Source: an uncultured Clostridia bacterium (GTDB taxonomy: Bacteria; Bacillota; Clostridia; TANB77; CAG-465). From it: a DNA stretch of 64,000 nt. Made by a program: the position numbers and the translations under genes. The notes under the pieces were generated by a model. The model was not told the DNA's origin and searched no databases. It saw only the letters and a program-made list of their open reading frames with translations. The stretch covers positions 26,174 through 90,173 of the forward strand of contig CANQUF010000003.1 in NCBI GenBank assembly GCA_947626975.1. Reading direction: 5' to 3'. Shown in pieces: positions 1 through 64,000 of the stretch (position 1 is the stretch's first letter; every line of letters begins with the position of its first letter).

Positions 1-1
1 A

Positions 2-496
2 GGTGCTGATATAATTTTGCTACCTGAAATTGACTATAATCTAAATGTGGTGTGTAAAAAGGTAGAAGAAATTATGACATCATCAAAACGTTATGTAATA
101 ATAGCAGTATCTGAGGCAAGTAAAGAAAGTGGAAAGTCCGAAACAATATCAAGAGTTATTGAAGATAGTTTTGAGCAAAAAAGATATGGTGGTATAGCTG
201 CAAAATTATCTGAACAAATAGAAAAAATTACAGGATTTGAGTCAAGGCCTATGGTACTTGGACATTTACAAAGAGGTGGAGAACCTTGTAGTGCCGACAT
301 TGTTCTTGCTGCAAAACTTGCAAATTCTGCATTAAATTTATTAATTAATAATGAATCTGGAGTTATTGTGGGTGCCAGTAATGATGTAATAAAAAAAATT
401 TCATTTCCTAAAAAAAGGGAAGCAAGACTTCTTGACTTAAATACTAACGAAGTATATTTAACTGCAAAAGATATGGGAGTTTGTTTTGGAAATTAA
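2..496 (+). CDS. pfkA: 6-phosphofructokinase, C-terminal part (5' end lies outside the window)
   Basis: The frame is open from the window edge. The translation contains the PFK motif MVLGHLQRGG and a typical C-terminal region. Confidence 0.8.
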   Translation, partial: GADIILLPEIDYNLNVVCKKVEEIMTSSKRYVIIAVSEASKESGKSETISRVIEDSFEQKRYGGIAAKLSEQIEKITGFESRPMVLGHLQRGGEPCSADIVLAAKLANSALNLLINNESGVIVGASNDVIKKISFPKKREARLLDLNTNEVYLTAKDMGVCFGN

Positions 497-783
497 TAAA
501 TACCTGACTTGAATTTAATTAATTTTATTTGTATTAGAAAAATAGTTGGATTTTTGTTACCATTCATAGCCAATTTTTATAAAAAAACTAGATTTTATGG
601 CACTTTTAAAGATTTTTAAAAATATTTATTTATAAAAATATGTAAAAATGTTCTATTTTTAATCTAAGTTTTATCTTGTAAAAATTCATGTAATTCTTAT
701 TATTCTAATAAATTTATCAGCTGTAAATTGTAAGAGTTTCTTTTAGAATTAACGTTATAAAAACTATTATATTAGCAAGTGTA

Positions 784-812
784 TTGACAAAAATAATAAT
801 TTATTGTATAAT
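784..812 (+). promoter_or_regulatory. sigmaA-type promoter for the first surface-protein gene
   Basis: TTGACA (784-789), 17-nt spacer, TATAAT (807-812). Confidence 0.5.
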
Positions 813-874
813 CGTCGTATGAATAAAAATATAGTGTTTTTATTATAAGTTTTTCTTTAAAAGGAGTGAATTGT

Positions 875-2038
875 ATGAAGAAAAAAGATTTTAAATTCTT
901 AGCTTTAGCATTTGCATTTTGTATGACCCTAGTATTTGCAAAGCCAGTAATGGCAGCAGAGGGTTGCAGTGTTGAAAATTGTGCTGAAGAATGCACTGGA
1001 GAATGTACTGGTGAGGAATGTACAGCAACTTGTTGTCCTGTAGTAGTAAAAGCTTCAGATGGTACAACAAAATGTTACACTACTTTAGATGCTGCTATAA
1101 ATGGTGCTCAGAGTGGGGCTACAATCACATTAAGAGCTGATGTTGAAGTAACTTCTCAGGTAAAGATTGATAGTGCTAAATCAAATATTACACTTGATTT
1201 AGGAAATTATTCAATAAAAGCAAGTGACAGTTCTATGGGTGATGAAAATAGTAACCATCTTCTTGAAATTGAAGCAAGCAATGTAACAGTAAAAAATGGT
1301 TCATTGGTAACGGGTAACCTAACTAAACATGGTATTAATGTTTATGGAGTTAATGATGTTACATTAGAAAATTTGAAAATTGACCATACTAAATCTAAGG
1401 GAGGAGCACCTCTAGTAGTAAATGGATCTACTGTAACAGTAAAAGGAAAGTTAGATTTAGTGCTTGGTACACACTCTTGGTATGGAATAAATGTTGATCC
1501 AAAAGCTCAAGACAAAGCTACTTTAACTTTAGAAGATAAGTCTATAGTTGCTGCAGAAGGTAATGGAGACAAACCAGTTATATATCAAGACCCAATTAAA
1601 GAAGAGGATAAAGGAACAAAAATAAGTGATGTCAATGTAAATGGAAATACAGAAGTTGCTATAAAAGATGAAGAAGGAACTACATATTATGTAGGGCTAA
1701 CACCAGATGAAGTAGAAAATAAGGTAAAAGAAGGTTCAACACTAACAATAATGAAAGGTGATATGGCACTAGAAAATCTACCAGATGGTGTAACAGTAAA
1801 AACAGAAGGAGATGCAACAGCAACAGTAAATGGATATGAGGTAACAGATCAAGGAGTAGACACAAGTTTATTAAACAAATTAAAAGAGTTAGAAGAGTCA
1901 TTAAATGAATCAGTAAGTGAAGATGAAAAAGATGCAACACCAAAAACAGGTACAGTAGATTATAGTATATATGTTGTAGCAGCAATAGCAGTAGTTTTAA
2001 TTGGTGGAGCTTTTACAGCAAAAAAATTAGTAAAATAA
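875..2038 (+). CDS. Secreted cell-wall-anchored surface protein (beta-helix-like repeats), sortase B substrate
   Basis: AAGGAG sits 8 nt before the ATG at 875. Signal peptide ...KPVMA/AEG. C-terminal sorting signal is TPKTG, then a hydrophobic stretch, then KKLVK. The central region is paralogous to 34166..35653. Confidence 0.8.
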   Translation: MKKKDFKFLALAFAFCMTLVFAKPVMAAEGCSVENCAEECTGECTGEECTATCCPVVVKASDGTTKCYTTLDAAINGAQSGATITLRADVEVTSQVKIDSAKSNITLDLGNYSIKASDSSMGDENSNHLLEIEASNVTVKNGSLVTGNLTKHGINVYGVNDVTLENLKIDHTKSKGGAPLVVNGSTVTVKGKLDLVLGTHSWYGINVDPKAQDKATLTLEDKSIVAAEGNGDKPVIYQDPIKEEDKGTKISDVNVNGNTEVAIKDEEGTTYYVGLTPDEVENKVKEGSTLTIMKGDMALENLPDGVTVKTEGDATATVNGYEVTDQGVDTSLLNKLKELEESLNESVSEDEKDATPKTGTVDYSIYVVAAIAVVLIGGAFTAKKLVK

Positions 2039-2062
2039 AGTTATTTTAAAATTATATCATAT

Positions 2063-2098
2063 AATTAGAGTAGGAAATATAAATAACCTACTCTAATT
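2063..2098 (+). terminator. Hairpin downstream of the surface-protein gene
   Basis: Perfect 12-bp stem AATTAGAGTAGG/CCTACTCTAATT with a 12-nt loop. The U-tract is weak. Confidence 0.45.
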
Positions 2099-2265
2099 GT
2101 ATTTAAATAGAATTGTAAAAATAAAAAAGAACTTAAATTTATTAAAAATAAAATAAAATAATTGAAAAAAAATATAATATATGATATATTAAGATAGTAG
2201 ACAGCAAAATAACAAATTGTTTTTTTGTTAAAAATTAATATAAATAATAGTAAGGGGGAAAATTT

Positions 2266-3048
2266 ATGAAAAAACTTTTTATAGGTTTAGTTTTTGTAAT
2301 GGTTTGTTGTGTGGCTTTAACTTTTACAAATAGTGTAAGTGCATCTAGTATTGCACTTAACGTTACTGATATAACAAATGCTGATACATATCATAGTGGA
2401 AATAAAAAAATAGAGTTTGATTCTAGCATTAGTGAAGATGGAAAAACAGTTAATGTTGTATATAATTCAGCTGATTTAAAAATTATTGGCGGAGGCGAAG
2501 GTGACACCGCATCTGAAGGACGTCCAGATGGATATGCTTGGTTTGGAGTTAGAGTAACTGCACCAACTGTAGATGATACAAAAATAACTAAGTATAAGAT
2601 AGATAATGGTGAGGCAGTTGAAGGTACATCATATGATGGATATTTTGCAATCAATAAAGATAAATTAGAACAAGCTACTAAAGAAGCAAAAGATATTAAT
2701 TATAGTTTTAAAATTACTTGGTTAAAAGATGGTGAGGCAGATGAAGCTAGTGAAGTAATTACACAAACTATTAATGTAACAATTAAAGTAGATAGTATAA
2801 AGCTATATGGTAAAGAAGATACAGAAGATAGTATACTTTGGAATAATGAAATTTATGCACAAGTGAAAAAAGCTTCTGAAGGAGCAAATAAGCCACAAGA
2901 GCCACAAACTACACAACCAGCTATAACTAATGATGAAAAAGATACAACACCAAAAACAGGTACAGTAGATTATAGTATATATGTTGTAGCATCAATAGCT
3001 GTAGTTTTAATTGGTGGAGCTTTTACAGTAAAAAAATTAGTTAAATAG
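2266..3048 (+). CDS. Secreted cell-wall-anchored surface protein, sortase B substrate
   Basis: Signal peptide ending SVSA/SS. The C-terminal TPKTG sorting signal is nearly identical in DNA to that of 875..2038. Confidence 0.8.
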   Translation: MKKLFIGLVFVMVCCVALTFTNSVSASSIALNVTDITNADTYHSGNKKIEFDSSISEDGKTVNVVYNSADLKIIGGGEGDTASEGRPDGYAWFGVRVTAPTVDDTKITKYKIDNGEAVEGTSYDGYFAINKDKLEQATKEAKDINYSFKITWLKDGEADEASEVITQTINVTIKVDSIKLYGKEDTEDSILWNNEIYAQVKKASEGANKPQEPQTTQPAITNDEKDTTPKTGTVDYSIYVVASIAVVLIGGAFTVKKLVK

Positions 3049-3067
3049 TTATATATTTTTATTATTG

Positions 3068-3088
3068 GAGTAGGGAATCTCCCTACTC
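3068..3088 (+). terminator. Short hairpin between substrate gene and sortase gene (possible partial terminator)
   Basis: GAGTAGGGA / TCCCTACTC stem with a 3-nt loop. It shares the GAGTAGG core with the hairpin at 2063..2098. Confidence 0.3.
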
Positions 3089-3112
3089 TAAAGATTATTT
3101 TAAGGAGAGTTT

Positions 3113-3907
3113 ATGAGAAGGGCAAATAGAAAAAATAAAGAAAAAAATAAAAAAAAGCAAGTGTTAATAGTGGTACTATCAGTTGTATTAATTATAGTGC
3201 TAGTATTAAGTGCTTTTATTGTAGTTAAGCATATTAAGAATAAGGATAAAGATGAAAAACCAGAAGAAGAAGTTGTTAACCAGCCTCAAGAAGAGGAAGT
3301 AATTACAGCAGAAAAATCAGATAGAATAAAGAAACTAGAGGAATTAAAAGCTATTAATCCAGAAATTGTTGGAATACTTGAAATAGATGGTACAAAAATA
3401 AATTATCCTGTAGTTCAAGCCAAAGACAATGATTACTATTTAACACACAATTACAAAAAAGAAAAATCACAAGATGGAGCATTATTTTTAGATAAAGATT
3501 ATGATATGAGTAAACCAAGTAGTAATTTACTTATATATGGACATAACAATATAGGAAGTAAAGAAATGTTTGTTGATTTAATAAACTACAAAAGTAAGGA
3601 CTTCTATAACTCTCATAAAACAATAAGATATACAACATTACAAGAAGAGGAAGAATATGAAATAATAAGTGTATTCTTATCAAGAGTATATTATAAGTCT
3701 GAAAAGAACGTATTTAGATATTACTATTTTGTTGATGCAAAAAACGAACAAGAATATAACGACTTTGTTCAAAATGCAAAAAAAGCAAGTCTCTATGATA
3801 TAGATGCAACAGCTTCATATGGAGAACAACTTATGACATTATCAACATGTGAATATTCACAAACAGATGGAAGACTTGCAGTTGTTGCTAAGAAAATTAA
3901 CAAGTAA
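3113..3907 (+). CDS. srtB: Class B sortase
   Basis: N-terminal TM anchor. YPVVQAKDNDYYL block, IYGHN, catalytic TLSTCEY and a C-terminal GRLAVVA (Arg) are typical SrtB architecture. Confidence 0.85.
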   Translation: MRRANRKNKEKNKKKQVLIVVLSVVLIIVLVLSAFIVVKHIKNKDKDEKPEEEVVNQPQEEEVITAEKSDRIKKLEELKAINPEIVGILEIDGTKINYPVVQAKDNDYYLTHNYKKEKSQDGALFLDKDYDMSKPSSNLLIYGHNNIGSKEMFVDLINYKSKDFYNSHKTIRYTTLQEEEEYEIISVFLSRVYYKSEKNVFRYYYFVDAKNEQEYNDFVQNAKKASLYDIDATASYGEQLMTLSTCEYSQTDGRLAVVAKKINK

Positions 3908-3949
3908 GATAAAAAAAGCATTAAAATGCTCAACAAGAATAAATCAAAT

Positions 3950-3992
3950 AATCTATACATACTAATATGTTGGTATGTATAGATTATTTTTC
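3950..3992 (+). terminator. Rho-independent terminator after srtB
   Basis: Perfect 13-bp stem AATCTATACATAC/GTATGTATAGATT followed by a T-run. Confidence 0.8.
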
Positions 3993-4277
3993 CTATTAGT
4001 AGTGAAGTTTTAACTTATTTTCAAATAAAATAGTAATTGTAATAAACTTTCACTAATATTTCACATAGTACATATTTACAGAAAAGTATTTCTATGATAA
4101 AATATTTCAGTGTCAAAATTTTCTTAATCATTAATTATCTTGATCATTGTAAACAAATATAGTTTATTTTATCAATTTTTTAAAGATATGAATAAGTAAA
4201 AATATAATGGTATAAAATTTAGTATAAAAGAATATATTAAATATATTAGTTATTAGAATGAAGAGGGGAGAAAATAA

Positions 4278-6536
4278 ATGTTAAAAATATTATGCTATTT
4301 AAGAAAAACTACCATTTCTGTTATTGCTATAGTACTGTTATTATGTATTCAAGCAGCAGCTGATCTTGCTTTACCAGACTATACTTCAAAAATAGTAAAT
4401 ATAGGAATACAGCAAAATGGAATAGAAAATCAATCACCTGAAGTTATTAGAAAGTCAAAATTAGATGATTTATCTCTATTTTTTAATAATAAAGAAGAGG
4501 TGTTAAATAAATATACATTAGTATCGAAGGATAGTATCGATAATTCAAAAAAAGAAGAATATCTAGAAAAATATCCTGAACTTAATAATCAAGAACTATA
4601 TGTAATAAATGATGATATAACAAAAGAGGAAATAAGTAATTTAAATAATGCATTTAGTAAACCTTTAATGGAATTATATTTAGTTCAAAATGAAGAAATG
4701 TCTAATGTAATAAAACAACAAATAATTTCAAATTTGCCTGAAGAACAAAAACTAGCTTTTCAAAATATGCCTTTGATAGAAATATTAAAAATGTTACCTC
4801 AAGATAGTTTAAATCAAATAAAAAATACATTAGATTCTGAAATTGATAAAATGCAAGGTACAATTATAGATCAAGCTGCTATATCTATGGTAAAAGATGA
4901 ATATCAAACTATAGGAGTAAACGTAGATAAATTACAAACTGACTATATTATAATGGCGGGACTACAAATGTTAGGAATAGCTTTTATTAGTATGGTATCT
5001 GCTATAGCTGTAATGCTACTATCTTCAAGGGTAGCTGCAAAATTAGGGAATACTTTAAGAGATATTGTATTTAAAAAGGTTATTAATTATTCAACAAAGG
5101 AATTTAATGAATTTTCTACTGCTTCTTTAATAACTCGTAGTACAAATGATATTCAACAAATTCAATTATTAATTACAATGTTATTTAGAATTGTAATATA
5201 TGCCCCAATTATTGGTATAGGTGGATTTGTACATGTACTTGCAAGTAATAACTCATCTATGGCCTGGATAATTGGTCTTGCAATAGTATGTATAATTTTT
5301 ATAGTTGGAATATTATTTATTTCAACTATGCCAAAATTTAAAAAACTGCAAGATTTAATAGATAGATTAAATTTAGTATCTCGTGAAATTCTTACTGGTC
5401 TTCCTGTAATTAGAGCTTTTAACACAGAAAGAAAAGAAGAAAAAAGATTTGAAAATTCAAATAAAGATTTGATGAAAGCAAATATTTTTGTAAATAGATC
5501 AATGAGTATGATGATGCCTCTTCTTATGTTAATAATGAATGGTATTACTCTTTTAATAATCTGGATTGGTGGCCATAACATTGATAGTGGAGCTATGCAA
5601 GTTGGAGATATGATGGCATTTATACAATATACAATGCAAATAGTAATGAGTTTCTTGATGATATCATTTATATCCATAATGCTTCCTCGTGCTGCAGTAT
5701 CTGCTAGACGTATAAACGAAGTAATTGAATCTGAAATTAGCATAAAAGATGTGGATGAACCTATATCTTTTGATGATAATAAAAAAGGTATAGTTGAATT
5801 TAAAAATGTATCATTTAGATATCCTGATGCAGATACAGAAATATTGGAAGACATTACATTTACAGCTTACCCTGGAAAAACAACAGCTTTGATTGGTAGT
5901 ACAGGTAGCGGAAAGTCTACGATTGTTAATTTAATACCACGTTTTTATGATGTTACTGGTGGTGAATTATTAATTGATGGAGTAAATATAAAGAAAGTTT
6001 CTCAAAAAGAATTAAGGAAAAGAATTGGATTTGTACCACAAAAAGGTATTTTAATTAGTGGTACTATAGAGTCAAATATTAAGTTTGCAAATCCAGATAT
6101 GTCTGATGAAGATATGATTGAAGCTGCAGAAATAGCACAAGCTAAAGAGTTTATCGAAAGTAAACCTAACAAATATAATGAAGAAATATCTCAAGGAGGA
6201 ACAAATGTTTCTGGTGGGCAAAGACAACGATTATCAATAGCTAGAGCAATAGCTACAAATCCTGAAATTTTTGTTTTTGATGATAGTTTTTCTGCTCTTG
6301 ACTTAAAGACTGATAGAAAATTAAGAGATGCTTTAAAGAAAAAGACTAAAAATAAAACGGTTATAATTGTTGCACAAAGAATAAGTACTATAATGGATGC
6401 AGATCAAATAATAGTTTTAGATGAAGGAAAAATTGTTGGAATAGGAAAACATGAAGAATTACTTAGAACATGTGATATATATAAGCAAATAGCTTTATCG
6501 CAACTTTCAAAGGAGGAATTAGAAAATGGCAAATAA
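4278..6536 (+). CDS. ABC exporter permease/ATPase, degenerate-site subunit of a heterodimer
   Basis: Six-TM exporter domain plus NBD. Walker A is GSTGSGKST and the signature is VSGGQRQR. Walker B is FVFDDS (Asp replaces the catalytic Glu). The H-loop is AQR rather than AHR. A long hydrophilic insertion lies between TM1 and TM2. Confidence 0.85.
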   Translation: MLKILCYLRKTTISVIAIVLLLCIQAAADLALPDYTSKIVNIGIQQNGIENQSPEVIRKSKLDDLSLFFNNKEEVLNKYTLVSKDSIDNSKKEEYLEKYPELNNQELYVINDDITKEEISNLNNAFSKPLMELYLVQNEEMSNVIKQQIISNLPEEQKLAFQNMPLIEILKMLPQDSLNQIKNTLDSEIDKMQGTIIDQAAISMVKDEYQTIGVNVDKLQTDYIIMAGLQMLGIAFISMVSAIAVMLLSSRVAAKLGNTLRDIVFKKVINYSTKEFNEFSTASLITRSTNDIQQIQLLITMLFRIVIYAPIIGIGGFVHVLASNNSSMAWIIGLAIVCIIFIVGILFISTMPKFKKLQDLIDRLNLVSREILTGLPVIRAFNTERKEEKRFENSNKDLMKANIFVNRSMSMMMPLLMLIMNGITLLIIWIGGHNIDSGAMQVGDMMAFIQYTMQIVMSFLMISFISIMLPRAAVSARRINEVIESEISIKDVDEPISFDDNKKGIVEFKNVSFRYPDADTEILEDITFTAYPGKTTALIGSTGSGKSTIVNLIPRFYDVTGGELLIDGVNIKKVSQKELRKRIGFVPQKGILISGTIESNIKFANPDMSDEDMIEAAEIAQAKEFIESKPNKYNEEISQGGTNVSGGQRQRLSIARAIATNPEIFVFDDSFSALDLKTDRKLRDALKKKTKNKTVIIVAQRISTIMDADQIIVLDEGKIVGIGKHEELLRTCDIYKQIALSQLSKEELENGK

Positions 6537-8367
6537 TAATAAAAGACCTCCAATGGGAAGAATGGGACCAGGAAGAGGTGCTGTAGAAAAAGCAAAAGAT
6601 TTTAAAGGAACTACTAAAAAGCTATTAAATAATTACTTGGTAAAATATAGATTCCAAATTATTGTAGTTATTATATTTGCTATTGCAAGTACAATATTTA
6701 CAATTGTGGGACCAAAAATACTTGGAAATGCTACTACAGAAATTTTTAATGGATTAATATCTAAAATTTCTGGTGGCGATGGGATTAATTTTAGCAAAAT
6801 AGGTAAAATAATCATAACATTATTAGCACTTTATGTTATAAGTTCAATATTCTCTTTTATACAAGGTTTTGTAATGACATCTGTATCCCAAAAGCTAACA
6901 TATAAATTACGTAATGATTTAGTAGAAAAAATAAACAGGCTTCCTATGAATTACTTTGATAGAAAAACAAATGGTGAAGTTTTATCTATTATTACTAATG
7001 ATATAGATACTTTATCTCAAAACTTAAATCAGAGTATTACACAAATAATAACTTCAGTATGTACAGTAATTGGAATACTTATTATGATGTTCTCTATTAG
7101 TTTTGTAATGACAATAGTATCATTTATTGTTTTACCAGTATCTGCTCTACTTATTAGTACAATTGTAAAAAAGTCTCAAAAGTACTTTAAAAGACAACAA
7201 GAATATTTAGGGCATGTAAACGGGCAAGTAGAAGAAATATATGGTGGACATATAATTGTAAAAGCATTTAATTTTGAAGATAGTGCAATAAAAAATTTTA
7301 AAAAAGCAAATGATGAATTATATCGTAGTGCTTGGAAATCTCAATTTTTATCTGGACTTATGTTTCCAGTTATGAATTTCATTTCTAATATAGGGTATGT
7401 ATCAGTAGCTATTCTTGGTGGATATCTTGCAATAAAAGGAAAAATAACAGTTGGAAATATTCAAAGCTTTATACAATATAACAAACAATTTACACAACCA
7501 ATAAATCAAATAGCACAAGTATCTAGTATGTTACAATCTATGATTGCAGCAGCAGAAAGAGTATTTGAATTCTTAGAAGAGGAAGAAGAACCAAAAGTAA
7601 TAGATAACAAATTAAATATTAAAAACTTGAAGGGAAATGTAGAATTTGAACATGTAAGTTTTGGTTATAATCCTGATAAAATTATTATAAATGATTTTAA
7701 TGCTAAAGTTAAAGAGGGACAAAAAATAGCTATTGTTGGACCAACTGGTGCTGGCAAAACTACTATGGTAAAGCTTTTAATGAGATTTTATGATGTAAAT
7801 AGTGGTAAAATACTTATTGACAAACATAATATACAAGAATTTGATAGAGGAGAACTTAGAAAAATGTTTGGTATGGTTCTTCAAGATACATGGTTATTTA
7901 ATGGGACTGTAAAAGATAACATAAAATACGGAAAAGAAGATGCTACAGATAATGAAGTTATTGAAGCTGCTAAAGCAGCACATGTACATCATTTTATAAA
8001 AACATTACCTAATGGATATAATGCTCTATTAAATGAAGAATCAAGTAATATATCAGCTGGTCAAAAACAGCTTTTAACAATAGCACGTGTTATACTTACA
8101 GATCCTAAAATACTTATACTTGATGAAGCAACTAGTTCTATTGATACTAGAACAGAGCAATTAATTCAATCTGCTATGGATAATTTAATGAAAGGAAGAA
8201 CTAGTTTTATTATAGCTCATAGACTTTCTACAATAAAAAATGCTGATTTAATTTTAGTAATGGATCATGGAGATATAGTAGAACAGGGAACACATGATGA
8301 ATTATTACAAAAACAAGGTTTCTATGCAGGATTATATAATTCACAATTTGAAGATTGTGAAGAATAA
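6526..8367 (+). CDS. ABC exporter permease/ATPase, consensus-site subunit of a heterodimer
   Basis: Overlaps the upstream stop by 11 nt. Walker A is GPTGAGKTT, Walker B is ILILDEATS and the H-loop is IAHRLST. The signature is the non-consensus ISAGQKQ. Confidence 0.85.
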   Translation: MANNNKRPPMGRMGPGRGAVEKAKDFKGTTKKLLNNYLVKYRFQIIVVIIFAIASTIFTIVGPKILGNATTEIFNGLISKISGGDGINFSKIGKIIITLLALYVISSIFSFIQGFVMTSVSQKLTYKLRNDLVEKINRLPMNYFDRKTNGEVLSIITNDIDTLSQNLNQSITQIITSVCTVIGILIMMFSISFVMTIVSFIVLPVSALLISTIVKKSQKYFKRQQEYLGHVNGQVEEIYGGHIIVKAFNFEDSAIKNFKKANDELYRSAWKSQFLSGLMFPVMNFISNIGYVSVAILGGYLAIKGKITVGNIQSFIQYNKQFTQPINQIAQVSSMLQSMIAAAERVFEFLEEEEEPKVIDNKLNIKNLKGNVEFEHVSFGYNPDKIIINDFNAKVKEGQKIAIVGPTGAGKTTMVKLLMRFYDVNSGKILIDKHNIQEFDRGELRKMFGMVLQDTWLFNGTVKDNIKYGKEDATDNEVIEAAKAAHVHHFIKTLPNGYNALLNEESSNISAGQKQLLTIARVILTDPKILILDEATSSIDTRTEQLIQSAMDNLMKGRTSFIIAHRLSTIKNADLILVMDHGDIVEQGTHDELLQKQGFYAGLYNSQFEDCEE

Positions 8368-8398
8368 AGAATACATTATACTAAAATTTTTAATAAAT

Positions 8399-8440
8399 AA
8401 AACGTCTAAATTTTTTATTATATTTAGACGTTTTAATTCT
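8399..8440 (+). terminator. Rho-independent terminator after the ABC operon
   Basis: Stem AAAACGTCTAAAT/ATTTAGACGTTTT followed by Ts. Confidence 0.8.
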
Positions 8441-8458
8441 TTTTATTAATAAAATAAT

Positions 8459-8627
8459 GTTACTATTCAGACTAGAAGATTATAAAATTTATAAAAAATG
8501 ATTATTAACATATTTCTAAATTAAATATAATATTTTAAAATTGTATTGCAAATTCAATATTATGTATAATACACATTAAATTTTAATTAATTTTGCATTT
8601 TCTGATCAAGGTAGTCTGAATAGTAAC
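8459..8627. mobile_element. MITE-like non-autonomous element, copy 1 (169 bp)
   Basis: Perfect 16-bp terminal inverted repeats GTTACTATTCAGACTA / TAGTCTGAATAGTAAC. Flanked by the 8-bp direct duplication AAAATAAT. No ORF. A second copy lies at 18393..18573. Confidence 0.85.
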
Positions 8628-8667
8628 AAAATAATTAAATTTAATTTAATTTAAATAAGTTTTATGC

Positions 8668-8696
8668 TTGACATAAATAATAAACTCATATATAAT
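8668..8696 (+). promoter_or_regulatory. sigmaA-type promoter
   Basis: TTGACA (8668-8673), 17-nt spacer, TATAAT (8691-8696), upstream of 8798..9043. Confidence 0.5.
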
Positions 8697-8797
8697 ATAT
8701 ACCATATTAAAAATAAATTATTAAAAAATTTTTTAATAATTAGGTAATAATGCTAATGCATTTATTATAAAAAAATATTTATGAGGAGGTAAATTCT

Positions 8798-9043
8798 ATG
8801 GTAGAATTTATTAGTGAGAATGTAGGGTTAATCATTACTTTTATTATAACTGTAATTTTTGTATTTTTGGCAGTAATAACTATAAAGGGAGCTGAAGATA
8901 AAAATATTATTCTTAAGCAAAAGGAAGCAGATGTACGTGAACAGGCATTGACAGCTGAAATAAAGAAAAAGGCTGATGCAGAAAAAGATGCAGATCAACA
9001 AATTCATCAACTGATAATAATAATATTAATGAGGAATAAATAA
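8798..9043 (+). CDS. Small membrane-anchored protein, unknown function
   Basis: GAGGAGG RBS. N-terminal TM helix followed by a charged K/E/A-rich region. Confidence 0.55.
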   Translation: MVEFISENVGLIITFIITVIFVFLAVITIKGAEDKNIILKQKEADVREQALTAEIKKKADAEKDADQQIHQLIIIILMRNK

Positions 9044-9048
9044 CTTTA

Positions 9049-9086
9049 AAAGTAGATCTACTATTAAGTAGGTCTACTTTTTTTAG
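9049..9086 (+). terminator. Rho-independent terminator
   Basis: Stem AAAGTAGATCTAC/GTAGGTCTACTTT (one mismatch) followed by a T-run. Confidence 0.7.
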
Positions 9087-9134
9087 CAAAATAAATATTT
9101 AATTGTAACAATAATGAAATAATATAATAAAATT

Positions 9135-9173
9135 AAACTTTTGTTTGACAAACATAAATTTGTATGTTATACT
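9135..9173 (+). promoter_or_regulatory. lexA promoter with candidate LexA operator
   Basis: TTGACA (9145-9150), 17-nt spacer, TATACT (9168-9173). AAACTTTTGTTT (9135-9146) resembles the Firmicute GAAC-N4-GTTC/T SOS box with one mismatch and overlaps the -35 element. Confidence 0.4.
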
Positions 9174-9203
9174 TTTTTTAATATTAAATGAGGAGGAGTA
9201 TAT

Positions 9204-9812
9204 ATGAATGATACATCACTTAATGTTCAAGAAAAGAGAGTTTACGATTATATAAAACAACAAATAAGACAAAAAGGTTTTCCACCATCAGTAAGAGAGA
9301 TTTGTGCTGCACTTGGTTTTAAATCTACTTCTTCAGCCCATCAATATATTGCAAGAATTGCTGAGAAAGGATATATTGATAAAAGTGATTTGAAGACTAG
9401 AGCAATTAGAGTTATTGGAGAGGAACCAACAATAACTTTACCTATAGTTGGAAAAGTAGCAGCCGGTGAACCTATTCTTGCTACACAAAACATTGAAGAT
9501 TATTTTTCAATTGGTGAAAGCTTTTTTAAGACAAATGATTTACAATCAGATAATTTCATACTAAAAGTTCAAGGCGAAAGTATGATAAATGCTGGTATAA
9601 ATGATGGAGATTATATAATTGTATCAAAACAAAATGTAGCAAAAAATGGGCAAATAGTTGTAGCAATGATTGATGGAGAAGCTACAGTAAAAACTTTTTA
9701 TAAAGAAAAAGATCATATAAGATTACAACCAGAAAATGATACCATGTCACCAATTATATCAAAAAATGTAGAAATAGTTGGAAAAGTAGTAGGATTATTT
9801 AGAAAAATATAA
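9204..9812 (+). CDS. lexA: LexA repressor
   Basis: N-terminal wHTH (PPSVREICAALGFKSTSSAHQYI). VAAGEP cleavage region, GESM serine and ATVK lysine of the S24 peptidase domain. Confidence 0.9.
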   Translation: MNDTSLNVQEKRVYDYIKQQIRQKGFPPSVREICAALGFKSTSSAHQYIARIAEKGYIDKSDLKTRAIRVIGEEPTITLPIVGKVAAGEPILATQNIEDYFSIGESFFKTNDLQSDNFILKVQGESMINAGINDGDYIIVSKQNVAKNGQIVVAMIDGEATVKTFYKEKDHIRLQPENDTMSPIISKNVEIVGKVVGLFRKI

Positions 9813-9818
9813 AATTTT

Positions 9819-9849
9819 AATCAGTCAAATAACTTGACTGATTTTTTTC
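9819..9849 (+). terminator. Rho-independent terminator after lexA
   Basis: Stem AATCAGTCAA/TTGACTGATT followed by a T-run. Confidence 0.75.
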
Positions 9850-9898
9850 ACAAAAATATATTATAATCATAAAATGTAGTAGTCGGGGGTGTTTTTTT

Positions 9899-10483
9899 AT
9901 GAAATTAGACGGTTTAAGAATAGGGCTTGGTATAACTGGCTCATTTTGTAATTTTAATAGAGTAAAAGATGTAATTACTTCATTAAAAGATGAAGGAGCT
10001 ACAGTTATTCCAATTCTTTCAAAAAATAGTACTAGCCTTGATACTAGATTTTATAAAGCTAAAGACTTTACAAATATGGTTGAAGAATTTAGTGAAAATA
10101 AGATTATAGATACAATTCAAAAGGCAGAACCTATTGGACCTAAGAAGTTGATAGATATTATGGTTATATGCCCTTGTACTGGAAATAGTTTAGGAAAGCT
10201 AGCAAATGGAATAACTGACACACCAGTTTTGATGGGTGTAAAATCTATTTTACGTAATAATTTGCCAGTAGTTATTGGTGTTTCTACAAATGATGGATTA
10301 GGTGCTAGTGCGCAAAATATTGCTAAACTACTTAATACAAAAAATATATATTTTGTACCATTTGGTCAAGATGATTACGTTTCAAAACCTAAATCTCTTG
10401 TATTAAATTATACATATATTATAGATACAATTGTAGAAGCTCTACAAGGAAAACAAATACAACCAATTTTATCTAAATCTTAA
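9899..10483 (+). CDS. dpaB: Dipicolinate synthase subunit B (flavoprotein family)
   Basis: Matches my recollection of B. subtilis SpoVFB closely: GITGSFCNF, AEPIGPK, CPCTGNSLGKLANGITDTPVLM, STNDGLGA, FVPFGQDD. Confidence 0.75.
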   Translation: MKLDGLRIGLGITGSFCNFNRVKDVITSLKDEGATVIPILSKNSTSLDTRFYKAKDFTNMVEEFSENKIIDTIQKAEPIGPKKLIDIMVICPCTGNSLGKLANGITDTPVLMGVKSILRNNLPVVIGVSTNDGLGASAQNIAKLLNTKNIYFVPFGQDDYVSKPKSLVLNYTYIIDTIVEALQGKQIQPILSKS

Positions 10484-10526
10484 AAAGTGTTCTAAAATAG
10501 AAAGAATACAATATGTTGATATATAA

Positions 10527-10569
10527 AAAATCACGTGCTCTAAAAATTAATTTTAGAGCACGTGATTTT
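10527..10569. terminator. Bidirectional terminator between convergent genes
   Basis: Perfect 19-bp stem AAAATCACGTGCTCTAAAA/TTTTAGAGCACGTGATTTT with a 5-nt loop. Confidence 0.85.
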
Positions 10570-10574
10570 CTGGT

Positions 10575-10838
10575 TTACTTCTTTATCTCTTGAATGAGAT
10601 TTCTTAAGTAACTACTAGAAATTCTTTCCGTTAACGTCTTAATTCTACCAATAAGCAGTGGTGTACCGTTAACACCGTATATTTCCAAGCTTTTAACACT
10701 AGTAGAGTGATCTTCACTAGAGCTTACATTTACAATGAAAGCAATTTTTGTGTTACCGTCAAGGTAAGCCAAGCCATCTTTTTTGGAATAACATCCCAGT
10801 ATTTCCAAATTCTTTGAAATATATATTTCTTCTATCAT
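10575..10838 (-). CDS. Hypothetical protein (87 aa)
   Basis: GGAGGA RBS. Second gene of a two-gene minus-strand operon. No motif recognised. Confidence 0.55.
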   Translation of the reverse strand: MIEEIYISKNLEILGCYSKKDGLAYLDGNTKIAFIVNVSSSEDHSTSVKSLEIYGVNGTPLLIGRIKTLTERISSSYLRNLIQEIKK

Positions 10839-10888
10839 TTTTAATTCCTCCAGTTTAATTTTATGGCTTGATTTTTATAAGTGCAGGT

Positions 10889-11290
10889 TTATGAAGATAA
10901 ATTTTGAACTAAAAACAGCTCCAATAAGGTATTTAAATATTCCTCAACATTTATAGCCTTTATACTATCTTTTAGCCTTTGTTTCAAAATTAATATTTCG
11001 TTACTTGAAAATTTAAAGTTTGAATGATTTTTTCCAAGTTGTGTTATTTTATCATAAATCGTATTAGCTGGCCAAAACATTATTCTTTTTGCCATTGGTA
11101 AAAGAATTACACTTATACCATTTAGCTTATCATTGGCTTTATACTCGAATTTAAACGAGTATATTTCAGTTTTGTCTTTTGTATCTATTTGTACATTACC
11201 ATTCCGAAATAGGCGCATGACACTTTCCAAATAAAAGCCAGTGATTATCTCACTCAATTGGTTAACATTTTTTACAGTATTTTCTTTCAT
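10889..11290 (-). CDS. Hypothetical protein (133 aa)
   Basis: GGAGG RBS. Contains one of the rare in-frame CGG codons. No motif recognised. Confidence 0.55.
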   Translation of the reverse strand: MKENTVKNVNQLSEIITGFYLESVMRLFRNGNVQIDTKDKTEIYSFKFEYKANDKLNGISVILLPMAKRIMFWPANTIYDKITQLGKNHSNFKFSSNEILILKQRLKDSIKAINVEEYLNTLLELFLVQNLSS

Positions 11291-11507
11291 AATAAAAAAC
11301 CTCCAAAGTTTATTTTCAAAGACATTAGCCTTTGAATAAATTTAAATTTTAATTATTATATCAAATTATTTGCTATTTGTCAATATAAAGATTACATAAA
11401 ATGTAAAATGTATAAAATAAATCTAATGATTTTTAATATTTTAATGTATTTACTTTTTTTTTATCATTAAATATGTTATAATTGTAAATGCTGAAAGGAG
11501 TATGACA

Positions 11508-12821
11508 ATGAATTTATTATTAGTAACACTTGGTTGTAGTAAAAATCAAGTAGATAGTGAAATGCTACTTGGATTTTTTAAAAAATATAATATGAACATA
11601 GTAACAGATCCCAATAAAGCTAATATAATTGTAATAAATACATGCGGATTTATAGAATCTGCAAAAAAAGAGGCAATTGATACAATACTGGAAATGGCTG
11701 ATTATAAAGAATATGGCGTATGTAAATATTTAATTGTTACAGGTTGTCTTGCAAAAAGATATAAAAAAGATATATTAGAAAATATGCCAGAAGTAGATCT
11801 ATGTATTGGAGTTGACGAATATTCTAATATTGATAATATTTTATCTAATTTTTTTAATCACAATTGTTTACATCACACGTTAAATTTTGAAGACAGAGAG
11901 ATTTCAACAACTTTTCCTCTTGCATATATTAGAATTTCTGATGGTTGTGATAATAGGTGCAGTTATTGTGCTATACCTTCAATTAGAGGAAATTTTAAAA
12001 GTAGAAAAATTGAAGATATTTTATCAGAAGTAGAATTACTTGCATCTAAAGGAATAAGTGAATTTTGTATTATCTCTCAAGATACTTCTAAATATGGATT
12101 AGATATATATGGTAAATTAATGTTACCAGAATTATTAAGAAAAATATCTAAAATCGATGGTGTAAAGTGGATTAGAATATTATATATGTATATTTTTGAA
12201 ACAAGTGATGAACTTATAGATGAAATAGCTAATAATAGTAAAATATGTAAATATTTTGATATACCAATTCAACATTTATCTAATAATATTCTTAAAAATA
12301 TGAATAGATATGATACAAATGAGTTAATATATGATACGGTTAAAAAAATTAGAGCTAAAATACCTGATGTAGTACTTAGAACAACAGTTATGGTTGGTTT
12401 TCCTGGTGAGACTGAAGAAGATTATGAAATATTAAGACAAGGAATTATAGATTTACAATTTGATAGATTAGGTGCTTTTGCATATTCACAAGAAGAGGGT
12501 ACTTCTTCTTTTAAATTTAAAAATCAAATTTCAGAAGAAATAAAAAATTATAGATTAAAAGATATATTTGAAATTCAAAAGCATATATCTCTTAGTAAGA
12601 ATAGATCAAGAATAGGAAAGGAATATGAAGCAATTGTATATGATATTACGCCAGATGAAAAGTACTTTGTTGCTAGATCTATGTATGAAGCACCAGATGT
12701 AGATGGAAAAATATATATAGAAATTAATGAAGAAAGTGCAAGTAAAATTATAGTAGGAGATTACACACAAGTAAAGATTATAGATTGTAATGATTATGAT
12801 TTATTTGCTAAAGTAATTTAA
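11508..12821 (+). CDS. rimO: Ribosomal protein S12 methylthiotransferase RimO
   Basis: LGCSKNQVDSE N-terminal motif, radical-SAM CDNRCSYC and a C-terminal TRAM-like region. ATG 11508 has better RBS spacing than 11502. Confidence 0.8.
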   Translation: MNLLLVTLGCSKNQVDSEMLLGFFKKYNMNIVTDPNKANIIVINTCGFIESAKKEAIDTILEMADYKEYGVCKYLIVTGCLAKRYKKDILENMPEVDLCIGVDEYSNIDNILSNFFNHNCLHHTLNFEDREISTTFPLAYIRISDGCDNRCSYCAIPSIRGNFKSRKIEDILSEVELLASKGISEFCIISQDTSKYGLDIYGKLMLPELLRKISKIDGVKWIRILYMYIFETSDELIDEIANNSKICKYFDIPIQHLSNNILKNMNRYDTNELIYDTVKKIRAKIPDVVLRTTVMVGFPGETEEDYEILRQGIIDLQFDRLGAFAYSQEEGTSSFKFKNQISEEIKNYRLKDIFEIQKHISLSKNRSRIGKEYEAIVYDITPDEKYFVARSMYEAPDVDGKIYIEINEESASKIIVGDYTQVKIIDCNDYDLFAKVI

Positions 12822-12833
12822 AGGGAGGAATGT

Positions 12834-14162
12834 ATGTATAATTTAGAAGGCTTAAAAAAAAGTACGCTTACTGAACTTAGAAATATTGCTGAGGAACTAA
12901 ATTTAGACGGATATGAAAGATTAAAAAAGGAATATCTTATTGAAGAAATAAGAAAAAACTTAGAAAGCAATAATAAATTAGATGAAAAGATGAACATGCA
13001 AATAGAAAATCCAGAGACAGATTATATTGCAGAAGGAATTTTAGAGGTAATGGCAGATGGATATGGATTTTTAAGAAGTGATAATTATTTACCAGGTAAT
13101 AAAGACATATATGTATCACAAGTACAAATTAGAAGATTTAAACTTTCAACAGGTGATTTATTAAAAGGAATAGCAAGATTTACTACGGATCCTCAAAATA
13201 AGTTTCCATCATTAATATATATTGAGGAAATAAATTCTGATAGGTTAGAAATTGCTTTAAAGAGAAAACCTTTTGAATCATTAGTACCGATATATCCAAA
13301 TGAAAGATTAAAACTTGAAACAAATTCTAAAGAATTTTCTACAAGACTAATAGATTTAGTATCTCCAATAGGAAAAGGACAACGTGGACTTATTGTAGCA
13401 CAACCAAAAGTTGGTAAAACTACTATATTAAAGCAGATAGCAAATAGTATATTAAAAAATAATCCAGAAGTTGAGCTTATGGTATTATTAATCGATGAGA
13501 GACCAGAAGAAGTAACAGATATTGAGCGCTCAATAAATGCTGAAGTAATTCATTCCACTTTTGATGAATCACCGGAACATCACATAAAAGTATCAAAAAT
13601 GGTATTAGAAAGAGCGAAAAGATTAGTTGAACAAAACAAAGATGTAGTAATTTTAGTAGATAGTCTTACAAGGCTTACACGTGCAAATAATTTAGAAATA
13701 GAACCAAGTGGAAGAACTTTATCTGGTGGACTTGATCCTGCATGTTTGCATTTTCCCAAAAAATTTTTTGGTGCAGCACGTAATATAGAAAATGGGGGAA
13801 GTTTAACTATACTTGCTACAATTCTTACAGATACAGGTAGTCGAATGGACGATATTATATTTGAAGAATTTAAAGGCACAGGAAATATGGAAGTACACTT
13901 AGATAGAAAATTAGCTGAAAAGCGTATATTTCCAGCTATTGATATATATAAATCAGGTACTAGGAGAGAAGATTTGTTGCTTAATAAAGAAGAACTTGAA
14001 TGTAGTGCTACAATTCGTAAGATAGTAGATAATAATTCTCTTAGTTTATCTAACCAAGAAATAATTGAAAAGATATTAAATATAATTAAGAAGACATCAA
14101 CCAATGAACAATTTATAAAGGTATTTTTAGAGAATGTAAAAAAGAAGTCTAAAAATTCTTAA
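12834..14162 (+). CDS. rho: Transcription termination factor Rho
   Basis: Rho N-terminal domain, RNA-binding region, P-loop AQPKVGKTT and the conserved ATPase core. Confidence 0.9.
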   Translation: MYNLEGLKKSTLTELRNIAEELNLDGYERLKKEYLIEEIRKNLESNNKLDEKMNMQIENPETDYIAEGILEVMADGYGFLRSDNYLPGNKDIYVSQVQIRRFKLSTGDLLKGIARFTTDPQNKFPSLIYIEEINSDRLEIALKRKPFESLVPIYPNERLKLETNSKEFSTRLIDLVSPIGKGQRGLIVAQPKVGKTTILKQIANSILKNNPEVELMVLLIDERPEEVTDIERSINAEVIHSTFDESPEHHIKVSKMVLERAKRLVEQNKDVVILVDSLTRLTRANNLEIEPSGRTLSGGLDPACLHFPKKFFGAARNIENGGSLTILATILTDTGSRMDDIIFEEFKGTGNMEVHLDRKLAEKRIFPAIDIYKSGTRREDLLLNKEELECSATIRKIVDNNSLSLSNQEIIEKILNIIKKTSTNEQFIKVFLENVKKKSKNS

Positions 14163-14201
14163 AAGCTTAGAGCTTTTTATATTAAAGAGGGGAATGATAT
14201 T

Positions 14202-15842
14202 ATGAAAAATAATATAATAATAAAATTTGAAGATAATAGAAGTATAGAAGTTCCATATAAAACAAAAATTATTGATGCTGTTAAATTAGTACAACAAGAT
14301 GTTTCAAATATTTTAGCATTTAATATCAATAATGAAATAAAATCCTATGATTATGAATTAGTGACAGATTCAAATGTTGAATTTGTAAAACTTGATTCAG
14401 AAGATGGTTATAGAGTATACACAAGAACTTTAAAAATGATATTATATATGGCACTTACTTCATTATATTCTAACGCAGATGCAGAATTTATTACAACTAT
14501 AAATAAAGATCAATATTTTATTATCAAGAATATGGAACTAACAGAAGAAAAAATTAATAATATAAAAAATAAAATGAAAGAAATTATAAATAAAGATATA
14601 CCAATAGTAAAAAGAGCTGTAACTTTAGAAGAGGCAACAGTGCTATATACAGCTTCTAATAATACAGATAAATTAAAAAATATAGATAATAAACTAAAAT
14701 CATATGCGACTATCTATTTTTGTGATGGAATGTATAATTATTTTTATGGTACACTTGCTCCAAGCACAGGATATATAAATGATTTTAATTTGGTAAAATA
14801 TGAAAATGGTGCTATACTTACAGCTAAAAATGATAATTTAGAAATTAATACAAAAGAAAAATCATTATACAATGCTTATGTTTCATTTAATGAGTTATAT
14901 GAAAATCTAGGATATGCAACGGCAAGTAGCTTAAATGAGATGATACTAAAAAATAAAATTAGTGAAGTAATTCAAACTTGTGAGGCAATTCAACAAAGAA
15001 AAATGATTGAACTTGTACAAGATATAGAAAGTAAAAAAGATATTAAAATGATACTAATTGCAGGTCCATCTTCATCTGGAAAAACTACATTTGCACAAAA
15101 ATTAGGTATTCAATTAAAAATTTCAGGATATAATCCTATAACTATATCAATGGATAATTATTTCAAAGAAAGAAAAGATACACCGATTGATGAAAATGGA
15201 AAATATAACTTTGAAACAGTTGATGCCATGGATATTGATTTGTTTAATCGTCAAATGAAAGACTTAATTGACGGAAAAACTATAGATATACCTCAATTCG
15301 ATTTTTATGAAGGAGTAAAAAAATATAAAGGTAATTATTTAAGCCTAAAGCATAATGATGTTTTAATAATTGAAGGTATACATGCATTAAATCCAATTGT
15401 AACAGAGTTTACTCCTGATAGTAATAAATACAAAATATATATTGCACCAATAACTACATTAAATATAGATGGATATACAAAAGTTTCTTCATCAGATACT
15501 AGACTTCTTCGTAGAATGGTAAGAGATTATACTACACGTGGCAATGGTGTAGAAAAAACATTTGAACTTTGGAATAATGTAAAAAAAGGAGAAGAAGAGT
15601 ATATTTTTCCTTTTGTAAATTCAGTTGACTATATTTTCAATTCAAGTCTTGCATATGAGACAAATGTTATAAAAACATTTGCAGAACCTTTACTTTTACA
15701 GGTTGAAAGAACAAGTAAATACTACGCTCAAGCAAGAAGACTATATTCATTTTTAAATAATTTTTTACCAATGGAGACAACATCTATTCCTATTGATTCA
15801 ATAATTAGAGAATTTATTGGTAGTGGTTGCTTTAATAGATAA
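14202..15842 (+). CDS. Uridine kinase-family nucleoside kinase with N-terminal TGS-like extension
   Basis: P-loop GPSSSGKTTFAQKL and a PRK/uridine kinase-like C-terminal half. Confidence 0.65.
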   Translation: MKNNIIIKFEDNRSIEVPYKTKIIDAVKLVQQDVSNILAFNINNEIKSYDYELVTDSNVEFVKLDSEDGYRVYTRTLKMILYMALTSLYSNADAEFITTINKDQYFIIKNMELTEEKINNIKNKMKEIINKDIPIVKRAVTLEEATVLYTASNNTDKLKNIDNKLKSYATIYFCDGMYNYFYGTLAPSTGYINDFNLVKYENGAILTAKNDNLEINTKEKSLYNAYVSFNELYENLGYATASSLNEMILKNKISEVIQTCEAIQQRKMIELVQDIESKKDIKMILIAGPSSSGKTTFAQKLGIQLKISGYNPITISMDNYFKERKDTPIDENGKYNFETVDAMDIDLFNRQMKDLIDGKTIDIPQFDFYEGVKKYKGNYLSLKHNDVLIIEGIHALNPIVTEFTPDSNKYKIYIAPITTLNIDGYTKVSSSDTRLLRRMVRDYTTRGNGVEKTFELWNNVKKGEEEYIFPFVNSVDYIFNSSLAYETNVIKTFAEPLLLQVERTSKYYAQARRLYSFLNNFLPMETTSIPIDSIIREFIGSGCFNR

Positions 15843-15854
15843 TAAAGATTTAAT

Positions 15855-15896
15855 ATAACAGATATTATATACATATATAGTGTCTGTTATTTTCTT
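15855..15896 (+). terminator. Putative terminator
   Basis: 8-bp stem ATAACAGA/TCTGTTAT with a 20-nt loop, followed by TTTCTTC. Confidence 0.4.
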
Positions 15897-15955
15897 CATT
15901 TACTTGAAATAATTGAAAAGTTATAGTACAATATATGTAGTTTGAGGTAAATAGT

Positions 15956-16267
15956 ATGTTTATTAAAAATGATAATGAATTTATTTGCATAAATTGTGGT
16001 AACAAAGTAGAAAAACTAAAATATACTTCACGTGATCATTGTAATTACTGTTTGTATTCTGTTCACGTAGATATAACGCCTGGAGATAGAAAAAATGATT
16101 GTAGAGGAATGCTTGTACCAATAAATATAGAGTTAAATTCTAAAAAAGGTGAAGTAATAATATATAAATGTAATAAATGTGGAAGTATTGTTAAAAATAT
16201 TGTAGCAAATGATGATAATAGAGATGCTATATATGAAATAATTAAAAATTATGCAAAAGGAGTGTGA
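15956..16267 (+). CDS. RNHCP-domain zinc-ribbon protein
   Basis: CINCGN ... RDHCNYCLYSVHVD ... CNKCGS cysteine pattern. Confidence 0.65.
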   Translation: MFIKNDNEFICINCGNKVEKLKYTSRDHCNYCLYSVHVDITPGDRKNDCRGMLVPINIELNSKKGEVIIYKCNKCGSIVKNIVANDDNRDAIYEIIKNYAKGV

Positions 16268-16275
16268 AATATAAT

Positions 16276-17991
16276 ATGGAAGAGGTAAAACTTAAAATTG
16301 CAGATATGATAAAATCTGCTATAAATGATGAAATTGCTCTAGAAGATATATTATCTAAAATAGAAGTACCAAAGGATAAAAAAAATGGAGATTTTGCATA
16401 CCCATGTTTTAATTTATCTAAGCTACTAAAAAAATCACCAGTCGATATAGCAAATGATATAAAGGAAAATATTAAACTTGATAACAATATAAAAGAAATA
16501 CAAGTTGTAAATGGATATTTAAACTTTTATGTAAATGATACCGATATATCAAAAAAAGTACTTACTAATATATTTAATATGAAAGAAAAATATGGATTTC
16601 AAAATATTGGTAAAGGTCAAAATGTATGTGTAGATTATTCTTCGCCAAATATTGCCAAACCTTTTCATCTAGGACATTTTAGAACAACTATAATTGGTAG
16701 AGCGATTTCTAATTTATATAAGGAACTCGGTTATAATACTATAAGTATAAATTATCTTGGAGACTGGGGTAGACAATTTGGACTTGTAATTGAGGGATAT
16801 AAAAGATTTAAAGATGAATATGATATATCAAATGATCCTCTACATTCTCTAGCTGATATGTATGTAAGAGCAAATAAGCTTGCAAAAGAAGATGAAGAAG
16901 TTATGAATATGGCAAGAGAAAATTTCAAAAAACTAGAAGACGGAAATGAAGAATATTTAAAACTTTGGAAGTATTTTAGAGATGTTTCACTAAAGGAATA
17001 TTATAAGCTATATGATTTATTAAATTGTAAATTTGATTCATATAATGGAGAGGCATATTATAACGATAAAATGCAAGAAGTTATTGATATATTAGATAAA
17101 AAAGGTGTATTAGTAGAAAGTAGAGGAGCAAAAGTTGTTATGCTTGGTGAAAATGAACCTCCTTGTATTATAGTAACATCAATTGGCTCAACTATATACG
17201 CTACTCGTGATTTAGCAGCTATTTTAGATAGAACAAGACAGTATGATTATGTAAAATCAATATATGTTACTTCATATGAACAAATTAATCATTTTAAACA
17301 AGTTTTTGAAGTTGCAAAATATATTGTAGATGAAAAATATGCAAAAGGTTTAGTACATGTACCTTATGGCATGGTAAGACTTAAAACTGGTAAAATGTCT
17401 ACACGTGAGGGAACAGTTATATATTTACAAGACTTATTAAATGATGCAATAAAAAAAGCAGATAATATATTAGTAGAAAAAAATAATAAGATTCATGACA
17501 GAGAAAATATTGCAAAGCAAATAGGAATTGGAGCACTTGTATTTAATGATTTAAAAACAAGTAAAATAAAAGATGTTGTATTTGACTTAGATGAAATTTT
17601 AAGGTTTGATGGAGAAACAGGTCCATATATACAGTATACATATGTAAGAACTATATCAATACTTAAAAAAGCAGGATTTAATGAAAAAAATATTGATATT
17701 AATAGTATTGATTTTAGTATGTTAAATACTGAAGATGAAGTAGAACTTATAAAAAAGTTAGATAGTTTTTCTGATGTTATTAAAAGAGCTGCTAATGAAT
17801 ATGAGCCATCAATTTTAGCAAGATATTTAATAGATGTCGCTTCACTTTTTTCAAGATTTTATAATAACTCTCAAGTAATAACTAATGATATAAATTTAAA
17901 AAATGTAAGATGTTTACTTGTATATGCTACATCAATAGTTATAAAAAAAGGACTAGCTATTCTTGGAATAGATACTCCTAATGAAATGTAG
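16276..17991 (+). CDS. argS: Arginine--tRNA ligase
   Basis: HIGH-type motif PFHLGHFRTT, class I core and a C-terminal DALR-like anticodon-binding region. The start is ambiguous (GTG 16264 or ATG 16276). Confidence 0.9.
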   Translation: MEEVKLKIADMIKSAINDEIALEDILSKIEVPKDKKNGDFAYPCFNLSKLLKKSPVDIANDIKENIKLDNNIKEIQVVNGYLNFYVNDTDISKKVLTNIFNMKEKYGFQNIGKGQNVCVDYSSPNIAKPFHLGHFRTTIIGRAISNLYKELGYNTISINYLGDWGRQFGLVIEGYKRFKDEYDISNDPLHSLADMYVRANKLAKEDEEVMNMARENFKKLEDGNEEYLKLWKYFRDVSLKEYYKLYDLLNCKFDSYNGEAYYNDKMQEVIDILDKKGVLVESRGAKVVMLGENEPPCIIVTSIGSTIYATRDLAAILDRTRQYDYVKSIYVTSYEQINHFKQVFEVAKYIVDEKYAKGLVHVPYGMVRLKTGKMSTREGTVIYLQDLLNDAIKKADNILVEKNNKIHDRENIAKQIGIGALVFNDLKTSKIKDVVFDLDEILRFDGETGPYIQYTYVRTISILKKAGFNEKNIDINSIDFSMLNTEDEVELIKKLDSFSDVIKRAANEYEPSILARYLIDVASLFSRFYNNSQVITNDINLKNVRCLLVYATSIVIKKGLAILGIDTPNEM

Positions 17992-17995
17992 TAAA

Positions 17996-18289
17996 TTATA
18001 AATTGATTTTTGGTAAGATATGTAATACTATATAATATATAAAAATTATATTTAAGATTATTGTTATTGGTACAATGACTATAAATTGAATATGTTTCGT
18101 TTTATGCCTAAATTTATACATACCTGCATATATACCAATACCACCAAAAAATAGGGCAAATAGAAAAAGCGATTTTTCACTTATTCTATTTTTATGATCT
18201 TTTGCTAGTTTTTTATCATATCCCATAATAAAAAATGAAATTATATTTATTATAATAATTAATGAAAAAAATATTATATATTGTTTCAT
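17996..18289 (-). CDS. DUF1294-family small membrane protein
   Basis: MGYDKKLAK..RISEKSL..GG.IG...GM..FRHKT.H pattern. Confidence 0.65.
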   Translation of the reverse strand: MKQYIIFFSLIIIINIISFFIMGYDKKLAKDHKNRISEKSLFLFALFFGGIGIYAGMYKFRHKTKHIQFIVIVPITIILNIIFIYYIVLHILPKINL

Positions 18290-18392
18290 AAAATAACCTC
18301 TTTATTAAAAATACTATATAATATTAATATAACATAAATATACTTTAATAACAATCGAATTAATAAAAAAATTAAGATACTTGGTATAAAAA

Positions 18393-18573
18393 GTTACTAT
18401 TCAGACTAGAAGATTATAAAATTTATAAAAAATGATTATTAACCTTAATATTACTATATTTCTAAATTAAATATAATATTTTAAAATTGTATTACAAATT
18501 CAATATTATGTATAATACACATTAAATTTTAATTAATTTTGCATTTTCTGATCAAGGTAGTCTGAATAGTAAC
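18393..18573. mobile_element. MITE-like non-autonomous element, copy 2 (181 bp)
   Basis: Same 16-bp TIRs as copy 1, flanked by the 8-bp duplication TATAAAAA. Differs from copy 1 by one 12-bp indel (CTTAATATTACT) and one substitution. Confidence 0.85.
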
Positions 18574-18585
18574 TATAAAAATATG

Positions 18586-18619
18586 TAGTCCATAATTGTT
18601 AATTTACAATTATGGACTA
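18586..18619 (-). terminator. Terminator of the 197-aa gene
   Basis: Perfect 14-bp stem TAGTCCATAATTGT/ACAATTATGGACTA with a T-run on the minus strand. Confidence 0.75.
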
Positions 18620-18624
18620 TAGTT

Positions 18625-19218
18625 TTAAGGTGCTGTATCAAAGCACAGTACATTTAGTAAAATATTTTCTTTCCCATCAGATACAATGTTGTAGTAGTAC
18701 TGCGAAAAATTTCTAAGTTGATTATTTATTTCCATATAATAGCCATATTCGGTAAATTTTTTATTAGACCAACGTATTGACATATCTTGAAAATTTTTAA
18801 TCCTTTTCAGTTTCTTAGAAGAATTAAGCAAACTACAATAAGCAATTAACTTCCTATAGTATATGAAATCAAATTTTCTCAGATTAGTAATATCTAGATT
18901 GTATAGCATTCGTATAAAGCTTTCTAATTCATTAAGCGAATTTAATATTAAATTGGAATCATTTTGCTTAATATGTTCTATAATTATGTCTGACCATTTT
19001 AAAATTGCTTGTATTGCAATATTAAATGAATTGCTTGAAGAACACATACTAGATAGTTTTGAATAATCAGTTAAATATAAGTCTTTTATGGTTATAGGCT
19101 TATATCCTAATAATTCATAGCTAGGTTCATTGTTTTGCTTAAGTAGTATCCGGTCTATCAAGTTATCACCAGATAATGTTTTCCTACTAAATAAGTTTTT
19201 TGCATTTTCAAATTTCAT
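18625..19218 (-). CDS. Hypothetical protein (197 aa)
   Basis: GGAGGGTG RBS. Contains an in-frame CGG codon. No motif recognised. Confidence 0.55.
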   Translation of the reverse strand: MKFENAKNLFSRKTLSGDNLIDRILLKQNNEPSYELLGYKPITIKDLYLTDYSKLSSMCSSSNSFNIAIQAILKWSDIIIEHIKQNDSNLILNSLNELESFIRMLYNLDITNLRKFDFIYYRKLIAYCSLLNSSKKLKRIKNFQDMSIRWSNKKFTEYGYYMEINNQLRNFSQYYYNIVSDGKENILLNVLCFDTAP

Positions 19219-19379
19219 TTTTACACCCTCCGAATAATTATATTAAAAGTATATATATATCATATTATATATTATACTACATTTTTATATATTTTAGAAG
19301 TAAAACCTTAAATTTTGCTATTTTTTTTATATTTAATAAATTCTTAATTTAAAAACTTGAGAAATTTTAAGCCTATTTA

Positions 19380-19408
19380 TTGACAATAAATTTAATGTAG
19401 TATATAAT
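19380..19408 (+). promoter_or_regulatory. sigmaA-type promoter for rpmF
   Basis: TTGACA (19380-19385), 17-nt spacer, TATAAT (19403-19408). Confidence 0.55.
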
Positions 19409-19483
19409 ATATAAGTAAAAATAAATTGTACATAGCAATATGTTTTTGATGACATAATAGCTTATTTAAGGAGGGAATATACA

Positions 19484-19687
19484 ATGGCACAACCAAAACG
19501 TAGATGGTCAAAAGAAAGAACACATTTAAGACGTTCTACTTGGAAATTAGATAATAAGAATTTATCTGTTTGCTCAAATTGTGGTGAACCAGTTTTATCA
19601 CATAAAGCTTGCCCTTCTTGTGGATACTATAACAAGAAACAAGCAGTTGAGATAAAAGTAAAAGAAGAAAAAAAGGAAGAAAATTAG
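19484..19687 (+). CDS. rpmF: 50S ribosomal protein L32
   Basis: MAQPKRRWSKERT start and CxxC...CxxC zinc ribbon, with a K/E-rich C-terminal tail. Confidence 0.9.
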   Translation: MAQPKRRWSKERTHLRRSTWKLDNKNLSVCSNCGEPVLSHKACPSCGYYNKKQAVEIKVKEEKKEEN

Positions 19688-19691
19688 TAAT

Positions 19692-19718
19692 TACTCCACA
19701 TTTATGTGTGGAGTTTTT
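19692..19718 (+). terminator. Rho-independent terminator after rpmF
   Basis: Stem ACTCCACA/TGTGGAGT followed by a T-run. Confidence 0.7.
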
Positions 19719-19735
19719 AAATTTTAGGAGTAATT

Positions 19736-20446
19736 ATGAATTTAAATGTATTGTATGAGGATAATCATATAATTGTAGTAGTAAAACAACCCAAAATACC
19801 AGTACAACAAGATAAAACAGGTGATATAGATTTACTAACAATTATAAAGAAGTATCTAAAAGAAAAGTATAATAAACCAGGCAATGTATATTTAGGACTT
19901 GTACATAGACTAGATAGAATGGTAGGTGGCGTTATGGTATTTGCTAAAACATCAAAGGCTGCTTCACGTTTGTCTGAGTATATAAGAAATCACGATGTAA
20001 AAAAGAAATATTTGGCTATTGTAAATGGAAAATTGCCAATTAATGAAAAAGTAGTAACACTTGAAAATTACTTATATAAAGATGAAAGGAAAAATATTAG
20101 TAAAGTAGTTACAAAATCTAAAAGCAATTCCAAATTAGCTATTCTTGACTATAAAGTAAAATCAAATTTTACTTTCAATAATAAAAATTATTCGCTTGTT
20201 GATATTTCTTTAAAAACAGGACGTCATCATCAAATTAGAGTACAGTTTGCAAATATTTCACATCCTCTATATGGGGATATAAAATATGGACAAAAAATAA
20301 ATAAAGTTGGAGAAAATTTAGCATTATGGTCATATTATTTATCATTTTTTCATCCTACTAAGGATGAATATTTGGAATTTAAATTTATGCCATATGAACA
20401 AGCAAATCATGACAAAATATGGGAGAGAGGAATAAATGGAATTTGA
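19736..20446 (+). CDS. RluA-family pseudouridine synthase
   Basis: HRLDRMVGGVMVFAK catalytic-Asp motif and GRHHQIRVQ motif. Confidence 0.8.
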   Translation: MNLNVLYEDNHIIVVVKQPKIPVQQDKTGDIDLLTIIKKYLKEKYNKPGNVYLGLVHRLDRMVGGVMVFAKTSKAASRLSEYIRNHDVKKKYLAIVNGKLPINEKVVTLENYLYKDERKNISKVVTKSKSNSKLAILDYKVKSNFTFNNKNYSLVDISLKTGRHHQIRVQFANISHPLYGDIKYGQKINKVGENLALWSYYLSFFHPTKDEYLEFKFMPYEQANHDKIWERGINGI

Positions 20447-21551
20447 TATTTTAAAATCAGGTTTAAATGATATAAAAGAGGTTTTTGAAAGAACTAAAAG
20501 TGCATTACATCTTGATGAAAAAATGAAAGAGCTTGAAAAATTGGAGCATGAAACTTTAGAAGAAGGGTTTTGGGAAGATAACAATAAATCTTCAAAAGTG
20601 CTTTTCAAAGTTAAGTATATAAAATCTGAAATTGATAAGATAGAAAAAATCAATACAGATATTTCTGAATGTATGGGATATATAGAACTTGCAGAAGAAT
20701 TAAATGATATAGAAAGTTATAAAGAAGCACAAAAACTAATAAGTATTTTAAATGAAAAAGTAGAAAAATTAGAAATTGATACACTTCTATCTGGGGAATA
20801 TGATAAGAATAATGCAATACTTACAATTCATCCAGGTGCTGGAGGAACTGAATCTCATGATTGGGCCTTAATGTTATACAGGATGTATACAAGATGGATA
20901 AGTAAATCTAGTTTTGAAATAGAAGTATTAGATATACAAGATGGAGATGAAGCTGGCATTAAAAGTGTTTCTATTTTGGTTAAAGGAATAAATGCATATG
21001 GATATTTAAAAGGCGAAAGTGGAGTACATAGGCTTGTTAGAATATCACCATTTGATGCAAATAGTAGAAGACATACTTCGTTTGCTGCAGTAGAAGTAAT
21101 TCCTGAAATATCTGATGATATACAGATTGATATAAATCCTGATGATATACAAATGGATGTATATAGAGCAAGTGGTGCAGGAGGACAGCATGTTAATAAA
21201 ACATCTTCTGCTGTAAGACTTAAACATATTCCTAGTGGCATTGTTGTTACTTGTCAGACTGAAAGATCACAACTTCAAAATAGAGAAAATGCAATGAAAA
21301 TGTTAAAAGCCAAATTGTACAATAAGCAAAGAGAAGAGCATGATAAAAAAATGAAAGAAATTAAAGGAAAAAGCTTAGATAACGCATGGGGAAGTCAAAT
21401 TAGATCTTATGTTTTTTGCCCATATACGTTAGTAAAAGATCATAGAACAAACTATGAAGTAGGAAATGTACAGGCAGTAATGGATGGAAATTTAGACCAA
21501 TTTATATTTGAATATTTGAAATTTAATAAAAAGTATGATATAATTATGTAA
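20436..21551 (+). CDS. prfB: Peptide chain release factor 2 (uninterrupted, no programmed frameshift)
   Basis: SPF tripeptide (RISPFDA) and GGQ (SGAGGQHVN). A single ORF covers the full length. Confidence 0.9.
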   Translation: MEFDILKSGLNDIKEVFERTKSALHLDEKMKELEKLEHETLEEGFWEDNNKSSKVLFKVKYIKSEIDKIEKINTDISECMGYIELAEELNDIESYKEAQKLISILNEKVEKLEIDTLLSGEYDKNNAILTIHPGAGGTESHDWALMLYRMYTRWISKSSFEIEVLDIQDGDEAGIKSVSILVKGINAYGYLKGESGVHRLVRISPFDANSRRHTSFAAVEVIPEISDDIQIDINPDDIQMDVYRASGAGGQHVNKTSSAVRLKHIPSGIVVTCQTERSQLQNRENAMKMLKAKLYNKQREEHDKKMKEIKGKSLDNAWGSQIRSYVFCPYTLVKDHRTNYEVGNVQAVMDGNLDQFIFEYLKFNKKYDIIM

Positions 21552-21575
21552 TAAAAATGTAAGGAGGAAAGGCAA

Positions 21576-22190
21576 ATGACTAACCGGAAGACGATAATAT
21601 TTGATTTTGACGGAACACTCACACATTTTAGAAAAATTGATAATATGATAATTAAAGATATCTTTTATGGACATAATTTAATACTTTTTTTAGATAAGTT
21701 TTTATGGCTTATCAATGGGTTAGGAATTATTGGAAACTCTATGTTTGGATTAAAGATAAGGCTTTATCTTTATTCACTATTTAGTTTTAAGACAACTAAA
21801 AAATATATTAATGTACTTTTAAGTTATAAAGAAAACTATATAAAACTTTCAAGTACTTTAGAAGATGATATAATTAGTACATTAAGAAATATAAAAAAAA
21901 GATATAACGTTATCATAATATCGAATAATTACTTTGCAAAAGATATTGTAATTGATGGAGTAAAAGTGGAATATTCATATAAAAAAAGAATTTTATTTAA
22001 TAAAGAGCGGAGAAATAATGATGTCAGATATATAGTTGGGGACAATTTATTTGATGATTATAGAAACTCTAAAAATGTTCCTTTTATATATGTAGGCAAA
22101 AGTAAACTTATGCGCTTTATATTAAAGCTTAACTTTTTAAAAAAGTCAATTATAATTGATTGTTTAAAACAAATAGAGGACGTAGTTTAA
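21576..22190 (+). CDS. HAD-superfamily hydrolase
   Basis: Motif I IIFDFDGTLTHF and a distal GDN..D motif. Confidence 0.65.
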   Translation: MTNRKTIIFDFDGTLTHFRKIDNMIIKDIFYGHNLILFLDKFLWLINGLGIIGNSMFGLKIRLYLYSLFSFKTTKKYINVLLSYKENYIKLSSTLEDDIISTLRNIKKRYNVIIISNNYFAKDIVIDGVKVEYSYKKRILFNKERRNNDVRYIVGDNLFDDYRNSKNVPFIYVGKSKLMRFILKLNFLKKSIIIDCLKQIEDVV

Positions 22191-22210
22191 TATATACGTC
22201 CTTTTTTTTG
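22177..22210 (+). terminator. Rho-independent terminator
   Basis: Stem AGGACGTA/TACGTCCT followed by T8. Overlaps the stop codon. Confidence 0.75.
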
Positions 22211-22402
22211 TATAATAAAAATTACTAAAAAACATTATATAAGAAAATATTAAAAAAATATATGTGATGTTTCTTATCATCAAGTTATCATTTTATAGTA
22301 GTTTTACTTTTAAAATAATAAATATTTACTTTTAGTAAATTTAATACTTTATTCTGTAATTTAAAAACCGTAATATTTAATATCATAAATTAACTTTTTT
22401 AC

Positions 22403-22431
22403 TTGAACAATCTTTTAAAGTGTAGTATAAT
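22403..22431 (+). promoter_or_regulatory. sigmaA-type promoter for pnp
   Basis: TTGAAC (22403-22408), 17-nt spacer, TATAAT (22426-22431). Confidence 0.5.
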
Positions 22432-22442
22432 ATTTTCATATT

Positions 22443-22515
22443 ATTAAGATGCAAGTTGTAGTAATAATTTGTGTACATACTATATATGTATAGAAATTAT
22501 TATTACAGCATCTTA
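22443..22515 (+). promoter_or_regulatory. Long imperfect hairpin in the pnp 5' leader
   Basis: The outer arms TTAAGATGC/GCATCTTAA pair perfectly. The inner arms TGTAGTAATAATTT/AAATTATTATTACA pair with one mismatch and a 4-nt bulge. The hairpin ends 20 nt before the pnp start codon. Confidence 0.45.
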
Positions 22516-22535
22516 AAATATTTAGGAGGAAAAAT

Positions 22536-24644
22536 ATGTTTAAAAAATTTGAAACAACTTTTGCAGGAAAAAGTTTGATTGTTGAGACTGGAAAGATGGC
22601 ACCACTTGCTAATGGTTCTTGTCTAGTAAGATATGGTGATACATCTGTTTTAGTAAATGCTACTATGTCTAAAGAACCAAAAGATGGTATTGATTTCTTA
22701 CCATTATCTGTAGATTATGAAGAAAGATTGTATTCTGTAGGTAAAATACCAGGTGGATACATAAAAAGAGAAGGAAAACCTTCAACTAAGGCTATTCTTG
22801 TATCAAGAGTAATTGATAGGCCACTACGCCCATTATTCCCTAAAGATTATAGAAATGATACATCAATTAATGCATTAGTATTAGCAGTTGATCCTGATAT
22901 ATTACCTGAGATTCCAGCAATGATAGGTGCTTCAATTGCACTTAATATATCAGATATTCCTTTTGATAAATTAGTAGCTGCAGTAAAAGTTGGAATGATA
23001 AATGACGAATTTGTGTTAAATCCTAATTTAGAGCAAAGAGAAATTTCAAAATTAGATTTAACTGTTGCAGCAACTGATGAAAAAATATGTATGATAGAAG
23101 CAGGTGCAGACCAAGTACCAGACGATAAAATGCTAGAAGCTATAAAATGTGCTCATAAAGAGATAAAAAAGGTTTGTGAATTTATTAAACAAATAAGAGA
23201 AGAAGTAGGTAAGCCAAAAGCTGAGTACAAGTCTTTTACTGTTCCTGATGAAATTGTAAATTTTATTGACATGCTTGCAACAGAAAAAATGAAAGAAGCT
23301 GTACAAACTAAAAGTAAAACTAATAGAGATGAAAATGTAAGTAAAGTAAATACATATGTTATTGAAAAGTACATTGAAAAATATGGTCAAGAAGAATATG
23401 ATATTAATAAGTCTTTAATTAATGAAGCTTTATATAAAGCAGAGAAAAAAGCTGTAAGGTCTCTTGTAATAGATGAAAGTAAAAGAGTAGATGGAAGAAA
23501 AGATGATGAAATAAGAGAACTTAGTGCAGAAGTAGGACTTTTTAATAGAGTACATGGAAGTGCATTATTTACTAGAGGATTAACTCAAGTATTATCTTTA
23601 GTTACTCTTGGAAGTATATCTGATGAACAAACGTTCGATGGTATAGATGAAGAAGTAACAAAAAGATATATGCATCATTATAATATGCCAGGATATAGCG
23701 TAGGTGAGGCAAAGCCAGCACGTGGACCTGGCCGTCGTGAAATTGGACATGGTGCTTTAGCAGAGCGTGCTTTAGAGCCAGTAATACCTTCTAAAGAGGA
23801 ATTTCCATATACAATTAGAGTGGTATCAGAAGTATTAAGCTCTAATGGTTCAACATCACAAGGAAGTATTTGTGGATCTACACTTGCCCTAATGGATGCA
23901 GGTGTCCCTATTAAAGAACCAGTTGCAGGAATCTCTACAGGATTATTTACAAATAATGGAGATACTTCTGATTATACTATGGTAACTGATATTCAAGGAA
24001 TTGAAGATTTCTTTGGAGATATGGATTTTAAAGTTGGTGGCACAAAAAATGGAATAACTGCTATACAAGTAGATATAAAAATAGATGGTCTTACATATGA
24101 AATAATAGAAGAAGCTTTTGCAAGAACTAAAAAAGCCAGAGAATATATTTTAAATGAGGTAATGTTAAAAGCAATTGATAAACCTCGTGAGAATATATCT
24201 AAATATGCACCAAAAATTGAAATAATAAAAATAGATCCTACAAAAATTGGGGATGTAATAGGTGCAGGTGGAAAAACAATAAATAAAATAATTGAAGAAA
24301 CTAAAGTAAAAATAGATATAGAAGATGATGGTAAAGTATTTATATCAAGTACTGAACAAGAAATGATAGATAAAGCAATAAATATTATAACTTCTTTGAC
24401 TGAAGATGTAGAACTTGGTAAAACATATATGGGTAAAGTAACACGAATACTTCAATTTGGAGCTTTAGTTGAAATACTACCAGGAAAAGAAGGTTTGTTA
24501 CATATATCTAAAATTTCTAATCAAAGAATAAATAAAGTTGAAGATGCTTTAAAAGTAGGAGATGAAATACTAGTAAAAGTTATTGAAATGAATAAAGAAG
24601 ATGGTAAATTTAATTTAACAGCAAAAGATCTTATGAAAGTTTAG
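22536..24644 (+). CDS. pnp: Polyribonucleotide nucleotidyltransferase (PNPase)
   Basis: Two RNase PH domains followed by KH and S1 domains. Conserved blocks are present throughout. Confidence 0.92.
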   Translation: MFKKFETTFAGKSLIVETGKMAPLANGSCLVRYGDTSVLVNATMSKEPKDGIDFLPLSVDYEERLYSVGKIPGGYIKREGKPSTKAILVSRVIDRPLRPLFPKDYRNDTSINALVLAVDPDILPEIPAMIGASIALNISDIPFDKLVAAVKVGMINDEFVLNPNLEQREISKLDLTVAATDEKICMIEAGADQVPDDKMLEAIKCAHKEIKKVCEFIKQIREEVGKPKAEYKSFTVPDEIVNFIDMLATEKMKEAVQTKSKTNRDENVSKVNTYVIEKYIEKYGQEEYDINKSLINEALYKAEKKAVRSLVIDESKRVDGRKDDEIRELSAEVGLFNRVHGSALFTRGLTQVLSLVTLGSISDEQTFDGIDEEVTKRYMHHYNMPGYSVGEAKPARGPGRREIGHGALAERALEPVIPSKEEFPYTIRVVSEVLSSNGSTSQGSICGSTLALMDAGVPIKEPVAGISTGLFTNNGDTSDYTMVTDIQGIEDFFGDMDFKVGGTKNGITAIQVDIKIDGLTYEIIEEAFARTKKAREYILNEVMLKAIDKPRENISKYAPKIEIIKIDPTKIGDVIGAGGKTINKIIEETKVKIDIEDDGKVFISSTEQEMIDKAINIITSLTEDVELGKTYMGKVTRILQFGALVEILPGKEGLLHISKISNQRINKVEDALKVGDEILVKVIEMNKEDGKFNLTAKDLMKV

Positions 24645-24656
24645 GTGTTTTATATT

Positions 24657-25478
24657 ATGCAAATATATGCCTTTGTAGGTAAAACAGGGACTGGAAAAAG
24701 TTATAATGCACAAAAAGTTGCAAAAAAATATGATATTGAGTATATTATTGATGATGCAATACTTATAAAAAACAATAGAGTAATTGCAGGGAAATCTGCT
24801 AAAACAGAAGCAAATTCAATTGCTTCTGTTAAAGCTGCAATCTTTTTATTTGATGATAGAAAAAATGAAATGATAAAGGCAATAAAAAAAGAAAATCCAG
24901 ATAAGATTTTGATATTAGGTACTTCAGATGCAATGGTAGAAAAAATAGCTTCAAATTTAAAATTACCAGAAATATATCAAACTATATATATAACTGATAT
25001 AGCTTCACCAAAGCAAATAGAAGAAGCCAGGCGTTCAAGAATAGAGGAAGGTAAACATATAGTACCAGTACCAACTTTTGAAATAAAGAAGCAATTTTCT
25101 GGATATTTTTTAGATTCTCTAAAAGTATTTAATATATTTAATAATAGTCAGGGAAAAATAAGTACAGAGTCAACTGAAAAAACTATTATTAGACCAACTT
25201 ATAGTTATCTTGGTAATTTTTATATTTCCGATACTGTTATAAATCGTATAATTTCATATACTGTTTGTAGAATTGAAGGGGTTACTAGGGTCTTTAAAGT
25301 TACTACTCAAAACTATAGTAATGGAATGAAATTAGATATTGATATAGAGGTAAAATTTGGCATTCATTTACCAGAATTGAGTAATAATATTAAAAATGCT
25401 GTTATTTTTTCAGTTGATTATATGACAGGATTGAATTTGTATTCTATAAATATAAATATAAAGTCAATAAAAAGATAA
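24657..25478 (+). CDS. P-loop NTPase fused to an Asp23/Gls24-like domain
   Basis: N-terminal GKTGTGKS Walker A. The C-terminal ~100 aa has the Asp23-family pattern (ISDTVINRIISYTVCRIEGV...). AGGTG RBS sits 10 nt before ATG 24657. Confidence 0.6.
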   Translation: MQIYAFVGKTGTGKSYNAQKVAKKYDIEYIIDDAILIKNNRVIAGKSAKTEANSIASVKAAIFLFDDRKNEMIKAIKKENPDKILILGTSDAMVEKIASNLKLPEIYQTIYITDIASPKQIEEARRSRIEEGKHIVPVPTFEIKKQFSGYFLDSLKVFNIFNNSQGKISTESTEKTIIRPTYSYLGNFYISDTVINRIISYTVCRIEGVTRVFKVTTQNYSNGMKLDIDIEVKFGIHLPELSNNIKNAVIFSVDYMTGLNLYSININIKSIKR

Positions 25479-25546
25479 ACAAGCGTTGCAAAAATATTGA
25501 AAAATATGAACTAATATAGTAAAATATGTATGAGGTGTATGTTATT

Positions 25547-26338
25547 ATGGAAACGATGAGATATACAGAAACTAAGAAAAGTTCTAAAGGTATTGTGATA
25601 GGCTTAATTTTATTTTTTATAATTGGTGGCGTTGCAATATTTTATTTATTAAATAATCAAAAAGAACCTGATTTTATTGGTCAAGATGATTCTGATATAG
25701 GAAGATTAGTAAATATGGAAAAAGTTAATCCAGATGAACAAAAGATTGAAGCACAAAATATTGAATATAATGTTACAGAAAAGAATTATAATGATACTTC
25801 AAACAAAAAAATTAAAAGCAGTATACAATTACCATATATTTCTATAAATTCTACTGATCTTACAGAATTAAATAGTGAAATTGAATCTAAATATTTAAAT
25901 ATGTTTGAGACATTAAAAGAACAAAATAAAAATGCTGATAATAATTATACATATATTGTATCATATAATGTATATGATAATATGATAGATACAAAAAAGA
26001 TTATATCTGTTACTATTTATGATAGAATAAGAGATGATAGTTCTAAAAAAAATACTATGGATAAAATAACAACATATAATATTGATTCAGTTACTTCTGA
26101 ACAAGTTAATCAAACAGAAGTTGCTCTTTTGATGTTTGGAAAAGACTATAAAAGCAAAATTAATGAAGAAGTAAAAAAATATGTTATATCAAATAATATG
26201 GCAAAAGAAAATGAATTTACATATACATGGACAGGTCTTGAATCTTTTTACATAAAAGACGGAAAATTCCATATTGTATTTAATTCAGGAACTATCGTTG
26301 ATGAAAAGTATAATGTATTAGATATAACTATAGAATAA
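25547..26338 (+). CDS. Membrane-anchored hypothetical protein
   Basis: Single N-terminal TM (GIVIGLILFFIIGGVAIFYLL) and an extracytoplasmic domain of unknown family. Confidence 0.55.
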   Translation: METMRYTETKKSSKGIVIGLILFFIIGGVAIFYLLNNQKEPDFIGQDDSDIGRLVNMEKVNPDEQKIEAQNIEYNVTEKNYNDTSNKKIKSSIQLPYISINSTDLTELNSEIESKYLNMFETLKEQNKNADNNYTYIVSYNVYDNMIDTKKIISVTIYDRIRDDSSKKNTMDKITTYNIDSVTSEQVNQTEVALLMFGKDYKSKINEEVKKYVISNNMAKENEFTYTWTGLESFYIKDGKFHIVFNSGTIVDEKYNVLDITIE

Positions 26339-26375
26339 AATTTAAATAGATTAAGAAATAGGAGTGATATTTAAA

Positions 26376-27740
26376 ATGTTAGAATCTATGGAAAAGATAG
26401 TTGCATTATGCAAATCTAGAGGATATATATACCCAGGTTCTGAAATATATGGTGGACTTGCCAATACTTGGGATTATGGTCCTTTAGGTGTTGAACTTAA
26501 AAATAATATAAAAAAAGCATGGTGGAAAAAATTTATACAAGAAAACAAAAATAGTTTTGGTTTAGATGCTGCTATACTTATGAATCCAAAGGTATGGGAA
26601 GCTTCAGGTCATGTTGGAAGTTTTTCTGATCCTTTAATTGATTGTAAAGAATGTAAAACTAGACATAGAGCTGATAAATTAATTGAATCATATACTGATA
26701 AGATTAATCCAGACACTTTAAATGATGATGAGTTATATAAATACATTATAGAAAACAAAATTCCATGTCCAAATTGTGGTAAGGTAAATTATACACAAAT
26801 TAGAGAATTTAATTTGATGTTTGAAACAAGAAGAGGAGTAGTAAAACAAAATTCGGATATTGTATATTTAAGACCTGAAACTGCTCAAGGAGAATTTGTA
26901 AATTTTCTTAATGTATTAAGAACTTCAAGAGCTAAAATACCATTTGGAATAGGACAGATAGGTAAAGCTTTTAGAAATGAAATAACACCTGGTAATTTTA
27001 CTTTTAGAACTATTGAATTTGAACAAATGGAGCATCAATGGTTTTGTAAAGAAGGTACAGATAGTGCATTTTATGAAGAATATAAAAATAAGCAAATGGA
27101 ATTTATTACTTCAATTGGAATTAACAGAGAAAATCTAAGATTTAAAGATCATGAAAAATTAGCCCATTATGCAAAACAGGCATGTGATATTCAATTTAAA
27201 TATCCACATGGTTGGGATGAACTTTGTGGAACACATAATAGAACTAACTATGATCTTTCAAGGCATCAAGAATATAGTTCTAAATCTATGGAATATTTAG
27301 ATCCTGAAACATCTGAAAAGTATGTTCCTTATGTTATTGAAGCTTCTCTTGGTTGTGATAGACTTGCTTTAGCTATTTTATGTGATGCATACAACGAAGA
27401 AAAATTAGATGATAATGACACAAGAATAGTTTTAAAATTAAATCCAGTAATTGCTCCAATCAAGATTGCAATATTACCACTTTCTAAAAAATTAAGTGAT
27501 AAAGCAGATGAAATATATGACATGTTATCAAAGAAATTTATGTGTGACTATGATGAAGCAGGTAGCATTGGAAAGAGATATAGAAGACAAGATGAGATAG
27601 GAACACCATATTGTATAACTTATGATTTTGACAGTTTAAATGATAATTGTGTTACTATAAGGGATAGAGATACAATGAGTCAAGAAAGAGTAAAAATTGA
27701 AAATTTATTAAAATGGTTTGAAAATAAATTTGAAATATAA
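26376..27740 (+). CDS. glyQS: Glycine--tRNA ligase (dimeric class II type)
   Basis: The N-terminus IVALCKSRGYIYPGSEIYGGLANTWDYGPLGVELKNN matches the GlyQS family, and class II motifs are present. Confidence 0.9.
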   Translation: MLESMEKIVALCKSRGYIYPGSEIYGGLANTWDYGPLGVELKNNIKKAWWKKFIQENKNSFGLDAAILMNPKVWEASGHVGSFSDPLIDCKECKTRHRADKLIESYTDKINPDTLNDDELYKYIIENKIPCPNCGKVNYTQIREFNLMFETRRGVVKQNSDIVYLRPETAQGEFVNFLNVLRTSRAKIPFGIGQIGKAFRNEITPGNFTFRTIEFEQMEHQWFCKEGTDSAFYEEYKNKQMEFITSIGINRENLRFKDHEKLAHYAKQACDIQFKYPHGWDELCGTHNRTNYDLSRHQEYSSKSMEYLDPETSEKYVPYVIEASLGCDRLALAILCDAYNEEKLDDNDTRIVLKLNPVIAPIKIAILPLSKKLSDKADEIYDMLSKKFMCDYDEAGSIGKRYRRQDEIGTPYCITYDFDSLNDNCVTIRDRDTMSQERVKIENLLKWFENKFEI

Positions 27741-27760
27741 AGTATTAAGGTGGTGTAAAG

Positions 27761-27880
27761 ATGAATAAGAAAGAAGATAAAAAGAAAGTTATAATTAAAT
27801 ATATAATTGTTGGTATTTTATTATTCTCTATGGTATTTACTGTATTTACTGCACTAATTTCTGCTATTCAAAATGCTTAA
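27761..27880 (+). CDS. Possible 39-aa membrane peptide upstream of cdaA
   Basis: AAGGTGGTG RBS. Basic N-terminus followed by one TM helix (IIVGILLFSMVFTVFTALISAI). Too short for the supplied ORF track. Confidence 0.35.
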   Translation: MNKKEDKKKVIIKYIIVGILLFSMVFTVFTALISAIQNA

Positions 27881-27894
27881 GAGGTGAAAATAAT

Positions 27895-28752
27895 ATGTTT
27901 CAAAATTTACAAAAGAAATTTTTAGATATTATATATTGGTTGCATGATATACTACAATTAAATAGTCCAATTAGAGTTGTAATACTCATAATTGATATTG
28001 TAATTGTTTCACTTTTAATTATATATATGTATAAGTTTATAAAAAAGACACGTGCAAGTCAAATATTTAAAGGGATAATATTATTATTTTCTTTATTTAT
28101 AATTGCTAAAATATTTAATATGGTAATTCTAAATTTTATACTTACTAATTTTTTGACTTATGGTGTAGTTCTTTTGATTGTTGTGTTTCAACCTGAGATT
28201 AGAAATGTATTTGAACAAATAGGAAGACAAAAATTAGTGGATGTATTTGATATGAATGGTGATATTCTTGTAAAACATTCAATAAGTGAAATTGTTAAAG
28301 CAGTAGAAATTATGTCCTTGAAAAAAATAGGAGCTCTAATTGTAATACAGAGAAATACTAATATTTCTGAGGTGTTAAAAGAAGGAGTTGCTTTATCTGC
28401 AAAAATTTCATCAGAATTAATTCAAAACATATTTACACCAAGGACACCTTTACATGATGGAGCAATTGTTATAGATAAATCACAAATACTTGCTGCAAAG
28501 TGTATTTTACCACTTGCATCTGAAGTAGCAGTACCAAAAAATCTTGGAACAAGACATAGAGCTGCTATTGGAATTACAGAAATATCAGACGCTTTAGTAG
28601 TTGTAGTCTCAGAAGAGACAGGAACTATTTCACTTGCAGAAGGTAGTAATTTAACAAGAAATTTATCAGGAGATAAATTAAAAGAATTATTATTAACAAA
28701 GCTTGATAGGACAAAAAATAGTCAAGTTATGAAAAATATAGTAAAAAAATAA
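27895..28752 (+). CDS. cdaA: Diadenylate cyclase CdaA
   Basis: Three N-terminal TM helices followed by a DAC domain with LHDGAIVI and GTRHRAA motifs. Confidence 0.88.
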   Translation: MFQNLQKKFLDIIYWLHDILQLNSPIRVVILIIDIVIVSLLIIYMYKFIKKTRASQIFKGIILLFSLFIIAKIFNMVILNFILTNFLTYGVVLLIVVFQPEIRNVFEQIGRQKLVDVFDMNGDILVKHSISEIVKAVEIMSLKKIGALIVIQRNTNISEVLKEGVALSAKISSELIQNIFTPRTPLHDGAIVIDKSQILAAKCILPLASEVAVPKNLGTRHRAAIGITEISDALVVVVSEETGTISLAEGSNLTRNLSGDKLKELLLTKLDRTKNSQVMKNIVKK

Positions 28753-28813
28753 ACTATTAATCATATTAGTAGATATGTTCATATATAATATATTAGTTTT
28801 AATGGAGGTATAT

Positions 28814-29704
28814 ATGAACACTATTTTTTTAGATATAAATGATAATTTTAAAAATTCAGATAGTACCAATAAATTGCATGGAAACTTTATAAATAGAAAA
28901 TTTCTAAAATTTTTTATTTATAAAGATATATTAAATAATAGTTTAGGTAAGAAGATATATATACAGTTTGACATAGAATATTTATATAAATCATTGAAAA
29001 AAGAGAATTTTACAATGAGGCTTTCATTTTTAAAATATTTAATTAATAAAGAATTTACAAACAATGACACTGTAAATTTGGTGTTTAGTAATTTTTTTGA
29101 TGAAAATCAAGATATAAAAGATTTTATTATTAGATTATTAAAGCAAAATTCTTTAATAATTTATGAAGAAATAAAAGAGATTAACGAAATGTCAAAGCAT
29201 GATATGATATATATAGATAGATTCATAGAAAAACAGAATATAAAACTTAATAAATTAAAAATTTTATTTGTTTTAAATGATATAGGTGATTATAATAATG
29301 ATAAAATAAAAGAATACTTATCAAAATATAAATTTTTAGATATATTAATATATAATAACATGGGTAAAATTCAATTAAAAAAAATAACAAAATATGTAGA
29401 TGATATAAATACAGAATATGGTACTACAATTGAAATTATACAAAAGAAAAATATAAGCTCGTATCATGTATATGTTGTTTTTAGTAAAATATCAAAATTA
29501 GATTTTATTGGAAATTATGTATTAAGGAAAAATTCATTATATATTGATTTAAATAATGCAAATGAAGATATACTTTCAACTCCATATTTAGAGTTTGAAA
29601 GACATAAACAAGAATTAGAAGTTATATTTAATAGAATGAATATAGTAATTAATGATTTTAGTATAAATAAACTAGGAGTATTTGCTTTAAAAAATTATAA
29701 ATAG
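28814..29704 (+). CDS. Hypothetical protein occupying the position usually held by cdaR
   Basis: GGAGG RBS before ATG 28814. No TM helix and no motif recognised. Confidence 0.5.
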   Translation: MNTIFLDINDNFKNSDSTNKLHGNFINRKFLKFFIYKDILNNSLGKKIYIQFDIEYLYKSLKKENFTMRLSFLKYLINKEFTNNDTVNLVFSNFFDENQDIKDFIIRLLKQNSLIIYEEIKEINEMSKHDMIYIDRFIEKQNIKLNKLKILFVLNDIGDYNNDKIKEYLSKYKFLDILIYNNMGKIQLKKITKYVDDINTEYGTTIEIIQKKNISSYHVYVVFSKISKLDFIGNYVLRKNSLYIDLNNANEDILSTPYLEFERHKQELEVIFNRMNIVINDFSINKLGVFALKNYK

Positions 29705-29764
29705 TTTATATAACTTGACATATAGTGTATAATATATATGTTATTTTAGGAGGAGATGTATAAA

Positions 29765-39332: not shown

Positions 39333-40104
39333 ATTTTTCTAAATATTCTTCCAAAGTGTAACGATGCATTTTCTCAAGTTCTTTTACAGTATTCATTGGA
39401 TCTGATTTTTCTTTTTCAGTTCTATCGTCTTCCACAATCTCTTGAAGAATACTTCTAAAATAGCAATTATCATTATAGTATATCTCAACATCTATATTAA
39501 TATCTGGATCAGAATTATTTTTAGAATCGATATATGCCTGTATGTTTTTAAGCTTTTTCATATAGCTATTGTTATAAATATCATTTAAGTTTTCATCAAT
39601 TTTAATAGTAATATAATCACAGTCTTTAAATTCACTATTAACACTTTCTTCAACAGTACCACCGATTTTATCTATAATGTAATTAGAAATGTCTTTTAAA
39701 ATATCATCTGTATTTTTTAGTGAAAAGTAAGATGGTTCTTCAGTAATTTTATCTTTTATTTTTTTGTCTAAATATTTTACTTTAAAAGTTATATTATCTG
39801 AAACAGATAATACTTCATAAGTATAATAATAAACACCTTTTTCTTTTATTTCGGGACAAAATGTTGCACCATCACAACTTATCTCATCCAATAATACATT
39901 TTCTCCACTATCAATTAGTTGTACAATTTCAAACTTAGAATTATATTTCTTTTCTAAATATGAAATAATTTTCTTTTCTCTATTTTCTGGTGTACTTTTA
40001 ATAGATATACCATATATTATAAACAAAATTATTAAAATAGCTATTATAACTATTATATTTATTTTTTTATATATTTTTTTATTCACTTTAACCATTCCTT
40101 TCAA
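39316..40104 (-). CDS. Membrane-anchored hypothetical protein (262 aa)
   Basis: N-terminal TM anchor. Overlaps the downstream lgt-like gene by 17 nt (operon). Confidence 0.55.
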   Translation of the reverse strand: MKGMVKVNKKIYKKINIIVIIAILIILFIIYGISIKSTPENREKKIISYLEKKYNSKFEIVQLIDSGENVLLDEISCDGATFCPEIKEKGVYYYTYEVLSVSDNITFKVKYLDKKIKDKITEEPSYFSLKNTDDILKDISNYIIDKIGGTVEESVNSEFKDCDYITIKIDENLNDIYNNSYMKKLKNIQAYIDSKNNSDPDINIDVEIYYNDNCYFRSILQEIVEDDRTEKEKSDPMNTVKELEKMHRYTLEEYLEKCDNNE

Positions 40105-40272
40105 AGGTTAATATTATTATAATATAAAAATTAAAATTTTACAAATAACATTACTGGAACGTACTTTTGTAGTAAAAAAAATACAAGATACAAAAAAACT
40201 TGCTCTTGTAAATATTTTTACTTTTAAATTTTTTATATATGGAAAGTAAATTAAATCTACTTCTATAATGTT

Positions 40273-41127
40273 TTATATTATACCTATTAATTCTATTAAT
40301 AAACCAGTAAATGTTCCAATTATATAAACTGAGAGTAAAATTTTTAGATTTTCTTTTAAATTTTTATTTTCTTTTAATAATACAATTAATCCTATTCCAG
40401 AACCACTAGAAAGACCTGCAATAATCGATGCAAAACTAATATTTCCACTTAAATATAATTCAGTTAGTAATACAGATGAAGCACAATTTGGAATAAGTCC
40501 AATTAAACTTGCAATAAAAGGTTGTAAAATAGTACCAGACATTAAAATTTTTGAAAGCATTTCATCACCTATTGCCCATATTACTACATTTAAAATAAAT
40601 GATGCAATTAATATAAAAAGAAAAATATTAATTGTATGTTTTATAGCAGATTTAAAAACTCCACTATGATCACAATCACAATTTTCACACATATGATGAA
40701 TATGTTCTGTAACCTCTTTAGTATCTACTTTTTCCTTTTTTCTTAATATATAATCAATTATAAATCCAAAAATTATTCCAATTACTAATTTTATTAATAT
40801 TATTTTAAGTAAAACTCCAATACTACCAGGATTAGATATTAAGACTGGAATAGCTTCATCTGATGTAGTTAAAAAAACAGAAATTAAGGTTCCTATAGAT
40901 ATTACTCTACAAGCATATAAATTAGAAGCTGTAACAGAGAATCCACATTGAGGTAAACATCCTAGTAAAGATCCAATTATTGGTCCAAACTTTCCAGAAT
41001 TACTTAAAAGTTTTTGAATTTTTTTTGAAGATTTTTTTTCAATATATTCTATTATTAAATATGATAAAAATAAAAAAGGTAACATTTTTAAAGAATCAAA
41101 AATAGTATCCAAAATTATATCTTTCAT
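40273..41127 (-). CDS. Putative 10-TM metal-ion transporter (ArsP_2 / putative manganese transporter-like)
   Basis: The N-terminus DTIFDSLKMLPFLFLSYLIIEYIE and the LGCLPQCGFS block match my recollection of that family. A central HIHHMCENCDCDH loop is rich in metal ligands. Confidence 0.5.
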   Translation of the reverse strand: MKDIILDTIFDSLKMLPFLFLSYLIIEYIEKKSSKKIQKLLSNSGKFGPIIGSLLGCLPQCGFSVTASNLYACRVISIGTLISVFLTTSDEAIPVLISNPGSIGVLLKIILIKLVIGIIFGFIIDYILRKKEKVDTKEVTEHIHHMCENCDCDHSGVFKSAIKHTINIFLFILIASFILNVVIWAIGDEMLSKILMSGTILQPFIASLIGLIPNCASSVLLTELYLSGNISFASIIAGLSSGSGIGLIVLLKENKNLKENLKILLSVYIIGTFTGLLIELIGII

Positions 41128-41154
41128 TTTTCCTCCTCGTTTAAAGAACGTAAA

Positions 41155-41190
41155 CTATAAAAAAACTTCTACGTGCTGTAGAAGTTTTTA
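41155..41190 (-). terminator. Terminator downstream of tRNA-fMet
   Basis: Stem AACTTCTAC/GTAGAAGTT with T-runs on both strands. Confidence 0.7.
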
Positions 41191-41192
41191 TG

Positions 41193-41268
41193 TGGTTGCG
41201 GGGGCAAGACTCGAACTTGCGACCTCAGGGTTATGAGCCCTACGAGCTGCCAACTGCTCTACCCCGCG
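41193..41268 (-). tRNA. Initiator tRNA-fMet (CAT), CCA encoded
   Basis: The reverse complement reads CGCGGGGTAGAGCAGTTGG...GGGCTCATAACCC...CCCCGCAACCA. It has the C1:A72 mismatch and three G-C pairs in the anticodon stem, both hallmarks of initiator tRNA. Confidence 0.93.
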
Positions 41269-41622
41269 ATTATTTATATTACTAGTATAATATAAAAACA
41301 AAAAAAAGTCAATACATATATTAAAAAAATTTATTGTTTTAAAGTAATGTTTATATATTATAAAAAAATATTTTATATAAAATTATTAATAGTTATTTTA
41401 TAATTATTATATGTAACTAATATATAAAGTATTATAAATATTATATAGAAATTTAAATTCTTCATATAATAATCAAAAGTAATGACTATTTTAACTTTTA
41501 AGCCATAACCTCTAAAAATTTATTTTAAAAATAATGCAAATACTATGACAATTTAAATAATTGATTCAATTATTGATAAATTTAAAATATTAATATATAA
41601 TATATTTGAAAGTGGTGAAATA

Positions 41623-43818
41623 ATGAAGATTGAAGGAAAAGTTGAAACAATTATATTTAAAAATAATCAGAATTCTTGGTCTGTATTACTTATAAAATCA
41701 CAAAAAGAATATATAACTGCAGTAGGACAAACTGATGAAATTGAAGTAGGGGATGATATAGAACTAGAAGGTGAAATGGTAAAACATAAGGTATATGGTG
41801 AACAATTAAAATTTACTACATATAAGAAAATTTTACCTAGAACTTCATCTGCTTTAATTGATTATATAGCAGATAATATAAAAGGAATAGGTAAGAAAAC
41901 AGCATCTAAAATTGTAACAGAGTTTGGTAAGTCCACAATTGATACTATTAGATTTCAAAAAGAAAAATTAAGTAATATAAAAGGGCTAAATCGTGAAAAA
42001 ATCGATAATCTAAGTGAATTTTTTAATAATGAATATGATAAATGGAATACAATAGATTATTTAAATAAATTAGGTATTTCTATTATAATTGCAAGTAAAA
42101 TATATAAATCATTAGGGCAGGAAACAATAAATATTATTAATGAGAATCCATATAGTTTAATTGGTTATGTAAAAACACTTGATTTTACAAATATAGATGA
42201 TATTGGAAAAAAACTTGGAGTATCACTATATAATGAAGAAAGGATAGATTCAGGTATAATTTATGCCTTAGGCAAAGTAACTGAATTTGGACATACATGC
42301 ATAGAAATAGATATATTAGTCAAATATGCAATAAAAATATTAGAAGTTGAAGAGGATATAATAAGAAACGGCATAACTAGATTAATGTTAAATGATATAA
42401 TAAAGATAGAAGTAATTGAAGATGTTGAATATGTATTTAAAAAAAATTTCTATTTAGCAGAAAAAAATATTGCTAAAAATGTTGTGTTACGTTCAAAAAT
42501 TATAAATAATAAAGATTATATAAAAGATATAGATAAAACAAGTAGAAAAAATAATATAGAATTATCTGAAGAACAAAAGAAAGCTATTAATACTTGCCTT
42601 AATAACTCAATATCTATAATAACAGGTGGACCAGGTACTGGAAAGACTACTATAATAAAATTTATAATAGATATTTTAGAAGAGCAAAATAAAGATTATA
42701 TATTAAGTGCTCCTACAGGTAGAGCTGCTAAAAGAATAACTCAAACAACTAATAAAGAAGCTAAGACTTTACATAGATTGCTTGAAATTTCAAAAACTGA
42801 TGATTTAGATATTGATTTTTCCATAAATTCCGAAGTAAAAGAAATAGATGCAGATATCGTAATAATAGATGAAGCATCAATGATAGATACAATAATGATG
42901 AATAATGTATTTAAAGCATTAAAACCAAATGCATCATTAATACTAGTTGGCGATGTAAATCAATTACCGTCTGTGGGTCCGGGAAATATTTTAAAAGATA
43001 TTATTGATTCATCAATTGTAAACACTGTATATTTAAAGCAAATATATAGACAAAGTGCTAAGAGTGATATAATAATAAACGCACATAAAGTTAATAATGG
43101 AGAATATCCTGAATTTAAAACAAATAATACTGATTTATATTATATTACTACTGATAGTATTGAATCTACATTATCTGAAATTGCCTCTTTAGTATCTCAT
43201 AGACTTGAAAATTTCAAAAATATAAATATTTTAAAAGATTTACAAATCTTAACACCTATGAGAAAAACAGAACTAGGTACTATGCATTTAAATGCATTTA
43301 TTCAAAACATTTTAAATCCTAAGTCTTATGATAAAAAAGAAAAACAAGTAGGAGAACGAATATTTAGAGTAGGTGACAAAGTTATGCAAGTAATAAACAA
43401 TTATGATAAAAAATATGCAAAAGATGGACAAACCATAGATGGAATATATAACGGTGATATAGGCTATATAACAGATATAAATACAGAAAATGAAAAATTT
43501 GAAGTACAATATGATGATAAAGTTATAGAATATGATTTTGAAGAATTTGATCAAATTGAACTTGCTTATTCTATCACAGTACATAAAAGTCAAGGAAGTG
43601 AATTTGATTATATTATATTACCATTATATACTGGATATAAGAAGCTTTTTACAAGAAATTTATTATATACAGCAATAACTAGAGCAAAAAAAATGTTAAT
43701 TATAATTGGTAATAAAAAAATAATTAATTTTATGGTAGATAATATTAATGCTAAGGAAAGAAAAACTGGACTAAAAAATAAAATATTAGAAATATATAAT
43801 TTCACAGAAAGTAAATAA
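41623..43818 (+). CDS. recD2: RecD2-type SF1 DNA helicase
   Basis: N-terminal OB/HhH-like region, Walker A GGPGTGKTT, DEASM and a C-terminal SITVHKSQGSEF motif. Confidence 0.85.
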   Translation: MKIEGKVETIIFKNNQNSWSVLLIKSQKEYITAVGQTDEIEVGDDIELEGEMVKHKVYGEQLKFTTYKKILPRTSSALIDYIADNIKGIGKKTASKIVTEFGKSTIDTIRFQKEKLSNIKGLNREKIDNLSEFFNNEYDKWNTIDYLNKLGISIIIASKIYKSLGQETINIINENPYSLIGYVKTLDFTNIDDIGKKLGVSLYNEERIDSGIIYALGKVTEFGHTCIEIDILVKYAIKILEVEEDIIRNGITRLMLNDIIKIEVIEDVEYVFKKNFYLAEKNIAKNVVLRSKIINNKDYIKDIDKTSRKNNIELSEEQKKAINTCLNNSISIITGGPGTGKTTIIKFIIDILEEQNKDYILSAPTGRAAKRITQTTNKEAKTLHRLLEISKTDDLDIDFSINSEVKEIDADIVIIDEASMIDTIMMNNVFKALKPNASLILVGDVNQLPSVGPGNILKDIIDSSIVNTVYLKQIYRQSAKSDIIINAHKVNNGEYPEFKTNNTDLYYITTDSIESTLSEIASLVSHRLENFKNINILKDLQILTPMRKTELGTMHLNAFIQNILNPKSYDKKEKQVGERIFRVGDKVMQVINNYDKKYAKDGQTIDGIYNGDIGYITDINTENEKFEVQYDDKVIEYDFEEFDQIELAYSITVHKSQGSEFDYIILPLYTGYKKLFTRNLLYTAITRAKKMLIIIGNKKIINFMVDNINAKERKTGLKNKILEIYNFTESK

Positions 43819-43836
43819 ATTGATAAATTGACAAAT

Positions 43837-43897
43837 ACGCTAAAAGGATATATAATAACTTAAAATGTTGTTTTATATACTTTTAGCGTGATTTTTT
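43837..43897 (+). terminator. Rho-independent terminator
   Basis: Long stem ACGCTAAAAG...CTTTTAGCGT followed by T7. Confidence 0.75.
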
Positions 43898-44046
43898 TAA
43901 AAAGTTATAAGTTTTTCTGTAAAAAATTTCCTATTACATATTTAATAGTTTGTGATAAACTATTAATAGAACTTTTAATAGTTAGTTTAAAAGTATAAAT
44001 TTAATTTAAAAACAAATAATAATATTAAATTTATCAGGAGGTTATT

Positions 44047-44592
44047 ATGAGAGCAACAGGGATTATAAGAAAAATAGATGACTTAGGAAGGATAGTTATT
44101 CCAAAAGAAATAAGGAAAAACTTGAGGATTAGGGAAGGTGATCCTTTAGAAATTTATATTGATAAAAATGGTGAAATAATTTTAAAAAAACATGACACTA
44201 TGGGAGATATACTTGATATTGCTACACAGTATGCAGAAACATTATCTAAGACTAGTGACTTTGTTGCATGTATAACTGATACAGAAACTATAATTGCAAT
44301 TTCAGGTGCTCCAAAAAGTGAGTATCTAGCTAAACAAATTAGTGAGCATGTTATATTTGTAATGGATGATAGAGCAATATGGTCAACAAAAGATGATAGA
44401 ATTATGCCAATTATAGAAGGTGAAAATACATCAAAATACCGTTCACAAATAATAGCACCTATAATTTGTGATGGAGATGCAATTGGTACGGTTATTTTAT
44501 TTTCATTAGATTATGATAAAACAATTACAAATGTAGAATTAAAGTTAGTCCAAAATGCAGCTAATTTTTTAGGGAAACAAATGGAGTCTTAA
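44047..44592 (+). CDS. spoVT: Stage V sporulation protein T (AbrB-family regulator with GAF-like C-domain)
   Basis: MRATGIIRKIDDLGRIVIPKEIRKNLRIREGDPLEIY SpoVT/AbrB N-domain. The ~180-aa length is typical of SpoVT. Confidence 0.88.
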   Translation: MRATGIIRKIDDLGRIVIPKEIRKNLRIREGDPLEIYIDKNGEIILKKHDTMGDILDIATQYAETLSKTSDFVACITDTETIIAISGAPKSEYLAKQISEHVIFVMDDRAIWSTKDDRIMPIIEGENTSKYRSQIIAPIICDGDAIGTVILFSLDYDKTITNVELKLVQNAANFLGKQMES

Positions 44593-44688
44593 TTTTTTAT
44601 TAAAATTAATATTTAAATTAAAATTGCAACTTTTTACCAATATTATATATATGCTTATTTGCATATAATATAATTGAGGTGAGTTTTA

Positions 44689-45252
44689 ATGTTTACTTAT
44701 AAGCCCAAAAAGTCCAGTGAAATATATAATCTAAAAATTGCTCATCGTGGATATCATTTAAAATATCCAGAAAATACAATAGGTTCATATATAGATGCAA
44801 TAAATAATAGTTATGCAATAGAGCTTGATGTACGAATTACAAAAGATGGTAAAATTATATGTATTCATGATAACAATACAAAAAGACTACTTGGAATAAA
44901 AGGGAAAATTTCTAATATGAAATATTCACAAATAAATAGATATAACGTTAGAAAAAGTGATCAGAATGTTCCTTTATTAAGTGAAGTGTTAAATATAGTT
45001 AACGGAAAGACCATTATACTTATTGAAATAAAAGGAATATTTACCGATTATTTTAAATTTAAATTATTATCTATTATAAAAGATTATGACGGTACATTAT
45101 ATTTTCATACACAAAATTTAATTTCATATTTTAGACTAAAAAATATATTTGGATCAAAAGTTTTTTGGGTGTTAAATCCTTTTAGAAAAAGGTTTAATTT
45201 TATAAAAGATAAATATTATAAGCAATTAATATTATTTGACAATATGGATTAA
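44689..45252 (+). CDS. Glycerophosphodiester phosphodiesterase-family protein
   Basis: IAHRGY...ENT...IELDVRITKDGKIICIHD GDPD motifs. Confidence 0.7.
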   Translation: MFTYKPKKSSEIYNLKIAHRGYHLKYPENTIGSYIDAINNSYAIELDVRITKDGKIICIHDNNTKRLLGIKGKISNMKYSQINRYNVRKSDQNVPLLSEVLNIVNGKTIILIEIKGIFTDYFKFKLLSIIKDYDGTLYFHTQNLISYFRLKNIFGSKVFWVLNPFRKRFNFIKDKYYKQLILFDNMD

Positions 45253-45315
45253 TTTTGATATAATGTTACAAAACTATTAGTTACTTTTAATAAATATAAT
45301 AAAGGAGTGATATAC

Positions 45316-46785
45316 GTGAGTTTTTTATGTATTATAATGGCCTTTATTATTTTTTTGTTGGCCATAAAAATATATAATGTCAAAAAGTTTTCTGTATTGT
45401 ATAAACCTAAAAAATTGCTAAAATTATATGATTGCATTATTGCAGATAGAGGTTTATGTATAGAATATGTTGAAAACACTATACCTGCATATAAAAGTGC
45501 AATTTTATGTGGATTTATTCCCAAAATTGATATTAGGTTTACTAAAGATAATGTTCCAATATGTTTTCATGATAGATATACTAAACGTTTATTAGGTATA
45601 TTTGGTAATGTATCAAAGAAAACCTATGAAAATATTCATAAACGGAAATTAAAAGGATCTAATATTTCTGTTCCTATGCTAGATAGTTATATACGGAGAA
45701 TTAAAGGAACAACACCTTTAGTTATTGAACTTAGGGGAAAGTTTAATTTAAAAAGATTAGAAAAATTAAATAATGTACTAAGCAATTATAACAATAAAGA
45801 TAATATTTATATTTTTACATCAAATATTTTGGTATATTTTTATATGATAAAAAATTATAATTATATAATATGTTATAAATACAATTTATTAAGAGAACCT
45901 TTTAGATTTTTATATAAAAGAAAATATTATAAAATTAAATTTCCAGATATCCAAAATATTATTTTTGATGTAGAACAAAATGATACGATATCTACTATAG
46001 TGCATAAGCTATGGAAAATCGCCAATAATTATCAAAGTAGGATAACTAATGATTTTTGGTTATTTAATGTTCCAATTGCACATAGAGCAATATATAATAA
46101 TAAATTTCCTGAAAGCTCTGTTGAGGCAATAAATGCTTGTGTTAATCATAATGTAGCTATAGAAATAGATATTATTCAATATAAAGGAATATTAAAATGT
46201 TACCACGATGATAGTCTTTCTGAAAAATTTGGCATGGAACATTCGTGTGCACCTAAAATTAATATTGAATCTTCTATTGATTTACAAACCTTTATTAATT
46301 TGGTAGATGGAAAGGTTCCTATAATATTTGATATTAAAGATACTGCTATTTTTAGTAGGAAAAAAGAAATTAAAATAATGGAAATTCTAAAAGATTATAA
46401 GGGAGAATATGTAATTCAATCTTTTAATCCATTAGTTTTAAGATGGTTTTATAAAAATTATCCTTCAATCTATAGAGGCCAAATAGGTCATAGTTTAAAT
46501 GGTTTAAAAAAGTATATAAGAAATATACTATTAACTATCACAAACTTTGTATTATTTTATTTTTCAAAACCAGATTATATTCTTTATGATATGGATCCAA
46601 ACGTACGTATATTGACTGAATTTAATAATAAAATAGCAGGTCTTCCTATCATATTATATGCTCCCACATCGTATGAACAATTAAAGGAATATTTAGATGT
46701 TACAGATACTTTTGTGGTTGAAAATATATCTGATTTTAAGTCTTGGAAAAATTATTTTAAAATAAGGTATAATAGAGATTTTTAA
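45316..46785 (+). CDS. Membrane-anchored protein with two tandem GDPD domains
   Basis: GTG 45316 lies 8 nt after AAAGGAG. Domain 1 has ADRG in place of the HRG motif, plus KIDIRFTKDNVPICFHD. Domain 2 has IAHRA...IEIDIIQYKGILKCYHD. Confidence 0.65.
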   Translation: MSFLCIIMAFIIFLLAIKIYNVKKFSVLYKPKKLLKLYDCIIADRGLCIEYVENTIPAYKSAILCGFIPKIDIRFTKDNVPICFHDRYTKRLLGIFGNVSKKTYENIHKRKLKGSNISVPMLDSYIRRIKGTTPLVIELRGKFNLKRLEKLNNVLSNYNNKDNIYIFTSNILVYFYMIKNYNYIICYKYNLLREPFRFLYKRKYYKIKFPDIQNIIFDVEQNDTISTIVHKLWKIANNYQSRITNDFWLFNVPIAHRAIYNNKFPESSVEAINACVNHNVAIEIDIIQYKGILKCYHDDSLSEKFGMEHSCAPKINIESSIDLQTFINLVDGKVPIIFDIKDTAIFSRKKEIKIMEILKDYKGEYVIQSFNPLVLRWFYKNYPSIYRGQIGHSLNGLKKYIRNILLTITNFVLFYFSKPDYILYDMDPNVRILTEFNNKIAGLPIILYAPTSYEQLKEYLDVTDTFVVENISDFKSWKNYFKIRYNRDF

Positions 46786-46828
46786 AAGAATATTTTAGTT
46801 ATAAATATAGCTAAAGTATTCTTTTTTT
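46785..46828 (+). terminator. Rho-independent terminator
   Basis: Stem AAAGAATATTTTAG/CTAAAGTATTCTTT (one mismatch) followed by a T-run. Confidence 0.7.
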
Positions 46829-47111
46829 ATACATAGCCACATTATATCACATAAATAATTTATAAAATGTCGAAAAATGCGATAACAAAAAATTTATAAA
46901 TAATTTAAGTTATATATAAAAATTATAAATTTAAAGAGGTATTTAATCATAAATGCAGCAGCTAAGTTTACATAAGGTTGATTTTTTATCCGTAATTTGA
47001 TATAATTAAATATATATAATATCATTTCTATAGAGCAAGATTTTGCTATAGATTTTTCGCTAATTAATATTTTGCGTTGATATTATAATTTTATTAGAAA
47101 GGAGTGTCATT

Positions 47112-48938
47112 ATGCGGGCGCTTAAAAAAAACTTTAAAAAATTAATTCAGGAGGTGTTAAATCTTATTATTAATTTTTTTAGGCCATATGGTATTTCTGA
47201 TGAAATGCTTACTATACCTAATAAAATTAATAAAATGGGATTAAAAGTTCAAATTATAGGCTTAATAAATACTTTATTATCATTGACTTTTGCTTTTTTT
47301 CTTAAAATTTCAAATATTTTGATAGAGGCTAAGCTGATTTTATTAGGCATTATTGTTTTTATGCTTTATAGAGCACAGCAACTGGTACGCGTTTCATTTT
47401 ACATCTTTGAATCATCGGAGAATAAAAAATTTGATCTTATATTCAAAGATGAGGCTTGTTTTAGGGCTAGTCAAATTATATGTAAAACTTCAGATAAAGT
47501 CTTAAAATATGATAAAAAAATTAACTGTTATAAAATTGCAAAAAATGAAGAAGTTATTAATTCTATTAAGTATTATCTTGAAAGCCTATGGAAGCAAAAA
47601 ATTCAACATAAATTTGACGTAATAGAAATTTTATCAATTATTTGTATGCTAGTTGGAGCTATAATAACAAACACTGCAATTCCACAAGCAATTTTTATTC
47701 CTTTAATCATTGTATTTGTAATAATTTCATTCTTAAGCTCTGCATATATAGGTCTCAATAGAGAGATCTATTACAAAAAGAATAAAGAATGTGATGATGA
47801 GCAATCTTTAATAATTAATGATCTACTTAGAATTCCTACAATAGTTAAAGGCGATCTAGATATGAGAATTAGCAAATTGCAAAAGACTTTAAATCTTAGT
47901 AATCAAAATGTATCAAAGTTTCATAAAAAGGTAAATTTATCTAGATTTTTTGTAACAATAATTGAAGCATTTAGTCAATATGGAATAATAATTCTTTATT
48001 TATTGGGAATTGATTGGAGTAGTATTAATTTAGGTACTCTAACTCAAATTACTGCAACTCTCGTTATTGTGGAAACTGCTTTAAAACAAATAAGTAAATT
48101 TAGCACAATACTTATAAATCATGATGAAAGACTAACTACAATAAAAAAAGAAGAAGAAAATATGGCTATAATTATGAAAATATACAATAATGTAACGAAA
48201 GAAGTATCTATAAATAAAGTCGTTGATAATATAGTAATTAATCCTTTTTCAATTAATTATATAGAAGAATCAGAAAATGATAAACCATTTACCTTAAAAT
48301 CAAATAATAAAATAATAATTGATAAAGGGAATGTTGCTATTTTGTATGGCCCATCAGGAAGTGGAAAATCAACCTTTATGAAGATGTTAACTGAAAGGAT
48401 TAAGTTAGAAAAAACAACTGATATTCCTGAAACATCTAGATATTTATTTTATGATGAAACTTTAAAATTTGGAAACTTATCAATATTTGAAGAATTATTT
48501 TGTGGTGACGAAAATCCAGATTTAAAAAAGATGCAGGAAATTTTGGAAAATCTCCATTTATGGTGTGAATTAAAAGCTAATTGTTTTGATGTATGGAAAT
48601 GGATGAAAGAAAAACAATTTTCGTATTCACTTTCAAATGGACAGAAACAAAGACTCATAATTTCCAAAATTCTTTATTGGCTAGATGATGAAATTGACGT
48701 ACTTGTTTTAGATGAATGTACATCAGGACTTGATGATAAAGTAGATTCTGACTCAGCTGATGCACAAAGAATTTTAGAGTATATTGTAAAATATGCAAAT
48801 AAGGATAAAAAAAGGATTATAATTATTTCTACGCATCAAAACATCGATGAATTTAAAAGTAGACTTGCAGATAAAGTAATTTTTAAGAACCTAGTCTTTT
48901 CAAAAAATGGTGACACCAATCTAATTAAAGAAATTTAA
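47112..48938 (+). CDS. Orphan ABC half-transporter (six TM helices plus NBD)
   Basis: Walker A GPSGSGKST, signature LSNGQKQR and Walker B VLVLDECTSG. Flanked by long AT-rich spacers. Codon 2 is the rare CGG. Confidence 0.7.
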   Translation: MRALKKNFKKLIQEVLNLIINFFRPYGISDEMLTIPNKINKMGLKVQIIGLINTLLSLTFAFFLKISNILIEAKLILLGIIVFMLYRAQQLVRVSFYIFESSENKKFDLIFKDEACFRASQIICKTSDKVLKYDKKINCYKIAKNEEVINSIKYYLESLWKQKIQHKFDVIEILSIICMLVGAIITNTAIPQAIFIPLIIVFVIISFLSSAYIGLNREIYYKKNKECDDEQSLIINDLLRIPTIVKGDLDMRISKLQKTLNLSNQNVSKFHKKVNLSRFFVTIIEAFSQYGIIILYLLGIDWSSINLGTLTQITATLVIVETALKQISKFSTILINHDERLTTIKKEEENMAIIMKIYNNVTKEVSINKVVDNIVINPFSINYIEESENDKPFTLKSNNKIIIDKGNVAILYGPSGSGKSTFMKMLTERIKLEKTTDIPETSRYLFYDETLKFGNLSIFEELFCGDENPDLKKMQEILENLHLWCELKANCFDVWKWMKEKQFSYSLSNGQKQRLIISKILYWLDDEIDVLVLDECTSGLDDKVDSDSADAQRILEYIVKYANKDKKRIIIISTHQNIDEFKSRLADKVIFKNLVFSKNGDTNLIKEI

Positions 48939-48968
48939 AATAATACAAAAGGGATGTTAAAAACTAAA

Positions 48969-49006
48969 AAATCATTGAAGGTTTAAATGTACTTTCAATG
49001 ATTTTT
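48969..49006 (+). terminator. Rho-independent terminator
   Basis: Stem AAATCATTGAA/TTCAATGATTT followed by a T-run. Confidence 0.75.
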
Positions 49007-49236
49007 ATTAATATAGATTATAATAATGTGACTTTTTTAACAGCCTCTATATTTTTTATTAATTAATTCTAAATCACATATGTGTATATTTTAATACTTG
49101 TAAATAATATATTAAAATATTTTTTTAATTTGACATATATTTTTTCGTATGATAGAATATCTGTAATAATACGCGCATGGAACATACGTTTAATTATATA
49201 ATAGCTACAAAGTATTTAAAAAAAGGAGATGGTAAC

Positions 49237-50388
49237 TTGTCAGATATTGGAATATATATACATATACCTTTTTGTATGAAAAAATGTCATTATTGTGATT
49301 TTGTATCATATGATAATTGTCATGATAAGCATGAAGAATATATAGACATGCTTTGCAAAGAAATTTTGCAATATTCTGAAATTTTATCTTCCCATAATAT
49401 ATCTACTATATATTTTGGAGGAGGTACACCTTCATATATTGATAGTAAATATATAACAAAAGTTCTTGAAGTATTAAAATTATTCTCTAGTAATATTGAC
49501 AATATGGAAGTAACTATTGAAGTAAATCCTTCTAGTGCAAATTTCGATAAATTAGTAGATTATAAAAATAGTGGAGTAAATAGAGTTAGTATTGGACTTC
49601 AATCAACACATGATAAGGTATTAAAAAATATCGGTAGATCTCATACATATAATGACTTTAAAAAGACTTTAGAAGATTGTAATAAGATAGGTATTAATAA
49701 TATTTCTGTAGATTTAATGTATCCATTACCTGGTTTAAATTTAAATATGTTTACTGACTCTTTAAATAGTATTATAAAATTAAAAGATAAGTATAATATA
49801 AAGCATATTTCTGTATATAATTTAGAAGTTCATGAAAATACAAGACTTAAATTTTTACTTGATGAAGGTTATTTAACTTTATGTGATGAGGATACAGAAT
49901 ATGAAATGAGAAATAAATTAAATAGTATATTAGAAAAAAATAATTTTCATAAATATGAGATTTCAAATTATGCTATAAATGGATATGAATCTAAACATAA
50001 CATTAACTATTGGAATCAAGGAATGTATCTAGGATTTGGGGTAAATGCTTCATCATTTTTTAATGGTACAAGGTATACTAATATATCTGATATAGATAAA
50101 TATATTTATAATATAAAAAATAACATATCAGTAATAAGCGAAAAAAGCGAATTAGATAAATTAAGTTTAATGAAAGAGTACGTTATATTAAGATTAAGAC
50201 TTATGGATGGTATAAAAGTAGTGGATTTTAACAAGAAGTTTAATGCTAATATATTTGATATTTTTAATACTGAGCTTACCTCTTTAAAAAATGATAATTT
50301 AATAATAATTGATAAAGAGCGTAATAACATCTATTTATCAAATAGAGGAGAAGAAGTAGCAAATATTGTTTGGGAGAAATTTGTATAA
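49237..50388 (+). CDS. hemW: Radical SAM heme chaperone HemW (HemN-like)
   Basis: IYIHIPFCMKKCHYCDF radical-SAM motif. A TTG at 49237, 8 nt after AAAGGAG, is the likely start (the ORF is open from 49177). Confidence 0.8.
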   Translation: MSDIGIYIHIPFCMKKCHYCDFVSYDNCHDKHEEYIDMLCKEILQYSEILSSHNISTIYFGGGTPSYIDSKYITKVLEVLKLFSSNIDNMEVTIEVNPSSANFDKLVDYKNSGVNRVSIGLQSTHDKVLKNIGRSHTYNDFKKTLEDCNKIGINNISVDLMYPLPGLNLNMFTDSLNSIIKLKDKYNIKHISVYNLEVHENTRLKFLLDEGYLTLCDEDTEYEMRNKLNSILEKNNFHKYEISNYAINGYESKHNINYWNQGMYLGFGVNASSFFNGTRYTNISDIDKYIYNIKNNISVISEKSELDKLSLMKEYVILRLRLMDGIKVVDFNKKFNANIFDIFNTELTSLKNDNLIIIDKERNNIYLSNRGEEVANIVWEKFV

Positions 50389-50404
50389 AAGCCTAAATTT
50401 TAAT

Positions 50405-64000: not shown

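Follow-up and report, generated by a model that had tools for sequence, protein, structure and literature searches.

A MITE Family of an Uncultured Gut Clostridia Bacterium, Very Probably Derived from a Divergent IS66-Type Insertion Sequence

The window analyzed here is a 64,000-bp stretch of contig C3 (C3:26174-90173) in a 1.15-Mb assembly of an uncultured Clostridia bacterium (39 contigs, 24.6% GC, estimated 94.7% complete). It contains two copies of a MITE that, to judge from its ends and flanks, very probably derives from a divergent single-ORF element of the IS66 family (ISBst12 type). An earlier note on this DNA had described two copies with perfect 16-bp terminal inverted repeats (TIRs) and differing 8-bp target-site duplications. 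End-to-end alignment and comparison of the flanks (AAAATAAT and TATAAAAA) showed this description to be exact, and the interpretation given with it is supported. The case is a clean but ordinary one of known mobile DNA. It provides a complete, documented MITE with its parent IS for uncultured, reduced-genome gut Clostridia; the catalogue of mobile elements gains an IS66-derived MITE, and the view of how such elements work is unchanged.

Two Copies of the Element in the Window

Copy 1 (169 bp) and copy 2 (181 bp) can be aligned from end to end (Table 1). A 12-bp segment, CTTAATATTACT, is missing from copy 1, and at one position G in copy 1 (TTGCAA) is replaced by A in copy 2 (TTACAA); there are no other differences. 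Both start with GTTACTATTCAGACTA, the exact reverse complement of which forms their other end, and the likeness of the two loci ceases exactly at the outer ends of these repeats. The 16-mer has four exact occurrences in the window; with up to three mismatches allowed, six were found against 1.28 expected, a number reached in none of 100 shuffles. Copy 2 has exactly the sequence of the family consensus, as does the copy at C11:34307-34487. Over its full length, copy 1 is 93% identical to the 181-bp consensus, and nearly all of the difference is due to the 12-bp gap; the same deletion is found in copy 1 in the assembly of another sample (L047).

No ORF of at least 20 amino acids is present inside the element, in agreement with the claim that neither copy codes for protein. 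An RNA gene was considered and rejected: no Rfam match was found in positions 1-30000 of the window, and the fold z-score of -4.2 comes mainly from pairing of the two terminal repeats.

Table 1. Positions of the MITE copies and related features. Positions without a contig or locus name are those of the window.
Feature	Position	Strand	Remark
MITE copy 1	8459-8627	+	169 bp, 12-bp internal deletion relative to the 181-bp consensus
Copy 1, left TIR	8459-8474	+	GTTACTATTCAGACTA, exact match
Copy 1, right TIR	8612-8627	-	exact match, minus strand
Copy 1, left target-site duplication	8451-8458		AAAATAAT
Copy 1, right target-site duplication	8628-8635		AAAATAAT
MITE copy 2	18393-18573	+	181 bp
Copy 2, left TIR	18393-18408	+	16-mer search
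Copy 2, right TIR	18558-18573	-	16-mer search
Copy 2, left target-site duplication	18385-18392		TATAAAAA
Copy 2, right target-site duplication	18574-18581		TATAAAAA
Hairpin before copy 1	8399-8434	+	AAAACGTCTAAAT...ATTTAGACGTTTT, then T-rich run; found by eye, failed scanner criteria
Intrinsic-terminator-like hairpin of the 197-aa gene (18625-19218, minus strand)	18586-18619	-	14 pairs and T-run; terminator scan
Full MITE copy	C2:46036-46217
Full MITE copy	C3:34632-34800		copy 1
Full MITE copy	C3:44566-44746		copy 2
Full MITE copy	C7:10130-10310
Full MITE copy	C10:17866-18046
Full MITE copy	C10:28324-28504
Full MITE copy	C11:34307-34487
Full MITE copy	C31:84-264
Copy cut by contig end	C4:1-53
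Copy cut by contig end	C35:1-131
Decayed relic of the parent	C1:28809-29890		frameshifted and truncated; tblastn
N-terminal transposase fragment	C7:42364-42711		tblastn
212-bp deletion derivative	C4:28704-28915		left-end region of the parent and right repeat
IS right end	C37:2500-2566		exact repeat, then hairpin and last transposase codons; contig ends there
Short element in another MAG	L013:3651-3817
Short element in another MAG	L021:4993-5154
Short element in another MAG	L004:4670-4761
Short element in another MAG	L081:2044-2244
Short elements in other MAGs	L057, L062, L065, L069, L073

Copies in the Rest of the Genome

Exact and near-exact sequence searches, together with BLAST of the assembly, bore out the expectation of further copies: eight full ones and two truncated by contig ends are spread over eight contigs. 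Full copies are 169-182 bp long and, the 12-bp deletion of copy 1 aside, 99-100% identical to one another; a single T/C site divides the copies into two subfamilies. The 16-bp repeat is perfect in seven of the eight, the one at C10:28324 having a single mismatch. All eight are intergenic, as had been stated for the two insertions in the window, and five lie within ~90 bp downstream of a stop codon; the copy at C2:46036-46217 is located between divergent rpsF and a mecA-like gene.

Target-site duplications were examined in nine elements, eight of the 181-bp-type repeat and the 212-bp derivative at C4:28704. Perfect 8-bp duplications flank seven of them, and all seven sequences are different (TTTTTTAG, AAAATAAT, TATAAAAA, AAAAAAGG, TAAAATTT, TTGTAACG and TTAATGTG). 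Since the probability that two 8-mers match by chance, calculated from the GC content of 24.6%, is ~1e-4 to 4e-4 per site, these duplications are not coincidental. Segmental duplication was rejected as the source of the copies, because the likeness between loci ends precisely with the inverted repeats and the 8-bp duplication differs from site to site. Thus, the copies arose by transposition, as had been proposed.

The two elements at which no 8-bp duplication was found are the 212-bp variant and C7:10130-10310, the only full 181-bp copy of this kind, which is flanked by GAAAAATT and AAATCAAT. Two copies may have recombined to produce it, or sequence next to it may have been deleted.

Full-Length Elements with the Same Termini

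The search for a full-length IS with the same ends, suggested in the earlier note, led to 1.8-kb elements in related genomes that encode an IS66-family transposase. In a species-representative genome collection, the 18-mer terminus was found at 32 loci. Among the uncultured gut Clostridia that account for nearly all of them are Clostridium sp. CAG:465, HGM13625, UMGS1761 and MAGs from rabbit, sheep and mouse. By calculation, an 18-mer is expected ~17 times in 596 Gb of uniform composition, and two of the 32 matches (a cyanobacterium and a Crocinitomicaceae MAG) are probably due to chance. Many matches lie 55-77 nt from contig ends, which is usual for multicopy repeats. The closest relatives by RF-1 identity (72-76%), UMGS1761, Lapin-022 bin75, CAG:465 and HGM13625, also carry the terminus.

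At one of these loci (L015), the same repeats enclose a 1.8-kb element with a frame split by one frameshift into 386-aa and 131-aa parts; its ORF matches DUF6444 and DDE_Tnp_IS66. Protein searches retrieved hundreds of intact relatives of ~500 aa, mostly on contigs of 1.7-2.2 kb. The closest intact one, P0004, is 504 aa long, is 75% identical to the L015 ORF and is encoded by an 1804-bp element (L053/L054) with the ends GTTACTATTCAGACTT ... TAGTCTGAATAGTAAC. The terminal 15-18 bases are common to the MITE and to L053/L054, L015 and L022. In its positions 1-36, the MITE shows 89% identity with the left end of L015, and the 16-bp right repeat is shared as well; for the central ~129 bp of the MITE, no similarity was found to any of the full-length elements compared.

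P0004 matches the DDE_Tnp_IS66 profile (PF03050) with E = 3.1e-18 and 66.6 bits (cut-off 23.1) over profile positions 30-282 of 284, and DUF6444 as well; the same PF03050 profile gave 4.4e-21 and 1.6e-19 with two other transposases of the family, P0006 and P0012. With the NCBIfam model NF033517, "IS66 family transposase", the E-value was 6e-35 and the score 121 bits. Since this is below the equivalog cut-off of 180 bits, the lineage is a distant relative of IS66. The nearest annotated homologues of P0004 on plasmids, all named IS66 family transposase, are at most 28% identical to it. The 1.8-kb elements L053, L054 and L055 have one called gene each and no tnpA/tnpB accessory genes. Flanking duplications of 7-8 bp were found at the full-length element L022 and at the short element of L021.

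It is well established that elements of the IS66 family create duplications of 8 bp and that those of the ISBst12 group possess a single ORF. The parent resembles this group in its length of ~1.8 kb, in its one protein of ~500 aa with the DDE_Tnp_IS66 domain after an N-terminal coiled coil, and in its terminal inverted repeats, which begin with GT and come with 8-bp duplications. It differs in its distant transposase, whose N-terminus matches DUF6444 and gave no match with the classical zinc-finger and leucine-zipper Pfam models, and in its termini, which read GTTAC... where classical IS66 ends are of the GTAAGCG type; the MITE itself, in contrast to the group, is non-coding. Because its ends bound IS66-type elements and its copies are flanked by 8-bp duplications, the MITE is most probably a non-autonomous derivative of such an element.

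The more unusual points concern the parent, namely a group II intron in one IS copy, described below, and two DnaA-box 9-mers that set its left end apart from those of known IS66 elements. The 9-mers, TGTGGATAA (the reverse complement of TTATCCACA), are situated upstream of the transposase gene, and their distances from the left terminus, about 50-63 and 124-134 nt, are conserved. They were found in C4:28704-28915 and C1:28800-29889 of the genome studied here and in the left ends of L015, L022, L009 and L055; the 1.15-Mb genome has only 30 exact DnaA boxes in total, and the 181-bp MITE has none. One could go further and propose that the parent lineage is a clade of single-ORF IS66-type elements, so far uncatalogued, in gut Clostridia with small genomes, marked by GTTAC termini, an N-terminus matching DUF6444 and two DnaA boxes at fixed positions in the left end, that its transposition or transposase expression is linked to DnaA and to the replication cycle, a link that has been proposed for Tn5/IS50, and that the MITEs are mobile promoter or terminator modules rewiring neighbors such as mecA. 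Taken together, these proposals are speculative, and we consider it improbable that all of them hold.

Mobility and Age of the Family

In the mechanism we envisage, each copy of the MITE would retain only the parts recognized by the transposase, i.e., the 16-bp repeats and ~36 bp of the left end of the parent. The DDE transposase of ~500 aa, supplied in trans by the 1.8-kb IS66-type parent, would bind both ends of the MITE, excise or copy it and insert it through a staggered 8-bp cut, the repair of which would create the 8-bp duplications. We infer that an IS66-type transposase moved the copies, that its source is or was a full-length element left out of the assembly of this bin, and that the burst was recent.

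Among 41 genomes searched (the one studied here, 24 from its genus and 16 from its order), the 181-bp form was found only in the genome studied here. One species of the same genus has a decayed copy, 85% identical and lacking the right end, and the family is therefore older than the species. The copies within the genome are 99-100% identical versus 85% for the sister-species copy, which argues for a recent burst and fits the recent activity suggested in the earlier note.

No empty site was found in the genome itself with the joined flanks of all nine elements. Apparent spanning matches for the C31 element were rejected as an empty site, since they belong to a different repeat (the terminus of IS-X, a second element described below) that ends 7 bp before the MITE. 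An exact-protein look-up of three flanking genes in other samples likewise gave no empty site and retrieved only the same strain with both insertions present, or contigs that break within the MITE or shortly before it. In the closest species, the order argS, DUF1294 gene, ~197-aa gene is conserved, with spacers of 72-86 bp and no MITE. Here, the spacer is 335 bp long, of which 189 bp are accounted for by the MITE and one copy of the duplication; the spacers of the related species are too diverged to be aligned with it.

Remnants of the Probable Parent and a Second IS66-Type Element

The earlier note had reasoned that a cognate transposase must be encoded elsewhere. In keeping with this, no intact one is present in the assembly: the PF03050 profile gave no match to the IS66 DDE domain in all six frames, and tblastn with seven members of the family found only relics (Table 1).

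One can therefore ask whether the family is dead, a leftover of an earlier burst whose copies were propagated or maintained solely through recombination or segmental duplication, with no recent transposition. Besides the lack of an intact cognate transposase in the assembly, this explanation is favored by the state of the full-length copies retrieved from MAG records in the terminus search, all of which are frameshifted or deleted (L015, L022 and L009), and by the one right end of the parent in this genome, which is interrupted by a group II intron. However, the short-read bin systematically lacks IS interiors, so the missing transposase is weak evidence of absence, and the high identity of the copies, set against that of the sister-species copy, speaks for a recent burst. 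We consider the explanation unlikely, although it deserves more weight than the two discussed below. The origin of the copies by transposition, evident from the exact repeat boundaries and the different duplications, is not in doubt, even if the copies may no longer move.

The 5' end of the group II intron (GTGTGCCCAGC...) follows directly after the hairpin of the C37 right end, ~67 nt from the terminus and antisense to the transposase gene (intron region C37:2500-2638). The same intron is also found at C16:13896(-14661) and C12:28470 (28421-28470), and a reverse-transcriptase fragment at C16:14281-14661 belongs to one of its copies. Further copies or fragments of the intron follow terminator-like hairpins, a placement known from bacterial class C introns. 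A solo right end, TAGTCTGAATATTAAC, is located at C1:96496-96528; it has one mismatch, and its subterminal sequence is like that of the C37 end. Remnants of two other contig-end repeat families lie on both sides of it, and it adjoins two paralogous genes of ~133 aa.

A second IS66-type element, IS-X, is unassembled in this genome. Its terminus, GTTACAGTTCAGTAAGAAAT, finishes twelve contig ends, including those at C3:1-75 and C3:93920-93994 on the contig of the window but outside it, and from the number of these ends at least six copies can be inferred. A full-length IS-X of 1871 bp with an intact transposase is present in another MAG (L085:4636-6506); this transposase is about 31-33% identical to P0004 and P0058. 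Further families at contig ends include GTTACTACTCAGGG (C19/C29), GTTACAATTCACAGCC (C13/C27) and several unrelated repeats. The real genome thus contains many IS66-type elements, the interiors of which are missing from the short-read bin. The mobile DNA of reduced-genome gut Clostridia is mostly lost from short-read bins, and IS66-type termini at contig ends account for much of the fragmentation of these assemblies.

No other IS66-type element of this genome is as abundant as IS-X, which is probably active, exists elsewhere with an intact transposase and has termini with GTTACnnTTCAG in common with those of the MITE; IS-X could thus be the element that moves the copies. Against this, IS-X matches the MITE repeat at only 10 of the 16 terminal bases and has its own short derivatives with its own repeats in other genomes, whereas a transposase-bearing element with the exact repeat is found in close relatives and as remnants in the genome itself (C1 and C37). 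Mobilization by IS-X is therefore possible but decidedly less likely, with a small chance of being correct, and we retain the element with the exact termini as the parent.

In other gut Clostridia MAGs, elements of ~90-230 bp were observed that have the same termini or those of IS-X and unrelated interiors (Table 1). It seems that this IS clade gives rise to MITEs time and again, and each time independently.

Comparison with Other Short Repeats of Bacteria

The element shares several properties with bacterial MITEs such as the Correia elements of Neisseria and RUP of Streptococcus pneumoniae: it is shorter than 300 bp, non-coding, multicopy and intergenic, and has terminal inverted repeats, target duplications and, presumably, a transposase acting in trans. 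Correia and RUP elements give TA duplications, and the present MITE differs from them in its 8-bp duplications and its apparent IS66-type origin. No IS66-derived MITE was found described in the open-access literature searched. Another example of bacterial MITEs is provided by MITEPsy1/2 of Pseudomonas syringae (PMC3189936).

An intergenic segment of ~150 bp between short perfect inverted repeats also resembles the invertons of gut bacteria, in which a site-specific invertase would flip the segment between the 16-bp repeats and so switch a neighboring gene. The promoter-like motif TTGTAT-18 nt-TATAAT, read from the sequence inside the element, and the copy at C2:46036-46217, where this motif faces mecA, agree with such a role. 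This explanation is nevertheless hardly credible, since about ten near-identical copies at unrelated loci each have their own 8-bp duplication, which inversion does not make, the same ends bound transposase-bearing 1.8-kb elements, the orientation relative to neighboring genes is inconsistent among copies, and at both sites of the window it is identical in independent assemblies, with no sign of inversion. A functional promoter in the element was rejected on its own account: promoter-like matches were not above the shuffled expectation in this AT-rich DNA (14 versus 8.5 +/- 3.1 and 10 versus 5.4 +/- 2.1), and the TTGTAT-18 nt-TATAAT motif is missing from the lists produced by the promoter scans.

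Neighborhood of the Window Copies

Both insertions had been described as lying next to terminators. This holds for copy 2, which is 12 bp from the hairpin called by the terminator scan. At copy 1, a hairpin can be recognized by eye downstream of an ABC-transporter gene (6526-8367), 24 bp before the element, but it does not satisfy the scanner. The two hairpins belong to the context and are outside the elements.

A perfect consensus promoter, TTGACA-17 nt-TATAAT (12/12), is located at positions 8668-8696 of the window, upstream of an 81-aa ORF (8798-9043) that is followed by a gene for a LexA-type repressor (9204-9812).
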